Virus record (IMG/VR): IMGVR_UViG_3300013108_000151
Span: 882 to 64,881 of that record
Source of the DNA: a virus
Lineage: Duplodnaviria > Caudoviricetes
DNA: 64,000 nucleotides
Strand: one strand, 5' to 3'
Both the position numbers and the translations under genes were made by a program. Within the stretch, counting starts at the first letter, position 1, and every line of letters starts with the position of its first letter. Under the pieces are notes generated by a model. It saw nothing but the letters and a program-made list of their open reading frames with translations. It made no database searches and was not told the DNA's origin. Of the stretch, positions 1 through 64,000 are shown piece after piece.

Positions 1-137
1 AGTTCATTATACATCGCATCTATGTGGGAACCCAAATGATCTATTCGATCACTTAATTTGTATATTGAGTGCCCAATCCAAAGTAATAGCACTATTAAAA
101 TTACTCTGAATATGTTTTTTATGTTCGTTTGTTCCAT
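1..137 (-). CDS. partial small membrane protein (runs off window start)
   Basis: ATG at 137, MEQTNIKNIFRVILIVLLLWIG..., open to window edge. Confidence 0.5.
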   Translation of the reverse strand, partial: MEQTNIKNIFRVILIVLLLWIGHSIYKLSDRIDHLGSHIDAMYNE

Positions 138-469
138 TACAATTTAATTTCAATTAACTTTAGTATATTGCCTGTTGGTATTACAGTACTTGACCCACCA
201 TCACCAAACTCACCATCTTTATTAAAATTATAATCACTCATTAATACATGAGTGTCTTTGTCTTTTTTAACCAGCCAACCTGTGCTAACACAAATGGCAG
301 GCTTAGACGCTTGAATGTCTTTAAGAGTTCTCCAACTTGGATCACTCTCAATATCTTTCCAGTAAGCAACGTAAAACCCAAACTCCTGTACAGGAGTCCT
401 ATAGTCGGGTAAGGCGACCGAAGCCGCCTTATTCCCTAATTGCTTAGACGAATGTCTATTAGGCATCAA
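137..469 (-). CDS. hypothetical phage protein
   Basis: 110-aa ORF in operon context; YWKDI...STGWLV pattern. Confidence 0.6.
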   Translation of the reverse strand: MMPNRHSSKQLGNKAASVALPDYRTPVQEFGFYVAYWKDIESDPSWRTLKDIQASKPAICVSTGWLVKKDKDTHVLMSDYNFNKDGEFGDGGSSTVIPTGNILKLIEIKL

Positions 470-710
470 CGCCTGTAGCCATTGCTTTGTACCCAGCCGA
501 GATAATTTTACGGCTCGCAGTACCTAGACGGTACTTGTTAACACCATTTTTCTTAGTGTTAAGATAAATTGGGTATCCAGCAAAACGTAGTGATTGTACT
601 ACTGATTGTGGGTTACCAGCACCAAATCTTGTAGCGATTTGTTTGCTTGTAAGCTCTTGTCCTTTTTCGAACGCTTCAAGAACTCTCTGATTGATTGTTT
701 TCTTAGTCAT
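459..710 (-). CDS. small HTH DNA-binding protein
   Basis: start re-set to MTKKTIN (GGAG upstream); LTSKQIATRFG..PQSVVQSLR is HTH-like. Confidence 0.6.
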   Translation of the reverse strand: MTKKTINQRVLEAFEKGQELTSKQIATRFGAGNPQSVVQSLRFAGYPIYLNTKKNGVNKYRLGTASRKIISAGYKAMATGVDA

Positions 711-782
711 TGTCTTTACCCTCCATAGGTATTTGATTTTAGTAATTACTATATCAAGATATTTTTCTAACATAGTGATTAT

Positions 783-811
783 AGTATAGCAAAAATAAAA
801 CCTAAGGTCAA
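783..811 (-). promoter_or_regulatory. sigma70-type early promoter
   Basis: TTGACC-17nt-TATACT. Confidence 0.75.
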
Positions 812-841
812 CCTTTTTTTAAACTTTCTCCAAAAATCTCC

Positions 842-872
842 AAAAAAAATAGGGAACCAAGTTCCCTATTTT
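842..872 (-). terminator. intrinsic terminator after peroxiredoxin
   Basis: aaaatagggaac-caa-gttccctatttt hairpin with T-run on - strand. Confidence 0.8.
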
Positions 873-893
873 ATATTTTAACTTTCCTAAATT

Positions 894-1427
894 TTATAGG
901 CCAAGTTTTTCTTTACCATAGTCACCTCGTATCCAGTTGATAACTGTTCCAGGATCAGTATTTGAAAATGGATCAATATCGGCATTATCTTTTTTGCCTT
1001 CTTCAACCCATTGTTTAATAATTTTACTATCTTTTACAATCATAGCATATCGCCAAGATCTTGTGCCCATTCCGTTATTTTGCTTGTCTACTAATTGCTC
1101 CATACGTTTAGTAAATGCTCCGTTACCGTCTGGTAATAGTTTAACATGTTCAATGCCCAAATCTTTACCCCAAGCATTCATTACAAAGCAATCATTTACT
1201 GAAATACAGTAAATTTCATCAATACCTTCGTCAAGAAACTCTTGGTATCTATCTTCAAACCCTGGTAAATGGTTAGTTGAGCAAGTTGGTGTAAAAGCAC
1301 CTGGTAGTGAAAATACCACTACAGTTTTATCTTTGAACCAATGGTCGCTATCATATGTTTTATATTCGCCATCAATTCTCATCTTCCATTGAATAAAAGG
1401 TACGTTATGTCCTTCTTTATGTGCCAT
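894..1427 (-). CDS. peroxiredoxin (Prx5-like)
   Basis: VFSLPGAFTPTCS motif, SVNDxFVMNAW, RSWRYAM. Confidence 0.93.
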   Translation of the reverse strand: MAHKEGHNVPFIQWKMRIDGEYKTYDSDHWFKDKTVVVFSLPGAFTPTCSTNHLPGFEDRYQEFLDEGIDEIYCISVNDCFVMNAWGKDLGIEHVKLLPDGNGAFTKRMEQLVDKQNNGMGTRSWRYAMIVKDSKIIKQWVEEGKKDNADIDPFSNTDPGTVINWIRGDYGKEKLGL

Positions 1428-1453
1428 ATTTTTGTTCTCCAGTTATAATGTTG

Positions 1454-2131
1454 TTATTTATTATGACCTTTCATGCTCAAACAAATATCATAGAATTCTT
1501 GTTTTAGAGCAGGATCTCTTTCAAAGCCACCTAGCATAATTGCTGTTGTCATGTCTGACTCGTGTTCACGTACACCTCTGTGAGTCATACAATGATGTTC
1601 TGCTTTTACTACCACTGCTACATGTGGAGTTTTAGCATATCTTTGTAATTCTTCCGCAATCTGTGTGGTCATTTCTTCTTGAATCTGCGGGCGTTCAGCA
1701 ATATGATGTACTAGTCTATTAAACTTTGATAATCCAATTACTTCGTCTTCTGGTACAATGCCTACCCATGCTTTGCCTACAATGTTTTGAAAATGATGGG
1801 CACAGGTTGACCTAATAGTAATAGGACCTGATGTATATAAACTTTTATATCCCATATTTGGAAAACTTGTAACACGTGGTATAGGTTGAAACCTCCCGCC
1901 AAATATTTCTTTTACATACATTTTTGCTACACGTCTTGCGGTATCATTTGTATTATGGTCGTGTTCAGTGTCAATTACCAAACTTTCCATAACTTCTTGT
2001 AGTTTACCTTGAACTTCATCTTGTAGTTGATCTAGTTCACCTTCATGAATAAACTCAGATATATTATCATTACAATGAAATCTTTTGTTCTTTGCTTTGA
2101 TTCTTTCTTTAATTACTTTACTTATTTCCAT
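1454..2131 (-). CDS. folE: GTP cyclohydrolase I
   Basis: RSTCAHH, GLSKFNR, RPQIQEEMT, AEHHCMTHRG motifs. Confidence 0.95.
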   Translation of the reverse strand: MEISKVIKERIKAKNKRFHCNDNISEFIHEGELDQLQDEVQGKLQEVMESLVIDTEHDHNTNDTARRVAKMYVKEIFGGRFQPIPRVTSFPNMGYKSLYTSGPITIRSTCAHHFQNIVGKAWVGIVPEDEVIGLSKFNRLVHHIAERPQIQEEMTTQIAEELQRYAKTPHVAVVVKAEHHCMTHRGVREHESDMTTAIMLGGFERDPALKQEFYDICLSMKGHNK

Positions 2132-2168
2132 TTTTTATTTCTCCGATGTTAAGGCAGTGGATTGCCAT

Positions 2169-3236
2169 TTAGAAAGTTTCAGTTGCTTCATATAGTCTTT
2201 TGCCATTAAAGAAAGATGAAACTTTGTCTGTTAGTTTGTTACATACTGACTCATAATCATTTAACGTCATCATTTTATTAATGTGTTCCATTAGTTCAGT
2301 TTTATGTTCCAAATAGTTTTCCCATGAACTTGTCCATTCACTAGGATATAATACTTCAGGTGTTGCCATTTCGCTATAACTTAACCTATCTGGTACTAAT
2401 GGTAATGTTCCTACCAAAGCACCTTCATACCAACTAATACCAAGTGTTTCTTGTAGGTTGGCACTAAACACTAGTTTACTTGTAGCAAGTAATTTATGAT
2501 ATTCGTCTTTTGTTAGTTGCTTTTCTTGAGCAACTATCCAATTATATTGTGGCATACTTTCTGCCAAATCTTTAAAAATGTTTAACTGTTTTTCAGGAGC
2601 CAACCTGTGTGGAAATACAATGTTATTGTATTTAGGTGCTCCAGCATATGGCTTTAATGTATCTTCTAAATATTCCATAGGCCATCCAACTAGTTTAATG
2701 CTATGTAATAATTGTCTATCAATGTCTCTATCATCATTCCAAAATGTATTTGTAAACATATCTATATGAAACTTTGTAGCAAAGAAGTTGTCATCATAAC
2801 AATTATACATGCTCATCTCAGCATTTCTAACCCAAGGCTTATCGCCTATTAATCTACCCAAAAAGTCTGCTGGATCATAACTGCCGGCGTGCCACATGCC
2901 TCCTATTTTAATTTTAACACCTAATAATTCTGCCATATACTTTAATTGTATAACAGTAGGATTCCAAGCATCAGTATAAAGAAAGTAATCGCCATCTTTA
3001 ATTTTACCATCACAAAACATTTTTCCTATTTGCTCTAGTTGATTACTTTTGTAAACATTTGTACCACCAAAGTTTAAAAATGCTCCTGGTGTTGTTGCCT
3101 GAGGAGTTTCACCACCACTAATAACAATTACATCATCTGTATTATGATGTTCTGCTAATTGCTTTGGTAAGTGCTTTTTCCACTGTGATGTGTAACGAGT
3201 GTCTACGGCTTCAATGTCTACAATATAAACAGTCAT
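2169..3236 (-). CDS. GT-B glycosyltransferase, resembling the GTDC1/QTMAN family
   Basis: IVFPHRLAPEKQ, SANLQETLGISWYEG, PLVPDRLSYSE (GT4-type E-x7-E region). Confidence 0.75.
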   Translation of the reverse strand: MTVYIVDIEAVDTRYTSQWKKHLPKQLAEHHNTDDVIVISGGETPQATTPGAFLNFGGTNVYKSNQLEQIGKMFCDGKIKDGDYFLYTDAWNPTVIQLKYMAELLGVKIKIGGMWHAGSYDPADFLGRLIGDKPWVRNAEMSMYNCYDDNFFATKFHIDMFTNTFWNDDRDIDRQLLHSIKLVGWPMEYLEDTLKPYAGAPKYNNIVFPHRLAPEKQLNIFKDLAESMPQYNWIVAQEKQLTKDEYHKLLATSKLVFSANLQETLGISWYEGALVGTLPLVPDRLSYSEMATPEVLYPSEWTSSWENYLEHKTELMEHINKMMTLNDYESVCNKLTDKVSSFFNGKRLYEATETF

Positions 3237-3574
3237 TATTTTCTCATCATACCGTGTACGCCAGGTGCTCCATCATTGTCTTTAAGTTCTGCTACCTTTT
3301 GTTCTGCTTGTTTTAGCATAGTTTGAGTAGCATTAAGAACTTCAATAGATTTTTCTAATTCGGTTAGTATGGCTTTGGATATACCTAACATCATAGGACC
3401 GTGTTCTTTAAGTCCTGCCCAAAACTTCTTATAATCATCGCCTTTATAATTGTCTGCTTCAATTAATAAATTTTGAAAGTCTTGAATAATTTTATGCGGA
3501 TCTTTACCTACGTCTGTTTTTTTAACAGTCTTAGGCGTTGCTACTTTTTTTACTTTTTTTGTTTTCTTTGTCAT
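3236..3574 (-). CDS. hypothetical protein, coiled-coil
   Basis: ORF overlapping both neighbours. Confidence 0.55.
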   Translation of the reverse strand: MTKKTKKVKKVATPKTVKKTDVGKDPHKIIQDFQNLLIEADNYKGDDYKKFWAGLKEHGPMMLGISKAILTELEKSIEVLNATQTMLKQAEQKVAELKDNDGAPGVHGMMRK

Positions 3575-3864
3575 TTGTTAAGTCCTAATAATGTTTCTAT
3601 TTGAGTATCATTAAATTTAATCAGTATAGCATCTTCCATGTCATCTGTCCAACTACTGTCATCCCATACAAAATCTTTACCGTATGTATAACCATGTTTA
3701 CCAAGTTGATTACATACCTGACCAACAGCATCAACTAATGTATAGTTGGCATTAAGAGCACCGCCTTCAATACTATTGCCATTAGCATCAGTGTTCCATG
3801 GATGCCTGTTACTAAATCTAGAAATCTGTAAATTTAATTCTTTACTGTACATCACGTCCATGTC
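3571..3864 (-). CDS. hypothetical protein
   Basis: ORF track 3571..3909; true start probably at a downstream Met. Confidence 0.5.
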   Translation of the reverse strand, partial: DMDVMYSKELNLQISRFSNRHPWNTDANGNSIEGGALNANYTLVDAVGQVCNQLGKHGYTYGKDFVWDDSSWTDDMEDAILIKFNDTQIETLLGLNK

Positions 3865-4315
3865 CATATTGAACAAACGATCCGTTTTCTCCATCTTCAG
3901 AAACATCAATCCAAATAGTACGACCAGGATAGCGATCTGCTATTTGGCTATGTAAATCATCACAAATCATTTCACACGATTTGTAATCAAGTTCTAATGT
4001 TTTTTCAGCATATAGTTTTTCTAACCATCGCTTAAATTGGATAAACTCAATATCTCTGTCATCATGAAATACTTCTATCCAAACTTTAAAATGAAAAATA
4101 TGTCTATGAGGATAACCTAAGAAACTAACATCATATTCGTCACCTGTTGCTAGTTTTGGATCATCTAATGCCGCAGGATATTTATGTATACCTTCTTTTC
4201 TAAAAGTTACCCAGATCATCTTTTTAGAGTTACTACGAGTTTCAGCAATACTTTCTTTTAGTGCCTGTTGCCTCATAGGACTATCATCAATGTTTACTAC
4301 GTTTTCTTGGCTCAT
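3842..4315 (-). CDS. QueD/6-pyruvoyl-tetrahydropterin synthase-like T-fold enzyme
   Basis: EGIHKYP...HRHIFH (metal His), KSCEM, VSEDGEN echo PTPS motifs; close to folE. Confidence 0.7.
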   Translation of the reverse strand: MSQENVVNIDDSPMRQQALKESIAETRSNSKKMIWVTFRKEGIHKYPAALDDPKLATGDEYDVSFLGYPHRHIFHFKVWIEVFHDDRDIEFIQFKRWLEKLYAEKTLELDYKSCEMICDDLHSQIADRYPGRTIWIDVSEDGENGSFVQYGHGRDVQ

Positions 4316-4340
4316 TTTAGTTCCTTTACTTTAAGTTAAT

Positions 4341-4369
4341 ATAATAACAGGTTGTGCTATTAAAGTCAA
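4341..4369 (-). promoter_or_regulatory. sigma70-type promoter
   Basis: TTGACT-17nt-TATTAT. Confidence 0.6.
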
Positions 4370-4373
4370 CCTT

Positions 4374-4709
4374 TTAATATAATTTAAATTCATATCCAAT
4401 TGTAATCCCCCAATTATTGTCTGGAGAAGTTTCATATGAAGGTGCCAAATACCAACTGTCTTTTGTTACTCTCGTCATTGGCACAATTTTCTCTCCACTG
4501 TATCCTGTTACTAATCCAATTTCCAATTCCGAATTAAATGGTGTATCAAACTTTCTTCCAATATAAGCACCAACATTTGATTCGCTGTTATAATAAACTC
4601 CTGCTATTGTATTATCAATTGTACATCTAGCATGTGGGTGAACAGCATTGTAATCTCCTTCTAGTCCAACGTGTAGCGATAACGCCACTAGCAAAGATAT
4701 ACAACTCAC
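4374..4709 (-). CDS. small exported beta-barrel-like protein
   Basis: hydrophobic N-terminus, alternating beta strands, IGLVTGY, aromatic C-terminus GYEFKLY. Confidence 0.5.
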   Translation of the reverse strand: MSCISLLVALSLHVGLEGDYNAVHPHARCTIDNTIAGVYYNSESNVGAYIGRKFDTPFNSELEIGLVTGYSGEKIVPMTRVTKDSWYLAPSYETSPDNNWGITIGYEFKLY

Positions 4710-5092
4710 TTATTCTTCCATTTTAAGTAAAACAAGTCTAGCTCTTGATCACCTGCTAAGTATATCTTTCCAACTCCGCCTCGTCTTCTTCCAGGGTTTC
4801 CAAATTTAGAAGAAGAAAAATCTGTATCAAAGCACCAACTACTATTACAAGCATAACTCCTTTTGTAATCATTATACCAATAATACTCGATTGACGGTCC
4901 CCAGGTTTCCCAACACCACGCTCTCACCTCCAAAAATGTATGGGTTGGGATTTGTATTTGGTAATCAAACTCACCATAGAGTTTGTTTCTGCCGTCAATC
5001 TTTCTTATTTTGTGCCAATTATTTTTAGGTCCTAATACTGGATATACTGATGTCATATGGTTCCTCATCTTTAACGGGCCTAAGAAATTCAC
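4706..5092 (-). CDS. hypothetical protein
   Basis: 128-aa ORF, WCWETWGP. Confidence 0.55.
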   Translation of the reverse strand: MNFLGPLKMRNHMTSVYPVLGPKNNWHKIRKIDGRNKLYGEFDYQIQIPTHTFLEVRAWCWETWGPSIEYYWYNDYKRSYACNSSWCFDTDFSSSKFGNPGRRRGGVGKIYLAGDQELDLFYLKWKNK

Positions 5093-5286
5093 TAAGTAGT
5101 TTCTTGTTGTAATCTTAATCTGTTAATTTTATCTTTGATTGCTAATTTTTCTTTTTTCAATTCTACTAGATCGTATTTGCCACTTGTTGTGCGATCGTTT
5201 GCTCTACCCTTTTCCAAGTCAGTAGTTAACCTGTCGAGTTGCTTGTGTTTTTCTTGTAACTCTCTTATTTCAGTTTTATTTTTCAT
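5092..5286 (-). CDS. DUF465/YdcH-like small coiled-coil protein
   Basis: LQEKHKQLD...LKKEKLAIKDKI. Confidence 0.65.
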   Translation of the reverse strand: MKNKTEIRELQEKHKQLDRLTTDLEKGRANDRTTSGKYDLVELKKEKLAIKDKINRLRLQQETT

Positions 5287-5804
5287 TCTATCTCCTTGTC
5301 TTTAGTGTATTTGTCCCAACTAGTAAATTTACTGTGATCCATTAAGTCATGTAATGTATGACTCCATACACCTGGGTTAGTCTTATTATAGCCTTTGTCG
5401 TCTATTTTAATACAAGTATTATAATTCCATTGATTAACATATGGAATTACAACTCTAATTTGAGGAATAAAGTTATTAAATTCTGAATACCCGCCTTCTA
5501 ACACCCATTCCAAATTAATAGTACTAGGTATATCTAAACTACAAAGTATTCCTTCTTGTAGAAATGCTTTGATCATTAATTCCCAATCTTCAAATTCGTC
5601 GTTTGTTTTAGGATTGTAACTATGGTTAGCACCAAAGAATATATGTTCACAGTTAAGATTTGTATACCAATCTTTAATAGTGTTATAGTCTTGTAAACCA
5701 GTAACAAACAATGTTTGTTTACCGTATGCTGGTGTTTTCTCTACTTCAATACCTGTAAAAAACTGTACGTTATCTTTTACTGTTCCGTTGTAATTTCTTT
5801 CCAT
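5283..5804 (-). CDS. hypothetical protein downstream of TGT-like gene
   Basis: 173-aa ORF 8 bp downstream of the TGT-like gene; HIFFGANHS. Confidence 0.6.
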   Translation of the reverse strand: MERNYNGTVKDNVQFFTGIEVEKTPAYGKQTLFVTGLQDYNTIKDWYTNLNCEHIFFGANHSYNPKTNDEFEDWELMIKAFLQEGILCSLDIPSTINLEWVLEGGYSEFNNFIPQIRVVIPYVNQWNYNTCIKIDDKGYNKTNPGVWSHTLHDLMDHSKFTSWDKYTKDKEIE

Positions 5805-5811
5805 AAGTCAC

Positions 5812-7269
5812 CTATTCAAATAAAGCATTAAATTGTGAACTAGCATTAACAGTTTTCTTACCAATAGCACCCCTAGTTCCAGGTACCATCATCCAAAGTT
5901 TTTGATGTTGTTCAATAAAATCTAATGCTGTATCCCTATCGTCAATTTCAAATACTCGATCAATCACTTCACATACTGCTTGTCTTTCAAAAGTATCATT
6001 AACAAGCCAATTAGGATATGAACCATTATCCATAGCCTTGTTTGCTTCTTGTACAGATCTAATGTGTGTGTAAACATTATGATTCATCATTAAGAAATAT
6101 GAGAAACTATCCCAACTAGTGTTGCCTTCTTTATTGTTTTTGTTTAAATCGCCTGGGCCATATTTACAAATATCATTAACTAGTAGTCCTTCACTTAATG
6201 GACTAGGATTCCAATTAGTGTGATGTTTAGTACATTCTTCGTCCCAAGGTCTAGTGTCTTTACTAAAGGCTTTATCATCTGGGGCAGGTTCCATAATATA
6301 AGACCATTTACCGTTGTGATCTAAACGCCAGTTTGTATATTGCTGTCCGTTGGCTGTACATAAAAATGGAGAAGCACAATCATATGTTACAGTAAAGTTT
6401 GGATTGTGATACTTTCGTATAGCACGTTGAACAGCCGTTAGCATAAGGCCCCATTCAAGTTTTGATGTTCCTAAGAAATGCATGAAGTCTTGTTTGCCTT
6501 GTTCGATTAAACCATCAAAACGTAATATTACTAATCGTTTAAGTGCTAAATGTATATCGCACATATTCTGTCCACCCATAGACCATCCATTAAAGTGGTT
6601 GTCTGGATAAACTTTAGGGTCACAAAAGTGTTTCATTTGCTCATACCAGTCATCTGCTTGAGCAAAGTTTTCACCTTGTAATACATTTAAAAATTTACAG
6701 TTACCGTTACGATTTTTAATGAAGTATTCATTGTTAAACTTTGTGCCATCGACTGCCTCTTGATAGGAACTAATTTGACTAGCCGTCGCACCTTCTGGAG
6801 AACGTGATACCCAAGCCGGAATATCAAGTACCATCCCATAGTCCATAAACTCGTCCATCCAAGCAAGAACTTGCTCACGTTTCTTTTGTGCTTTAGGACA
6901 TCCGCTATTTGCTTTCCAGTCGCCTTCCCATTTGCCTTTACCAATTTGGAAGCCGCCGGAGTCACCTAATAACCAACTGTTGTCACGATCTCTGTTACGA
7001 GTCATGTCTTCTTTATCAACTTGTGTTAGTTCTAAATTGGCGTGTCCTGCCGAGTACAAACTCCATTTGTAATTCCACATACTAGCGGCCGGTTCTAACC
7101 AGTTACCACTTTCTACTCCACATGCCATATTCTTTGGCACTCTATCATGAGCAATATATTCTGTATAACGTTGTTTACCTATAAACGTAGAATAAAAACT
7201 ACTGATAGCAGGCAAAAAGATAGCATAATCTTTCTGCTCTGTTGTTAGATTTGTGGGTAGTTCACTCAA
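5812..7269 (-). CDS. tRNA-guanine transglycosylase-fold protein (TGT/DpdA-like base-exchange enzyme)
   Basis: LGDSGGFQ, MVLDIP, NVLQG, GWSMGG, HFLG, TYDCASP in TGT order; no C-terminal Zn motif. Confidence 0.8.
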   Translation of the reverse strand: MSELPTNLTTEQKDYAIFLPAISSFYSTFIGKQRYTEYIAHDRVPKNMACGVESGNWLEPAASMWNYKWSLYSAGHANLELTQVDKEDMTRNRDRDNSWLLGDSGGFQIGKGKWEGDWKANSGCPKAQKKREQVLAWMDEFMDYGMVLDIPAWVSRSPEGATASQISSYQEAVDGTKFNNEYFIKNRNGNCKFLNVLQGENFAQADDWYEQMKHFCDPKVYPDNHFNGWSMGGQNMCDIHLALKRLVILRFDGLIEQGKQDFMHFLGTSKLEWGLMLTAVQRAIRKYHNPNFTVTYDCASPFLCTANGQQYTNWRLDHNGKWSYIMEPAPDDKAFSKDTRPWDEECTKHHTNWNPSPLSEGLLVNDICKYGPGDLNKNNKEGNTSWDSFSYFLMMNHNVYTHIRSVQEANKAMDNGSYPNWLVNDTFERQAVCEVIDRVFEIDDRDTALDFIEQHQKLWMMVPGTRGAIGKKTVNASSQFNALFE

Positions 7270-7280
7270 CGTCTTACCCC

Positions 7281-8027
7281 CTATTTGCTTTGTGCTGGTA
7301 AGATATACTCGTAAACAGCAAGTCCGCTATCAACATTAATTTGTGCCGCACCTTGGTCTGAAATCATCATTGTTTTATCGCCCGGCAGTTTTAAAATTTG
7401 TTGTATTTGTAATACTGGCCATGCCCAACCGTGTGTAAGTTTACCTTCCACATCTGGCTGAAATACAAAACTACCAGCATGTGTAGAATGGTCACCAAAT
7501 ACAAACTCTAAATTACCATTTGTAGTTTTAGCAATAAATGTTGACTCTTCTGAGTGTACTTGGGCCTGGTAAGCCAAACGTTGTATTGCCGCTACAGTTG
7601 GCTCTAGTGTTACTGTCCATTCAACGCCTTTAAACTTAACTGATTTTAGTTTTTCACTAATAAGTTCACTAGTCATAAACCTGTAGTCATTGTTAAAGTC
7701 GCCACCCTCGTTTTCAAAGTGAATGCCTACTGGAACTTCTGTCCCATTACGCTCTTGCTTTGTTAGTTCTAGTTTAGCATTGTCCTTGTAAACTGGAATT
7801 TTTAATAGCAAGTCTAGTTTATTTAGGTTTGGCATACCAAACGTACCCATAAACTCTGCTATTGGGTTTTTAAACTTTGCTTTAATAATAACACTACGGT
7901 CTTCGGCTAAACCTTCTAGTACTGTTTCTTCGTCTGTACCTTCTACTTTAACTAGGTCAATAAAACCCAATCCGTGTGTATGTTGTACGATGTCTTGTAA
8001 ATAATCTTTCATTGATTTCTTCTCCAT
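7281..8027 (-). CDS. DNA polymerase sliding clamp (gp45-like)
   Basis: 248 aa, acidic beta-rich, C-terminal YEYILPA; near polymerase. Confidence 0.7.
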   Translation of the reverse strand: MEKKSMKDYLQDIVQHTHGLGFIDLVKVEGTDEETVLEGLAEDRSVIIKAKFKNPIAEFMGTFGMPNLNKLDLLLKIPVYKDNAKLELTKQERNGTEVPVGIHFENEGGDFNNDYRFMTSELISEKLKSVKFKGVEWTVTLEPTVAAIQRLAYQAQVHSEESTFIAKTTNGNLEFVFGDHSTHAGSFVFQPDVEGKLTHGWAWPVLQIQQILKLPGDKTMMISDQGAAQINVDSGLAVYEYILPAQSK

Positions 8028-8036
8028 TTATATTGT

Positions 8037-8065
8037 ATTATAACTTGTTCGTATATTAAAGTCAA
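8037..8065 (-). promoter_or_regulatory. sigma70-type promoter for clamp/TGT genes
   Basis: TTGACT-17nt-TATAAT. Confidence 0.75.
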
Positions 8066-8853
8066 GTCTTTTTTCGATGAATTTTATTCAATTCAACGGC
8101 TTTTTCTAATAACGATAAATCTATTCCTAAATCTGTCGTTTCATTTAATAAGGCGTTAGTGTCTTTTGGAAAACAATGTCCTCCCCAACCAAACTTACCA
8201 TCAGGACCAGGAACCATTGTATGTCCTGACCCAATCCTTGGATCCAATCCTAATAGATTGCTTACTGTATCGTAATTGGCTCCAGTTTTGCTACATAGTT
8301 CAAATAGTTCATTAAAGAACGTTAGTTTTGTTGCTAGGAAACTATTAGCAAAATACTTCACCATACTTGCTTCTTCGAGTGTACAAGTGTGTATATGCTC
8401 TACTAATGGCAGACTTTGTCTTAACATATCTGCCCAAAACTTTGTTTTATCTCCGCCTAGTATACAATACTTTTGATTAACAAAATCTTCTAATGCTGTT
8501 GCTTCTCTTAAAAACTCCGGATAGTATGTAATTGATTGTTTGTTCCATGCTTTATTATATTCTTCCATCCGTGCTAACGAACTCCATGGTACTGTACTTT
8601 TAATTAAAATTGGCAAATCAATTTCACCAGTACTAGCATCTTTTAATACATTCCAAATATTACTATCATCACAAGAGCCGTTTTCTGCTGGCGGTGTGCT
8701 AACAGCAATTATAAGCCCATCTGCTGTTTTAATATGGTCTTGTAATTTGTTATTGTTTAGTCTAGGGTCTACAGGTATTATCTCATGATGTTTTGATAAT
8801 AGTTCTCCAATAGCACTTCCTACAAAGCCATATCCTGCTATAATTAACTTCAT
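8062..8853 (-). CDS. ugd: UDP-glucose/GDP-mannose 6-dehydrogenase
   Basis: GYGFVG, IKSTV, PEFLRE, KYFANSFLA, GWGGHCFPKD. Confidence 0.9.
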   Translation of the reverse strand: MKLIIAGYGFVGSAIGELLSKHHEIIPVDPRLNNNKLQDHIKTADGLIIAVSTPPAENGSCDDSNIWNVLKDASTGEIDLPILIKSTVPWSSLARMEEYNKAWNKQSITYYPEFLREATALEDFVNQKYCILGGDKTKFWADMLRQSLPLVEHIHTCTLEEASMVKYFANSFLATKLTFFNELFELCSKTGANYDTVSNLLGLDPRIGSGHTMVPGPDGKFGWGGHCFPKDTNALLNETTDLGIDLSLLEKAVELNKIHRKKT

Positions 8854-9581
8854 ACAATTTCCTTAATATATTCTTTTACATTGTATTTAGGTCGCCAGCC
8901 TGTTTTTACTAGCACTTCTATGTCCGCAACATTCTCTGATGCTTCACACGGGTCTCCATCTTTTAAGGGAACATTAATATCAAAACTACTAGCAAGTTCG
9001 TTTATTTTTACGCCAATGCCTGTGCCAACATCAACAATACCGTTTAACTCACTATTACCTAAACTTTTAATAATAGCATTACATATATCATCTACATGGA
9101 TAAAATCTCTTGTATGATTAGTTACATACTTTAATGTTTTATCTCTAATACGACCTATTAACATATCTCCTCTGCTACCTGGTCCATACACGGTTGTGAA
9201 TCGCATACCTAAACTACGTTTAGGTGCTACTTCTTCCATAGCCTTTTTACTTGTACCATAAGGAGAAAGCCACCATTTTTTAGCACACGAACTACTAGCA
9301 TATATAATTCTCATCTCATATAATGATGCTAAGTTAAATAGACGTTTACTTAATTCTACGTTATTATACCAATACTTTTCTGGTTCCTTCAAACTATTTC
9401 TAACATTGGCATATCCAGCCAAGTGTACAACAGCATCACAACCTTCAGGCTCCCACATTGAGATATCTCTGTTCTTACTAATGTTTCTATCCCATTCTAT
9501 TACGTCGTGACCAAGGTCTCTTAGTAGTTGAGTTAGCCTACTACCTATAAAACCTTTGCTACCTGTTACACTTACTTTCAT
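8850..9581 (-). CDS. NAD-dependent nucleotide-sugar epimerase/dehydratase
   Basis: TGSKGFIG, HLAG, YASSS, YGTSK, RDFIHVDD; start re-set to MKVSV. Confidence 0.9.
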   Translation of the reverse strand: MKVSVTGSKGFIGSRLTQLLRDLGHDVIEWDRNISKNRDISMWEPEGCDAVVHLAGYANVRNSLKEPEKYWYNNVELSKRLFNLASLYEMRIIYASSSCAKKWWLSPYGTSKKAMEEVAPKRSLGMRFTTVYGPGSRGDMLIGRIRDKTLKYVTNHTRDFIHVDDICNAIIKSLGNSELNGIVDVGTGIGVKINELASSFDINVPLKDGDPCEASENVADIEVLVKTGWRPKYNVKEYIKEIV

Positions 9582-9588
9582 TTTATTC

Positions 9589-12243
9589 CTATTCAAAATC
9601 AAACAACGAATCAAATGTTGTTGACATATTTGTATCACTTTCTAAATCCCAATCTAGTACACCTAGTAAGTTATCTACTTTACTTGTTATTACACTTTGT
9701 TCCATTTCAGCATCGTTAAATGGTAACTCTTTAAACCATTGTGGCAAGTGTAGTTGATCTGTTGGATATGCTACACTTACAAAGCCTAATGGATTTGGTT
9801 TCAGTTTACAAACAATTACTTTTTGCCCATCCATAATTTGTTCACTGTACTTGTCGTGATTCATTCTACACAAAGTATTCCAGTTCATACTTGCTCTAAC
9901 ATGCCCTGGCATATTTGTTTTACCTTCACGTCTTTCTGCTTCAGTAAACTTTGTTAAATTATTACAACGTTTGGGTGAACCTTTTTCCCAAGCAGGCCTG
10001 TGTTTAAAGTCTTGCTTAAAGTTTTTAATTTTCTCAACAACTTGTTCTCTGTCGTCGCCTGTAAGTACACCTAGTAAAATATCACTTAAAAAGTCTTGTA
10101 TTACTTTTGGTGTGTCACTACGTTTTAAGTCTAAGCCCATTGCTTTTACTTTGCCTGGCTTGCCATGTTGATCTAAACGTGTTCCTTCTAAATCATATAT
10201 TAATGCCGCATAACGTTTCTTAGTAATATACAAACCTTTTTCAGCAACTATTTCTCTGCCACCTTGTATAATCTCACCATTAGAGCGAGGGCAGTTAAAG
10301 GCTTCCTTCATATGCTTTGGAAACTCTACGTTCATCCTTTCAGATATGTTGTCATATAGTTTAACAGCCATATCTTTACCCCATTCCATTTCACCTTTTT
10401 CAACAGCATCTTTAATTACTGGCCAAGCACTAAAATATACAGAGTCTGTATCACCATATATAATACTCTCACCTCTATGATCAAACTCACCTGTTATCAT
10501 TTCATTAGTCTTAGCACTCATAAACTTAGCAATAGTTCTACCTGTTAGTGTTGTACTCTGTCCAATACGTTTATCAAAGAATCTACAACCTGGATTAAGA
10601 ATAGCACCATACAAACTATTTAGGTTAATCTTTTTAACAAGTTGCCTTTTGTCAAAGAATGCTTTTTCAGCCGGAGTAGTTGCTGATGATTTAAGTTTTT
10701 GTATATCTTGTCTTTCCTTGTACCAACGTTCAAGTAGTCCTGGAATAATACCTTTTTGTTCATTTGTAAATATTGTACCATTAGCACTTAGTATCCATGG
10801 TTTGCCTTCTAAGAATATCTTCTTATAGATTTGAGCACCTGTTAATATTTCATTAGGAGCATTTTCCCATTCAACAACAATCTCATCTACTTTGTCTTGG
10901 TCCATAACCATTTGATATTCTGTGCTACCAAACTTGCCCTCCCATGCTTCAGCAAATGATTTCTTCTTTCCCATTGCCTCATTAACATGAGCGTCATTAT
11001 AATCAGGTCTAAGTTGTCCTACGATAGTTGCTGGATCCATATTCAATGCTCTAATGGCACTTGGATATAGCGAATTAATATCAATAGCACCAATCCAGTC
11101 ATGTAGTCCTTTCTTAGGATAAGCCACATAAGCACCAGCGGCCTGTGTATTACCTTCGTGCTTACGTCTATCTGGAACTACAAAGCCTTGTTCGTGTGCT
11201 TCATTGATAATTGCTTGTTCTGTAACAGCAACAGCACCCATTGTTGTTTGTATTAAAACAGTATTAGCATGAGCAAGTTCGTTGCTTAGATCAGCAAATT
11301 TAAGTTTCTCATCTAGTTTGTTAAGTAGCATTGTATCTTGTCTAGAATATTCAATAAACTTTTCCCAGTCGTTATTATATAATTGATCTAATGTTCCTGT
11401 GTACGGAACTTTTTGATCACCTAATTCATATTCACTAATCGCATCTAAAGAATAAGAATGCATCTCATGGTAGGTGTATTTTCGATACAGTTGCATATAG
11501 TCCATGTGTACACGGCCTATTAAATCAAATGTAATTTGTTCCTTACCAAATCTTTCAAACTTACGTTCTTTTGGAAACTGCCCAAACAAACAAAAACGCC
11601 TTGTGTCGTCTTTACTTAATACACGTTTAACTCTGTTAACCATGTACGGAATATCATAACCTTCACTATTCCAACCACTTAATACATCAGCATCTTCTAT
11701 TAAGTCTAAAAACGATTTAAGAAGATCTTCTTCTTTATCAAATACAAATGTGTTATCAAACTTACTAACAATTTTATCAACTTCTTCTTTAGACATTCCT
11801 TTAGGCGGAACTAATAGTGTAACTAGTTGCTCTGCCCATTGTAAATATATAGAAATTGCTGTTACAGGATTAAACGGATCTTCTGGAGGACTAAAGCCTC
11901 TGCTAACATCAAAGTCTACCTCAATATCAAAAAATGCTATTTGTAGTTTAGGAGCATTTTGACCTAAGTAGTTTTCTTCCAAACATCTAAACACAGGATT
12001 CATATCTGATTCATATGTTTTAACATTTACATGAAGTGCTTTCTCTCGTCTAAAATCTTTGTTACTACGACATTGAATCCTGCTCACAGGATTACCGTAT
12101 ATACTTTTAAACTTACCCTTGGGGTCGTCATAGTACATTACATACTTTGCCTGATGCTCGTAATATTGTCGTTGTTGATTTTTATCTCGCTCAACGATGT
12201 GGATTCTATCTCGTTGTCGATCAAAGAAAGCGTCTACATACAT
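9589..12243 (-). CDS. family B DNA polymerase (T4 gp43-like)
   Basis: FFDIE exonuclease, DINSLYPS, KKINLNSLYG, YGDTDS. Confidence 0.97.
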   Translation of the reverse strand: MYVDAFFDRQRDRIHIVERDKNQQRQYYEHQAKYVMYYDDPKGKFKSIYGNPVSRIQCRSNKDFRREKALHVNVKTYESDMNPVFRCLEENYLGQNAPKLQIAFFDIEVDFDVSRGFSPPEDPFNPVTAISIYLQWAEQLVTLLVPPKGMSKEEVDKIVSKFDNTFVFDKEEDLLKSFLDLIEDADVLSGWNSEGYDIPYMVNRVKRVLSKDDTRRFCLFGQFPKERKFERFGKEQITFDLIGRVHMDYMQLYRKYTYHEMHSYSLDAISEYELGDQKVPYTGTLDQLYNNDWEKFIEYSRQDTMLLNKLDEKLKFADLSNELAHANTVLIQTTMGAVAVTEQAIINEAHEQGFVVPDRRKHEGNTQAAGAYVAYPKKGLHDWIGAIDINSLYPSAIRALNMDPATIVGQLRPDYNDAHVNEAMGKKKSFAEAWEGKFGSTEYQMVMDQDKVDEIVVEWENAPNEILTGAQIYKKIFLEGKPWILSANGTIFTNEQKGIIPGLLERWYKERQDIQKLKSSATTPAEKAFFDKRQLVKKINLNSLYGAILNPGCRFFDKRIGQSTTLTGRTIAKFMSAKTNEMITGEFDHRGESIIYGDTDSVYFSAWPVIKDAVEKGEMEWGKDMAVKLYDNISERMNVEFPKHMKEAFNCPRSNGEIIQGGREIVAEKGLYITKKRYAALIYDLEGTRLDQHGKPGKVKAMGLDLKRSDTPKVIQDFLSDILLGVLTGDDREQVVEKIKNFKQDFKHRPAWEKGSPKRCNNLTKFTEAERREGKTNMPGHVRASMNWNTLCRMNHDKYSEQIMDGQKVIVCKLKPNPLGFVSVAYPTDQLHLPQWFKELPFNDAEMEQSVITSKVDNLLGVLDWDLESDTNMSTTFDSLFDFE

Positions 12244-12271
12244 TAATGTCTGCTCCTATTATAATAATTAT

Positions 12272-12553
12272 CTAAACCCATGCCATGGCTACTAAGAATC
12301 CGAATACGTTAACACATACAAACCATCCAGTTAGTAGCATTACCCATGCCGCCCCTCTTCGAAATGAAGCATAGCATTGAGTAGTTGACCCAATAAAAAA
12401 TAGCGGGTATATTAATCTTAAATCTGGGTCTAATGCTGTTAAGGCCAATGACAAACTAGCCGCAACAGTAAATATAAAACTTACAAGTTCAAACCCAAAT
12501 GCTATTTTGTCACTGGTATATGAGTTAATCCAGAACCTTTTTATATTTTCCAT
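12272..12553 (-). CDS. small multi-pass membrane protein
   Basis: three hydrophobic segments. Confidence 0.65.
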   Translation of the reverse strand: MENIKRFWINSYTSDKIAFGFELVSFIFTVAASLSLALTALDPDLRLIYPLFFIGSTTQCYASFRRGAAWVMLLTGWFVCVNVFGFLVAMAWV

Positions 12554-12813
12554 TAGGCACGACCGACTGTTGCTAGAATAGTTTCTAGCAAGTCTTGGTC
12601 TGTACTAACCTCGCTAAAGTTTCCTTTGTGTGCTGTTCTAATTGCTTTTTTAAGTACAGCAGGTTTGATTTCGAATTCTTCAGCAATGGCTTTAACTGTT
12701 TCGTTTAAGCCAGCATTTAAATCTTCTACTTCCTGCATTACTGTCATGCCCTCATTAATAATTTGGGTTAATTTGAGTTTTTCGTCTTGATTGAATACTC
12801 TATCAGATGTCAT
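12553..12813 (-). CDS. dsDNA-binding protein (T4 DsbA/GapR-like)
   Basis: 86-aa helical protein, VKAIAEEFEIKPAVLKKAI. Confidence 0.6.
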   Translation of the reverse strand: MTSDRVFNQDEKLKLTQIINEGMTVMQEVEDLNAGLNETVKAIAEEFEIKPAVLKKAIRTAHKGNFSEVSTDQDLLETILATVGRA

Positions 12814-12853
12814 TATATTTCTCCTTAAGGTTATTTTAGTTATAACTCATTAC

Positions 12854-12882
12854 ATTATACTACCACTTTCTGTAGAAGTCAA
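12854..12882 (-). promoter_or_regulatory. sigma70-type promoter of polymerase operon
   Basis: TTGACT-17nt-TATAAT. Confidence 0.75.
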
Positions 12883-12902
12883 GTTCTTTTGTAGATAATT
12901 AC

Positions 12903-13775
12903 ATGTATAAATCAAATGGAGAATTATACATGAGTTTAAATATTGATGACTTTGGAAAGTTCAAAATCATACAAGATGATGGAAATTGGGTAGATAAAAA
13001 TAGATTCATTTCTGTTATTGATTATTGGGCAAACTATTTTAATACAATGTCAGTATCAGGAACAGTTATACACAACGCTGGTGATCAACCAGATGTTAAA
13101 TATGATCTTAGTAAAAAACTTATAGCAATTAAAGGCCATACAGGAATTAATACATTGGCTATTGTGTTCGCCGCGGCTAAATGCGGCCATACCCTCTATT
13201 TTGATAATGCTAATAATTTAACTAAAGCATGGTATAACAAAGTTAAGCCTAATGTACTAATGGTCGGCGATGGAGACATGTGTATGGAAGGCGGAAGATA
13301 CACAAGTGGCGAAGGCTGTGTACGTTTGCTGTTTACTAGAAGATTTGAAGGCCTCACTAGCAGGTACATATATCCAAATAAAAAAGTGGCAGGAACCCAT
13401 GTTTTAATTCACCATAAAGATAAAAAAGAAAGAAAAGTTACATTATCTAAATTAAATAAAAGTATTAGCGATTACAAAACGATGCCGGCTGTAGCATACA
13501 TTGAAAATGATACAAAACATCAAGTTGATCAACTAGTAGATACTATTCTTCCTTTAATGCACTCAGGTGCTAAGATTGTATTACATACAAAAATTTCAGG
13601 CTTTGATCAAAGACAAGCACTAAAAGAACACAGACCAGATGTTATATATTGGAGTGAAGATATTCTTAAAATGGTTGAAGATAAAGAAAAGTTTTTAAGT
13701 GAATTAATTCCTGCTCCATTATTCGTCCCACATATAAGAAAAACAAAACAGGTAAAAGCATCTAAAAGTAAGTGA
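12903..13775 (+). CDS. hypothetical protein (weak resemblance to AMP-binding enzyme N-domain)
   Basis: 290-aa lone + strand ORF; LAIVFAAAKCG; no intact adenylation motif. Confidence 0.55.
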   Translation: MYKSNGELYMSLNIDDFGKFKIIQDDGNWVDKNRFISVIDYWANYFNTMSVSGTVIHNAGDQPDVKYDLSKKLIAIKGHTGINTLAIVFAAAKCGHTLYFDNANNLTKAWYNKVKPNVLMVGDGDMCMEGGRYTSGEGCVRLLFTRRFEGLTSRYIYPNKKVAGTHVLIHHKDKKERKVTLSKLNKSISDYKTMPAVAYIENDTKHQVDQLVDTILPLMHSGAKIVLHTKISGFDQRQALKEHRPDVIYWSEDILKMVEDKEKFLSELIPAPLFVPHIRKTKQVKASKSK

Positions 13776-14000
13776 AGTGTGCTACCGTTTCCTTAATTAG
13801 TCCAAAGAATCCTTACATTGTTTGTTTACCCAATCTCGTTCAGGGTAGCACTTTTATGAACGGGTGACGAAAGATAACTAGTATTCCGACGCCTATCAAT
13901 TACTTACTAACACACTCTATTCAAGCCAGGGTGTTGCAACACCCCAAATTAGTAAATCTTTGACCAACTTAACCGATTGGGCTAAATTCGTTGCTCTTCA
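13773..14000 (-). ncRNA. candidate structured non-coding RNA (~228 nt, pseudoknotted)
   Basis: no ORF; several long-range complementary segments; TAAATAC late motif at 14004-14010. Confidence 0.55.
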
Positions 14001-14007
14001 AATGTAT

Positions 14008-14697
14008 TTATACAAGTTGTCCAAAATGGTGCCCTATAAGGCGAACAGTATCAGGACCAAAATGATGAGCGTCTCTGGCATAGTCCCATTCGTCTGTAAC
14101 TATTTTTAAACGTTCAGGAAAGTTGTTATCTAACCAATCAATATCTGCCCAGTTATCTTCTCTAATCATTAGTTTATCAGGTATGAAACTGTATATAAAG
14201 TTTAAACCTTTAGTACACTCTACTATTCTATTAAAGTTGAATAACATACGTTCTTGACATCTTTTATAGTTAGTATCGTCAGCATAAAACTTACCTTCCA
14301 AATTATATCTATGTAAGTAACTAAACATTACTAATACAGTTTTAGGCTTAAACTTATCCACACCCCACTCAACAATATCAGCAATAGTGTCGTTGCCAGC
14401 ACCGTCCATGCCTAAGTTAATAACAGGCTTACCAATGTGTTGCGGCCATGCCTCCCATTCAGGACCACCGTGGTGTTCTGTAAAACTATCGCCAACCGCA
14501 ATTATATCAGCATCGGGATAAGGTCCTGTTTGCCTAAAGCCGTCTTCGTTGTAAGTGTAATCAAAATCCTGCCATATATGATTTGCCCACCATTGAGCAC
14601 CTTTGTGGCATTGTGCTGGACTATCTAAAGGATGTTTGTCTCCTAGTTTAGGAGTATAGGATGTATTCTTACGAGTTGCTAATTCTTCGTTGATCAT
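14008..14697 (-). CDS. SGNH/GDSL-like hydrolase
   Basis: AVGDSFT, NLGMDGAGN, DAHH. Confidence 0.75.
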   Translation of the reverse strand: MINEELATRKNTSYTPKLGDKHPLDSPAQCHKGAQWWANHIWQDFDYTYNEDGFRQTGPYPDADIIAVGDSFTEHHGGPEWEAWPQHIGKPVINLGMDGAGNDTIADIVEWGVDKFKPKTVLVMFSYLHRYNLEGKFYADDTNYKRCQERMLFNFNRIVECTKGLNFIYSFIPDKLMIREDNWADIDWLDNNFPERLKIVTDEWDYARDAHHFGPDTVRLIGHHFGQLV

Positions 14698-14831
14698 ATT
14701 AGTAATTAGTTAGTTAAACTGTATATTACTAATAATGTGATAAGAATGGCTAACACATAAGGCCATTTTGGTTTCGGTTTTTTATATATGGTTATACGTT
14801 CGGTATAAAAGGGCATGAGTTATATGGGTAT

Positions 14832-15254
14832 TTAATTTTCTAGGTCTTTAGATACTTTACTTTCGAAACTGTCGTATCCGCCCCAGTCGTTGTCGTCTTG
14901 ATATTCAACACCCATGTCATCGTCATAATCTGAACTGCTATGAGGATCGAAGTCGTCATCCTTGCCTAGTATTTCATCCATTAACTTATCTTGTATCCAT
15001 TCATATGGATCACCGTCTCTGGCTTTCATAGTACCATAAGGCATATCCCCAGAGTTGCTATACAAGTCAAATAAATCTTGATAGAACTCTGGGTGATCTG
15101 ATAAATCAAAATCTTCTGGGCTTCGTTTAAACAAAGCAACTTCTTTTGGGTGTGCTTGAAGTATGTCGTGTACACTTTGGTACGACTTTTCTTTAATCAT
15201 ATTATCACTTACCATTTTCATGTAAGTGTTCATTTCTTTTACTATGTTACTCAT
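14832..15254 (-). CDS. acidic putative head-internal protein
   Basis: start MSNIVKE; MIKE junction; MPYGTMKARDGDPYEW module. Confidence 0.55.
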   Translation of the reverse strand: MSNIVKEMNTYMKMVSDNMIKEKSYQSVHDILQAHPKEVALFKRSPEDFDLSDHPEFYQDLFDLYSNSGDMPYGTMKARDGDPYEWIQDKLMDEILGKDDDFDPHSSSDYDDDMGVEYQDDNDWGGYDSFESKVSKDLEN

Positions 15255-16029
15255 CAAATATACTCTCTGTCTTAGCATAAGGTTTTTTATTTTTAACTTG
15301 TGCTTTAGTTTTGTTGTTTTGTTCGTCCTTATCCTCAGAGTCCATGCCTACTGTAATGCCATAAGATTCGCCAAGTGCCCCTTTTACTAATTGTGGGTAA
15401 TATTTTTTGTTGATGTTGTGATACATCCATTCACTATCCATAGTGTCTGTGTATCCTTGTTTTCTATTTTTAGCAATAACTAGTTCTACCATTTTAATTT
15501 CTTTAGGTGTGCCAAATGCTTTTGCTAGTAATAAGTTGTTTTCTGAATGATAGTTGTTCTTTTCATTGTCTTTATACAATTGCATTAATGCTTTGCCTTC
15601 AAGGCCTTTAGCATCAAAATCGTCTTCGTTCTTAATAGGTAGTTCAGGGTCAAATGCTTTCCATTCGTCATATGTTAAGTACATATCTGTATCTGGATCG
15701 TAGTACTTTCCTTCTACATTATCATAATAAACTACTTTGCCTGAACGTGTCATAATAGGACCTTCTAGCCCATCGCGTGGTTGATACTTTTCTCTATCTA
15801 TATCTGGAAGTCTAGCCCAACCTTCGTTAGTTTTATGTAAGTAATGGTATAATGAATCTAGTTGCATTAATTCTCTTGGTGATAAATGATCACCTCTTCT
15901 TTTTAATTCATCAAATACAGCAATTTCTCTTTCTAGTTCTTCCCTATTCATCGCACCAGGATGTTTGCCTGATTGTGTCCACGGCGATCTGCTTGGGTCG
16001 ATTTCTTTTATTAGATCTTTTGCTCTCAT
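15247..16029 (-). CDS. modular putative head-internal protein
   Basis: MRAKDLIKE leader; modules separated by TNE, KNE, LGE. Confidence 0.6.
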   Translation of the reverse strand: MRAKDLIKEIDPSRSPWTQSGKHPGAMNREELEREIAVFDELKRRGDHLSPRELMQLDSLYHYLHKTNEGWARLPDIDREKYQPRDGLEGPIMTRSGKVVYYDNVEGKYYDPDTDMYLTYDEWKAFDPELPIKNEDDFDAKGLEGKALMQLYKDNEKNNYHSENNLLLAKAFGTPKEIKMVELVIAKNRKQGYTDTMDSEWMYHNINKKYYPQLVKGALGESYGITVGMDSEDKDEQNNKTKAQVKNKKPYAKTESIFDE

Positions 16030-16031
16030 TT

Positions 16032-16952
16032 TTATTTTCCGTATATCTTTGTTTCTTCGTCCCAGTTAGCAATCATGCTCTTAAGTGTGTCTAACATTTT
16101 TTGTAAATCACCTGTGCCTACTCTATCACCAGTTCCCATTATTTCTTTACTAAATTTGTATCTTTGTTCAATTGCTACATTTAACTGACCTGCTGTTTTT
16201 ATTAGCATTGATTTAGTATGATTAAGTTGACCTTTGTCTAAATCTCTATAATATTCAGTAGTTCCATGTTTTGCTACCTCGTTAGTTGATTCTTTACGAT
16301 GGCGTCCTGTATTAAGTTTTTCAAAAGCATTATTATGAGCATCTTTAAGATCTGATAAAGCACCATGCATATTTCTAAGATCATTAACCATATCTGAACT
16401 ATTATCTTTATCTTCTATGTCTGTTAATGCTAAAAGTGTTTTAGAAACTTGGTTTAATTGTTTTTTTAAATTATGAAGTTGAATACCTTTATAATCATTG
16501 TAATTCTTTTGTGCTACTTCACCTACTGCTTTTTTATTAAACTTTTGTACATCTGGATTTTGTTCTCCAGGTACTACTTTTAATGCTCTTGCTACAGCAC
16601 CTTGTAAGCCTTGAACTGATTTAGACATAGTAATAAGTTGATCATGTATGTCGCCTGTTCCAGTTACCGGTTTGCCTTCCCATTCTTCAGCACTATCCAT
16701 AACACCTAAACGTTTGATGTGCTTTTCAATATCTACAAGTTTGCTGTATAATTCTTCTAATGATTGATATTTTCTATCATCTTGAAAGTCTTCATTTACT
16801 GAATGACAGTCACAACTTGAACACTCTGGGCCACAAGTACATTCTTCTTTTGTGCCACAACCACAACCACAAGATTCAACTACTTTGTTTTTTTCTTCAT
16901 TTTGTATTTGTTGTAGTACTGAATTTATTTCGTGTATGTCACCAAACTTCAT
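16032..16952 (-). CDS. modular putative head-internal protein with Cys-rich module
   Basis: MKFGDIHE leader; VVE-SCGCGCG..CTCGPECSSCDCH-SVNE. Confidence 0.6.
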   Translation of the reverse strand: MKFGDIHEINSVLQQIQNEEKNKVVESCGCGCGTKEECTCGPECSSCDCHSVNEDFQDDRKYQSLEELYSKLVDIEKHIKRLGVMDSAEEWEGKPVTGTGDIHDQLITMSKSVQGLQGAVARALKVVPGEQNPDVQKFNKKAVGEVAQKNYNDYKGIQLHNLKKQLNQVSKTLLALTDIEDKDNSSDMVNDLRNMHGALSDLKDAHNNAFEKLNTGRHRKESTNEVAKHGTTEYYRDLDKGQLNHTKSMLIKTAGQLNVAIEQRYKFSKEIMGTGDRVGTGDLQKMLDTLKSMIANWDEETKIYGK

Positions 16953-17591
16953 TTACTTGTCCTCTTTTTTGCCCATAGCCTTTTTGATTGCTTTATCTTT
17001 AGCGGCCATGTAATCATCTCCGTCAATGTCGCCATCTCCGTCGTGGTCTTTTTTCTTGCCTTCACTCATATCATGATTTTGTCTAAAATATTTTACAAAA
17101 TCTTTAATTGTGTCACCGTCTAAGTAACGAACTAAATCGTCAAACACAGGATGGTCAGCACATTCTAATTCGTCGCATAAATCATAAATTGGATCAGCAA
17201 ATTCACCAACTGCTTCTGGAGTGGGCTCTTCTTCTGCTACTGCCGTTTGTGGAGCAATTAAATCTCTAAATTGACTTGAGAGGTCAGCAATTAAATCTTC
17301 GTCAACTATGTCCTCGCCAACAAGTTTACCTCTGTTGGCATTCTTAGTTGTTCCATCTGTTTCGCCGCTGGGTACGGATTTTGTCTTTTCTCTACCTTTT
17401 AAATGATTAGGTTTGGACTCGTCAATTGATTCAAGTAAATTAGCCATAGCATTTACATCTGGATCGTGATGTTTTTTCTCTTGCTTTGCTTTTTTAATTA
17501 CTTTAATTTCTTTATGCTTTTGTGCTTGGTCGCCAGTTTCGCTCATTTCGTTTAACTTGGCTACTAAACTAGAAAATGAATTGTCTTCCAT
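16953..17591 (-). CDS. modular acidic head/core protein
   Basis: LNE/LLE/IDE/VGE/MSE junctions; EF-hand-like DHDGDGDIDGDDY..KDKAIKKAM tail. Confidence 0.6.
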   Translation of the reverse strand: MEDNSFSSLVAKLNEMSETGDQAQKHKEIKVIKKAKQEKKHHDPDVNAMANLLESIDESKPNHLKGREKTKSVPSGETDGTTKNANRGKLVGEDIVDEDLIADLSSQFRDLIAPQTAVAEEEPTPEAVGEFADPIYDLCDELECADHPVFDDLVRYLDGDTIKDFVKYFRQNHDMSEGKKKDHDGDGDIDGDDYMAAKDKAIKKAMGKKEDK

Positions 17592-18079
17592 TATTTGTCT
17601 CCTTTGTTTTCGTTAGCCTGTTGTAATGCTTTAGCAACCTTAGGATGGTCTGCTAATCCTGGCTTCAACTTGTTAATCTTTTCAGCGGCACCCGTATAGT
17701 TACCACCTTTAAATTCAGGATGATTAGCAATGGCTATTGCCTTTCTTACATCATCATCTGAAAATTCTTGTTTAAGCTCGTTCATACCTTCTGCTGGAAC
17801 AGGAGTTGCTACGTCTATAGCAAGTTCAATATCACTTGGTGTTGATTCTAAGTGATGTTTAACACTTGAAATATAGTCAGCGGCTTTAGTAATTTTAGCC
17901 TGTACCCAACCTTCAAGTCCTTGTGCTTCAGATACATTTTTAAGCATTTTGTGTAGTTCAACGGAGTACTTTGCTAGTTTAAATAAATCTGCTCTAGCCA
18001 TTTGTACTTCGTGGTCTGTTTCCATTACACGAGTGTCCATGGATAAATCTTCTTTTACGATTATTTGTTTAGCTCTCAT
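17591..18079 (-). CDS. putative head-internal protein
   Basis: MRAKQIIVKE leader; LEGWVQAKITKAADY. Confidence 0.6.
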   Translation of the reverse strand: MRAKQIIVKEDLSMDTRVMETDHEVQMARADLFKLAKYSVELHKMLKNVSEAQGLEGWVQAKITKAADYISSVKHHLESTPSDIELAIDVATPVPAEGMNELKQEFSDDDVRKAIAIANHPEFKGGNYTGAAEKINKLKPGLADHPKVAKALQQANENKGDK

Positions 18080-18131
18080 TTTTTAACCCCGAATTAATTA
18101 GTTGTTTAAGTTATTTATTTAATTTATAATA

Positions 18132-18374
18132 TTATCTCTTAACCATTGGACCACCAAATATGCTTGTACCTTTCATATCTAGGGCATTATCTGTTGGTTT
18201 TTGATTCTTAGGTTTAGGATGTTTTGGTGCTTTACCCATTTTACCAGGGACTCCGGCATAACTTTTTTGTTGTGCTTTATTTCCAATAGCAATATGTGGG
18301 TTTACAACAGAAGCAATGTTACCACTTGCTGTGGCGCCTGCTGTTGCTGTTTCTATAATATCTTTTATTTTCAT
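18132..18374 (-). CDS. small putative head-internal protein
   Basis: MKIKDIIE-TATAGATASGNIASV. Confidence 0.6.
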   Translation of the reverse strand: MKIKDIIETATAGATASGNIASVVNPHIAIGNKAQQKSYAGVPGKMGKAPKHPKPKNQKPTDNALDMKGTSIFGGPMVKR

Positions 18375-18396
18375 AGTATATTTACTTATCCATTAA

Positions 18397-18621
18397 TTAA
18401 ATGAAAAACTTTTTTAATAATTGGCTATTAATACTTCTATCAGCCCTACGACTTGCTTTTTTCATCTTTTTTGCTTTTGCCCTAAGTACTTTTAATTCTG
18501 CTCTAGTTAGTTCTGGCCTTGTTGTAAAGCCTAGATAACGTAATGCTCTGTACTTAAAGTTTCCTTTCTTTTTGAAGTTGTTAATCGATACTGTTTCATG
18601 CTTTAGTTCCTCGTTTTTCAT
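18397..18621 (-). CDS. small basic hypothetical protein
   Basis: 74-aa K/R-rich ORF filling the gap. Confidence 0.45.
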   Translation of the reverse strand: MKNEELKHETVSINNFKKKGNFKYRALRYLGFTTRPELTRAELKVLRAKAKKMKKASRRADRSINSQLLKKFFI

Positions 18622-21028
18622 TTTCCCAACTCCTTCTTAATAGGGCAACTCGTCCTTCACCTTTTACTTGTAGTCCGAGTTTATTAGCCTGTTTTGATGT
18701 TTCGCCCGGTTTAACATCTTTAGTTGTATTATATGGTGTTATAATTCCAACACCTTCATCTAAGTCTAACATGTCTGCCATACGTTTCATAGCAAAACTT
18801 TTAGATTCTGTAGTTACAGCATTTAGTAAATCGTCTGCTGATAAGTCATAATTGTTTTGTTTCCACAAGTCTTTTAATTTGTTTAGTGTAGCACCTAACC
18901 CAGGCCCAGGTGTCATGCCGTGTTGTATAAGATCTTTTCCTGTTATAGGAAACTCCGGCATTGTAAATTGTTCTATATAACTTGCTAGTTTTTCATTGCT
19001 TTGTATCTTTAATAGATTACTAACTTTTACTTTATCGTGCCCATCAATAACCAAATGCTCTGCTTGTTCTTTTGTTAATTTTCTATTTTTGTAAGTTGTA
19101 TAAAACTTTAAATCTTGTGCTTCGGCGTTACTTAATTTCCATTTGTTAGCAATAGAAGTATCATCAACTAAAACTGCTAATGCTATTACAGGATCTGTAT
19201 TACCTTTTATATCTGTTAATCTTGCTATCTTGCCTGTGTCTAATCCTATTACCTCGTCAACACCTGTTGCTGACATATAGGACAATGTTTGAATTACACT
19301 ATGTCCTACTAATAGTTTGCCCATCTCCTGCCATATTCTCTCTACAGAAACTTGAGACAATCCTTTAGTGTTATCTTTAATAGCCTTTAATGTTTCTTTA
19401 TCCCAAGTAGGACTTTCTAATTTACTTTGAAATCTAAAGTATCTTAGTATTCTTAAGTAATCTTCTTTAATACGTTCTACTGGATCACCAACAAACTTAC
19501 TAACTTTATCTTGTAAGTCGTCCATGCCTTCAAAGTAATCATACAAGTTGCCATCAAAGTCTAAACTCATAGCATTGTAAGTTAAGTCTCTACGTTTAGC
19601 ATCTTCTTTCCAGTTACGAATAAACTCTACGTCAGCATGTCGACCATCTGTATTAGTGTCTGCTCTTAACGTTGTAATTTCATATCCTTCGCCGTCAATA
19701 ATTGCTGTAAGAGTTCCGTGTTCCATTCCAGTAGGCTTATGTTTAATACCTGCTTTGTCTAGTATAGCAACCATTTCGTCTGGTGTGGCATCTGATGCCA
19801 AGTCAATATCTTTAGGTGTTTTACCTAAAGCAATATCTCTAACAGCACCGCCAACTATTCTTATTTCAAACTTGTTCTTTTTGAATACGCTATCTAATTT
19901 TTCTAACGCTGGGTTCATTATATTGTTAAACCCTTCTGTATCTAGTTCTTCACTTTCAACAGTAAACTCTTTGTTAGAAGTTTTAAAGTCTGCTTTCCTC
20001 ATTACTGTTTTAGCAATAAGATCTAATTCTTTGTTATTTTTATCCCATACTAAAGCAAAAGGTACATTAACATCAGTTCTCATATCTTTCATTACTGCTT
20101 CAGCATCAGGACCCATTTGAGCAATAGGTCTTGCCCAGTATTTGTATTCTTGTTTAAATAAACGTGTTAGTTCTGCTGGTGTAATAGGTTTTTCGTTTCT
20201 AGCATCATTTACTCTATCTAAAAAATGTCTAGTAAATTCTACATCAATGCCTACTTTAGAAAATAGTCTGTCAGCATATGCTTCAATTTGTTTTAAGTCT
20301 TGTGGTGTAACATCTTCGTAAACTTTTCTTACATACTTCTTGTAATTTAATCCGTGTCCTGAACTAGGCCTATAGCCCATCTTAGCACCTTTAGGCTTTG
20401 GGTATCTTAGTTTTCCTGGAGTAGACTTTTTTACTTTTAAAGGCCTTCTAAATCCACCATAAGTTAATCCGCTGATACTTAATGGTCCACGTTCGTTTAA
20501 ATATTGCTCTTTATAATCGTCCAAAGCATTTATAACTACATTCAACGAATCTTCATCTGCTTGATACTTAATACCGTAACCGCCTGCTTTATTCCAATTT
20601 TCAATGTTTAGTCCTCTGTCGTCAATTAATATATTAGGCGTACCATCTGGTTGTTTAGCAAATCTATCTTTGTTTGCTACTATAAGAGTGTTTGTAGGTT
20701 TAATTTTTAACTTTCTGCCAATCCAGTCAATTTTATGCTTTTTGCTGTTTTCATGATCATTTCTTAGTGGCGAGGAACATATACTATACGAGCCAAAACG
20801 ATTTATAACTATTTGAAGTAATTTATCTGCTGTAGGAAATTTTTCTAACTTAGCAAAGAAGTCTGTGCCTATCATTCTATTAAGAGTAGAATTTACTTTG
20901 TCTTGGGGTATGTCTCTATAAGTTTTAACACCTACCATTTTTGCCCAAGCACCAAAGAAGTCTGCTAGTACTCCATCCATGTCAACATAAACTATAGGCT
21001 GTTTGTTATCTACTTCACTTAGTTTCAT
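18596..21028 (-). CDS. multidomain protein: HAD 5'(3')-deoxyribonucleotidase + RegB/RelE-like RNase + class II CCA-adding enzyme
   Basis: YVDMDGVLADF/ILIDD; VEFTRHFLDR..KTVMRK; VGGAVRD, KDIDLA, DGRHA, RRDLTYNAM, EDYLRILR. Confidence 0.85.
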   Translation of the reverse strand: MKLSEVDNKQPIVYVDMDGVLADFFGAWAKMVGVKTYRDIPQDKVNSTLNRMIGTDFFAKLEKFPTADKLLQIVINRFGSYSICSSPLRNDHENSKKHKIDWIGRKLKIKPTNTLIVANKDRFAKQPDGTPNILIDDRGLNIENWNKAGGYGIKYQADEDSLNVVINALDDYKEQYLNERGPLSISGLTYGGFRRPLKVKKSTPGKLRYPKPKGAKMGYRPSSGHGLNYKKYVRKVYEDVTPQDLKQIEAYADRLFSKVGIDVEFTRHFLDRVNDARNEKPITPAELTRLFKQEYKYWARPIAQMGPDAEAVMKDMRTDVNVPFALVWDKNNKELDLIAKTVMRKADFKTSNKEFTVESEELDTEGFNNIMNPALEKLDSVFKKNKFEIRIVGGAVRDIALGKTPKDIDLASDATPDEMVAILDKAGIKHKPTGMEHGTLTAIIDGEGYEITTLRADTNTDGRHADVEFIRNWKEDAKRRDLTYNAMSLDFDGNLYDYFEGMDDLQDKVSKFVGDPVERIKEDYLRILRYFRFQSKLESPTWDKETLKAIKDNTKGLSQVSVERIWQEMGKLLVGHSVIQTLSYMSATGVDEVIGLDTGKIARLTDIKGNTDPVIALAVLVDDTSIANKWKLSNAEAQDLKFYTTYKNRKLTKEQAEHLVIDGHDKVKVSNLLKIQSNEKLASYIEQFTMPEFPITGKDLIQHGMTPGPGLGATLNKLKDLWKQNNYDLSADDLLNAVTTESKSFAMKRMADMLDLDEGVGIITPYNTTKDVKPGETSKQANKLGLQVKGEGRVALLRRSWENEKRGTKA

Positions 21029-21037
21029 TTAACTTCC

Positions 21038-22492
21038 TTATACAGTATCGAAGTTTACATCTTCAAATTGATAAGTTGACTCTGCTTTAATCTTTTTTAA
21101 CAACATCATAATACGTTGTGTTTCTTCGGGGTCTTTTGATATTAGTTCTTTAAAAGCATCTGCGGCCGCAATCATTTGATTACGTGAATATTGTGTGTCA
21201 CCGCGTTTCATTTTCATTAATACTTGTAGTAACTGTTGTTTGTCTGCTACACCTGGAAGTTGTTTAGCAATCATTTGTGGACTAACGCCACCTGATAACT
21301 TGCCATCTTCGTCGTTAGGCGAGTCAGGTGTTACTAGTTCTTCTTTCTTTAATGTTGGTGTATCTATTCTTTGGTTAACCTTAGCAGGATCCATTCCCAT
21401 TTTAGATGCTTGTCCGTACTTTGCCATTGTCTTTTGTAAGTAAGCGGCTTTTCTTCTCAACCTAGCGGCTTTTTTAGCGGCAGGTGAAATTCCTTCTGTC
21501 ATTACTGGGTCAAAGTTATCTAGATAAAATCTTATTAATGTTTTAGTATCTATATCTTTAAATCCACCAGCAATGTTAGAAGCATACCAGCCTAAAGCAT
21601 GGCGAAACGGTTTGCCAGCATTTTCTTTTTTCTTTCTTTGTAAAACAGAGTGTAGTCTTTCTGCGGCATTTCTATATCCACGTCTGTTTAGTACAGGTGC
21701 TATTTTTCTTTTTAGCATTCCGTATGGAGTTTCTTCTTCAACAGATTCACCTTTTGCCCTTTTGGTGGCTACGGCATGCATTACACTCTCAGCATCTTTA
21801 CCATAACGTTTTTCAAAGTCGCCTTTATGTTTTTTTAGTTTCTTAAAGTTTGCTTCTTTGCTACGTTTCTCTCCGCCGCTTAATTTTCGTTCTGTTGTTG
21901 TTTCTGCCAGACGTGTATCCAGTACCTGCTGAATTACCTCGTTATACGAACCGAACAAATCGGTTATAAACTCTTTCCTTTGTTCATCGTCTAGTGTTTT
22001 ATACTGGTCTCTTAGTTGTGTGGCAGAAGAAGCCGGAGCACCTAGTACTGTGAAATTAACAGTTGGCGCCACGATTAAGTACCCATGCTTCTCATACCCT
22101 TCTAGTTCTTCAATTTTTTTGTTGTCTATTGGTTGGTAATATGTTGGGGTTCCATCTTTCTTAAGACCTGGTTTGAACCTTGGGTTTTCGTCCATGTCCT
22201 TTTGCCCTACAGCAAATATAACTGCTGTATCTGGGCTAACACCTGACAGAGTATTTTCAGGTTTATATGGTGATGTTTCCTGTTTAATTGCTTTACCAGG
22301 AACACCAGCAAGTAACATCATAGCACGTTTTTCTTTAAATGTAAACGGTGATCCAGGGCCTGTTTTATTGCTTGTACAAATGAAAGTATTATTTTCGCCA
22401 AACTTCTTGGCTATACTGTCATAAACAGCCTTGTGTCCTTTGTGAAATGGATGAAACCTGCCACCATATATTGCTATAATCTTACTAGCCAT
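21038..22492 (-). CDS. HxGH (cytidylyl/NMN-adenylyl) nucleotidyltransferase with C-terminal modules
   Basis: IYGGRFHPFHKGH, SPFTFKEK, SSATQLR, then several short modules. Confidence 0.75.
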   Translation of the reverse strand: MASKIIAIYGGRFHPFHKGHKAVYDSIAKKFGENNTFICTSNKTGPGSPFTFKEKRAMMLLAGVPGKAIKQETSPYKPENTLSGVSPDTAVIFAVGQKDMDENPRFKPGLKKDGTPTYYQPIDNKKIEELEGYEKHGYLIVAPTVNFTVLGAPASSATQLRDQYKTLDDEQRKEFITDLFGSYNEVIQQVLDTRLAETTTERKLSGGEKRSKEANFKKLKKHKGDFEKRYGKDAESVMHAVATKRAKGESVEEETPYGMLKRKIAPVLNRRGYRNAAERLHSVLQRKKKENAGKPFRHALGWYASNIAGGFKDIDTKTLIRFYLDNFDPVMTEGISPAAKKAARLRRKAAYLQKTMAKYGQASKMGMDPAKVNQRIDTPTLKKEELVTPDSPNDEDGKLSGGVSPQMIAKQLPGVADKQQLLQVLMKMKRGDTQYSRNQMIAAADAFKELISKDPEETQRIMMLLKKIKAESTYQFEDVNFDTV

Positions 22493-22516
22493 TAATTTAC
22501 TCCAGTTATACTGTAT

Positions 22517-23218
22517 TTAGTTTTTTTGGAGCAAGGCTATGTCACCTTGAAACGAATAATATCCTGTATGTGTTAATGGAATGCTGGTATCGGCATATAT
22601 TTTTCCACCTAATTCTCTCCAACGTTTACAAAACGTATAGTCTTCGCTAAGGTAATTGCCTTGATCGTCAATATCTGTATCAAATAAAGCATACATAAAT
22701 TGTTCTGCTTCATTGCTTATGTTAATATTGTTTCTGTGTTTTAAGTTAGGAAAACTATCAAACATTTTTTGAATTACTTCACGTTTGATTAGTAAAAATC
22801 CTGTACCAATATCTTCTACTTCTATTAAATCACCATCGCGGTTAGCATTAGGACTAGGATTAAAAACGTAATCAGGATCAAATGTTTTCTTGGGATATAT
22901 ACCACCTACAACATCTTTATCGTGTGCTATAAGTTTATATACAGATTCTGGATTAAAGCCAACATCAGCATCTATAAACATTAAATGAGTTGCTTTAGGA
23001 TTTAACATTACTTTTGCTACAAGGTTATTTCTTGCCCTAGTAACAAGACTTTCGTTAGCCATTGTTTCTACACTAAATGTCATATCATTTTTCATACAAG
23101 CAATAGTGTATGAGATCATACTGACGTAGTGCTTCTCTGTAACTTGACCCCCATAACATGGAGTACAAATTGCTACGAAACTTTTTTGTATAATGTTTGC
23201 TTGTTCATCTGTGAACAT
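22517..23218 (-). CDS. GT-A (GT2-like) glycosyltransferase
   Basis: LVTRARN, FIDADV, GTGFLLI, LSEDYTFC. Confidence 0.85.
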   Translation of the reverse strand: MFTDEQANIIQKSFVAICTPCYGGQVTEKHYVSMISYTIACMKNDMTFSVETMANESLVTRARNNLVAKVMLNPKATHLMFIDADVGFNPESVYKLIAHDKDVVGGIYPKKTFDPDYVFNPSPNANRDGDLIEVEDIGTGFLLIKREVIQKMFDSFPNLKHRNNINISNEAEQFMYALFDTDIDDQGNYLSEDYTFCKRWRELGGKIYADTSIPLTHTGYYSFQGDIALLQKN

Positions 23219-23229
23219 TGATTACCTAG

Positions 23230-23478
23230 TTAAATTGAAATTTCTAATGTGTGTTCTGGGATAGTCTTTGATAATACATTGGCTAGTCTATTAGCCTCAT
23301 CCTCTGTGAATGCTGTTTTAAAAGTACAACCTAAGGCATTTTCTAATACGTCAATATACCAATCGTCTGTACTTTCTGTTAATCCTCTGCCTAACACCAT
23401 AGCAATGGCACCAGCAAAGATTCTTTGTTCTTGTACTGTAGGTTCGTGTCCTAAATCTAATTTAATCCAATTTACCAT
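23230..23478 (-). CDS. hypothetical protein
   Basis: 82-aa ORF coupled to upstream gene. Confidence 0.5.
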   Translation of the reverse strand: MVNWIKLDLGHEPTVQEQRIFAGAIAMVLGRGLTESTDDWYIDVLENALGCTFKTAFTEDEANRLANVLSKTIPEHTLEISI

Positions 23479-23870
23479 TAGTAATTAAACCTCAATTTGT
23501 TAATAGTACCTGCTGTAAAAGATGTTATACTAGCTCTAATGTTTACAAAGTTACCTGTAAAGTTAAAAGCCTTATGTGATGTTTCAGTCGAGTATGCTTG
23601 TGAAGTGCCACTAGCCGTTCCTGCCGGGTCAACTAATGTAACATCAAACCAATCAGTGCTTCCAGGTGTTTCTACTAGACTTGCTTGTATTGTAATTGTA
23701 CCAGTAAATCCAGTTAACTGCCAACTAACAGTATGTAATCCATCGCTGTAACCGTAGTAGCCATCTCCTTTTGCTGAATCGCTTTGGAATGCTATAGAAC
23801 TACCATCATAGTTGCCTGTGGCTGTACCATGTGTTGTACTTGCTATTAGAGTTGTTGCTGTTGCTGGCAT
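23478..23870 (-). CDS. small beta-rich virion protein
   Basis: Thr/Gly-rich, FTGTITIQASL, NFTGNFV; late motif upstream. Confidence 0.6.
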   Translation of the reverse strand: MPATATTLIASTTHGTATGNYDGSSIAFQSDSAKGDGYYGYSDGLHTVSWQLTGFTGTITIQASLVETPGSTDWFDVTLVDPAGTASGTSQAYSTETSHKAFNFTGNFVNIRASITSFTAGTINKLRFNY

Positions 23871-23892
23871 AATATTTTCCTATTTTACTTAT

Positions 23893-24159
23893 TTATTTAA
23901 TTTTGTATGCTTTAGCCAGACGTTCTGGCGTCATGCTGTCAATTTCTTTTACATTTGAATAGTTAAAAGTAAAGTTTTCTCTGTGATCTCTTACAAAGTG
24001 TCCTATACCGCCATCTTCGTTGGCGTTTGTAATGCTTAATTCTTTCATAATTTCAATGTTTTCGTGGCTAAAGCCCTTTGATATTACTTTAGCATATACT
24101 CTTGTACCTGCTTTTATTAGTTTCTTGTTTAATAATTTAATCCAAAGTTGCTGATTCAT
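23893..24159 (-). CDS. hypothetical protein
   Basis: 88-aa ORF. Confidence 0.55.
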   Translation of the reverse strand: MNQQLWIKLLNKKLIKAGTRVYAKVISKGFSHENIEIMKELSITNANEDGGIGHFVRDHRENFTFNYSNVKEIDSMTPERLAKAYKIK

Positions 24160-24971
24160 TTTGTTTCTTTCTTTACATATTTTATAACTCGAGAAATAAA
24201 TTCTCCAAGTGTTAAGTCTACTAATGTTAGATTATATTCATCTTCAACGTAGATCCAATCTCCTACGGGCCAATGTCCTCCGGGTTTGGATTTATTCATT
24301 TCTGCTAACCTTCTATCAGTAACTTTGATAACTCCTTGCTCATTTAATTCTGTTATTACTTTTGTTGTTGAAGTGTTTTTCCTACACTTATCTTTAAGTA
24401 TAACACGATATTGATATTTGTCAAGCGGAAACTTATCACATTCAATTTCATCAGGTTGAATTTTAGGATTAACTAAATCAACTTCATATACATAGGTAGC
24501 AACATTTTCTAACAAAGAAAATACATTAGGATCATTTGTATAATGGTCTACATTTGTTCCTTCAATTCTAAGTTTAGGATTTGGACCTAAATTTTCATAC
24601 ATCCATTTTATTAATTCAAATGTATTTTCGTATTCTTTATTCCATATAGATTTTTTACCAACTGGTACTATCCTGCTATAAGATTTTTCACAAATTTGCT
24701 TTAGTAATGACCTATCATCTGGTAGTAATCCTTTAACCCATTCTTTATACGATTTACTATTACTACCACTAAATTCTGTACGTCTAGCATAAAAGTAACG
24801 CCAATAATAAACAGGATAAAATCTTATACGAATTTGAAACTCACTATAAAATCTACTATCTGCTATCCTAATTCTAGATAAGAATCTACTAAGTTTGGGG
24901 TTTAAATTGGTCCAGTACAATAAGACCGGATTTGTTGACTTGTGGAGTAGATTCGGCTTGTAACTCTTCAT
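24156..24971 (-). CDS. hypothetical protein (start uncertain, overlaps clpA end)
   Basis: 271-aa ORF. Confidence 0.55.
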   Translation of the reverse strand: MKSYKPNLLHKSTNPVLLYWTNLNPKLSRFLSRIRIADSRFYSEFQIRIRFYPVYYWRYFYARRTEFSGSNSKSYKEWVKGLLPDDRSLLKQICEKSYSRIVPVGKKSIWNKEYENTFELIKWMYENLGPNPKLRIEGTNVDHYTNDPNVFSLLENVATYVYEVDLVNPKIQPDEIECDKFPLDKYQYRVILKDKCRKNTSTTKVITELNEQGVIKVTDRRLAEMNKSKPGGHWPVGDWIYVEDEYNLTLVDLTLGEFISRVIKYVKKETK

Positions 24972-27207
24972 TGTGATCTAGCTCTCCTTTGTTAATAGTA
25001 ATTGTAAATTGATTATCTACATAATCAATTAAAATTAGAGAGCCTTCAGGAACTGATTCAAATAAAATTTTCTTAGATAAAGGTATTTTAACTTTATCTT
25101 CAATTACTCTTGCTAATGGTCTAGCACCCATTTTCTTATCATATCCGAGCTCGGCTAATTGTGCCACTGCTTTTTCCATAAACTCGATCTTAACACCCTT
25201 CTCAGAAAGTAAGTCGTTAATTTCTTCTTTAAATTTGCCAACAATTTTTCTTACTACTTCGGTTGATAGATGTTTAAATTTACATACGCCATCTAGTCTA
25301 TTTCTAAATTCAGGTTTAAAGAAGTTTTTGACTGCTTTATCTTCCTCACCTGTTTTTTCGAGTCCTTGACTAAAGCCAATATTATTCATTTCGTTATCCA
25401 TAGCACCTAAGTTAGATGTCATTAAGATAACTGTATTTCTAGCATCTGCTTTCTTACCATTTGTGCTAGTAATAAATCCTTCGTCCATTAGTTGTAACAA
25501 TACATTACTAACATCAGGGTGTGCTTTTTCTATCTCATCAAACAATATAATAGAGTGAGGATTCTTTTCTATTTCACTTACTAGCATTCCGCCACCTAAG
25601 TTACCATCTTCGTATCCTACATATCCTGGAGGAGCACCAATTAGTCTAGCGACTGTATGCTTCTCTTGGTATTCACTCATATCAAAACGTAATAGTTTTG
25701 CTTGTGAATATTCTGCTAATAGTTTAGCAAATTCTGTTTTACCAGAGCCTGTTGGTCCTAGTAATAAAAATGTTCCTATAGGTTTATTAATACTTTTTAG
25801 TCCTGCTTTGCTTACCATAATCTTATTAACTACAGTATCAATTACTTGATCTTGTCCGTATAGTTTAGTTTTAATATGAACATCTATTTCTGCTAAACTC
25901 TTTGTCTCTTCAGAGTTTAAATGTTCTATAGGTATCCTTGTCGCTTTAGAAAGTTCTTCTATAATGTTGTGTTTACGAATCTTAAAGTTCTTGTGTCCTA
26001 AGAAACGTTGCCTAGCACAAGCACTATCAATTAAATCAATAGCCTTATCTGGTAATTTTCTATCTGATTGGTGTCTGACGCTAAGGTCAACAGCGGCTTC
26101 AATAGCCTCTGGAAATATCTTTGCTTTATGAAAGTCCATAAAATACTTGTTAAGACCAGTAAGTATATCTTTCGCTACTTCTGGTGTGGGCTCTTCAACT
26201 GTTAGTCTATAAAATCTTCTCATAAACGCCCTGTCTTTTTCAAAACTAGACGTATAGTCTTCCCATGTAGTAGAAGCAATTACTTTTACTTCTCCTTTTG
26301 CTAATGCTGGTTTAAGCATTTGCATGAAATCTGGTCCACTGTTTCCCCCGGCGCCGGCACCCTTCATTTGATGTGCTTCATCTATGAAGATTATAGTACC
26401 CGGCAGTTTCTTTGCCGCGGATATAATTTCTTTTAATCTTTCTTCAAATTCACCTCTGTATTTTGTTCCGGCAATTAAGCCACCAACGTCGAGATTAAAT
26501 ATTTTAGAATTTTTTAAGTATTCAGGCACGTTGCCCGCGTTAATTCTTGCGGCTAGTCCTTCAGCAATAGCAGTCTTACCCACTCCAGGTTCGCCTATTA
26601 ATAATACATTTGATTTGTTACGTTTAGCAAGTACTTGGCACATTTCCTCTATCTCTGTCTCTCTGCCAATAACAGGATCAATCTTTTTGTTTTGTGCCTG
26701 TTCGTTTAAATTAACTGTGAACTCGTCCATAACTTCTTTAGCCATTTGTAAATGCATTTCTTCTTCATTTTCACCTGTGTAATTCATATTGAAGAATTCA
26801 GTTAGACTGTGCTTTGCTACACCAAACTTCATAAAGAAGTAATAAGAGTGGCTACGTTCTTCAGCCATAATGCTTTGGAATAAGTCTATTGTTTGTAAAT
26901 GTTGTCTGCCGCTAAACAATACTTGAGTAAATGCTCTATTACATACTCTATCTAGTCCTTGTGTTTTTTGAGGATCTATATGGCCTTCTGTTGTTATAGG
27001 CAATGTTTCTACATACGCCTTAATTTCTTTTGCTAATTGTTCTTGATCACACCCGTACTCCTCTAACATTATTTTAAAGTTCTTATAGTTAACTAATGCT
27101 AATGTTAAATGCTCAATAGTAACGTATTTGTGCTTTAATTTTGCGGCAAATTCATATGCTTTGCTTAAAATTAAATCCATTTCCGGGTTGTGTTTTATTC
27201 CTGCCAT
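24889..27207 (-). CDS. clpA: ATP-dependent Clp protease ATP-binding subunit ClpA
   Basis: two AAA+ modules (GEPGVGKT, GPTGSGKT), KYRGEFEER, GAPPGYVGY, IGF ClpP-docking loop. Confidence 0.93.
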   Translation of the reverse strand: MAGIKHNPEMDLILSKAYEFAAKLKHKYVTIEHLTLALVNYKNFKIMLEEYGCDQEQLAKEIKAYVETLPITTEGHIDPQKTQGLDRVCNRAFTQVLFSGRQHLQTIDLFQSIMAEERSHSYYFFMKFGVAKHSLTEFFNMNYTGENEEEMHLQMAKEVMDEFTVNLNEQAQNKKIDPVIGRETEIEEMCQVLAKRNKSNVLLIGEPGVGKTAIAEGLAARINAGNVPEYLKNSKIFNLDVGGLIAGTKYRGEFEERLKEIISAAKKLPGTIIFIDEAHQMKGAGAGGNSGPDFMQMLKPALAKGEVKVIASTTWEDYTSSFEKDRAFMRRFYRLTVEEPTPEVAKDILTGLNKYFMDFHKAKIFPEAIEAAVDLSVRHQSDRKLPDKAIDLIDSACARQRFLGHKNFKIRKHNIIEELSKATRIPIEHLNSEETKSLAEIDVHIKTKLYGQDQVIDTVVNKIMVSKAGLKSINKPIGTFLLLGPTGSGKTEFAKLLAEYSQAKLLRFDMSEYQEKHTVARLIGAPPGYVGYEDGNLGGGMLVSEIEKNPHSIILFDEIEKAHPDVSNVLLQLMDEGFITSTNGKKADARNTVILMTSNLGAMDNEMNNIGFSQGLEKTGEEDKAVKNFFKPEFRNRLDGVCKFKHLSTEVVRKIVGKFKEEINDLLSEKGVKIEFMEKAVAQLAELGYDKKMGARPLARVIEDKVKIPLSKKILFESVPEGSLILIDYVDNQFTITINKGELDHNEELQAESTPQVNKSGLIVLDQFKPQT

Positions 27208-27215
27208 ATTATATC

Positions 27216-27701
27216 CTAACTGTATTGTACTTCATTATTAAATCTTTGATCCATTGTTATACCTTGACAGTGATCATATTCGTGTAACCAACATCTTGCT
27301 TCAAGTCCTTCTAAATCCATTGTTGTCCAAGTTCCAGCATAATCTTGAAACTTTACATGGCAATTATTAGGGCGAGTTATTTTTAATTCTTCGCCTTTAA
27401 AACTTAAACATCCTTCGGTGTCTGTTACCATATTATCATGACCCCATTCTCCATCCGTGTGTATTAATTCGGGATTGATACAAGTAAGTATGGTTTTATC
27501 TGCCCTCTTCATTACAAACATTTGTACATTAAGACCGCATTGGTTAGCCGCTAATCCCATACCGCCTTCTTCAAACATAAGACTAACAAGTTCTAAACTA
27601 TACTTTTGGTATAATTTCTTACTTGCTTCTTTATCGTCCCAAGTAAGTTTTTTTCCTAATGTGTGTAAGTATGTTGGGTCTAATCTCATTTTGTATTCCA
27701 T
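27216..27701 (-). CDS. def: peptide deformylase
   Basis: GMGLAANQCG, EGCLS, HEYDH. Confidence 0.93.
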   Translation of the reverse strand: MEYKMRLDPTYLHTLGKKLTWDDKEASKKLYQKYSLELVSLMFEEGGMGLAANQCGLNVQMFVMKRADKTILTCINPELIHTDGEWGHDNMVTDTEGCLSFKGEELKITRPNNCHVKFQDYAGTWTTMDLEGLEARCWLHEYDHCQGITMDQRFNNEVQYS

Positions 27702-28504
27702 TTTATTATAGCATTTTTCTGTTCTTCTGTCAAGTTCTTAGGTATATTAATATGTAGCCTAATAAACAAGTCACCACCATCTAATCCGTAACCAGGTATA
27801 CGTTGTACTTGATGATGTTGAGTGCCTTCTTTGATTGATATCTTTAATACCTTGTCGTCAATATGTGTATACTCTGTAACACCTCCTGTCATAGCGTCCC
27901 ATACACTTATTTCATGTTCAGCAACAAGGTTGCCTCCCTCTATACTGTACTTATTATCACGCTGAATAAGAACAGTGATTATTAAATCACCTGGAGTACC
28001 CATTTGTCTAGGTGGTAAGCCGTGTCCTGTATAACGTATCTTTGTTCCGTTTTTAACGAACGGCGGCGTTTTTACACTTAGAGTATTACCATTTACTTGA
28101 AGTATATGTTCGTGTCCATGCCACATTTGATAAAATGTTACTGGCAAATTCATTGCTATGTCTCTACCTTTTCGACTAGTATTACGATATTTTACATCAG
28201 GATGTGGGCCGCTTCTTTGACCAAATATGTCTCCAAAATTTCCAAATCCTGATAGTATATCGTGTAAGTCGTCTTGTGACATTCCACTACTAGACCATGT
28301 GAAGGATGTATCACCAAAAGGATTTTGTCCAGTGTCGCCTTTTTTAATTCTATTATATGCTTCTGTGATTTCTTTCATTTTGGCTTCGCTACCACCTTTC
28401 CTGTCAGGGTGGTGCTTCATAGCCAATTTCTTATAGGCTTTCTTTACTGTTGCTTCGTCTGATTCGGGGGATACACCCAGAACTGTATAAGGGTCCTGAT
28501 TCAT
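27686..28504 (-). CDS. dnaJ: DnaJ/CbpA-type co-chaperone
   Basis: J-domain HHPD, G/F region, DnaJ C-domain, no Zn finger. Confidence 0.88.
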   Translation of the reverse strand: MNQDPYTVLGVSPESDEATVKKAYKKLAMKHHPDRKGGSEAKMKEITEAYNRIKKGDTGQNPFGDTSFTWSSSGMSQDDLHDILSGFGNFGDIFGQRSGPHPDVKYRNTSRKGRDIAMNLPVTFYQMWHGHEHILQVNGNTLSVKTPPFVKNGTKIRYTGHGLPPRQMGTPGDLIITVLIQRDNKYSIEGGNLVAEHEISVWDAMTGGVTEYTHIDDKVLKISIKEGTQHHQVQRIPGYGLDGGDLFIRLHINIPKNLTEEQKNAIIKWNTK

Positions 28505-28510
28505 GTGTAT

Positions 28511-28539
28511 ATTATATATGATAACTTAGCAGTTGTCAA
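28511..28539 (-). promoter_or_regulatory. consensus sigma70 promoter for dnaJ-def-clpA
   Basis: TTGACA-17nt-TATAAT. Confidence 0.85.
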
Positions 28540-28549
28540 GTTAGAAATG

Positions 28550-28795
28550 TTACTCGGATTTACTAGAACTCTTTCCAGAACTACTACCTACATACAAACC
28601 AAACCAGGCCGCTCCAGCACCAACTACTATTGATACTAAACCACTTTGTTCAAAGTTTGGCGCCTCAAGAGCCATAAACCAATGTACTACTTGATACAAT
28701 AAGATGATGTAAACTGTAATAAACACTCTTGGAAAAATTCTCCAAGCGTCAAAAGCCTTTGCTAAATCTAATATTCCTTTATATTTGTTTTCCAT
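28550..28795 (-). CDS. holin-like 2-TM protein
   Basis: WRIFPR plus two TM helices; in lysis cassette. Confidence 0.55.
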   Translation of the reverse strand: MENKYKGILDLAKAFDAWRIFPRVFITVYIILLYQVVHWFMALEAPNFEQSGLVSIVVGAGAAWFGLYVGSSSGKSSSKSE

Positions 28796-28799
28796 TATT

Positions 28800-29240
28800 T
28801 TATTCCTTTTTTGATGCTTTCCTCATATTTGAGATTGCTTCTTTATTTTTTTCTATTTGTTCAGTTTGGGCATCGTCTAACATCTTTTGTATTTTCTGTG
28901 CTTTTTCAAACTGTGAATCTTTGTGTACTTCGTTGTTAATAACCTTCTCTAATTTGAGAATAGGTATTCTAGTATTAGGTACATATCTCCACGTATAACC
29001 GTTATCAGAGTAAATTCCAAATACTGTTTGTCCTACTCCAATTTTAACTATAGTGGCTTCAGCACCATCTAATAAGACTGTGTCGCCTTCGTTAAATGCT
29101 GGATTCATTTTAAACTTTAAGCCTTGTGCTAAATTAGTAACAAAGTCTTTTGTCCAAAAAGCAATCATTAATGATATAAGGATAGCGATCCAAGGACCTA
29201 TAAATTCTGTTATTGCTAGTGCTTCTGGTGATGGTGTCAT
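28800..29240 (-). CDS. minimal MscS-like membrane protein
   Basis: TM helix then FNEGDTVLLDG..IVKIG..T..VPN (MscS beta domain). Confidence 0.6.
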   Translation of the reverse strand: MTPSPEALAITEFIGPWIAILISLMIAFWTKDFVTNLAQGLKFKMNPAFNEGDTVLLDGAEATIVKIGVGQTVFGIYSDNGYTWRYVPNTRIPILKLEKVINNEVHKDSQFEKAQKIQKMLDDAQTEQIEKNKEAISNMRKASKKE

Positions 29241-29243
29241 TCT

Positions 29244-29519
29244 TTATTTCTCCAGTTTGTTTAATCTGGCCTCTAGTTCGTCTATTTTCTTTGTAACGTG
29301 AGGGTACTTTTTACGCCAAGCATCGTCGGGTTGCTGTAACCATGTCCAACCCCAACGCTCTACAAGATAGTCTGCTATCCTGTCAAAATACCCATACATC
29401 CAAAGGCCAATTCGTGTACCTTTGAAGTAAGTTGAAAACGCTAGTCCAAATAAAGAACCGACTAATGCTGTGTATATCCACAAGCGGTCGCTTGCCATTC
29501 GTTCGATCATTTCCCACAT
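29244..29519 (-). CDS. small membrane protein
   Basis: one TM helix, basic coiled C-terminus. Confidence 0.6.
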   Translation of the reverse strand: MWEMIERMASDRLWIYTALVGSLFGLAFSTYFKGTRIGLWMYGYFDRIADYLVERWGWTWLQQPDDAWRKKYPHVTKKIDELEARLNKLEK

Positions 29520-29563
29520 AATTGACTTACTCCTGTTTATAGAAGTATTTATCTATTATAGGG

Positions 29564-30004
29564 TTAGTTAAGTTGCCAGAATTTCTTTTGAGATTCCGCT
29601 TCTTTTTTGGCTTCTGCTTCGGCTTTATCTTCTTCGTTTTTGTTGTCTATTGCCTGTTCGGCATTTTCATAGTAGTTTTTATAAGCACCTATGATTGCTT
29701 GTTGCTGTTGTATTAATGTCATTATGTCAGACATGTTTAGAGATAGTTTTTCGTATCCATCATCAGTTAATCCAAACAGGACTATATCTTTTTTATCGTC
29801 TGATAATCGTGCCCAAACTTCCTCTACATTTTCTTCGTTAATAACAAACCACTCAACATCTTTTAAGTTTAGTGTGTCTACATCAGGTAAAACTAAAACT
29901 GGTTTTTCTATTGGTTTAGTTGTTACGTTAAGTTCTTTTACAGAACTACTACAGCCTGCTAAAAATACTGTGGCAATAATTGATAATACTAATAACTTCT
30001 TCAT
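29564..30004 (-). CDS. o-spanin-like lipoprotein
   Basis: MKKLL...FLAGC lipobox, overlaps i-spanin. Confidence 0.7.
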   Translation of the reverse strand: MKKLLVLSIIATVFLAGCSSSVKELNVTTKPIEKPVLVLPDVDTLNLKDVEWFVINEENVEEVWARLSDDKKDIVLFGLTDDGYEKLSLNMSDIMTLIQQQQAIIGAYKNYYENAEQAIDNKNEEDKAEAEAKKEAESQKKFWQLN

Positions 30005-30498
30005 AAGTTTTTCTTTTTCCATGCTTCTGATTGAATACTAGGATCAAAGTTAGGATTTGCTAACTCATAGCATTCCGGATTGATCTCACTAGGCTTAGTT
30101 GCTTGTATTTCTGATTCAAGTAACGGAGCACCACTTAATATTTCAGCACACCTTAAAGCATTGTCAGAACCTTTATTTAAAACATCTTCTGTCATGCCTG
30201 GTCTAGCGACACCTAGTACACCAATGTCATGCCTGCTTAATTTATTTTGTAATCTTTTTGATCTGTCTTCTGCTTCTTGGAATTTTTCATTAAGGATTTT
30301 ATTTTCTTTAGCCATTGCTTCATATGATTCTTTCATAGCAAGTTTGGCCGCTTCTGCTTCTTTGGCCGCAAAAGTTGCCTTTGCTTCATTGGCAACTAGT
30401 ATAGCCATTTTTTCTTGTGTATCATTATAATACCAATAGGCACCTCCGCCCATAGCACACATTAATACAAACATAATTAAAGATAACTTAAGACCCAT
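30001..30498 (-). CDS. i-spanin-like protein
   Basis: N-terminal TM, long coiled coil, follows endolysin. Confidence 0.7.
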   Translation of the reverse strand: MGLKLSLIMFVLMCAMGGGAYWYYNDTQEKMAILVANEAKATFAAKEAEAAKLAMKESYEAMAKENKILNEKFQEAEDRSKRLQNKLSRHDIGVLGVARPGMTEDVLNKGSDNALRCAEILSGAPLLESEIQATKPSEINPECYELANPNFDPSIQSEAWKKKNL

Positions 30499-30502
30499 AA
30501 AT

Positions 30503-31345
30503 TTATCCTAATAATTTTCCTAACGATTTTGGCCCCATTATACCATCTGCTGTTAAACCATTTTTACTTTGCCATTGTTTAACAACACGTTCCGTACCTG
30601 GACCAAAGTCACCATCTGCTGGTAAAATATTTAAAGCCCTTTGTACTTCTATAACCGTTTGTCCTTTCGAACCTTTTCTAACTGTGTTATAAGACTTTAC
30701 TTCTGATGGTTTGTAATGTTCGCCAAATACTTCTAAAGCATGTTCGTAATGTTTCTTACGATCTTCAAGTCCTATTGTACCACCGTTAATTCTTTTTGTC
30801 ATGCCAACTACATCTTGAGCATCAGCATACTTATTTAATCCATTTGTACTCCAAAACCAACAAGCACTTTCTAAAGCACCTTGTTTAGTTCCTAAGTATT
30901 CTACAACTTCTTCTGGCGACTTATTAATACTTTTACCAAATCTAGTGTAGTTACTTCTGCCAGTTAATTGTATTACACCACGTCCACGGAATCTATATCC
31001 ATCTCCTGACGCTGTGTCTCCGTTGTCCATCCTGTTAGCATAGATAACGTTAGCAATTTTCTCTGGCTGTCTATGATACTCTTCAGCATCTCTTCCAGCA
31101 CGTTTAAAGTATTTTGGAAATACTCTATTCAAAGCATCGGCACTATAATTTAAGTTTTCTTTTAAAACTGTAAACTGTAAACTTTCGTGTCCACATTGTG
31201 CTAAGAATCCTGCTACTCTGCTTTTAGTATCAATGTCATACTTTGGTAGCATTTTACTCATTAGTTCGTGCCATTCAGACACTTCTTTATTTTTAGTTAA
31301 GATATTTGATAATTTATCTTTTGTGAAATCAAATTTAAAACTCAT
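30503..31345 (-). CDS. endolysin, GH19 + peptidoglycan-binding domain
   Basis: FLAQCGHES, ENLNYS, FRGRGVIQLTG, INGG; C-terminal ADGDFGPGT..LTADG. Confidence 0.92.
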   Translation of the reverse strand: MSFKFDFTKDKLSNILTKNKEVSEWHELMSKMLPKYDIDTKSRVAGFLAQCGHESLQFTVLKENLNYSADALNRVFPKYFKRAGRDAEEYHRQPEKIANVIYANRMDNGDTASGDGYRFRGRGVIQLTGRSNYTRFGKSINKSPEEVVEYLGTKQGALESACWFWSTNGLNKYADAQDVVGMTKRINGGTIGLEDRKKHYEHALEVFGEHYKPSEVKSYNTVRKGSKGQTVIEVQRALNILPADGDFGPGTERVVKQWQSKNGLTADGIMGPKSLGKLLG

Positions 31346-31389
31346 CTTGATAGTTCCTTTCGTATGCTATACATACTTAGTGAAAGCAA

Positions 31390-31848
31390 TTATATGTTAA
31401 TGGCTTTCTTGATATCGTCTATTAGTTTAGAATCGGATAAAAACCCGCTGTAAGATTCAGAAGAATTAGGTATTTGTGCTAGTGTTTCTTCTGTAACGTC
31501 TTTGCTTATAGAACTTTTGCTGTATCTCATTTTCCAATCTTCTAAGTCAGCAACTTTGCTTACTTCTTTAAGCATGTAACCTAAGTTATCTCTAATGTCA
31601 ACATTTCGTTCCATTTCGACAAACACCATATACTTTCCATGTCTGTTAGTACCTGGGGAAACAGCGGCATCTAGTATCCATTCATAGCCTGACTCTAAGA
31701 AGTTAACTAAGTCTTGTCCTGCTTCTTTATTTTCTACTTGAAAGTTAACAACACAAACATCTTCGTCTGTGCCCATCTTTGCTTTGTAACGATCAACTTC
31801 AAAGTGATCGCTAATTGTCATTCTAAGGTCGCCGTGTTTAAGTCCCAT
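31390..31848 (-). CDS. hypothetical (late) protein
   Basis: 152-aa ORF coupled to next gene. Confidence 0.6.
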   Translation of the reverse strand: MGLKHGDLRMTISDHFEVDRYKAKMGTDEDVCVVNFQVENKEAGQDLVNFLESGYEWILDAAVSPGTNRHGKYMVFVEMERNVDIRDNLGYMLKEVSKVADLEDWKMRYSKSSISKDVTEETLAQIPNSSESYSGFLSDSKLIDDIKKAINI

Positions 31849-32390
31849 TATAAATCTAACTCCGGTGTTGATTGAGTTTCTGGAGCAATAGTATCTGTAT
31901 CTGTTAGTCCAGTTTCTTGTTGTGATGTAACATCTTCCATGTCGTATGTGTCACCTTCAATCTCAATGCTACCTCTGTATATTTCTGTCATTAGTTGTCT
32001 TGGCATAGTAATTTCTACTATCCAAACTTTCTCCGAAACCATTTTAGGATATCTAGTACCTGGTTCCATTTGCTCCATTCTTTCAGCAGTATCGGCGGAT
32101 AAGTCCACTGGAGTTTCTAAAACATCTCTTCGGTATTTAATGTTAGCACCATAGTCTAAAAGACGTCTAGCACCATCTGGATCTGGCATTTGCTTTTCAG
32201 GCCACATAAATGATGCTGTAACCCAATGGCGTTCAGTAACAGGTCCTAGAACTAATTCTCCATCTGTCCAGTTTTTATAACTGTAAAGATGAACAGCATC
32301 TAGTACTCGTTCAAAATCAATCAGTGTTTCTGTAAAACTATCTGAGTTGTATAAACTCTTTAGTGTTTCTGCTATTTCTAATGCTTTCAT
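31848..32390 (-). CDS. hypothetical late protein
   Basis: MKALEIAE leader; TAAATAC at 32419-32425. Confidence 0.6.
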   Translation of the reverse strand: MKALEIAETLKSLYNSDSFTETLIDFERVLDAVHLYSYKNWTDGELVLGPVTERHWVTASFMWPEKQMPDPDGARRLLDYGANIKYRRDVLETPVDLSADTAERMEQMEPGTRYPKMVSEKVWIVEITMPRQLMTEIYRGSIEIEGDTYDMEDVTSQQETGLTDTDTIAPETQSTPELDL

Positions 32391-32560
32391 TTTTTATTCC
32401 GTATGAATGTTACTCACTGTATTTATGTCTAAAATCAATAATATTATATAAGTTATGGCTTTTGACAATACTATCTTAAATACTTATAGTGGTTCATTGA
32501 TATCCACTTCGAGAATGAATAGGATATTTGCCACTAAGACATTGTTTTATAGGAGGCACT

Positions 32561-33289
32561 ATGTCAAAGAAAAATAAACGACACAAGCATAACCATAATC
32601 TTGCTTATGCTGACAATACTTTACATTTTGACAACATACGTCAGAAACCCCCACAAATGATCCCTAGATCACTAGCACAAGAGCATTATATTGATATCTT
32701 AACGGATGAAAATTGCCCTATTGCTGTAACTAGCGGTCCTGCAGGTACAGGAAAAACGTACTTGGCCATGTTAGCGGCTATTAGAGCCTACCGAACGGGA
32801 CAAGTAGAAAAGATAGTTTTAACTAGACCAGCGGTGGGCGTAGATGATGAGCGTCACGGATTCTTACCTGGTGATTTAAATGCCAAGATGGAACCCTGGA
32901 CGAGGCCCCTCTTTGATGTATTAAAAGAATACTACAATACAAAAGAAATAACTAGGATGTTAGATGAAGAAATTTTGGAGATCAGTCCACTGGCATTCAT
33001 GCGAGGAAGAACTTTTAAAAAATCGTGGATCATAGCAGATGAAATGCAAAATGCCACCCCAAGTCAGATAAAGATGTTACTTACCCGCTTAGGAGAAGGA
33101 TCTAAAATTGTAGTGACTGGCGACGTCAAGCAGGCAGATAGAAACAATCAACAAAATGGTTTATTGAATTTCGATACTATTACTAATGGTAAAGAGATGA
33201 CATTTATCAGAACTTGCCGGTTCACTAACAAAGATATTGAGAGACATCCGGCTGTAGCGGAGGTATTATCATTATATGGTGACAATTAA
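32561..33289 (+). CDS. phoH: PhoH-family ATPase
   Basis: GPAGTGKT, LTRPAV, GFLPG, FMRGRTF, DEMQN, RHP; start re-set after AGGAGG. Confidence 0.95.
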   Translation: MSKKNKRHKHNHNLAYADNTLHFDNIRQKPPQMIPRSLAQEHYIDILTDENCPIAVTSGPAGTGKTYLAMLAAIRAYRTGQVEKIVLTRPAVGVDDERHGFLPGDLNAKMEPWTRPLFDVLKEYYNTKEITRMLDEEILEISPLAFMRGRTFKKSWIIADEMQNATPSQIKMLLTRLGEGSKIVVTGDVKQADRNNQQNGLLNFDTITNGKEMTFIRTCRFTNKDIERHPAVAEVLSLYGDN

Positions 33290-33476
33290 AATTTAAAAGC
33301 AATTCTAGGGAAAACTGCTCATATAACTTGTGGATAACTGTTTTCCCTGGAAAAAGTATGATTCAAATACATGGTTTTTGACGCCAAAAACCATTTCAGA
33401 TGTTATAACTATGGATTGGCCTGGTAGTAAATAATACGCTGATTAACTTAATCAGTGAAAATAAAGGAGATCCAAT

Positions 33477-33710
33477 ATGGACATTATGACAAAAATAAAA
33501 GGTTGGGCATCGTCTCTAGCCGATACGGGCGTAAGCCTAATCGCTTTGGGCATTGTGCTTGAAGTTCTTTTTAGTGGACAAAACATACCGTTCTGGCCAA
33601 ACATTTCTGTAATAGGTAATGTACAGTCAATTCTAGCAGGTTTCTCAGAGCAAGGTTTACTTGGTTTGGTTGCTGTTTGGATTTTATATAACTTATACAA
33701 AGCAAAATAA
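33477..33710 (+). CDS. small membrane protein resembling a conserved Pelagibacter protein
   Basis: AAGGAG RBS; VSLIALGIVLEVLF..PFWPNISVIGNV (recalled similarity, not searched). Confidence 0.7.
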   Translation: MDIMTKIKGWASSLADTGVSLIALGIVLEVLFSGQNIPFWPNISVIGNVQSILAGFSEQGLLGLVAVWILYNLYKAK

Positions 33711-33801
33711 ACGTATATGTTATTAGAGAACAAATCGTTCACTATGAGTTGGTATCGATCTATCGACTCAGATTTGCTCTTTAACAAAGGAGGAAATTGA
33801 A

Positions 33802-33909
33802 ATGATGAAAAATAAATGGATATGGGGAGGAATCGTACTTGTTGTAGCAGTAGTGTTATGGCAACTAGGAATTTTCACTCCTTCACCTGCAGAAGTAACT
33901 ACAGGTTAA
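33802..33909 (+). CDS. 35-aa single-TM protein
   Basis: AAAGGAGG RBS; MMKNKWIWGGIVLVVAVVLWQLG. Confidence 0.65.
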   Translation: MMKNKWIWGGIVLVVAVVLWQLGIFTPSPAEVTTG

Positions 33910-33934
33910 TCAATAATATCAAGACGTTAAATGG

Positions 33935-33967
33935 AAAAGAGCAGTTCATATGATCTGCTCTTTTTTT
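33935..33967 (+). terminator. intrinsic terminator
   Basis: aaaagagcag...ctgctc + T7. Confidence 0.75.
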
Positions 33968-34043
33968 ATGGGTGAAATTTCAGTCAAAAAAAACCGCCAA
34001 CTAAACCAATATTTTACGTTTACTTGACGGACTTGGTGGCGCC

Positions 34044-34655
34044 TTATCCCACCTTGCGAATATCTATTACACTTTTATTTATGCCAGATACAATATTATA
34101 TATGTCTCCCCAGTTCTTTGCTACAGGAAAGTCGTGTTCGGTATTCATGTTGTGACCATGTTCCATTACAATAGGTTTCAATCCTGCTTTAGCACCAGCA
34201 ATAGCATTTTCTACTTTATCTTCAATCCACCACATTTTACTATTCTCATATACAGATAGTGCTTCGTCTTTATCAGCACCAGTTCCTAAGCAAGTAACTT
34301 CTGTAAACACACCCTCGCCAAACAATTTATCTAAGTTTTGCTCACGTAATTTTTTAGCATGATATTGTGTAGACATACTAGTAATAGCATGGAATGTCCA
34401 ACCTTCGTCTGCCAATTTTGTTACATATTCAACAGCATCTCGTAAAGGAGGTAGAAATCCCATTACAGCACTTTCGTTAAAAATCTTAATCAGTTTCTTT
34501 GCTTGTGATTTTTCAATGCTATATCGAATGTTCATTCCGTAAGCAAATTCTTCGCCTTCTTGCTTTTTGAATCCTTGTTCGTTCATCCAAACATCAAAAG
34601 CATACTCCCAATTTAGTAATACACCGTCTACGTCTGTTAATATTGTCTTTTTCAA
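34044..34655 (-). CDS. HAD phosphatase (T4 gp30.2-like)
   Basis: ILTDVDGVLL, WIEDK; probable TTG start at 34655. Confidence 0.8.
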   Translation of the reverse strand: MKKTILTDVDGVLLNWEYAFDVWMNEQGFKKQEGEEFAYGMNIRYSIEKSQAKKLIKIFNESAVMGFLPPLRDAVEYVTKLADEGWTFHAITSMSTQYHAKKLREQNLDKLFGEGVFTEVTCLGTGADKDEALSVYENSKMWWIEDKVENAIAGAKAGLKPIVMEHGHNMNTEHDFPVAKNWGDIYNIVSGINKSVIDIRKVG

Positions 34656-34685
34656 TGGAGTTTCCTTATTGTTAATTATAGTATA

Positions 34686-34714
34686 ATTATACACTATTTT
34701 AGGCCGTTTGTCAA
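34686..34714 (-). promoter_or_regulatory. consensus sigma70 promoter
   Basis: TTGACA-17nt-TATAAT. Confidence 0.85.
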
Positions 34715-34870
34715 CCGGTTTTTTCATTAAATGACTAGTTAAGTACATACATTTTATTAGTTAAATACTACTATGAATAATAAAAGAAAAGTACCGAATA
34801 GAGGTATTGGCACAAGTCTAAGCCTAAATAGAAAGAATGGCTATAAAGTTTATGTGGAGAATAATACATT

Positions 34871-35740
34871 ATGTTTAAGTCATTTTTTCAAGAGACAAAG
34901 TGGTTCTTACTCGCGACTGTCATACTAGGTGTAATCTTAGTAGGCAACATATATTATTGGCAATGGGAAGATCAGCGCCAAGCAAGAGCTAACGAAGGTA
35001 TCCCCGAGTGGATATGGAATCCAAACTATTTAGAAGAACATAACCTAGTAGAAGAAAAGGGATTAGAGTTTAAAAAACTTTCAGCACAGTTGTATTCTAT
35101 GACTGGTAATATTGCTGTAGACGATTGTGAAAAAATTGTCCCACTTCTACCAAAAGACGATATACCATTTACAGTTATCTTAGAGAGCCCAGGTGGTTCT
35201 TTATTTGATGGAATATGTCTAGCGGCGCATCTTAAACACAGAAATGTTGTAACAGTTGTTCGTGATACACCTATTGTAGACGACGAAGGCAACATATTAT
35301 ATGAGCCTGGACTAGTTGGCTTTAGTGATGATCAGCCTGCTATAATGGACGGCAAGGTTATTTGTGCTTCGTCATGTGCTTTTATATTTTTAGGTGGAGA
35401 TTATAGATATTTGATAGGTGATGTTTGGTACGGCATACATGCCCCGAGGACACCTGAAGATGTACAAGGCGGTATTAGTAAAACAGCAATTGAAACACAA
35501 GCCTATCGTTCGGCTACTGGCATAATGATGCTACTTGATCAATTAGGTGTTACACATAATGAAATTAAGTATTTGTTTATACAAGTACCGTCGACGTCAA
35601 TGTATTGGTTACACCCTAGAGACTTTGCTGTAACGCCAGCATTGGGTTTCATTGCTACACATTATAGAGATTTTTGGGATTTTAATTTTGAACAACCGGT
35701 ATATGTAGGAACCGGTATACCAGACAAAAAGGAGAAATAA
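34871..35740 (+). CDS. membrane-anchored ClpP/crotonase-fold protease-like protein
   Basis: N-terminal TM; LESPGGS, CASSCAFIFLGG, GIHAP. Confidence 0.7.
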   Translation: MFKSFFQETKWFLLATVILGVILVGNIYYWQWEDQRQARANEGIPEWIWNPNYLEEHNLVEEKGLEFKKLSAQLYSMTGNIAVDDCEKIVPLLPKDDIPFTVILESPGGSLFDGICLAAHLKHRNVVTVVRDTPIVDDEGNILYEPGLVGFSDDQPAIMDGKVICASSCAFIFLGGDYRYLIGDVWYGIHAPRTPEDVQGGISKTAIETQAYRSATGIMMLLDQLGVTHNEIKYLFIQVPSTSMYWLHPRDFAVTPALGFIATHYRDFWDFNFEQPVYVGTGIPDKKEK

Positions 35741-35742
35741 AA

Positions 35743-36765
35743 ATGTTAAGATCATTTTTCTTAGACAAACAGAACGGCTTTTATGCTTGGACTATGTTAG
35801 CCTTGTTATTAGGATTGTCCTGGTATACTGTACAACTTCTTGTATTTTATAATGCTTGGAATAGAGAAATTTACGATACTTTACAATCATTACAGGAAGA
35901 TAGATTTTGGGAATTATTCTTAGGCTGGGATTGGGGAAGGATACGAGAGTTAGTTATATTAAAAGAAGGCACTATGATGTCATTTTTAGAACTTATTGTC
36001 CTTTACGTTCCTATAGCCGTGTACGCCACGTGGCAAACACAACGATACTGTTTCAAATGGCGAGAAGCAAATACACATTATTATCTACGTAGATGGGAAG
36101 GTTGTGAGGCTAAAATTGAAGGTGGCAGTCAGCGTATACAAGAAGACTTAATGATATTTGGTAAAACATTACAAAGTTTGTTTACAGGTTTCTTTAGTTC
36201 TATACTAGTATTGTTTGCTTTCCTTCCTATACTTTGGACCTTATCAGAAGGGTTGCCTGTATGGAATGGACAAATTATTCCCGGCTTCCTTGTATGGGTA
36301 GCATTAGGTGTATCCTTAGGAGGTACTTTTATATCTGTTATACTTGGTTGGAAACTGCCTAGTTTAGAATACAACAACCAAAAAGTAGAAGCAACATTTA
36401 GAAAGCAACTAGTTTTTTCAGAAGATGATTTTAAAGCAAGGGCAACGGAAGTTTTATTTCCTATGTTTAGTTCTGTTAAGAGAAACTATTATAGACTATT
36501 TAATTGGTACATGGGATTTGGTGTATGGCAAACAGCATTTGGATTATGTGTAGGTAACTTAGCACTAATTGTTTTAGCACCAGCATATTTTGACCAACTT
36601 ATTACACTTGGAGTTTTATTCCAGGTACTTAATGCATTTGGACGAGTAGAAAGTTCAATGGGATTCTTTATTGATCGATGGACGACCATCGTAGACTTCA
36701 TGTCTGTTATTAAACGTATCCGTGAATTCAACACAGCCTTAGATACGGCAGAAATGGAGAAATAA
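35743..36765 (+). CDS. sbmA: SbmA/BacA-family peptide transporter
   Basis: multi-TM, KWRE, IEGGSQRIQED, LEYNNQKVEATFRK, NAFGRV, RWTTIV. Confidence 0.85.
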   Translation: MLRSFFLDKQNGFYAWTMLALLLGLSWYTVQLLVFYNAWNREIYDTLQSLQEDRFWELFLGWDWGRIRELVILKEGTMMSFLELIVLYVPIAVYATWQTQRYCFKWREANTHYYLRRWEGCEAKIEGGSQRIQEDLMIFGKTLQSLFTGFFSSILVLFAFLPILWTLSEGLPVWNGQIIPGFLVWVALGVSLGGTFISVILGWKLPSLEYNNQKVEATFRKQLVFSEDDFKARATEVLFPMFSSVKRNYYRLFNWYMGFGVWQTAFGLCVGNLALIVLAPAYFDQLITLGVLFQVLNAFGRVESSMGFFIDRWTTIVDFMSVIKRIREFNTALDTAEMEK

Positions 36766-36767
36766 AA

Positions 36768-37256
36768 ATGATTAAAAAAACATTAGCCCGATGGTGGTTG
36801 ATTACAACAATCACATTGTGTGGTGTTTATCCATTGTGGACGTTTGGTATATTTGGAGACATTTATATGGCAGACGTTACAAGCATTCATTTAATAATTT
36901 ATGCTGTATTTGTACTTGCTACTATTCTGACAGGGATTGCGGCCTGGAGGACAAATACAAGTGATAGACGAACAGGGCATTACAATAAAACAACAACAAA
37001 GATTGTTGACATTTGTTGGTTCTTATCTGAGTCAATGATGACATTAGGTTTGATTGGAACAATAGCAGGAATGATATACTTGTTTAGTATGATATTTGGC
37101 GACATAGATGTTAGTGATCCTGATAGTTTAAAAGAAGCATTATCGCATATGGCCAGAGGACTTTCAACTGCTATGTACACTACAATCTGTGGTATGATTG
37201 GTGCTTTAATAACAAAAGTTCAATTAATGAATATAGAGTTTGACACAAATGAATAG
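36768..37256 (+). CDS. MotA/TolQ/ExbB proton-channel protein
   Basis: LGLIGTIAGM, GLSTAMYTT. Confidence 0.85.
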   Translation: MIKKTLARWWLITTITLCGVYPLWTFGIFGDIYMADVTSIHLIIYAVFVLATILTGIAAWRTNTSDRRTGHYNKTTTKIVDICWFLSESMMTLGLIGTIAGMIYLFSMIFGDIDVSDPDSLKEALSHMARGLSTAMYTTICGMIGALITKVQLMNIEFDTNE

Positions 37257-37938
37257 ACAAAGATTCAAAGGCATGACATCGTTCTTAGATATGCTCTGGA
37301 TACTGTTAGCAGGATTTGGAGCCATGTTTATTATTGCTTTTCTTCTTATACAACCACCGGCAAAGAATGCCGACATTATTAAGAAAGCAGAATACATTAT
37401 TGTCCTTAGTTGGGATAGTGAAGTAGGAGATGATATTGACCTTTGGGTACGAGATCCGAAAGGTATTACTGTTAGTTTTAGAAACAAGACTGGCGGTCTT
37501 ATGAATTTAGAAAAGGACGACTTAGGCAGACAAAATGATGCTATAACAGATGAGTATGGTAACGTAACTGTAGTAAAAATAAACAGAGAAACAACAACAC
37601 TTCGAGGAACAGTACCAGGTGAATACGAAGTAATGATTCACGTATACTCAAGAGAGTTTGTGCCTAGTACTAGAGAAAATGCTAAACCAGGTGCCCAACA
37701 TCGACGTACAGGTCCTGTTGAATATAGTGTTGAAGTTATAAAAATCAATCCTTACAAAATAGTATATGCTACAGAGGGGGTATATGATCAAGACAAGCAA
37801 GAAATAAGTATTGTAAGATTTACAATTGGTGATGATCACGAGTTTGAAGGGTTCAACAATAATCCTTCTAACATTATACAATTTACTACAGATTCTTATA
37901 ATGGTAATACTCAAATTAACGGGAGGCCTTTATTATGA
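37240..37938 (+). CDS. ExbD/MotB-like single-TM partner with periplasmic beta domain
   Basis: TSFLDMLW TM with the conserved Asp; DDIDLWVRDP domain; no OmpA domain. Confidence 0.65.
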   Translation: MTQMNRQRFKGMTSFLDMLWILLAGFGAMFIIAFLLIQPPAKNADIIKKAEYIIVLSWDSEVGDDIDLWVRDPKGITVSFRNKTGGLMNLEKDDLGRQNDAITDEYGNVTVVKINRETTTLRGTVPGEYEVMIHVYSREFVPSTRENAKPGAQHRRTGPVEYSVEVIKINPYKIVYATEGVYDQDKQEISIVRFTIGDDHEFEGFNNNPSNIIQFTTDSYNGNTQINGRPLL

Positions 37939-38426
37939 CATTAGACATGGAACTAACTAAAATATTCTTAACATTATCTATATTTGTATTAATGTCCTTC
38001 TCGTTGTTTGTTGCTATACGTTATGGTAGAGTTAACAAATGGACTTACATAATGATACCTGTTATACTAGTTTTATCTATGACTATTAAAACTAGTATAG
38101 AAGATATGTTAGGATATCCTACAAAGCAAGTAGCAAAAGAAGAACAGTTATACCTTACACACTTTGTTGGTATAGAGAAAAAATGGATATACATTTGGGC
38201 AATTGACAACAGTATATCTTGGGAGCCAAGGGCGTTTAAAATAGTTTATACTAAAGAAAACGAAAAAGCATTACAAGATGCTAAAGAACAACAACAAGCA
38301 GGCGTACCAATAGGTGTAGCCGTAGATGAGCCACCAAGAGTTGGCGGAGAGAAAGATCGACAAACAGTACGAGTAAATGTTTTTAACAAATCTCGTGGTG
38401 TACAAAAATCAAATGGAGACTATTAA
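37935..38426 (+). CDS. 2-TM membrane protein
   Basis: two TM helices then soluble domain (WIYIW, EPRAF). Confidence 0.65.
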   Translation: MTLDMELTKIFLTLSIFVLMSFSLFVAIRYGRVNKWTYIMIPVILVLSMTIKTSIEDMLGYPTKQVAKEEQLYLTHFVGIEKKWIYIWAIDNSISWEPRAFKIVYTKENEKALQDAKEQQQAGVPIGVAVDEPPRVGGEKDRQTVRVNVFNKSRGVQKSNGDY

Positions 38427-39004
38427 TGAGTGATAAGAAAGTATTAACACCAGCAGATATGATACCACCTAAAGTAGAATTGCTTATGAATGGTATGTAT
38501 ATGTTTATGGGAGATGTTTCTATGGAAACAATGAATCCTGTTATAGATTGGATTCTTGCCGAGAACATGAAAAAAACTAATAAAGCAAAAGAACTAACCT
38601 TAGGGATTTGTTCAAGAGGCGGTGACCTAAATGCCTGCTTTGCCTTAGTTGATGTTATGAGGGCTTCCTCTATACCAGTTAGGACAATAGGACTAGGCAT
38701 GATTGCTTCATGCGGATTGTTATTGTTTATATCGGGTAAGAAAGGCCGCAGGATACTTACACCTAATACAGCAATATTATCACATCAGTATAGTTGGGGT
38801 AGTGCTGGTAAGGAACACGAACTATTTGCTCGTGTAAAAGAACTAGAACTAACAACAGAAAGAATGATTGAACACTATAAAAAGTGTACAGGTTTAACAG
38901 AAAAGAAAATAAGAGAGTTCTTATTGCCACCGCAAGATGTGTGGTTAAGTGCCAAAGAGGCTAAAGAATTAAAACTATGTGATAGGGTTGAAAACATAAA
39001 ATAA
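38426..39004 (+). CDS. clpP: ATP-dependent Clp protease proteolytic subunit
   Basis: ICSRGG, MIASCG (Ser), LSHQ (His), DVWLSAKEA (Asp). Confidence 0.9.
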   Translation: MSDKKVLTPADMIPPKVELLMNGMYMFMGDVSMETMNPVIDWILAENMKKTNKAKELTLGICSRGGDLNACFALVDVMRASSIPVRTIGLGMIASCGLLLFISGKKGRRILTPNTAILSHQYSWGSAGKEHELFARVKELELTTERMIEHYKKCTGLTEKKIREFLLPPQDVWLSAKEAKELKLCDRVENIK

Positions 39005-39026
39005 ATATACCGAAAGGAGGTTACTA

Positions 39027-39158
39027 ATGTATAATAGAAATGTTTGGACAGGAATACTAATATTAGCAATCTTATGTATGGCATTTTTTCTTAAGCCAGC
39101 ACACGGTACAGAAATAAATGTGTTTTCAAATAAAAAAGAGAATTTAACCTGCTACTAA
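39027..39158 (+). CDS. small secreted/membrane peptide
   Basis: AAAGGAGG RBS; signal-peptide-like MYNRNVWTGILILAILCMAFFLKPAHG. Confidence 0.5.
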   Translation: MYNRNVWTGILILAILCMAFFLKPAHGTEINVFSNKKENLTCY

Positions 39159-39799
39159 TTAGCGAAGTATCGCATTGTTATTGAATCTCTATTAAAGTCA
39201 GTCATGTCTTTAATTGGATTTACTTTATGCCAGGAATGATCACTTGGTTTAATACACCAGACAACATTGGGTATATAAGATATCTCTTTTATCTCTGTAA
39301 ACTGGTCATTATTTTTCTCTAATAATCTTACACCCAAATTAGAATGACTATCATCTATAGGACAATATAGTTGAAAATGAATTACAAAATCTCGCCAATC
39401 ATCTGTATGTGGCTTTAAATCTATATTAATCTCTCGTATTAATTCCGCGCCACCGTGTGCTTCTTGTTTAATATTAAACTTATTAAGTATTAGTTCTTTA
39501 ACTTTTACATCTGATAATAACGATTCAACTTCGGCATGTACGTTATCCGCTTTATACATGTTGTACGTTATTGTTCCTGCCTTATGTACATTCTCAGCCG
39601 TAGGCTTTTCAAATCCTTGCTCGGGGATTTCAATTTTTTCTATAGCATGAAGATTATCATTTGTTAAGTTATTATTAGCCTGTACTAACCTGTCATACAA
39701 TTCTTGTGGCAAAAAGTCGTGTATAATAAAGTGAGGAAATGGTTTACTTGATATTAATGCTTTATTAATTTTTGATAATATATGTTCTAAATGTTCCAT
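39155..39799 (-). CDS. 2OG-Fe(II) oxygenase
   Basis: PFPHFII, HTD, SWHKV, R-x-S. Confidence 0.8.
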   Translation of the reverse strand: MEHLEHILSKINKALISSKPFPHFIIHDFLPQELYDRLVQANNNLTNDNLHAIEKIEIPEQGFEKPTAENVHKAGTITYNMYKADNVHAEVESLLSDVKVKELILNKFNIKQEAHGGAELIREINIDLKPHTDDWRDFVIHFQLYCPIDDSHSNLGVRLLEKNNDQFTEIKEISYIPNVVWCIKPSDHSWHKVNPIKDMTDFNRDSITMRYFAN

Positions 39800-39815
39800 A
39801 ATAATATTTATACTC

Positions 39816-39907
39816 TGGTAGAAGTGCCCGGAATCGAACCGAGTCGAGAACGCTAATCTGGCGCTGAAAGGAATATAAACCCTCCCTGTGTACCAACACC
39901 CACTTCC
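39816..39907 (-). tRNA. atypical class-II tRNA with UAU anticodon (Ile)
   Basis: GGAAGTG/CACTTCT-ACCA acceptor, GGTTCGATTCC T-arm, GAGGG-TTTATAT-TCCTT anticodon arm, long V-arm. Confidence 0.7.
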
Positions 39908-39921
39908 CGCAGAATAGAATT

Positions 39922-39996
39922 TGGTAACACCTAGGGGAATCGAACCCCTCTTGCCAGGATGAAAACCTGGAGTCCTAACCGATAGACGAAGGTGTC
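39922..39996 (-). tRNA. tRNA-Glu(UUC)
   Basis: canonical cloverleaf, CCAGG-TTTTCAT-CCTGG, encoded CCA. Confidence 0.93.
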
Positions 39997-40453
39997 ATGT
40001 TATACTGTGGGGTGTTGTTTGTGATATGTAGTAACCATACCAATGCTCCCCAAATCTATTATTAATCCTTTTGTAAAACTTTGGTTCAACTGTAACATCA
40101 ACAATATAAACATTATCTTTGTCACTACGTTTATTGTAAAATAGCAAATAACAAGGTGCTTTGTGTTTTAAAGCATACTTTCTATACTCTAAAAGTTTTT
40201 CGTCAACACTCCAAAATCTTTCAGGGTGACCATTTACTTTATATGTTTCACGTTTGTTTTTGCTATCGTAAAAGGCAATTATTTTTTTCCCTTTCTTGAT
40301 TATATGATCAGGAACTGCTAGACCATCCTCCCTAAACTCTTCAGGTTCGTGTATGCTACATTTAGGATGAATTCTCTCAATTACTTTGAGAGCATGATTC
40401 TTTTCTAGCCTGTTACCAAACTTTAAATCTTTTTTAAACTGTTTCGATGTCAT
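39995..40453 (-). CDS. PD-(D/E)xK nuclease-like protein
   Basis: G..LE, VPDH, YDSK pattern; start re-set to MTSKQF. Confidence 0.6.
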   Translation of the reverse strand: MTSKQFKKDLKFGNRLEKNHALKVIERIHPKCSIHEPEEFREDGLAVPDHIIKKGKKIIAFYDSKNKRETYKVNGHPERFWSVDEKLLEYRKYALKHKAPCYLLFYNKRSDKDNVYIVDVTVEPKFYKRINNRFGEHWYGYYISQTTPHSIT

Positions 40454-40763
40454 CAGCAACTCTAACGGCGGTAACATTTGCCCAAATAAAACTACGCCAA
40501 CCTTCTGCTTTGACATCCCAAACACTTTGTAAGTGTTCCTTAGCAGGCTTAGGCTCTTCACCTTCTGCCAAAGGTTTAGGACGATTTTCTAATGGAATTG
40601 CTTCATTTACTAGTGTACACGTCATTACACGTTGTTCGCCGTTTTTCTTAGTAAACGTAACTTCCATAATGTTTGACTGTAAGTCTTCTTTAACTTCAGC
40701 CTTACGGGTAGGATCGTCAAACCCTACATCTTCAAATAATTTTGATTCCATTTTATACTCCAA
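40434..40763 (-). CDS. WYL-like SH3-fold phage protein
   Basis: VTFTKKNGEQRVM..TL, VWDV...GWRSF. Confidence 0.75.
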   Translation of the reverse strand: MEYKMESKLFEDVGFDDPTRKAEVKEDLQSNIMEVTFTKKNGEQRVMTCTLVNEAIPLENRPKPLAEGEEPKPAKEHLQSVWDVKAEGWRSFIWANVTAVRVADDIETV

Positions 40764-41067
40764 AATAAAATTTCATTAGACCCATTCCAATTATAGCCAC
40801 TAATACAGCATTTAAAACAATAAGAGCCCTATCATGCCATAATAAACCTACCCAAAACCAGCCTAGAGTTCCAAAAAAACCAAACCATAAATCAACATGA
40901 GGTAATGTTCCTGTTGCTCTAGCCGATGTGGCTACTAGAATTAGTATAACTGAAACCCACTTAACATACCAAGATAAATCATACCTTGGGGTTATTTTCT
41001 TAAAAACCCTAGTTGAGTTTAGGGCTTTTATTTTGTCGTTAAGTTTTAATACTTTATTCTCAGCCAT
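40753..41067 (-). CDS. 3-TM membrane protein
   Basis: DLSWYVKW..WHDRAL, hydrophobic. Confidence 0.65.
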   Translation of the reverse strand: MAENKVLKLNDKIKALNSTRVFKKITPRYDLSWYVKWVSVILILVATSARATGTLPHVDLWFGFFGTLGWFWVGLLWHDRALIVLNAVLVAIIGMGLMKFYFGV

Positions 41068-41166
41068 AAAAAAACTTACCTACTTCCCATACAATTAAAA
41101 ACGATACCATAAACCATACCGTGTTTTTCATTGAGTTTACTGAACGTTCTAACTTATCAATTGGCT

Positions 41167-41910
41167 TCATACTTTCTCCTCGACCTTTTTAACATAATTT
41201 AAACTTGTTTCCCAAGCACCCTTGTAATGTTTACTAATACCAAGACGTTTAATCTTTGCCTTGATATTAATAACATCGTTCCTCTCTCCTAATTCTTTTC
41301 CGTTCCAAAAGTTAACAAGAAACTTGTCGTTGTATATTCCTGTATAAATGTAAGACTCATAGTTCTTAGAGTAAAATACATTTATAAGTTCAACATCACC
41401 TTCTATCTTGTCACCTACTGATCCAATATATTCATGTGTACAATTTGCTAGTACATCATCTTCTAGTTTTTCTTTGTTAATATCTCTAGCATAAGCAGAC
41501 GGAGTTGACGTTAATAGTCCTACACCTAATGCTGGAATCTCTTCTGTGTCTAAAGTTTTCCAAATGTTTTCCACATAGTCATTTAATTGACCACCTAGTG
41601 CTTCAAACAGTTTGCCTTGGTAGTGTAATTTAATATCTTCTGCTAGACACTTATCTTCCATTGTAATTTCAATTTTTACTTTTTCTAAAAACTTATGTAA
41701 TTCTTTATGGTATCCGTAACTAGGAAGTCCTGACACTAAAAAATATACCAACGACTTGTTACTTGCCTTTACAACCTTATATGATGTATACCCTCCATCT
41801 CCTTTAAGGTATTCAGTCTTATCTTCTTTGAGGTATTCACCATTAAAACGTTGAGCGGCACAAGCCGCCTGTAATACTAAATCTGTATTATACATTTTTT
41901 TAGGTTTCAT
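41167..41910 (-). CDS. hypothetical early protein with C-terminal OB-like fold
   Basis: YIGSVGDKIEG...ETSLNYVK. Confidence 0.6.
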   Translation of the reverse strand: MKPKKMYNTDLVLQAACAAQRFNGEYLKEDKTEYLKGDGGYTSYKVVKASNKSLVYFLVSGLPSYGYHKELHKFLEKVKIEITMEDKCLAEDIKLHYQGKLFEALGGQLNDYVENIWKTLDTEEIPALGVGLLTSTPSAYARDINKEKLEDDVLANCTHEYIGSVGDKIEGDVELINVFYSKNYESYIYTGIYNDKFLVNFWNGKELGERNDVINIKAKIKRLGISKHYKGAWETSLNYVKKVEEKV

Positions 41911-41930
41911 TGTTTTATTCCTCAAATACA

Positions 41931-42218
41931 TTAAGCAACTCTGTTAGATGTGTAAGAGTCAAGTGCTTTAGCAAGTTCTTCATCTGTCATAGAACTAATG
42001 CCAATGCTTCTAGCATAACTTTTAGAATAGTCATTTGCTACAACTTCATACAAACAACACTCATCTTGATACCTATCAAATTGAGCAGGAGTAGTAATAC
42101 CATATTCTGCCCAATGTTTAGGATCTTCAACAATAGTACCAATCCAAAGATTAGGATTAGAATCCATCTCTTTTTTAGATTTTTCGTTAATTGCTTTGAT
42201 GTGTTTAACTAATTCCAT
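41931..42218 (-). CDS. hypothetical early protein
   Basis: start MELVKH; HWAEYGIT. Confidence 0.55.
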   Translation of the reverse strand: MELVKHIKAINEKSKKEMDSNPNLWIGTIVEDPKHWAEYGITTPAQFDRYQDECCLYEVVANDYSKSYARSIGISSMTDEELAKALDSYTSNRVA

Positions 42219-42520
42219 TATGCCGCCATCCTTTCTTCTACTATAGTACGAATACAAATTTTGTAGTTTTCTTGTGTAGGTTTCATACCGTTTTGTTTAC
42301 ACAATTTCTTAGCCATTGGAGTCATAAACCCTTTTGACTCTAGGATTGTTAAAGGTGATTCACCTTCTTTGTAACGAGTAAAATACTCTTCAGGAGTAAA
42401 GTGCTTAATTAGAAAGTTCTTGAAAGAACCTTGATATTTTACATATTTAAAACGAGCAACGAATTCACCTTTATAAGTTAGGTATCCTCCGTAGTAATCG
42501 AACCCTTCTTTTTTAAACAT
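42218..42520 (-). CDS. hypothetical early protein
   Basis: AAGGAG RBS, directly after early promoter. Confidence 0.6.
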   Translation of the reverse strand: MFKKEGFDYYGGYLTYKGEFVARFKYVKYQGSFKNFLIKHFTPEEYFTRYKEGESPLTILESKGFMTPMAKKLCKQNGMKPTQENYKICIRTIVEERMAA

Positions 42521-42555
42521 ATTTCTTACTCCTTCTTCTTATTAACTATACTACT

Positions 42556-42603
42556 ATTATACACGAATTAGGCCAAAAGTCAACCAAAATCACGTCTTTT
42601 TTT
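42556..42603 (-). promoter_or_regulatory. early promoter with upstream AAAAGACGTGA element
   Basis: TTGACT-16nt-TATAAT; upstream motif shared with 60554-60602. Confidence 0.7.
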
Positions 42604-42616
42604 CATATTTTTTTAG

Positions 42617-43432
42617 TTATTTGAAGATTTCGTCGAAATATTCAGCAAATTTGGGCATATTTTTGGAATGTAAGTGGTTATCATCGTAACAAAACTGTTT
42701 AAGATGCTGTCTTACTACTTCTAAGTTGGTAACTTTTCCTATATCCTGCTCATACTTCCATTCACTTATATTATCTGGTTTAAGCAATGTCAATTTGTTA
42801 GAATTAATTTCTAATCCGTTAGGTTTCCAACTAAACCAAAATACCTTTTTACCTTTGCTTACTAAGAAGTCGTTTATTACTTCACATTGTGCTATTGTAT
42901 CTAAAAACCTAGATTTCATTCCGTCATCAAATGTTGATAGTACTCTTACATAACCTTGCCATTGCTTTGGTCCTAGGTGAAATGGCATATTTGTATGCTT
43001 CGTCCAATATTGATTTAAGTCATCAGAATCCATAAGCACTTGGCTATCATCTATTATTGATGCAGAAATTTTACGAAACTCCTCATCTAAGTTTTGAGGT
43101 TTTCCTGCCTGCCATATTTGTACAGGAAAATGTATATCATAGTTCTCTCCATACTCGTTATCTGTGTGTGCTAATATACGTTGAGCATTTGGTATTTCAA
43201 AAACAAATACATCAGGATTATACCTATCTAGTAATGTTAGTAATCTTTTAAAATATGTAGTAATACCATGCCCACTTTCACTACAGTTATAGATTGTATT
43301 AGAGGGATGCCTTTCAGATACTGCTTGAATAAGGTTTGTTTGGAATTCAAACCTTAAGTTATCACTACTGCGATATTCGTCCTCACATGAGTGTAGATAA
43401 CTTGTTCCTATGAAAGAATAAGACTTACTCAT
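42617..43432 (-). CDS. divergent SGNH-like protein, paralog A
   Basis: FIGTSY, YNCSESGHG, DRYNPDVFVFEI, DDNHLH. Confidence 0.65.
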   Translation of the reverse strand: MSKSYSFIGTSYLHSCEDEYRSSDNLRFEFQTNLIQAVSERHPSNTIYNCSESGHGITTYFKRLLTLLDRYNPDVFVFEIPNAQRILAHTDNEYGENYDIHFPVQIWQAGKPQNLDEEFRKISASIIDDSQVLMDSDDLNQYWTKHTNMPFHLGPKQWQGYVRVLSTFDDGMKSRFLDTIAQCEVINDFLVSKGKKVFWFSWKPNGLEINSNKLTLLKPDNISEWKYEQDIGKVTNLEVVRQHLKQFCYDDNHLHSKNMPKFAEYFDEIFK

Positions 43433-44303
43433 TAATAAAAAGTGGATCAAAGTACTCACTAAAACTGATCATATGTTCGGCTTTTAAATGAGATCCGTTG
43501 TCATAACAAAAAGTATTAAAGTGGTTTTCGTACTTTTCGCCTAATGATATTAGTTGTTGCCTGTAAGGTGGTTGCTTTCCAAATTTCCTATAGTATTCCC
43601 ATTCTATCATCGGAGTGTCGTCGTGTAATACATGAAAGTCATTAGGTATTTCTACCGTATGACTATCAGCATGCCATCTAAACCAATGAACTTCTTTACC
43701 TTTATTTTTTAAATAGTGATCTATTAGTTTATATACTGCCATGTTATCTGAATGTCTAGCATGTACACCTTTTTCTAATTGTGATACTAGTCTTTTGAAA
43801 GCAAACCATTCGTTCTGTGTAAAATCAGCTCGTACTCCCTTTTCACTCCACATGTCATTTAAATCGCTAGTACTTAAAAAGCCGTGCCCTGTATCTAGTA
43901 ATGGCTTATCGTAATATCTAAATGGGTCATCTTTGTTTTGTGGACTACCGCCTTTCCAAATTTGTATTGGAAAATGTTTATCATAATTAAAATAATACTC
44001 ATCGTTGAAATGTAAAGTATATCTCTCACCATCTGTAATTTCAATGACAAAAACATCTGGGTCATAACGATCAAGTAATGTGTGTACTCTTTTAGCATAT
44101 AAATCAGTGCCGTGACCACCTTCACTACAGTTATATAAAGTATGCTCAGGATACCTTTGTGATAATGCTCTAACGATATTCATTTTGCTAGAATATCTAC
44201 CATGATCACTAACTGTAGGAAACGTTTCGTCTTGGTAGCCAGGTTCGCATAGCACTATGTAACTTGTTCCTATAAAAGCAATTTTTGGTGTTTTATGTTT
44301 CAT
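43425..44303 (-). CDS. divergent SGNH-like protein, paralog B
   Basis: FIGTSY, YNCSEGGHG, DRYDPDVFVIEI, DNGSHL. Confidence 0.65.
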   Translation of the reverse strand: MKHKTPKIAFIGTSYIVLCEPGYQDETFPTVSDHGRYSSKMNIVRALSQRYPEHTLYNCSEGGHGTDLYAKRVHTLLDRYDPDVFVIEITDGERYTLHFNDEYYFNYDKHFPIQIWKGGSPQNKDDPFRYYDKPLLDTGHGFLSTSDLNDMWSEKGVRADFTQNEWFAFKRLVSQLEKGVHARHSDNMAVYKLIDHYLKNKGKEVHWFRWHADSHTVEIPNDFHVLHDDTPMIEWEYYRKFGKQPPYRQQLISLGEKYENHFNTFCYDNGSHLKAEHMISFSEYFDPLFINE

Positions 44304-44305
44304 AA

Positions 44306-44680
44306 TTAAAAAGGTAAATCATCTTCTTCAGGATCTGGTGGTGTTAGTAGTTCTAATGTTATATGCTTTTCGACTTCTAACTCATATGCTTCTGCCATTG
44401 CTTTAATGTGAGGGTGCTTTTCTTCCATTTCTTTGTTACGATTTAATTTAGCAGGAATACCTAATACTTTTTCAATCCTTTCTAACCTTGTATCTATGTC
44501 AGTGACAGTTCGTTCTGTAAAAGATTCTGTGCTGTTTTCTGTATCTGTGAAGTGTATGTCTTTATAATTACCAAGTGAAACAGTAACATCAGATAAGGTA
44601 GTTGAATAATTCCATTGATCTAATGTCTTTTCGGCATCATCTAAGTCTAACTCTAATTGATATTCATCTTCTGGGTTCAT
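44306..44680 (-). CDS. acidic hypothetical protein
   Basis: RLERIEKVLGI, acidic DDLPF tail. Confidence 0.55.
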   Translation of the reverse strand: MNPEDEYQLELDLDDAEKTLDQWNYSTTLSDVTVSLGNYKDIHFTDTENSTESFTERTVTDIDTRLERIEKVLGIPAKLNRNKEMEEKHPHIKAMAEAYELEVEKHITLELLTPPDPEEDDLPF

Positions 44681-45960
44681 AATTCTATTCTCTCTTCTTT
44701 TTTAGATCGCAATTTTGTAGCAATTGATCCACAGTTGTCTATACAAATGTTAAGTCTAGGCTTTTCAGGATCATCTGTTCTATTGTTCCAACTGTCTTGT
44801 AAGTCTTCTTGAAAGAACTTATGATGTAAAATATCTTCTAACGTGTGATGACTAGTGTAGTTCCAGTTTTCATCATACTTGTTAACATAGTTATTATGAT
44901 ACTCGTTATCAGGTTGTCCTTGCTCGTTTGCTGAATCTTTATTCCATGGTCTACCAAAGTATGCTGTCATATGACAGCAAACATGTACACGACCGTCCCA
45001 TTCGATTTGTAGTTTACCTTCGTTACCCCATTGACACCAAATGCTACAATTATTAGCATAGTCGTCCATGTCGTTATTAAACTCTTCAACTACAATTTCC
45101 TTTGCTTTCTTTTCCATGTCTTTGTATGCTTCTGTTGTATGGCTGTGTTCAGCACCTTCTGACATGTCTTTTTTCTTTACTTTAGTAAAGCCTGAGTGTT
45201 CATAACTTGTTTCTTTTTCTGCTACAGTCATTACACCTGTTCTAATTGCTTCTTCTCTTAATGAATTAGAAATGTGTTCTGCCATTCTACTACGTCTTAT
45301 ATCAAACCTAGAGAATCCGTATTCTTTTGCTAGTTGTTTGGCTTCTTCTATTTGATGTTTGTTGTGTTCAAATTCTATAAACTGCCATACTGCTACTCCG
45401 CCAGCATCCATAAACCATTTGGCTCTTTCTAAAACCGCTTCGTAAGGTACGCCACGACGGTACATTTGGTGTGTTTTATCGTCAACTCCTTCAAGAGCAA
45501 ATATAACTTCCGAGTTATTAGGATTATATCTTTCACTAGCAATCTTGCCTAGTTCAGTCCAAAATGCTTTGTCTCTAACACCACCGTTTGTGCTAATCCA
45601 CAAGTCAGTACGTCTATTACGATCGTTTGCTTTACGTTGTTCTTTTTGTGAGTCACTTACGTCTGCTATGTAAGTTAATATTTCAATCAAATCTGGATGC
45701 ATTATACAGTCACCAAACGTACCATTAAAGTCTAATGTTTTAAGTCCGCCCATTACTGTAGGAGTAAAAATATTCTTAACAGTTTCTAAAGGCATGTTAC
45801 CTTTGTGTCCTACTTTAATAGCAGGATTAATATCGCCCTCTTTAAGTCCTAGCCTTGGTACATCAGATGCTACACGTCGTAGACAACCTGGGCAGAAACT
45901 ATTACAATTGGCTGTAATATCTATTGTGATTCTTCTAAGTTTTTTTGGATTTAAAAACAT
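44677..45960 (-). CDS. radical SAM protein with SPASM/twitch-like C-terminus
   Basis: CNSFCPGC, STNGG, C..DGRVHVCC, CIDNC. Confidence 0.88.
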   Translation of the reverse strand: MFLNPKKLRRITIDITANCNSFCPGCLRRVASDVPRLGLKEGDINPAIKVGHKGNMPLETVKNIFTPTVMGGLKTLDFNGTFGDCIMHPDLIEILTYIADVSDSQKEQRKANDRNRRTDLWISTNGGVRDKAFWTELGKIASERYNPNNSEVIFALEGVDDKTHQMYRRGVPYEAVLERAKWFMDAGGVAVWQFIEFEHNKHQIEEAKQLAKEYGFSRFDIRRSRMAEHISNSLREEAIRTGVMTVAEKETSYEHSGFTKVKKKDMSEGAEHSHTTEAYKDMEKKAKEIVVEEFNNDMDDYANNCSIWCQWGNEGKLQIEWDGRVHVCCHMTAYFGRPWNKDSANEQGQPDNEYHNNYVNKYDENWNYTSHHTLEDILHHKFFQEDLQDSWNNRTDDPEKPRLNICIDNCGSIATKLRSKKEERIEL

Positions 45961-46586
45961 TATATCATGTTGCTGTTATCTAGTATATACCCAGCACTAT
46001 CCTTGTTAAGTAATACATTTAGCACTACCATAGTCATATTATCATAACCACAGTTGAATAGCAAATGTTGTTTACAAGTATTTACAAAATAAGTAGCACC
46101 GTAATCCCAATGTAGAATTCTGTCTTCCATTATCATATAACTATGTGTAGGATTCATATTCTCTAAAGGAATTAAAAGCCTAAATGAATCTATGTCTGTT
46201 CCATAACTATCAATGTGAGGAGGAAAGTATCCGCCTGGTCTTAGTTGTAGTACATGACATCTTACTAAATGCTCTTTAATGGGATCTAGTACTTCTTTAA
46301 ATATATCATATATAGGTGTAGGAGTAACAAAGTCTAATTCAGTTAATTGTGTATTATGTTCTCTATTGTATTGTAATAAACTATCTAAGTCAGGCCCGGC
46401 ACCTAACTTACCATCTAAATTTGTTATGCTTAGACCCCATCTGTTGTTAACTGTACGTGGATTGTAGCGGGTATAATGCTTTTCGTAGGGTTTGAGTTGC
46501 TGTAATATATCATAAGGATTTAGATCCTTATTAAGTTGAAACTGATCACCGTATGCTGTTAATGTATTGTATAACTCAAAACTCAT
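45960..46586 (-). CDS. Asp/Asn beta-hydroxylase-like 2OG-Fe(II) oxygenase
   Basis: LRPGGYFPPHID, RLLIPL, H.LFN. Confidence 0.75.
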   Translation of the reverse strand: MSFELYNTLTAYGDQFQLNKDLNPYDILQQLKPYEKHYTRYNPRTVNNRWGLSITNLDGKLGAGPDLDSLLQYNREHNTQLTELDFVTPTPIYDIFKEVLDPIKEHLVRCHVLQLRPGGYFPPHIDSYGTDIDSFRLLIPLENMNPTHSYMIMEDRILHWDYGATYFVNTCKQHLLFNCGYDNMTMVVLNVLLNKDSAGYILDNSNMI

Positions 46587-47512
46587 TTTTTACCAATCTG
46601 TGCTAACTCAACTAGTGTTGCCGACAGATTGATTTCAGGATCACTAACCATACTATGATTAACTAATCCTTTTCTAATTGTTAGAATTGCTTCGTCTTGA
46701 CTTTCATCAGTTGTACCCCATAACTCTAAGTTATCATACATCCAACGAAACAAGTCTTCCATTTCGTCTGCTCTTACTTGACTACACAATAGTTTTCTTG
46801 CTTCTCTAATTTGTCCAGCCTTAATCATGTCTACCATTTGTAGTCTATAATCTGCTGTAGTATTTTCTGCTTCTTGAGGACTTTGTAGTGTGTTATCAAC
46901 TGTATTCATTTGACACAAGTTTAAACATTTTCTCAAGTCTGGATACGTTGCTTTTACATAACTGTCTAGTACATCTAGTTCTACTTCAACTTTTTCATTT
47001 ACCAATACAGTTGCTACCCTAGTTGTAAAGTCTGTCATGTCTAGTTTCTCAATATGAAACCCTTGACATCTACTATGAAGTGCTGGAATAACTCTGTTAG
47101 GATAGTTACAAGTTAAAATAAATCTTGCTGTGTTGGCATACATTTCCATAACACCACGTAATGCCGCCTGCCCGTTTGGACTAATATAATCTGCTTCATC
47201 TAGTAACACAACCTTAAAGTCGCCAAATGGCATTGTTTGTACAAAGCCTGTAATCTTATCTCTAATTGTATCTACGGAGTTTTCTCTACTAGCATTAATC
47301 TCTAGTATATCATACTCATCTACTTCTAATACATTTAGTAATACTTTTGCTAGTGTAGTTTTACCCGTACCTGGAGCACCACTAAACAACAAGTGTGGAA
47401 TTGCTTTATCATTGACCCAAGCCTGAACTTGTTTCTTTTGTGCTTCGTCACGAAACACATAGTCTTCGATTGTTTTAGGTCTATATTTCTCAGTCCAAAG
47501 TTGTTTCATCAT
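46583..47512 (-). CDS. clamp loader ATPase subunit (gp44/RFC-like)
   Basis: WTEKYRP, GAPGTGKT, LDEAD, SRC. Confidence 0.93.
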   Translation of the reverse strand: MMKQLWTEKYRPKTIEDYVFRDEAQKKQVQAWVNDKAIPHLLFSGAPGTGKTTLAKVLLNVLEVDEYDILEINASRENSVDTIRDKITGFVQTMPFGDFKVVLLDEADYISPNGQAALRGVMEMYANTARFILTCNYPNRVIPALHSRCQGFHIEKLDMTDFTTRVATVLVNEKVEVELDVLDSYVKATYPDLRKCLNLCQMNTVDNTLQSPQEAENTTADYRLQMVDMIKAGQIREARKLLCSQVRADEMEDLFRWMYDNLELWGTTDESQDEAILTIRKGLVNHSMVSDPEINLSATLVELAQIGKK

Positions 47513-47623
47513 TGCCTCTTATTAGTTTTATTATATTGTATATCAACCAACTAAATCCAACTGTGTTTACTATTAATACAATTATACTAAGTGTGTTCCA
47601 GTGTTCTAAGTAAGTCATAGTAT

Positions 47624-47653
47624 ATTATACAACAATCCACCAGTATTTGTCAA
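47624..47653 (-). promoter_or_regulatory. sigma70-type promoter
   Basis: TTGACA-18nt-TATAAT. Confidence 0.7.
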
Positions 47654-47655
47654 GT

Positions 47656-47862
47656 TTAATATCGAGGAATATTGGCCATTGCTCTTTGAGTATCGGCATC
47701 GTTTTGGGCTGTTTGGACAGCCTTTTTTAACTCAGAATTTTCACGTCGTAAGCGTTTATTTTCAGTAATAAGATCGTCAATTCGTCTTTCCAAATCCAAC
47801 GGGCCTCTATCATCAGGTAAACTGGCTATGTATTCATTTGCTGTCATTTTCTCTTTTGTCAT
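47656..47862 (-). CDS. small coiled-coil protein
   Basis: LERRIDDLITENKRL. Confidence 0.5.
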   Translation of the reverse strand: MTKEKMTANEYIASLPDDRGPLDLERRIDDLITENKRLRRENSELKKAVQTAQNDADTQRAMANIPRY

Positions 47863-48959
47863 AACATATTCTCCTTGAGCAAGTTCCAACTGTGTTTGCT
47901 CATCAATCCTTGGTGGCCGTGTTTACTATACTGTTTAATATCGGCTAAGGATTGCTCTTTGTATTGTTTAAAGTGATCCCAGTACGGACCTTTAGCACTA
48001 TTAGTTCCATATAAAGCATTCACCCATTTATGTATGCCTTCATATACTTTAGACATTAGCCTGTTATACACTTTAGGCTTATGACGTAATGCTATTAACT
48101 GTTTTATACTTGCCTGTGCTATAAAGTTCGCTGTAGCATTTAATGGTTCAATAAATCCAGCACTAATACCAACAGCAACAACATTGCCAACCCATTGCTC
48201 TACTGGCCTACGTGATTTAAATTTAATTACATTTTCTGCTTCAAGTCCTGTTTTTTCTGTAAACTCTTTTTTAGCATCTTCTATACTAATAAACTTACTA
48301 CTAAACACATAACCATAACTCATTCTACTTTGTAAACTAATACTCCACATCCACCCAGCATCCATCGTTTGTGCTCTAGTAAAAGGTTCGTATCGGGGCT
48401 CTCCGTTTGCCACTATAGCATGATCATTAATAAGCACATCACTTTCAATATGTTTAACACCAACGTGTTTACTTAATATTCCACTTTCGCCTGTAGCATC
48501 AATAAACATATCAGTATCGTTGTAATCTTCTAAAGTAAAGTCTCTAGGAATAATTTTAAAATTAGGTTTGCTAACACAATGCTCTTTTAATAGTTCGCAA
48601 AATTTAGGAGCATCAATGTGATAACTAAATGTTTGACGTTGCTTTGTTGCTAGATTATTATCTTCATTTGCGGCATAGTATATCCAGTTATCATGGCTCC
48701 ATCCTTCAAACACGTTACCATATTTGAAGTAGCCATTAGATCTATCAACTAACTCTTGGTCAGTTATTCCTAGTATTTGACTAATCTCGTTGATAACTGG
48801 AATAGTGCTTTCGCCTATTCGCCTAATAATAGTGTTAGGGTTATTATACATTACTACTTGTTCACCATTTTCAACAAGGTATAGGGAAGAGATCCAACCA
48901 GCAACACCATTACCAACAACTTGTACAGTTGTTCCGACATCGAATATTGTATTAGTCAC
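47859..48959 (-). CDS. flavin-dependent (tryptophan) halogenase-like protein
   Basis: VVGNGVAGW, IGEST, FKYG, GWMWSI, GFIEPL. Confidence 0.85.
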   Translation of the reverse strand: MTNTIFDVGTTVQVVGNGVAGWISSLYLVENGEQVVMYNNPNTIIRRIGESTIPVINEISQILGITDQELVDRSNGYFKYGNVFEGWSHDNWIYYAANEDNNLATKQRQTFSYHIDAPKFCELLKEHCVSKPNFKIIPRDFTLEDYNDTDMFIDATGESGILSKHVGVKHIESDVLINDHAIVANGEPRYEPFTRAQTMDAGWMWSISLQSRMSYGYVFSSKFISIEDAKKEFTEKTGLEAENVIKFKSRRPVEQWVGNVVAVGISAGFIEPLNATANFIAQASIKQLIALRHKPKVYNRLMSKVYEGIHKWVNALYGTNSAKGPYWDHFKQYKEQSLADIKQYSKHGHQGLMSKHSWNLLKENML

Positions 48960-48961
48960 GC

Positions 48962-49378
48962 TTACTCCATTTTCATAGGATTAGCAGGTGTAAATGTTGA
49001 TATAGAACCAAACACTTCTTCTGGCATTTCATCTGATACAGCAAGTATTGATTCAGGCTCTGCTCGTCTTATTTTTACAATTTCACCTGTGTCGGGATCT
49101 TCTAAATCAATGCCTCTTCCCCAACGCCCGTGTTCAACTAATACCCATTGCCCAACTTCGTAATCGTCTTTGTTCTCAGGTCCTTTGGCAAATACTTTGC
49201 CCCAACGTGCTTTAATGCCTTCATCAGTGCCATCATCTGACTGTAGAATAATTCCACCTTTTGTGACTCTTTCATCAAAGTTCATGTCTGTAATTAATAC
49301 ATTGTCTTTGATTGGTCTAATTTTACCTTTAATAGCGTTCAGTTGTTGTACTTTGCCGCCTATTTTACTTGTATCCAT
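48962..49378 (-). CDS. groES: GroES co-chaperonin
   Basis: IRPIKDNVL..ERVTKGGIIL..GKVFAKGP..ESILAV. Confidence 0.85.
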   Translation of the reverse strand: MDTSKIGGKVQQLNAIKGKIRPIKDNVLITDMNFDERVTKGGIILQSDDGTDEGIKARWGKVFAKGPENKDDYEVGQWVLVEHGRWGRGIDLEDPDTGEIVKIRRAEPESILAVSDEMPEEVFGSISTFTPANPMKME

Positions 49379-50311
49379 TTATGCCTCTTCGAATAATTGT
49401 TGTGTTTGTTCTTCTGCTTCTGCTTTAAGTTGTTTTTCAATTCTACTAGGAACTGTTTTAGTTTCTTTAACTGCTACTTGGCCAACATAAGAATCATTTA
49501 GCAAACTCTTATGAATAAAGAATCTTTCCATCTTCTTAGTAAAGTGGTCCCATTCAGTTCCAGCATCTGTGCCGTCTGCCAATGTAATAACAAAGTCTCT
49601 TTCTAAGAACCAATCATATATATCTTGACAAGAATAACCAAAACGTTCAGGTTGTCCATGAACCATTTCTAATTGTACAATTGGCTTTTGTGTTACAATA
49701 GTTTGCTCAGCACCCATTACAACTGGAAACTCATAACCTTCTGTGTCAACTTTAATAATGTCAACATCTTTAAAGTTATATGAGTCTAATGTTTTAACTT
49801 CAACAGTTACCTTTTCAGGCTCTACTGTTCTTCGTCTTGCTCTGCCACTTGGCAAAGGTACATCAATATTTTCTATATGATTGTGTCCAGCGTTGTCCTT
49901 TTTAATCAATATTTCAAACGATCCAGGCTTATCTCCTAGTCCGTTATTATAAGTGTTAATTTTGCCTGTAGTTTCAAAAGCATTGTCGATGTGCCATGTT
50001 TTAAGTTCGTCTGCTTCAGTTTGTGCTTGTGCTAGTGCTATATTTTTAATAGCCATATCATATGTTTGTGGAGTAGGTTCAAACCCGTGTACCTCTTTAC
50101 CCCAAGTAGAGTATTCGATAGTGTTCATGCCAATGTTCATACCAACATCTATAATAGTACGAGCATTTGGTTTTAACTCTCTCAATCTTTTTAGGTTTTG
50201 TAACTGATAAGGTCCAGCACCTGCGATTCGTTGCTGATAGAAAGCGTCATCTTTGTAGATCCAGTATTGCCTTCCGTAAGTATTTTGTACCAATTCTTCT
50301 GTGTATGCCAT
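49379..50311 (-). CDS. FkbM-family methyltransferase
   Basis: IDVGMNIG, GFEP, IKVDTEGYE. Confidence 0.88.
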   Translation of the reverse strand: MAYTEELVQNTYGRQYWIYKDDAFYQQRIAGAGPYQLQNLKRLRELKPNARTIIDVGMNIGMNTIEYSTWGKEVHGFEPTPQTYDMAIKNIALAQAQTEADELKTWHIDNAFETTGKINTYNNGLGDKPGSFEILIKKDNAGHNHIENIDVPLPSGRARRRTVEPEKVTVEVKTLDSYNFKDVDIIKVDTEGYEFPVVMGAEQTIVTQKPIVQLEMVHGQPERFGYSCQDIYDWFLERDFVITLADGTDAGTEWDHFTKKMERFFIHKSLLNDSYVGQVAVKETKTVPSRIEKQLKAEAEEQTQQLFEEA

Positions 50312-50343
50312 CTGTAGTCCTTTTAAATTATAATATTACTGCT

Positions 50344-50372
50344 AGTATAACACCATTAACACAAAAGGTCAA
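50344..50372 (-). promoter_or_regulatory. sigma70-type promoter
   Basis: TTGACC-17nt-TATACT. Confidence 0.7.
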
Positions 50373-50380
50373 CTTTATTT

Positions 50381-51058
50381 TTATACTCGTTTTACTCCAG
50401 GCTTAGCCTTGATTTCTTGTTCTGCTGTCTTTTCTTTTACAACAGGTTTTGTAGTTTGGACTTTGGCAACTGCTGATGCTAATCCCCCTTTAGGCTTTGT
50501 TGTTATCTTGTTTTCTTCAACAATTTCTTCTTTGGGTTCTTCAGTAACAGGAGTATCTTCTAGTTGTTCTAATACTTCTTTATCTTCTTCCATTATTTGT
50601 TCAGCAACTTGAACTACTTCTTCATCTGTCACAGATTTAGATGCTAATTCTTTTTGTTTTGCGACAACTTCGGGTGCCTGATATGGCGCCTCTTCTTCAA
50701 CTTCATCGGCTGTTTCTGCCAAAGCCTTTGCTAAGTCATCACTAGTAATTGTACCATCATCAACTTCATCTGCTTGTATGCTAGGTGTCGCGTCTGCTGT
50801 TACTGGGGAATCCATAGGACCAGCAGGGTCGTTATGATCAGGTATTGGCCTATCTTCAGGTATTGTTCCATTATGGATTCTGTAGTAATCAGCCATTACT
50901 TCTTCTCTAGTTTTTTCTATAGCACCACCTGTACCTAATTTATCTCCACGAGCATTTACGCCCATGTTTCCAACAGCAATAACTTCCTCACCTTTGAGTT
51001 GCATGGTGTCAAAGTCTATTCTTTTACCAGATGCTGTTTTATATTCTTTTTTCGCCAT
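50381..51058 (-). CDS. acidic, largely disordered late protein
   Basis: folded-looking N-terminus AVGNMGVNARGD, then E/P-rich tract. Confidence 0.6.
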   Translation of the reverse strand: MAKKEYKTASGKRIDFDTMQLKGEEVIAVGNMGVNARGDKLGTGGAIEKTREEVMADYYRIHNGTIPEDRPIPDHNDPAGPMDSPVTADATPSIQADEVDDGTITSDDLAKALAETADEVEEEAPYQAPEVVAKQKELASKSVTDEEVVQVAEQIMEEDKEVLEQLEDTPVTEEPKEEIVEENKITTKPKGGLASAVAKVQTTKPVVKEKTAEQEIKAKPGVKRV

Positions 51059-51098
51059 TTTGTTATCTCCAGTTATATATGTATATTACTATTACTTA

Positions 51099-51626
51099 TT
51101 ATCTTAAGAACTCTGAGAAGTCTAAACTGTAATACATTGGATTAATCCTATTAATACCTATTTTGTATAATACAAAACTAGATACACTAGATCCTCTGCC
51201 TACACCCCATACTATATTATTCTCTTTCATAACTTGTATCAAGTAGTACATAAAGTTTAATAAGGGCAATAAGTTACGTTCCTGAAACATCATTAGTTCT
51301 TTTCCGGCTCTCTGTAACTCTGCATCACTATTACATTGTTCTAATACCCATTTTGCTATATCAAAGTCTATATATTCTTTGGGCATAAACCAATTATTTT
51401 GATTATTTTTATCAAAATCTTCAATACTTGTATTAATGGGCACATATTGTTTTAACTTTGGTACATTGCTATATAAATCTTCTACTGCTTTATTAAATTT
51501 ACTAGCATCGTCAAGTGTAATTGTACTCATATCAATCTTAGGATTAGAATAGACTAGTTTCATAGCCTCTTCCTCATTTAAATAAACTTGTCCGTATTGA
51601 TCTTTCATGTTTATATTACTCGCCAA
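51099..51626 (-). CDS. stand-alone fragment of DNA polymerase III alpha (DnaE)
   Basis: GVGRGSSVSSFVLYKIGI..INP..YSLDFSEFL; ends before the PDxDxD catalytic motif. Confidence 0.8.
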   Translation of the reverse strand: MASNINMKDQYGQVYLNEEEAMKLVYSNPKIDMSTITLDDASKFNKAVEDLYSNVPKLKQYVPINTSIEDFDKNNQNNWFMPKEYIDFDIAKWVLEQCNSDAELQRAGKELMMFQERNLLPLLNFMYYLIQVMKENNIVWGVGRGSSVSSFVLYKIGINRINPMYYSLDFSEFLR

Positions 51627-51882
51627 TATCTATTGGGTCGGTATTTTCTGGGTCTTTCTTTGGATCATGTTTTGGATCGTCTTCTTTTTTAACTTTTAAC
51701 ATATCCATACTTCTTTTTGCTAATGCTTCAGATGTTTCAAATACCATTGCTTGTACTTGATTACATACTGCTTGATTACCAGATTGCCTAGCACTTGTTA
51801 GACGAGCATTTAGTTTGCTTAGTCTTTTAGTTAACTCGTCTATGCTTAGTTCATTTAAATCTGGTGATAATGGATTGTACAT
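51616..51882 (-). CDS. hypothetical protein
   Basis: 88-aa helical ORF. Confidence 0.55.
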   Translation of the reverse strand: MYNPLSPDLNELSIDELTKRLSKLNARLTSARQSGNQAVCNQVQAMVFETSEALAKRSMDMLKVKKEDDPKHDPKKDPENTDPIDIGE

Positions 51883-52295
51883 TATAAGTCGCCATCCTTG
51901 CGATTCTCACTATACCAAACATCAAAGTCGCCATCTGGGTAACGTGATTTTAACTTGTGTACATTTTCAGCAATCACTTCATTAGGGTCCAAACCCAATG
52001 CCCGACAAGAACTAATCCAATACCAAATAATATCGCCGAGTTCTCGTTTAGCATGAAAGATTGTGTCCTCATCCAATGGTTTACCTTGGAACACACATTT
52101 TTTAACAATTTCACTGAATTCTCCTCCTTCACTAGCCATTCCAATCGAGCCAGTTAATAGTAGTGCTATGTTTACGCCTGTTGTATTTTCTAATACTTTT
52201 AATTGGCCAGTTAATGAACCCGTGTTGTTTGATTCATTAGATGTAACTTTTGCTACAAAATCTTTGTAAGCATTTAAATCGATTTGTTTTGACAT
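51882..52295 (-). CDS. mazG: MazG-like nucleoside triphosphate pyrophosphohydrolase
   Basis: SEGGEFSEIVKK, RELGDIIWY, KLKSRYP. Confidence 0.9.
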   Translation of the reverse strand: MSKQIDLNAYKDFVAKVTSNESNNTGSLTGQLKVLENTTGVNIALLLTGSIGMASEGGEFSEIVKKCVFQGKPLDEDTIFHAKRELGDIIWYWISSCRALGLDPNEVIAENVHKLKSRYPDGDFDVWYSENRKDGDL

Positions 52296-52328
52296 TGATT
52301 AACTCCATTAATAATCATACTATAGCAT

Positions 52329-52358
52329 AGTATAACACTAAATGGTGTATAAAGTCAA
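52329..52358 (-). promoter_or_regulatory. sigma70-type promoter
   Basis: TTGACT-18nt-TATACT. Confidence 0.65.
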
Positions 52359-52381
52359 GTAAAGTTTAAGAAAATTTGGAA

Positions 52382-53575
52382 TTATGCTACTGTACAACCT
52401 TGATTTGAAACAACTGTCCAACCTACTGAAGTAACATAAACTAACATAACAGTATCTTGAGCATCTTCAAATGTAATAGTTGATCCGTTAGCAAATGTTG
52501 TAGGTGTAAGTGTAGCATTACCGCCACCATCTACTGCTAATGTAATAATCTTTATTTGGCCTACTGTGCCATTTGCTAGTGTTAAAGCCGCCGCTGATCC
52601 TGTTGTAGTAACTTCTGTAACATGTGTTGTTAGATTAACTGCTCCAGCACCTGATAATGCTTGATGAGATCCAACTAAAGCACCTGTAAATTTAGTTGAA
52701 TATATGTTACTAAACTTTTTAGTTGTGCTACCTAAAGGTCTAGTGTTAGTAGCGTCAGGTAGTATAGTACCAGTTATAGCATTTCCACCATTTCTTAATA
52801 GTCTATTACTATCTGCCTCGTCGGCGTGTATATCAACCTTTTTCCAAATACTTGTAGTACCGTCGTGTGTAGCGTTAGCAACATAAATCGCATCGCCATC
52901 TACTGCTATTTGCCCAGCCTTATCGCCTGCGGCTCCTGTGCCTGATTTTGGTGATGCTGTTTGTTGTATCTGAAGAACGTCACCGTGTATTACATTTGGT
53001 GCTCTGTTTAAGTCTTCAATTGCTACTGTAGTTCCAGCATCAATAGTTGAAAATTTAAATCTATATTTTCCTGTTGTAGCAAAACTAATTTGTCTACTTG
53101 TGCTATTGTAGTCAGCAAGTTCGCTAATACCAATTGTACATTGTGTAGGAAGTGTTACTTTGTGAGCCGTGTTTGCTAAATCAACTTCAACAGTCACTTC
53201 ACCGTATTTTGTTGTTGCTGGCCAGTTGCTAAATGATAAATCTATAGTACCACTTGTTTGAACTGTTTGGAAAGAACCAGCGGAGAAATCAATTGCTGTA
53301 GCACCAGTTAATGTACCTTTATTAACTGTTGTTGCTGACATATCTTTAAGTTCAAAGTCTTCCATTACAGAACCAGCACCGTCATTTGATAATGTTGTGC
53401 CAGTTAAAGCACTCTTAACTATTACTTTTGCCTGTAAATCTTCTAACTCAGTTTTTGCTGAAGTTAAGTTAGTCTTAATATTATTAAAATTATCTCTAAA
53501 TCCCTGAGAGTCGTTATCCTGCCCAGCAACTGGAAAGGTTACGCTTATATTGTTAGGGTTAATGCTACTTGCCAT
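52382..53575 (-). CDS. tail/baseplate fibre-like structural protein
   Basis: PVAGQDNDSQGFRDNF N-terminus, Thr/Gly-rich beta repeats. Confidence 0.7.
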   Translation of the reverse strand: MASSINPNNISVTFPVAGQDNDSQGFRDNFNNIKTNLTSAKTELEDLQAKVIVKSALTGTTLSNDGAGSVMEDFELKDMSATTVNKGTLTGATAIDFSAGSFQTVQTSGTIDLSFSNWPATTKYGEVTVEVDLANTAHKVTLPTQCTIGISELADYNSTSRQISFATTGKYRFKFSTIDAGTTVAIEDLNRAPNVIHGDVLQIQQTASPKSGTGAAGDKAGQIAVDGDAIYVANATHDGTTSIWKKVDIHADEADSNRLLRNGGNAITGTILPDATNTRPLGSTTKKFSNIYSTKFTGALVGSHQALSGAGAVNLTTHVTEVTTTGSAAALTLANGTVGQIKIITLAVDGGGNATLTPTTFANGSTITFEDAQDTVMLVYVTSVGWTVVSNQGCTVA

Positions 53576-53598
53576 TTTCTATTCTCCGTATACTGTAT

Positions 53599-55920
53599 TT
53601 AGTTCGGTGTGTCCATAATTGTTTCTCTTGGGAACTTGAGATATGTGTCACCTGTATTCCAGTTTGTTTCTTCACTATCAACATTACCAAAAAAGCTCGT
53701 ATTAGCACCCTCAAACGTTGTTGTGTCGTTATCAAACGTGGTTTCTGTTGTAGTTGTCCACTTTTGTGTGGATTTATTAAAATTCTTACTTCTACTGTTA
53801 TCCCAAAGCAATCTATCTACAGTAAAAGATGTTTTTTGTAATTCTTTTGCTGTATTTACAGCATCTAAGTAATATTTAACATGACCCGATTTGCCAGGTT
53901 TAGTATAACATAAAACTACTGCCGGAACATATCCTAGTATTTCGCCATCTGCTTGAGTACTTCTCATCCATAAAGGTAATACTCTACTATCTTGATATCC
54001 TATTCCGTCAATTAATACTTTCCTCATAATTTCTATGCCGCTTGGAAATAGTTTAGTTTTGTTTTTAACATCACCTGTGATTAGGTTTGTGTTACCTTTA
54101 GTTATCTCATCAACAGTTAGTGGAGCATTATAATTGGATATTGTAGTTGCCGCATTGGCCGTAACTGCTACGTTACCCGGAACAAGTTTTCCATTTGAAT
54201 TTCTTTCTGTTTGTCTATCAACAATGTCTACATAAACTACTTCGTATATAACTTTGTCTGTGTCAGGATCAACTGCTCTTGCTGTTTTAATCTCTCCGTG
54301 ATTTAACTCTTGCTTGTAAAAGTTTTTCTGTAATACTTTCATGTATTCAGAACTTTCTTTAGGAGCAAGGCCGTGTGCTAGTAACATTCTAGCATCATGT
54401 TGTAATCCAAAATGAGGATCATTTCGTCTATAAATTAAATCTAATGGAATATTATTAGTATTGTTTAGAACACCTCGCCATATGTCTCGTTGTTCTTGTA
54501 AAGATTGATTAACAAGATATACATTTTCATATGGCTTATAGTTTTCATTTTTAACTGATATAGTAAATGTTCTTTCCGCTCTAATATCACCTCTGGCATT
54601 AAGTGCCTCTATGGTTACTTTGGTTGACTTATCAAATGTAGTTGTTTTCTTATCGTATGTTGTAGTATTATCGTCTGTTGAAAATGTTCCAAATCCTGGA
54701 ACACCTTGTATACTACCGTCTGATAATAATTTTAATCCTTGTGGCAATCCACTTGTTGAACCAGGCTTAACTCTATAACGGAATGTTTCAGGTTGGGAAC
54801 TAGTTACTTCTACGTATAGAGTACTAGCCTCTCCACTAGTAACTGATCCTAAGTTAGCAGGTGTTGTCCACTTAGGAGTAATTTCGCTATCAATAACAAG
54901 ATTTATTGTAAACTCCATATCATTGTAATAAGCGGCATCATCTCCTTTTGAAACTCTTACTGTAAATTTATATTGTTTTGTAATGTCTGTTATTTCAGGT
55001 AATGAACCAGTAATCCAACCAGTTGTAGAATTAATAGATAATCCTGGAGGTAGTGTTCCAGCACTTATACTATAAACTGATGGTGTACCATCAAAGTCTC
55101 TACTGACTATTTGTTGTTGCCAATTGTTATTGTGTAATACATTGTCAAATACTTTTTGTCCATTTAATATTAATGGTGGATGTCTAACTTCAGCGTCTGC
55201 TGTAAATAGTTTTGTGTCTGCTGTTAGACCATCAAAACTTGCTCTTAAATTTTCACTAGATCTAACATCAATAGAGAATTCTCTTAATGATACGTCCTTG
55301 CCATCAGTTAACGAAACAGTAAATTTATAGTTCTTACTAATCCAACTGTCGGTAAAATCAAAACTATATAAATCAAAAAATGTTTGGTCAAACCCAGCAT
55401 CAGGTGTTCCTTCTATTCTAGTTGGAACAATTTCTCCAAATACTTCACCACTGGAATTCATTTCTACACCAGGAGGTAATTCTCCATCTACTATTGTAAA
55501 TGTGTAAGTATCATCTGGGTCTGGATCGTGTGCTGTTAATTGTTTTGAAATTTGTTCACCGTCTATAAATGTTCCTAAAGTACCTCCAGCGGTAACAAAC
55601 ATAGGAGCATCTTGACCTGTTACTGTTAATGTAAATGTTCTATCAGTTACAATATTATCTGCTACTGCTCTAACGGCAAACGTAGATGTAACATCCTGCC
55701 CTACTTCTTGAGGAATACCTGCTACGTCAACTTTAGTAGTGGGCTGTCCTTCAATAACACCGTCGCGTCTAATTAACAATCCTGATGGTAATGAACCTGC
55801 TATTAAGGAATAAACGATATCAGAACCGCCTGCTGTTGCGATAACAGGAAGGTTATAATACTCGTTCTCTTGGATAGTACCAAGGTGTCCGGCGGGTGTT
55901 GTCCATACGGGTTTACTCAT
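53599..55920 (-). CDS. baseplate wedge-like protein with Ig/cadherin-like repeats
   Basis: repeated GSLPSGL/GELPPGV/GTLPPGL..G.I.G..FTV units. Confidence 0.75.
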   Translation of the reverse strand: MSKPVWTTPAGHLGTIQENEYYNLPVIATAGGSDIVYSLIAGSLPSGLLIRRDGVIEGQPTTKVDVAGIPQEVGQDVTSTFAVRAVADNIVTDRTFTLTVTGQDAPMFVTAGGTLGTFIDGEQISKQLTAHDPDPDDTYTFTIVDGELPPGVEMNSSGEVFGEIVPTRIEGTPDAGFDQTFFDLYSFDFTDSWISKNYKFTVSLTDGKDVSLREFSIDVRSSENLRASFDGLTADTKLFTADAEVRHPPLILNGQKVFDNVLHNNNWQQQIVSRDFDGTPSVYSISAGTLPPGLSINSTTGWITGSLPEITDITKQYKFTVRVSKGDDAAYYNDMEFTINLVIDSEITPKWTTPANLGSVTSGEASTLYVEVTSSQPETFRYRVKPGSTSGLPQGLKLLSDGSIQGVPGFGTFSTDDNTTTYDKKTTTFDKSTKVTIEALNARGDIRAERTFTISVKNENYKPYENVYLVNQSLQEQRDIWRGVLNNTNNIPLDLIYRRNDPHFGLQHDARMLLAHGLAPKESSEYMKVLQKNFYKQELNHGEIKTARAVDPDTDKVIYEVVYVDIVDRQTERNSNGKLVPGNVAVTANAATTISNYNAPLTVDEITKGNTNLITGDVKNKTKLFPSGIEIMRKVLIDGIGYQDSRVLPLWMRSTQADGEILGYVPAVVLCYTKPGKSGHVKYYLDAVNTAKELQKTSFTVDRLLWDNSRSKNFNKSTQKWTTTTETTFDNDTTTFEGANTSFFGNVDSEETNWNTGDTYLKFPRETIMDTPN

Positions 55921-55950
55921 ACAAGTATTTATCTAGTTTAAGGGTTTGGA

Positions 55951-56721
55951 TTATAATGCCGCTATACGGCTTTTGAAGTCAGCAAAGTCACTACTTGCCG
56001 CTACTTCTGTTTTTAACGTTGTTAGTGTAATTGTTTCTGCGGTTAAGTAATTCGAGTCGTTAGTCCATTGACTAATAGCACCTGCTTTATTTGTAAATGT
56101 ATGTGAACTACTTGCTGTTACACTATCAGTAATTCCATATCCTGCTATTGTAGTTGGCTTACCTGTTAATGAAGCAAATGATTGGGCTGGTACTGAAGTT
56201 AAGTAATTGCTATCGTTAGTCCACTGACTAATAGCACCGCTCTTGTTTGTAAATGTATCTGTACTTGATGCTGTAACAGAGCCAGACAAGTTAGACCAAT
56301 TACCATTAGCATATCCTACAAATTTATCTGTTGAAGTGTTATAATATAATGTACCTTCTACTGGTGAACTTGGTGCTGATGATTGAGCATTAAGAACAGT
56401 TTTGTCGGCATAAACTGTATTGGCGTGTACGTTGTTCCAAGTCTTAGTTGTTGAACCTAAGTCTTTTGAATCTGTAGTATCAGGCTCAACGTTACTTGAT
56501 AGTACTATTTTACCTGTACCATTTGGGTCTAATGTAATATTGGCATTTGCTGTAACTGAAGCAATAGTTGTACCAGTTAAATCTAGATTAGTATCAACTG
56601 CTCCAACTTGCCATAAATTTTGAAAATTTGTATTTGTTTTTATTAAAGCGTCACGTAAGTAATCGCCAGATCCGTCGTCTGCTGTAGTTCCTACGTTTAT
56701 AATCTCTCTTGTATATGCCAT
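55951..56721 (-). CDS. baseplate/tail-fibre protein (gp9/gp10-type N-terminus)
   Basis: INVGTTADDGSGDYLRDA..KTNTNF. Confidence 0.75.
   Translation of the reverse strand: MAYTREIINVGTTADDGSGDYLRDALIKTNTNFQNLWQVGAVDTNLDLTGTTIASVTANANITLDPNGTGKIVLSSNVEPDTTDSKDLGSTTKTWNNVHANTVYADKTVLNAQSSAPSSPVEGTLYYNTSTDKFVGYANGNWSNLSGSVTASSTDTFTNKSGAISQWTNDSNYLTSVPAQSFASLTGKPTTIAGYGITDSVTASSSHTFTNKAGAISQWTNDSNYLTAETITLTTLKTEVAASSDFADFKSRIAAL
56041..56277. repeat. internal ~80-bp direct repeat in fibre gene
   Basis: VTASSTDTFTNKSGAISQWTNDSNYLT / VTASSSHTFTNKAGAISQWTNDSNYLT. Confidence 0.8.
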
Positions 56722-56733
56722 TAGTAAAACCTA

Positions 56734-57402
56734 TTAATGTAAATCAACCCAAGCACCATTGGCTCTGCCTTTGAACTTATGGGCCGTACTATCATAATAG
56801 ATCATACCGTTTGTTGGTGAACCTGGAGCCGTTCCTGGATTGTGTAGTGTGTGATTAGCACTTACAGAAGTACTTGCTGTAATTGTGCCACCAAATATTG
56901 TTAGCCATTGTTTAGTAGCACTACCTAAACTCTTTTGAGCATCATCTGTAGGTCTAAGATCACTTGCTATTGCTACATGACCTGTTCCTGCTGGATCAAG
57001 TGTAATGCTTTCGTTAGTTGAAGTAGATGAAATTGTACTAGCATGAATTGACAAGTCTTCTACTACTAGTGTACCTGTTGTAGCATTCCATGTCATTCTA
57101 GCATCATGGCTTACGTCACCGTCAGCATCCATATAAAGTACAGCATTGTCAGTGTGTGCTTCAATTCTTAAACTTGTTTGGGCGTCAACTACTACAATAC
57201 CAGTCCCGTCAGCATCAAGTACTAAGTTACCGTTTGTATTAGTTGATTTAATTTTGTTACCGGATATATCAATATTTGTTCCTGTCGCAGATGCGGCATA
57301 TATCTCATCAAAGTTATCATTAATTTTATCAAAGGCTATTCTTAACGGATCACCTGTCCCGTCATTTGCTGAACTACCTAGATTTACAGTTTGTTTTGCC
57401 AT
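56734..57402 (-). CDS. baseplate/tail-fibre protein (gp9/gp10-type N-terminus)
   Basis: MAKQTVNLGSSANDGTGDPLR..KINDNF. Confidence 0.78.
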   Translation of the reverse strand: MAKQTVNLGSSANDGTGDPLRIAFDKINDNFDEIYAASATGTNIDISGNKIKSTNTNGNLVLDADGTGIVVVDAQTSLRIEAHTDNAVLYMDADGDVSHDARMTWNATTGTLVVEDLSIHASTISSTSTNESITLDPAGTGHVAIASDLRPTDDAQKSLGSATKQWLTIFGGTITASTSVSANHTLHNPGTAPGSPTNGMIYYDSTAHKFKGRANGAWVDLH

Positions 57403-57438
57403 TTTTGTGTTCCCGTTTTATATATTGTATTTATATTC

Positions 57439-57771
57439 TTATACAGCAAATGATTCACCACAACCGCAACTTGCCGTTGCTTGTGGATTTTTAACTGCTA
57501 GGAACGAACCGCCTAATTCGACAACATAATCAATGGTACTACCTAAAACATACATTTCTGCTAGTTTGTTGATCATTAGTTTATTATCTGAATCGTCGCT
57601 TAGGCTTACTTCAATCCACTCTTCAGGGTCTTCTATTTCATTTGCCATTTGCCAATCATAAGTAAACCCGCTACAGCCTCCACCTTTTACAGTAAATGTA
57701 GCATATTTCTTATCATTTTTCGTTGTAGCGTCAAGTAAATAAGTTTTGGCTTTTTGTGTTACTTCTATCAT
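57439..57771 (-). CDS. iscA: A-type Fe-S carrier (IscA/SufA/HesB)
   Basis: GGGCSG, CGCGESF. Confidence 0.92.
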   Translation of the reverse strand: MIEVTQKAKTYLLDATTKNDKKYATFTVKGGGCSGFTYDWQMANEIEDPEEWIEVSLSDDSDNKLMINKLAEMYVLGSTIDYVVELGGSFLAVKNPQATASCGCGESFAV

Positions 57772-57772
57772 T

Positions 57773-58153
57773 TTAAAATCCTAGTTCTAGTTGGGCCAGT
57801 TCGCTCGCTAATTTTGGCCCAAATGTTGGTTGAAATGACAATTCAACTTTAACAGTATTTATACCTTCAACTTTTTCAACTGCCTCTTTTACCCATTTTG
57901 GCATTTCGCCTGCTACTGGGCAGAAAGCACTAGTTAATGTCATTATAATATCAACGTTATTGTCGTTGTCAACATCCATTTTATATATAAGTCCTAAGTC
58001 ATGTACGTTTATGTGTATCTCTGGGTCATGTACTGTTCTTAGTGCTTCTTTAATTAGTTGTGCTTGTTTGATATTACCATTAGTTGTGACCCAATCAAAT
58101 GTCATATCTTCGCTTCTATATCTATTGTATACGTCTGGTTGTTTCTCAGTCAA
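57773..58153 (-). CDS. DUF59/SufT Fe-S assembly protein
   Basis: VHDPEI..LGLIY, MTLTSAFCP. Confidence 0.88.
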   Translation of the reverse strand: MTEKQPDVYNRYRSEDMTFDWVTTNGNIKQAQLIKEALRTVHDPEIHINVHDLGLIYKMDVDNDNNVDIIMTLTSAFCPVAGEMPKWVKEAVEKVEGINTVKVELSFQPTFGPKLASELAQLELGF

Positions 58154-58469
58154 TATGGTTTACTTTTACAACTAGGCTATCTGATTCTACACCACGTAAT
58201 TCACATTGGCAACCTAGTCTGCTCTTTCCTTCTACCATGTCAGGAGCATAGTCTAACAAATCTAATTCACTTAGGTCTGTTGCTTGTCCTATGATTTCAC
58301 TTCCTTTTTCTACTACTACATGGCAAGTAGCACAAATACAAGAACCTCCACAATCACCCCAAGGTTCCCCTTTGAAGTGATCGTAGAGTGCGATCATTAT
58401 GTTGTCGTTGTCTGTGTATTCCACATCAAACTCTCTGCCTGATCTTGTAATACACTTGAACGTTTTCAT
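58146..58469 (-). CDS. fdx: 2Fe-2S ferredoxin (ISC/adrenodoxin type)
   Basis: CGGSCICATCH, SRLGCQ. Confidence 0.9.
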   Translation of the reverse strand: MKTFKCITRSGREFDVEYTDNDNIMIALYDHFKGEPWGDCGGSCICATCHVVVEKGSEIIGQATDLSELDLLDYAPDMVEGKSRLGCQCELRGVESDSLVVKVNHID

Positions 58470-58471
58470 AA

Positions 58472-58630
58472 TTAACCTTTTGTCAATACTTGATAAGCAC
58501 CGTAGGCTATTGCGGCATAGGCGGCGATGTTAATCCAACTGCCCATAAACAAAATAACCAAACCCACAGCAACTAATCCTAGTCCACCATGAGATGCTTT
58601 TTCTTTAAGTCTATCTGTGATAAAATCCAT
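58472..58630 (-). CDS. 52-aa 2-TM protein
   Basis: AGGAGG RBS; MDFITDRLKEKASHGGLGLVAVG... Confidence 0.6.
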   Translation of the reverse strand: MDFITDRLKEKASHGGLGLVAVGLVILFMGSWINIAAYAAIAYGAYQVLTKG

Positions 58631-58671
58631 ATCGGACCTCCTTTATTGTGTGGCTGTTGTGCCACATTAAA

Positions 58672-59322
58672 TTAAGCATTTTCTAAGACCTTCCTAATGC
58701 TTAAAACTTTTTTCTTTACCAAATCCGTATAAATTGGATTTGTACTCCAGTTGTTTAGGAGTTCTATCTGTTTATTGATATCGATGGAATTTGATTCTAA
58801 TTGATGGCTTCTTTCTTCTCTGAACAATTCATAAGCATGATGATTGTTTATAGTACTTATCATGTGTTTAACTGAATCGCACTTGGTTTTGTATGCTCTT
58901 ACACCCCATTTTACATCTGGATTTCCTAGTGGTTTTAATTGAGGTATTGATTCATCCCATGTTCTAATACCAAATAAGTTATTACCTTCGTTAGCAAATC
59001 TACTTTTACCATAGCCTGATTCTAATACAGCCATTGCTATGATAATTTCTCTGTGTATTCTTTTCTCAGGAACTATGCTTAAATTAACATAATCAATACA
59101 TCTTCCTACTGCTAATACAAACTCTTTATTGTTTGAGTATTCAATTGATGGTGCTTGGAATCCAAAATCATTCCATTGTTTTAATGTTTCTTGTTGGTAT
59201 GATGTTTTTATTTTATCTATTATATAATAATTAGGATAAAATGTTCCTACACCAAATGCTACTGCTACTGACAAAACTAATATAGCAATAGAAAGTACTA
59301 TTACTTTTAATTTCTTTTTCAT
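58672..59322 (-). CDS. membrane-anchored GH73 glucosaminidase (Bax/FlgJ-like)
   Basis: N-terminal TM; AVLESGYG, NNLFGI, WSTNPIY. Confidence 0.82.
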   Translation of the reverse strand: MKKKLKVIVLSIAILVLSVAVAFGVGTFYPNYYIIDKIKTSYQQETLKQWNDFGFQAPSIEYSNNKEFVLAVGRCIDYVNLSIVPEKRIHREIIIAMAVLESGYGKSRFANEGNNLFGIRTWDESIPQLKPLGNPDVKWGVRAYKTKCDSVKHMISTINNHHAYELFREERSHQLESNSIDINKQIELLNNWSTNPIYTDLVKKKVLSIRKVLENA

Positions 59323-59330
59323 AAGTTAAT

Positions 59331-59786
59331 TTAAACTTTCTTTCCGGCCGTTTTTAGTTCGTCTTTTGACACAACCATATAAGGGCCTTTGTTATATGCT
59401 GGAACAATTGAATATTGTTTACTAATTTCTAAACGTTCTTGTTGTTCTTTCCAATTACGTTTTGTACCACCATTACCTGGAATACTATTTGTACTCTTAG
59501 GTGTTGATGTTATACTAGGAACAATTTGTGTTTCTCTAACTTTTGGCAACGGAGCCGGTGCTTTTTTAATTACTTGGTTAGTAGAACGTGGCTTGTGATA
59601 ACCTTGTACATAATCTATATATTCATCTACTGTCATTTGTAGATTATGTAAATGCTTTTGCCTCATACGTTTATTGTATTGCTTAACTTCAATCTTCATG
59701 TCCTCTCTTTGCTTAACAGAAAGAACTTTACGTTTACGAGAACGTGTATTCAACGAGGTCATGCCTCGTACTAAACCCATTGTCAT
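59331..59786 (-). CDS. basic hypothetical protein
   Basis: PAYNKGPYMVV C-terminus. Confidence 0.6.
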   Translation of the reverse strand: MTMGLVRGMTSLNTRSRKRKVLSVKQREDMKIEVKQYNKRMRQKHLHNLQMTVDEYIDYVQGYHKPRSTNQVIKKAPAPLPKVRETQIVPSITSTPKSTNSIPGNGGTKRNWKEQQERLEISKQYSIVPAYNKGPYMVVSKDELKTAGKKV

Positions 59787-59787
59787 A

Positions 59788-60045
59788 TTAAGATTTCTTT
59801 GCTAGATTAAATTCTACTGGTTCAAACTTATCTTCACTATTGGAATCAAAGTTCATCTTAGACATACCAAAATCTGTAGGTGCCATTGTATCTTCAAACT
59901 GTTTAAACTCTGCTAATTTATAATCTAACATATTGTTTAAGATTTTAAGAATGGCTTGTTTGTTTTGGATATCGTTAGAAGAACCTGGAGCAAGTAATTT
60001 AATAACTTTTTCCAGGTCCTCAATGTCTTTTAAAGTGTCTATCAT
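59788..60045 (-). CDS. hypothetical protein
   Basis: ~85-aa ORF. Confidence 0.5.
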   Translation of the reverse strand: MIDTLKDIEDLEKVIKLLAPGSSNDIQNKQAILKILNNMLDYKLAEFKQFEDTMAPTDFGMSKMNFDSNSEDKFEPVEFNLAKKS

Positions 60046-60057
60046 ACCCAACCCCAA

Positions 60058-60507
60058 TTAGAATTGGTGTATGTAGTCAACTGTATAACCTTTACCATCT
60101 ACCATAAAAGTTAAAGTTGAATGAGAATAAACTTCTACTGAAGTTTCTTTATACCTAGTTTCAATACCACAATGTGTACCTGTAGTAGTATGACCAGGCT
60201 TGTTTTTGTTTGCCATATCAGCACCAATGATAGCACCTAAAATAGTAGCGGCATCGTTACCTTTACCTTTACCAATTTGGTTACCAATAATACCACCGAT
60301 AATAGCACCACCTAGTACATCACCTGAACTAGCACCACCTGAGTGTGTAGTAACTTCCCTACATACTTCTACATTATAAGGAACTTGTTGAATCACAGTC
60401 TTATAGTGATGGTATACATTTGGTCTTTCAACGTTACCTGCCATTGCTGACGTAGTAACAAACATTACCATAATACCAGCAACTAAAGTTTTAATCATAT
60501 TCTTCAT
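60058..60507 (-). CDS. exported glycine-zipper 2TM protein
   Basis: signal peptide; GGAIIGGIIGNQIGKG..ATILGAIIG. Confidence 0.8.
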   Translation of the reverse strand: MKNMIKTLVAGIMVMFVTTSAMAGNVERPNVYHHYKTVIQQVPYNVEVCREVTTHSGGASSGDVLGGAIIGGIIGNQIGKGKGNDAATILGAIIGADMANKNKPGHTTTGTHCGIETRYKETSVEVYSHSTLTFMVDGKGYTVDYIHQF

Positions 60508-60553
60508 CTTCGTCTCCTTTTTATTATTTGTTGTTATTAACATTTATACATAT

Positions 60554-60602
60554 ATAATAGCATCTTTCGGCCAAATTGTCAACCTTTTTCACGTCTTTTT
60601 TG
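60554..60602 (-). promoter_or_regulatory. early promoter with upstream AAAAGACGTGA element
   Basis: TTGACA-17nt-TATTAT plus shared upstream motif. Confidence 0.7.
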
Positions 60603-60640
60603 GGTGTGTAAACCATTGATTTTACTAGGTTTTTTAGAGA

Positions 60641-61408
60641 TTATTCAGATTTTATCTCTAAATCACGGAAAAACCACCAATAATTTTCATCATTTTCGGT
60701 GTTTGGAATGGTTTTTGTGTCCAAATATACCAGCATATCTTTCCAAGTTTGGCCATTAGGATCATCATAATCCATATATGGGTATTCTTTAGTATCTCTA
60801 ACTGGTTGGTTAAAACTTTCAAATTGTATGTTGTTTTTTAACCCTGTATGTATTAGTAAACTTCCTGTGTGTTCTTTTAAATTACCAACCACACCATCTT
60901 TATGCTTCAACCAAAGTGGAGTATAATGATTGTGATGATTCTCTACACTTCGTTCAAATGCTGACCATTCTGTTCTATCAATACTAGGTCTAAAACCAGG
61001 CAAAACTTCACCATTTCTAAGTTTAATCTCATTATACATTTCTGTTATATTAACAAAGTAGCAACTGTTAAACATTCTCAAATAAAATCCTTCGTCTGTT
61101 CTATCTATCATATGTCCTATTGCCCACCAAATTTTATCCTTGGTTTGCTCTAATACTAATTCAAATGTTTTGTTAGGCTCTAGGAATATATGCCCAGTAC
61201 TAATAACACAGGCGATATCAATATTGTCTTTGTTTTTATCTATGTGTTTCCATATCTGTTTTTGTCTATAATCCTCATTTGGAAATGCCACTACTTCTGA
61301 GTCTGGATACATTAGTTTAGCATTCTCTACTGTATGATTAAACAATCGAGTTGTAAGTTCGTTTTCTTTATATGGGTTATTAACATATATTGTTAGTTTA
61401 CGTTTCAT
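60641..61408 (-). CDS. hypothetical protein
   Basis: 255-aa ORF; RSVENHHNHYTPLW. Confidence 0.6.
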   Translation of the reverse strand: MKRKLTIYVNNPYKENELTTRLFNHTVENAKLMYPDSEVVAFPNEDYRQKQIWKHIDKNKDNIDIACVISTGHIFLEPNKTFELVLEQTKDKIWWAIGHMIDRTDEGFYLRMFNSCYFVNITEMYNEIKLRNGEVLPGFRPSIDRTEWSAFERSVENHHNHYTPLWLKHKDGVVGNLKEHTGSLLIHTGLKNNIQFESFNQPVRDTKEYPYMDYDDPNGQTWKDMLVYLDTKTIPNTENDENYWWFFRDLEIKSE

Positions 61409-62334
61409 AGTTTCCTTGCTAAATTAAATATAGGATCGAAGTAACTAGCAACTAGTTTAAATCCTTCAAAGTTTAAATGACAATTATCGTTAGGTCTCAA
61501 AAATTTTGATATATGTTTATCTTTTGGAGATTTTTCATTTGCCCATTTTAAAAGATATGTTTCATTAATTATGTTTTCTTTAAGGAAGTCAACATCGCTA
61601 CTAGGAAAATTATCGTAAAATCCTTGACCGTTATATTCATTACCGTGTTTTGTTGTTACAGGTTTATCCCATTGATAAAATTTAACTTGTTTTCCTTTGC
61701 TTGTTAAGTAACCATGTATTAGTTTTAATATACTAACAACATGCTTTTGTCTTGCTTCATATGAATAAGTATTCATAAATTTAATTATAGGCCTTTGATC
61801 TTTTTTCGAAGCACGATCATAAACTTCCCAATGAAACTGCTGGTTTAAATCTTTGTCATCTAGCATTGCCCAAGCATTATCAATTGTTGGTACTCTATTA
61901 TATGTTTTGTCAATGTTTAGTAATTGGCCGTCTTGGTATATTTGTAGTGGATAAAAGTTTTCGTATTCAGTTAAGTACCTATCATCTACAAGCCATGATA
62001 GTCTTAAATAATTAGGTATTTCGATACAGTATACATCAGGACTATAGTTTTCTTCAGTAAATATTACCCTTTCAGGCCACACATCAATACCACTGCCAGA
62101 TGAACTTATATTATAAAGTTTAAATTTAGGGTTTTGTTTTGATAGTTCTTGTATTAAGTTTCTTCCGTCTATTAGTGTAGCAAAGTTGTTACCATCGTAT
62201 GTGGACCAGTTTTCTAACTTATAAGTTTTAGGATCATGCTTTCCGAATTCTCTAGTCAATCTAGTTTTTGGTTTTGGTATTTCACCTTCTAGGTTAAGAT
62301 ACGAAGAGCCAACAAATGCTATTTTTTTAGCCAT
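61405..62334 (-). CDS. divergent SGNH-like protein, paralog C
   Basis: FVGSSY, YNISSSGSG, YSPDVYCIEI, DNCHL..YFDPIF. Confidence 0.65.
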   Translation of the reverse strand: MAKKIAFVGSSYLNLEGEIPKPKTRLTREFGKHDPKTYKLENWSTYDGNNFATLIDGRNLIQELSKQNPKFKLYNISSSGSGIDVWPERVIFTEENYSPDVYCIEIPNYLRLSWLVDDRYLTEYENFYPLQIYQDGQLLNIDKTYNRVPTIDNAWAMLDDKDLNQQFHWEVYDRASKKDQRPIIKFMNTYSYEARQKHVVSILKLIHGYLTSKGKQVKFYQWDKPVTTKHGNEYNGQGFYDNFPSSDVDFLKENIINETYLLKWANEKSPKDKHISKFLRPNDNCHLNFEGFKLVASYFDPIFNLARKL

Positions 62335-62345
62335 TCAATGGCTCC

Positions 62346-62876
62346 TTAGTGTACAGTTTTAGATGCGATGTCTTCTGGAAGAACGGTTGTTTCAACTTTA
62401 TTTCTAGTTTGATAAATGTGTGCGATAATTTGATCATATTCTTCTTGAGGTAGTATTGTTCTATAAAGTTTCATAGCCTCTGCCACTAACGGTCCAGCAA
62501 TTACTAATCCACTTGTTGTTGATAAATGTCTTACAATTAGTGCTTCGAGTTCTGTTTGAAACATAATCATAGCATCACTTTTTGCTTCAGGATCATCAAA
62601 GTCATAATCTATTTCGCGATGTCTTAATAAAAATTCATCTTCTTGTAGTAGTTTTAGTCCACTTTGATCTTGGCTTCTTTTTTCTTCTTCTAATTCTTTT
62701 AATGCTTGTTGGTCATCTTCGAATTGCTTTATTTCTTCGAATCGTTTTTCTTGTTGTTGTTTTGCTTTTTCAGAAAGGAATACCTTAAATGATTCTGGAT
62801 CTCTCCCTAACAACCTGTCACTAAACTGTAGTAATATTCTGGCTGTGTTTAATTTAAGTTTTTCTTTCCAGTTCAT
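62346..62876 (-). CDS. hypothetical protein
   Basis: 176-aa helical ORF. Confidence 0.55.
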   Translation of the reverse strand: MNWKEKLKLNTARILLQFSDRLLGRDPESFKVFLSEKAKQQQEKRFEEIKQFEDDQQALKELEEEKRSQDQSGLKLLQEDEFLLRHREIDYDFDDPEAKSDAMIMFQTELEALIVRHLSTTSGLVIAGPLVAEAMKLYRTILPQEEYDQIIAHIYQTRNKVETTVLPEDIASKTVH

Positions 62877-62880
62877 TATA

Positions 62881-63048
62881 TTATTTATTCAAATTTTTCT
62901 TAGCCATTGCTTTTTCAGTTTTCTTGTAGATTTTATAGGCAATCTTGGCGGCTTTCCTACGTTCTTTTCTACTGTGTTCTACAGGCTTGGGACCAACATC
63001 TTGTGGAGATTTTTCCCATCCGTACATAAACTCGCCAACTCTTGCCAT
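62881..63048 (-). CDS. 55-aa basic protein
   Basis: MARVGEFMYGWEK...; abuts both neighbours. Confidence 0.55.
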   Translation of the reverse strand: MARVGEFMYGWEKSPQDVGPKPVEHSRKERRKAAKIAYKIYKKTEKAMAKKNLNK

Positions 63049-63049
63049 A

Positions 63050-63193
63050 TTATTTTCCTTGTCCTCTATATTTTTTATAAACTCTACGTTTGGATTTATT
63101 CATTGAACTTGTTTTAATCATGCTATGATTGTGACCAATTGAGGTCTTTTTTCGCAATCCTATATGAGTAGATTGCTCTTTTGACTTTGCCAT
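63050..63193 (-). CDS. 47-aa very basic protein
   Basis: AGAAAGGA RBS; KKTSIG..KTSSMNKSKRRVYKKYRGQGK. Confidence 0.65.
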   Translation of the reverse strand: MAKSKEQSTHIGLRKKTSIGHNHSMIKTSSMNKSKRRVYKKYRGQGK

Positions 63194-63405
63194 ATATCCT
63201 TTCTATTAGCATGAGGCTAATAAGGTATAATAGTGACCCCCTAAGTTCTCCTTACTCAATCGAACCGTTCTCCGTCCTATTATTGATAGTTCCTGCCAGT
63301 TTCCGATCTGTTCAGCCCACATAACAAATAGCGAACTTTTAACTATCTTTCCAATTCGTGTAGTAGTACTTATTAAGTACTACTATAATTTACCATTTTA
63401 CTACG

Positions 63406-63618
63406 TTAAAATTCGTAATCTGGTTCATCTGCTTTGTAACTTGTACAAACATACAACAATGCTTTTCGAGCCTGTTTAACATTGGCTCCTTTGACATTAC
63501 GAAGAATAAAGCGAATTGCTTTATCTTTTCCTAACTGTAGACCATACACGGCTTCAGTTGCCGCATTTTCTAATGCTTCAGTTTTTTGTTCTATTTGTTT
63601 TGTTGTAAGACTTGTCAT
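63406..63618 (-). CDS. hypothetical early protein
   Basis: GAGG RBS, 70 aa. Confidence 0.55.
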   Translation of the reverse strand: MTSLTTKQIEQKTEALENAATEAVYGLQLGKDKAIRFILRNVKGANVKQARKALLYVCTSYKADEPDYEF

Positions 63619-64000
63619 TGTTCTTTCCTCTTATATACAATGATAAAAATAAATTCCTATTACACCTGCTTGGTAATAATAGAAACGATGCGATCGGCTG
63701 ACAGTTGCGGAAAAATTTGTTCAGCAGATTTAATAGCACGGGCAACACTTTCTTTTTCAGTAGAGCCGTCCCATGATTCAAGTGACTCAATTTTAGAGCC
63801 TGTTTGTACTTCAATTGTTGTTATAAACATATTAGCCTTTCTTTGTTTGTATTATTGTTTAATATAACATCTTTTAAATATTTGTCAACCACTACTTGAT
63901 CAAAATCATCAGTGGATAGTCATTGCCACCAATGCTGTCCAAGGTGAAGGCTTCATATTCTGAGCCCCAACTGACACCGTTGAAAAGGTCCTTGCGAACT

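Follow-up and report, generated by a model that had tools for sequence, protein, structure and literature searches.

The locus and its late-promoter box

The window (the whole stretch of 64,000 nucleotides that was analysed) comes from an uncultured marine T4-like giant phage. Its DNA polymerase displays less than 50% identity to that of every cultured phage, and the closest cultured-phage polymerases are those of the giant phages Phosso, Vibrio 2.275.O and Atu_ph07. The ORF 7281-8027, considered as a candidate clamp, was not confirmed as such and matches a PHROG of unknown function. Two genes of the window converge on a non-coding gap of about 230 nt. The element described here occupies this gap entirely, between an ORF of 229 amino acids on the - strand and an ORF of 290 amino acids on the + strand (Table 1). 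The 290-aa gene adjoins the element in all of the eight variants that were detected (see below). The 229-aa gene is not beside the element in the variant L130, where another gene stands upstream.

The absence of an ORF from the region, claimed in an earlier reading of the sequence without database searches (hereafter the sequence-only reading), was confirmed for - strand ORFs of at least 20 amino acids, and the ORFs of the + strand use GTG or TTG as start codons. Gaps of 1, 2, 3 and 4 nt are present inside the core in the alignment of the variants. The element is not a small protein gene, since there is no conserved open frame and the gaps of 1, 2 and 4 nt break the frames. A leader peptide or start-stop ORF was dropped because the frames vary between variants. 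Metatranscriptome contigs (small shares of four RNA runs, compared over 12500-15300) include relatives on both neighbour genes; they leave 13816-14285 uncovered, which is uninformative either way.

Upstream of the element, the motif TAAATAC (14004-14010), formerly read as a late promoter, belongs to the perfect T4-type box TATAAATA. This box is unchanged in the seven variants that reach the 5' end. In L130 it is free-standing, 45 nt beyond the upstream stop codon, and where the element is missing it is altered to GCTAAATA. The window contains 4 copies of TATAAATA versus 12.4 expected, all of them on the - strand, and one copy is located 6 nt ahead of the ATG of a 214-aa ORF. The TAAATAC sites are oriented with the local genes in 16 cases out of 16, several of them directly preceding a Shine-Dalgarno sequence and an ATG. 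Recognition of T4-type late boxes involves gp55, gp33 and the sliding clamp. According to excerpts of PMC2988020, the T4 late promoter consists of a TATA box of 8 bp that precedes the start by roughly one helical turn, and the giant phage CBB is also reported to have a T4-like late motif (PMC5259590, excerpt). Judging from the promoter sequence, the RNA would be expressed late. The scan of 12500-15000 for intrinsic terminators gave one site (13078-13092); none was found inside 13773-14012 on either strand, nor any terminator-like site after the element.

Table 1. Positions in the window of the neighbouring genes, the promoter box and the predicted RNA features.
Feature	Position	Strand	Remarks
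Upstream neighbour, 229-aa ORF	14008..14697	-	weak, sub-threshold GDSL-like match
Late-promoter box TATAAATA	14005..14012	-	perfect T4-type 8-bp match; its TAA is the stop codon of the 229-aa ORF
P1, 5' strand UGAAG	13996..14000	-	predicted 5' end of the RNA
P2 hairpin, AAUUUAGCC, loop CAAUC, GGUUAAGUU	13966..13988	-	91.8% of 61 cells paired
P3 variable domain, long stem with P3a and a weak second hairpin	13897..13965	-	predicted by separate folds
P3a hairpin GGGUGU/ACACCC	13929-13944	-	present as in the sequence-only reading
P4, short stem and large conserved loop UCGGAAUACUAGUU	13866..13897	-	palindrome ACUAGU (13877-13882) in the loop
S1, 5' strand ACCCGUUC	13858..13865	-	within the invariant block UUCGUCACCCGUUCA
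S2, 5' strand GUGCUACC	13844..13851	-	complementary to GGUAGCAC in 8/8 variants, bar one end pair in L123
S1, 3' strand GAUUGGGU	13828..13835	-	alternative partner: downstream CUAAUU (P6)
P7 hairpin with the invariant block UGUAAGGAUUCUUUG (13803-13817)	13803..13824	-	89.3% of cells paired; 3' strand invariant
S2, 3' strand GGUAGCAC	13779..13786	-	partner of GUGCUACC
P1, 3' strand CUUCA	13773..13777	-	complement carries the TGA stop of the 290-aa ORF
Converging neighbour, 290-aa ORF	12903..13775	+	model resembles the N-terminal domain of adenylate-forming (ANL) enzymes

Variants of the element and relatives without it

Eight distinct variants of the element were detected on 11 marine records (window included), with a constant location and one copy per record. 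Seven of the eight are full-length. Of the 39 stretches returned by the scan of IMG/VR with 16-mers, only 4 are genuine; L085 and L128, tried as homologues, are chance matches. No blastn match was obtained among GenBank phages, either for the element or for the 1 kb around it, and the prokaryote genome contigs contain no match to the element. A search with a model of the 3' core (R1), which covered the window, 80 polymerase loci, nine loci with the 290-aa gene and five whole records (one of 316 kb, estimated 91% complete), yielded no further copy. The 21 relatives recovered by a search with the neighbour protein were left out of the variant count.

The element has a length of about 235 nt in the window and of 183 to 263 nt in its relatives, the shortest being L123. 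All variants retain the promoter, a GAAG/CUUC stem that joins the two ends, a hairpin that follows AACGA and a middle domain that is variable. The alignment reveals invariant blocks of 8 to 16 nt. The lengths of the middle domain and of the linkers differ strongly among variants, and the core blocks are fixed. Identity of the core is 0.76 over 28 pairs (gaps counted as mismatches), versus 0.62 at the third codon positions of the adjacent gene; for the window and L001, these values are 0.94 and 0.64, respectively. Conservation ends abruptly at CUUCA, and the overlap of this motif with the stop codon of the neighbour gene could be a partial cause of its conservation.

Close relatives possess both neighbour genes and lack the element and the intact box, so that the element represents an optional module of one clade. 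The 290-aa gene occurs without the element in eight other loci (L135-L143, where L136 and L137 are the contigs of L007 and L008). The DNA polymerase of the element-less relatives is equally similar (89%) whereas their flanking genes are far more divergent (46% and 54%), which indicates that the region is mosaic. The first 30 nt or so of the element (AAATAC...AGCAACGAA) are also found at the gene junction of the element-less relatives, and the 5' block may consequently be in part an inherited junction rather than RNA.

No known RNA family was recognized, in agreement with the sequence-only reading. The region 13500-14300 gave no Rfam match at E<=10, and none of the 4227 models of Rfam 15 (including riboswitches, ribozymes, RNase P, 6S, tmRNA, GOLLD and ROOL) matched at the element, membership being defined by a covariance-model score at or above the gathering score of the family. 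No match was obtained at E<=1 on seven homologue loci, and a tRNA located elsewhere is the sole match of the whole window. ARAGORN calls no tRNA or tmRNA here and no gene in the seven homologue loci, which bears out the exclusion of tmRNA; the two tRNA genes that it detects in the window are at 39.8-40.0 kb.

Predicted fold of the - strand

The - strand of the element folds with -59.5 kcal/mol and a z-score of -1.94 (7 of 200 shuffles are equally good), versus a z-score of -0.36 for the + strand; compared with chance, the folding of the window element is modest. The choice of the - strand as the RNA strand holds, as its z-score is lower than that of the complement in seven variants out of seven (means of -1.55 for sense and -0.51 for antisense), with whole-molecule z-scores ranging only from -0.8 to -2.8. 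The G-U pairs of the sense strand would be A-C mismatches on the antisense strand. Covariation across the element is weak, without statistical significance, because the core never varies.

The coordinates and the literal complementarities given in the sequence-only reading were correct on rechecking, and the fate of the individual helices among the homologues is diverse. The pairing of UGAAG with CUUCA (P1) is possible in the seven full-length variants and reaches 6 bp in L130, L005 and L123. In P2, both sides are changed in two of nine pairs and the loop sequence varies; in the control, 125-199 shuffles out of 500 do as well. The P3 domain comprises 27 to 97 nt and folds in all seven variants despite a largely unrelated sequence, with z-scores that are always negative (mean -1.44). 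Its antisense folds at least as well in two of the seven (L130 and L126). The hairpin P3a is formed with other letters in L001 and L130 (6-7 bp), and there on the - strand only. Its sense fold is equalled by 3/200 shuffles in the window, 4/200 in L001 and 11/200 in L130, and the antisense fold collapses in L001 and L130 (36/200 and 52/200 shuffles as good). P3a was judged by separate folds, with no formal pair count, since MAFFT sets the hairpins one column out of register. A local fold of the middle domain suits the data better than the long-range helices of the sequence-only reading.

In the loop of P4, the palindrome ACUAGU is kept in all seven variants other than L123, which displays a different palindrome, AUCCGGAU, at the same offset; this represents a single independent change. 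In kissing-loop RNAs that dimerise with themselves (HIV-1 DIS type), a palindrome exposed in the loop is expected to stay palindromic on change; some palindrome of 6 nt is, however, contained in 22-27% of the shuffles here. Cofolding of P4 as a homodimer was set aside, as it yields the same helices, only exchanged from one strand to the other.

In the 3' core, 95.5% of 176 cells are paired in the predicted helices, versus 27-41% when the partners are slid; over the eight variants, the values are 98.2% for S1 and 98.4% for S2. None of the 22 core pairs is changed on both sides, and 13 of the 15 pairs of S1 and S2 never vary. The pseudoknot had previously been drawn with other helices. The first of these, CCCAAUC/GAUUGGG, is found in four of seven variants; L003 and L123 have lost it. 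For L126, another segment supplies the best run for this pairing, and the GAUUGGG side is fixed among variants, so that changes in CCCAAUC are not compensated. In none of the seven variants does the long crossing helix GUCAAAGAUUUAC/GUAAG..UCUUUGGAC outperform shuffled partners (the fraction of shuffles as good is 0.12-1.00). The complementarity now called S2 stands in the eight variants, where its invariance makes it uninformative, and the hairpin CGUUCA/UGAACG that encloses GUGCUACC is complete (6 bp) in three of eight variants (74% of cells paired; L005 retains 5 bp). Two of the three long-range helices of that topology fail on the homologues, and a crossing is possible with another first helix, i.e. 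ACCCGUUC/GAUUGGGU crossing GUGCUACC/GGUAGCAC. These two helices are complementary in all members, as is expected of the crossing helices of an H-type pseudoknot; GAUUGG also has a nested alternative pairing (P6).

The invariant block of P7 includes a Shine-Dalgarno-like UAAGGA and AUG-UAA. AUGUAA is part of the RegA operator, and a mimic of this operator was rejected as AUGUAA alone is in common. A CsrA-type sponge was also rejected, the main AAGGA being AAGGG in L123.

A candidate phage RNA and its alternatives

We propose, with a probability of roughly 0.6, that the element encodes a structured non-coding RNA which has not been described before and which belongs to one clade of uncultured marine T4-like giant phages. 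Its conservation, its own late promoter and the lack of a known RNA family indicate that this is probably a new phage RNA. In late infection, the phage late transcription machinery would start at the TATAAATA box, and the RNA would accordingly begin at about the G/A of UGAAG. The ends of the RNA would pair (P1) into a compact closed molecule carrying the P2 hairpin, the dispensable variable arm P3 and the P4 hairpin with its large conserved loop. The invariant 3' core could form the H-type pseudoknot of S1 crossing S2, with an internal hairpin displaying UGUAAGGAUUCUUUG. Such a stable RNA would most likely act in trans, with its invariant unpaired blocks as the surface to which a protein or a second nucleic acid would bind. 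A bolder form of this proposal appears decidedly improbable. It supposes a self-assembling phage RNA in which the P4 palindrome would kiss at least two copies together and the pseudoknotted core would be catalytic or would bind a protein or the ribosome. Marine giant phages would produce this RNA exclusively in the late phase of infection, perhaps for packaging along with the capsid cargo proteins, whose genes lie just upstream, or to counter a host defence.

Riboswitch-controlled antisense RNAs are known in Listeria and Clostridium, and the element might likewise be the cis-acting leader of a late antisense transcript into the 290-aa gene, the fold either stabilising the antisense RNA or acting as a riboswitch-like sensor that tunes the amount of antisense, by which the gene would be shut off late. 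The element is indeed tail-to-tail with this gene in eight variants out of eight, even behind another upstream gene (L130), no terminator-like site separates it from the 290-aa antisense, and its invariant unpaired blocks round a variable arm resemble an aptamer. Moreover, T4 late transcripts go in either direction according to excerpts of PMC2988020. However, the eight other loci carry the 290-aa gene and no element, no terminator-like expression platform was found in the scan and no ligand is evident. The stop of conservation at CUUCA and the paired ends also suit a discrete RNA better, and we regard such a leader as unlikely. The never-varying core blocks would fit sequence-specific recognition of the DNA itself, by which the element would be a protein-binding, replication or recombination site, or an insulator or terminator between converging units. 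Its place exactly between converging stop codons and the exchange of a 6-bp palindrome for another at the same offset in L123 point in the same direction, but 22-27% of the shuffles of a segment of this kind contain a palindrome of at least 6 nt and there is no hairpin with a T-run inside the element on either strand. Folding is strand-asymmetric, with G-U pairs that become A-C mismatches on the other strand, the invariant late box is directed into the element, and a variable arm that still folds with unrelated sequence would be unexpected for a DNA-level element, which we hold to be quite unlikely.

Less probable still is a functionless insertion or mobile-element remnant that spread recently, with identity due to recent transfer and not to selection. 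This would account for the restriction to one clade, the absence from close relatives in a mosaic region and the resemblance of the 5' 30 nt to the uninterrupted junction of the element-less relatives. On the contrary, divergent middle domain and linkers with a fixed core are the pattern of long divergence under selection, there is one copy per record, and no repeats or mobility genes were noticed (no systematic repeat search was made).

The proposed RNA gene can be compared with several known systems. It shares the perfect 8-bp box with T4-type late units; other copies of the box or of TAAATAC in the window directly precede protein genes, whereas here the box leads to a conserved non-coding stretch with no ORF. 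As in the T4 gene 32 operator, an H-type pseudoknot, the conserved strands can be drawn as two helices that cross each other, with linkers between them that are short and variable, but the element is much larger, is upstream of no gene and has helices without covariation. The prohead RNA of phi29 is also phage-encoded, structured and of similar size, with loop-loop pairing between copies. The element displays no sequence or model similarity to it (Rfam at E<=10 and E<=1) and belongs to a different phage group; to our knowledge, T4-like packaging needs no RNA. GOLLD and ROOL resemble the element by a conserved and intricate predicted fold and a link to phages, and the loop palindrome of the element could allow it to self-associate; GOLLD, ROOL and OLE are reported as homo-oligomers in excerpts of PMC12286853. 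The element differs from GOLLD and ROOL by the lack of similarity to Rfam models, its smaller size (about 0.2 kb) and its far narrower distribution (11 records).

The literature on jumbo-phage noncoding RNA and on metagenomic structured RNA revealed no similar RNA. We know of few non-coding RNAs beyond tRNAs in lytic T4-like phages, and of none from uncultured marine giant phages. Similar orphan RNA candidates have already been catalogued by thousands, and the known range of the element is limited to 11 records. If real, a stable RNA with a late promoter of its own would add a new player to late infection. The invariant loops offer direct handles for seeking a partner, structure probing and cryo-EM are feasible at this small size, and the close relatives without the element make comparisons of phages with and without it available. 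The DNAVirus_N set, as described in excerpts of PMC10690425, has in common with the element its IMG/VR source and its conserved intergenic folds in uncultured phages. The candidates of this set comprise 29-151 nt, with at least three unique IMG/VR regions required, and a part of the element might figure among them.

Locus and coding content

The element fills the entire gap between two converging ORFs of 229 and 290 aa. All the motifs quoted in a sequence-only reading, which had proposed a pseudoknotted late RNA at this locus, were found at their coordinates. No ORF of at least 20 aa was detected on the - strand of the gap, and the + strand contains only short ORFs starting with GTG or TTG. 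The alignment of the variants reveals 1-4-nt gaps inside the core, so the element has no conserved reading frame. The source record is a 64.9-kb virus fragment with an estimated completeness of 18%. The window encodes a T4-family DNA polymerase; its best cultured relatives are giant phages (<50% identity), and related contigs reach 316 kb.

Concerning the 290-aa protein, the AlphaFold model (mean pLDDT 79.7) resembles the N-terminal domain of adenylate-forming ANL enzymes (acyl-CoA synthetases, NRPS A domains), with Foldseek E-values down to 9e-10 and query-normalised TM-scores of ~0.5-0.66. The C-terminal subdomain is missing. Elsewhere in the window, a near-consensus sigma-70-type promoter lies upstream of an 86-aa gene, the first of the run leading to the polymerase gene, and the product of this 86-aa gene matches phrog_639, "transcriptional regulator".

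Coordinates of the features in the window
Feature	Position	Strand	Remarks
Element	13773-14012	-	~230 nt
Late-promoter box	14005-14012	-	perfect TATAAATA, containing TAAATAC
229-aa ORF	ends 14008	-	
290-aa gene	12903-13775	+	no match in Pfam or PHROG
148-aa gene	14832-15278		
P3a hairpin	13929-13944	-	GGGUGU/ACACCC
P4 hairpin	13866-13897	-	
S1 helix	13858-13865 and 13828-13835	-	ACCCGUUC/GAUUGGGU
S2 helix	13844-13851 and 13779-13786	-	GUGCUACC/GGUAGCAC
Invariant block	13803-13819	-	
Sigma-70-type promoter	12854-12882	-	TTGACT, 17 nt, TATAAT; 11/12 matches
ORF	7281-8027	-	only match phrog_12062, function-unknown PHROG, E 1e-34

Late promoter and conservation among relatives

The box of the element agrees with the T4 late promoter as outlined in PMC2988020, where an 8-bp TATA box precedes the start by about one turn and late transcripts run in either direction; a similar late motif is mentioned for the giant phage CBB in PMC5259590. 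On this basis, transcription would start near the G/A of UGAAG. The 8 bp are unchanged in all seven variants that include the 5' end, while the preceding bases differ. In the variant L130 (positions 377-1128), the 229-aa gene is missing and the element follows a homologue of the 148-aa gene; the box stands free, separated by a 45-nt spacer from the stop of that gene, and is thus not kept merely as a stop codon. In the window, TATAAATA is three-fold under-represented (4 copies vs 12.4 expected), all copies being on the - strand and one lying 6 nt ahead of the ATG of a 214-aa ORF. All 16 TAAATAC sites are co-directional with the genes around them; the two on the + strand fall inside a + strand block at 32-39 kb. 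Several of the sites directly precede a Shine-Dalgarno sequence and ATG. Contigs of four metatranscriptome runs (small shares) fall on the neighbour genes of related phages, the element being outside their coverage.

Homologues were collected by pattern scans of IMG/VR and metagenome contigs and from loci fetched via the polymerase. Eight distinct variants were obtained on 11 records, window included; no copy was detected in 185,579 prokaryote genomes, nor any match in GenBank phages. The variants share the invariant blocks TATAAATA, GAAG, AACGAA, UCG(G/A)AAUACUAGUU, UUCGUCACCCGUUCA, GUGCUACCC, AUUGGGU, UGUAAGG(A/G)UUCUUUG and GUAGCAC..CUUC, and the middle 27-97 nt are almost wholly different from variant to variant. 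Over the 28 variant pairs, identity is 0.76 in the 3' core (gaps counted as mismatches) vs 0.62 at codon position 3 of the neighbouring 290-aa gene; between the window and L001, these values are 0.94 and 0.64. The observation is real. Block 13803-13819 reads AUG, immediately followed by UAA, then a Shine-Dalgarno-like UAAGGA; AUG becomes UUG in L124 and GGA becomes GGG in L123.

Rfam models matched neither the window region (E<=10) nor seven homologue loci (E<=1). ARAGORN called no tRNA or tmRNA at the element or in the homologue loci, and no terminator-like site was found at the element. PMC10690425 presents 8495 structured-RNA candidates from IMG/VR, and the element may overlap with one of them.

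Helices and strand asymmetry

The element folds at -59.5 kcal/mol on the - strand (z -1.94), vs z -0.36 on the + strand. Thermodynamics alone gives modest support; the comparison of homologues is the stronger evidence that the element beats chance. Taken over the full molecule, folding is better on the sense than on the antisense strand in 7/7 variants (mean z -1.55 vs -0.51). The variable domain has a negative sense z in 7/7 variants (mean -1.44), the antisense strand being equal or better in two of the seven.

The terminal helix P1 (UGAAG/CUUCA) is formable in 7/7 variants and lengthened to 6 bp by lineage-specific changes in L130, L005 and L123, CUUCA also carrying the TGA stop of the neighbour gene. 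In the P2 hairpin, which follows AACGA, pairing holds in 91.8% of 61 cells vs 15-53% when slid, and two of its nine pairs are changed on both sides. The shuffle control shows no significance, the observed values being attained by 125-199 of 500 shuffles. The P2 loop is CAAUC, CAAC, UUA or UUUC. Because this loop is used, the previously proposed CCCAAUC/GAUUGGG helix is kept in just 4/7 variants, with no compensation. The long helix said to cross it does not exceed shuffled partners in any variant, and its 5' strand fits better as one arm of a local P3 stem, where pairing is kept through three one-sided changes between the window and L001 and the letters are quite different in L130. The P3a hairpin of the sequence-only reading survives the many substitutions of L001 and L130 (6-7 bp, 4-nt loop); owing to G-U pairs, it folds there on the - strand only.

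The specific pseudoknot of the sequence-only reading holds only in part. In the 3' core, the S2 strands are complementary in 8/8 variants. The CGUUCA/UGAACG hairpin supposed to enclose S2 is paired in only 74% of cells: in L003 and L124, its place is taken by a shifted UCACG/CGUGA, and L123 lacks it. Another enclosing helix, S1, is available in 7/8 variants, L126 having a 4-bp ACCC/GGGU. With S1 and S2, the core would be an H-type pseudoknot, its linkers varying in length between fixed strands. S1, S2 and P7 together have 95.5% of 176 cells paired, vs 27-41% when slid. Since 15 of the 22 pairs are invariant and none is changed on both sides, the pseudoknot is compatible with the data and unproven; a nested alternative, GAUUGG with CUAAUU, likewise fits.

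The P4 loop contains the palindrome ACUAGU in the seven variants other than L123 (five by scan; L001 and L130 by alignment). At this offset, L123 carries AUCCGGAU instead, amounting to two compensated changes, which represent a single event; a 6-nt palindrome of some kind occurs in 22-27% of shuffles. The palindrome hints at possible pairing between RNA copies.

Probable nature of the element and possible exchange of its neighbourhood

On balance, the evidence points to a structured RNA outside all described families, read from the - strand and preceded by a late promoter of its own, because of the dedicated promoter, the paired ends, the strand asymmetry, the hairpins with new letters and the variable arm between invariant blocks. 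We propose that it acts in trans as a stable RNA, binding a partner through its invariant loops (probability about 0.6). The element lies tail-to-tail with the 290-aa gene in every variant, and it could be an antisense leader or sensor for this gene, which we consider unlikely.

Eight more IMG/VR loci contain both neighbour genes with just 14-60 nt between them and a mutated box, and their junction is spanned by a short stretch (AAATAC...AGCAACGAA) similar to the 5'-terminal 30 nt of the element. Two other explanations are a DNA or boundary element, quite improbable for a sequence that folds better on one strand, and a neutral insertion, very improbable for an element that is under selection. 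The R1 model of the 3' core found no second copy in all sequences searched, including a 316-kb record estimated to be 91% complete.

The polymerase is 89% identical to that of the window both in the element-less L007 and in the element-bearing L003. For the 229-aa gene, identity is 46% in L007 (2726-4322) vs 70% in L003 (2474-4325); for the 290-aa gene, it is 54% vs 64%. As the L007 polymerase is as close as that of L003, yet the neighbour genes of L007 reach only 46% and 54%, the region is a mosaic cassette, which suggests cassette exchange beside the polymerase gene. In L007 (3385-3420), L139 and L141, the AAATAC-containing stretch extends over both of the stop codons that converge there. 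In the element-less relatives, the 229-aa homologue finishes with the residues K-Y, encoded by AAATAC; in the window lineage, the protein ends earlier, at the TAA inside the box.
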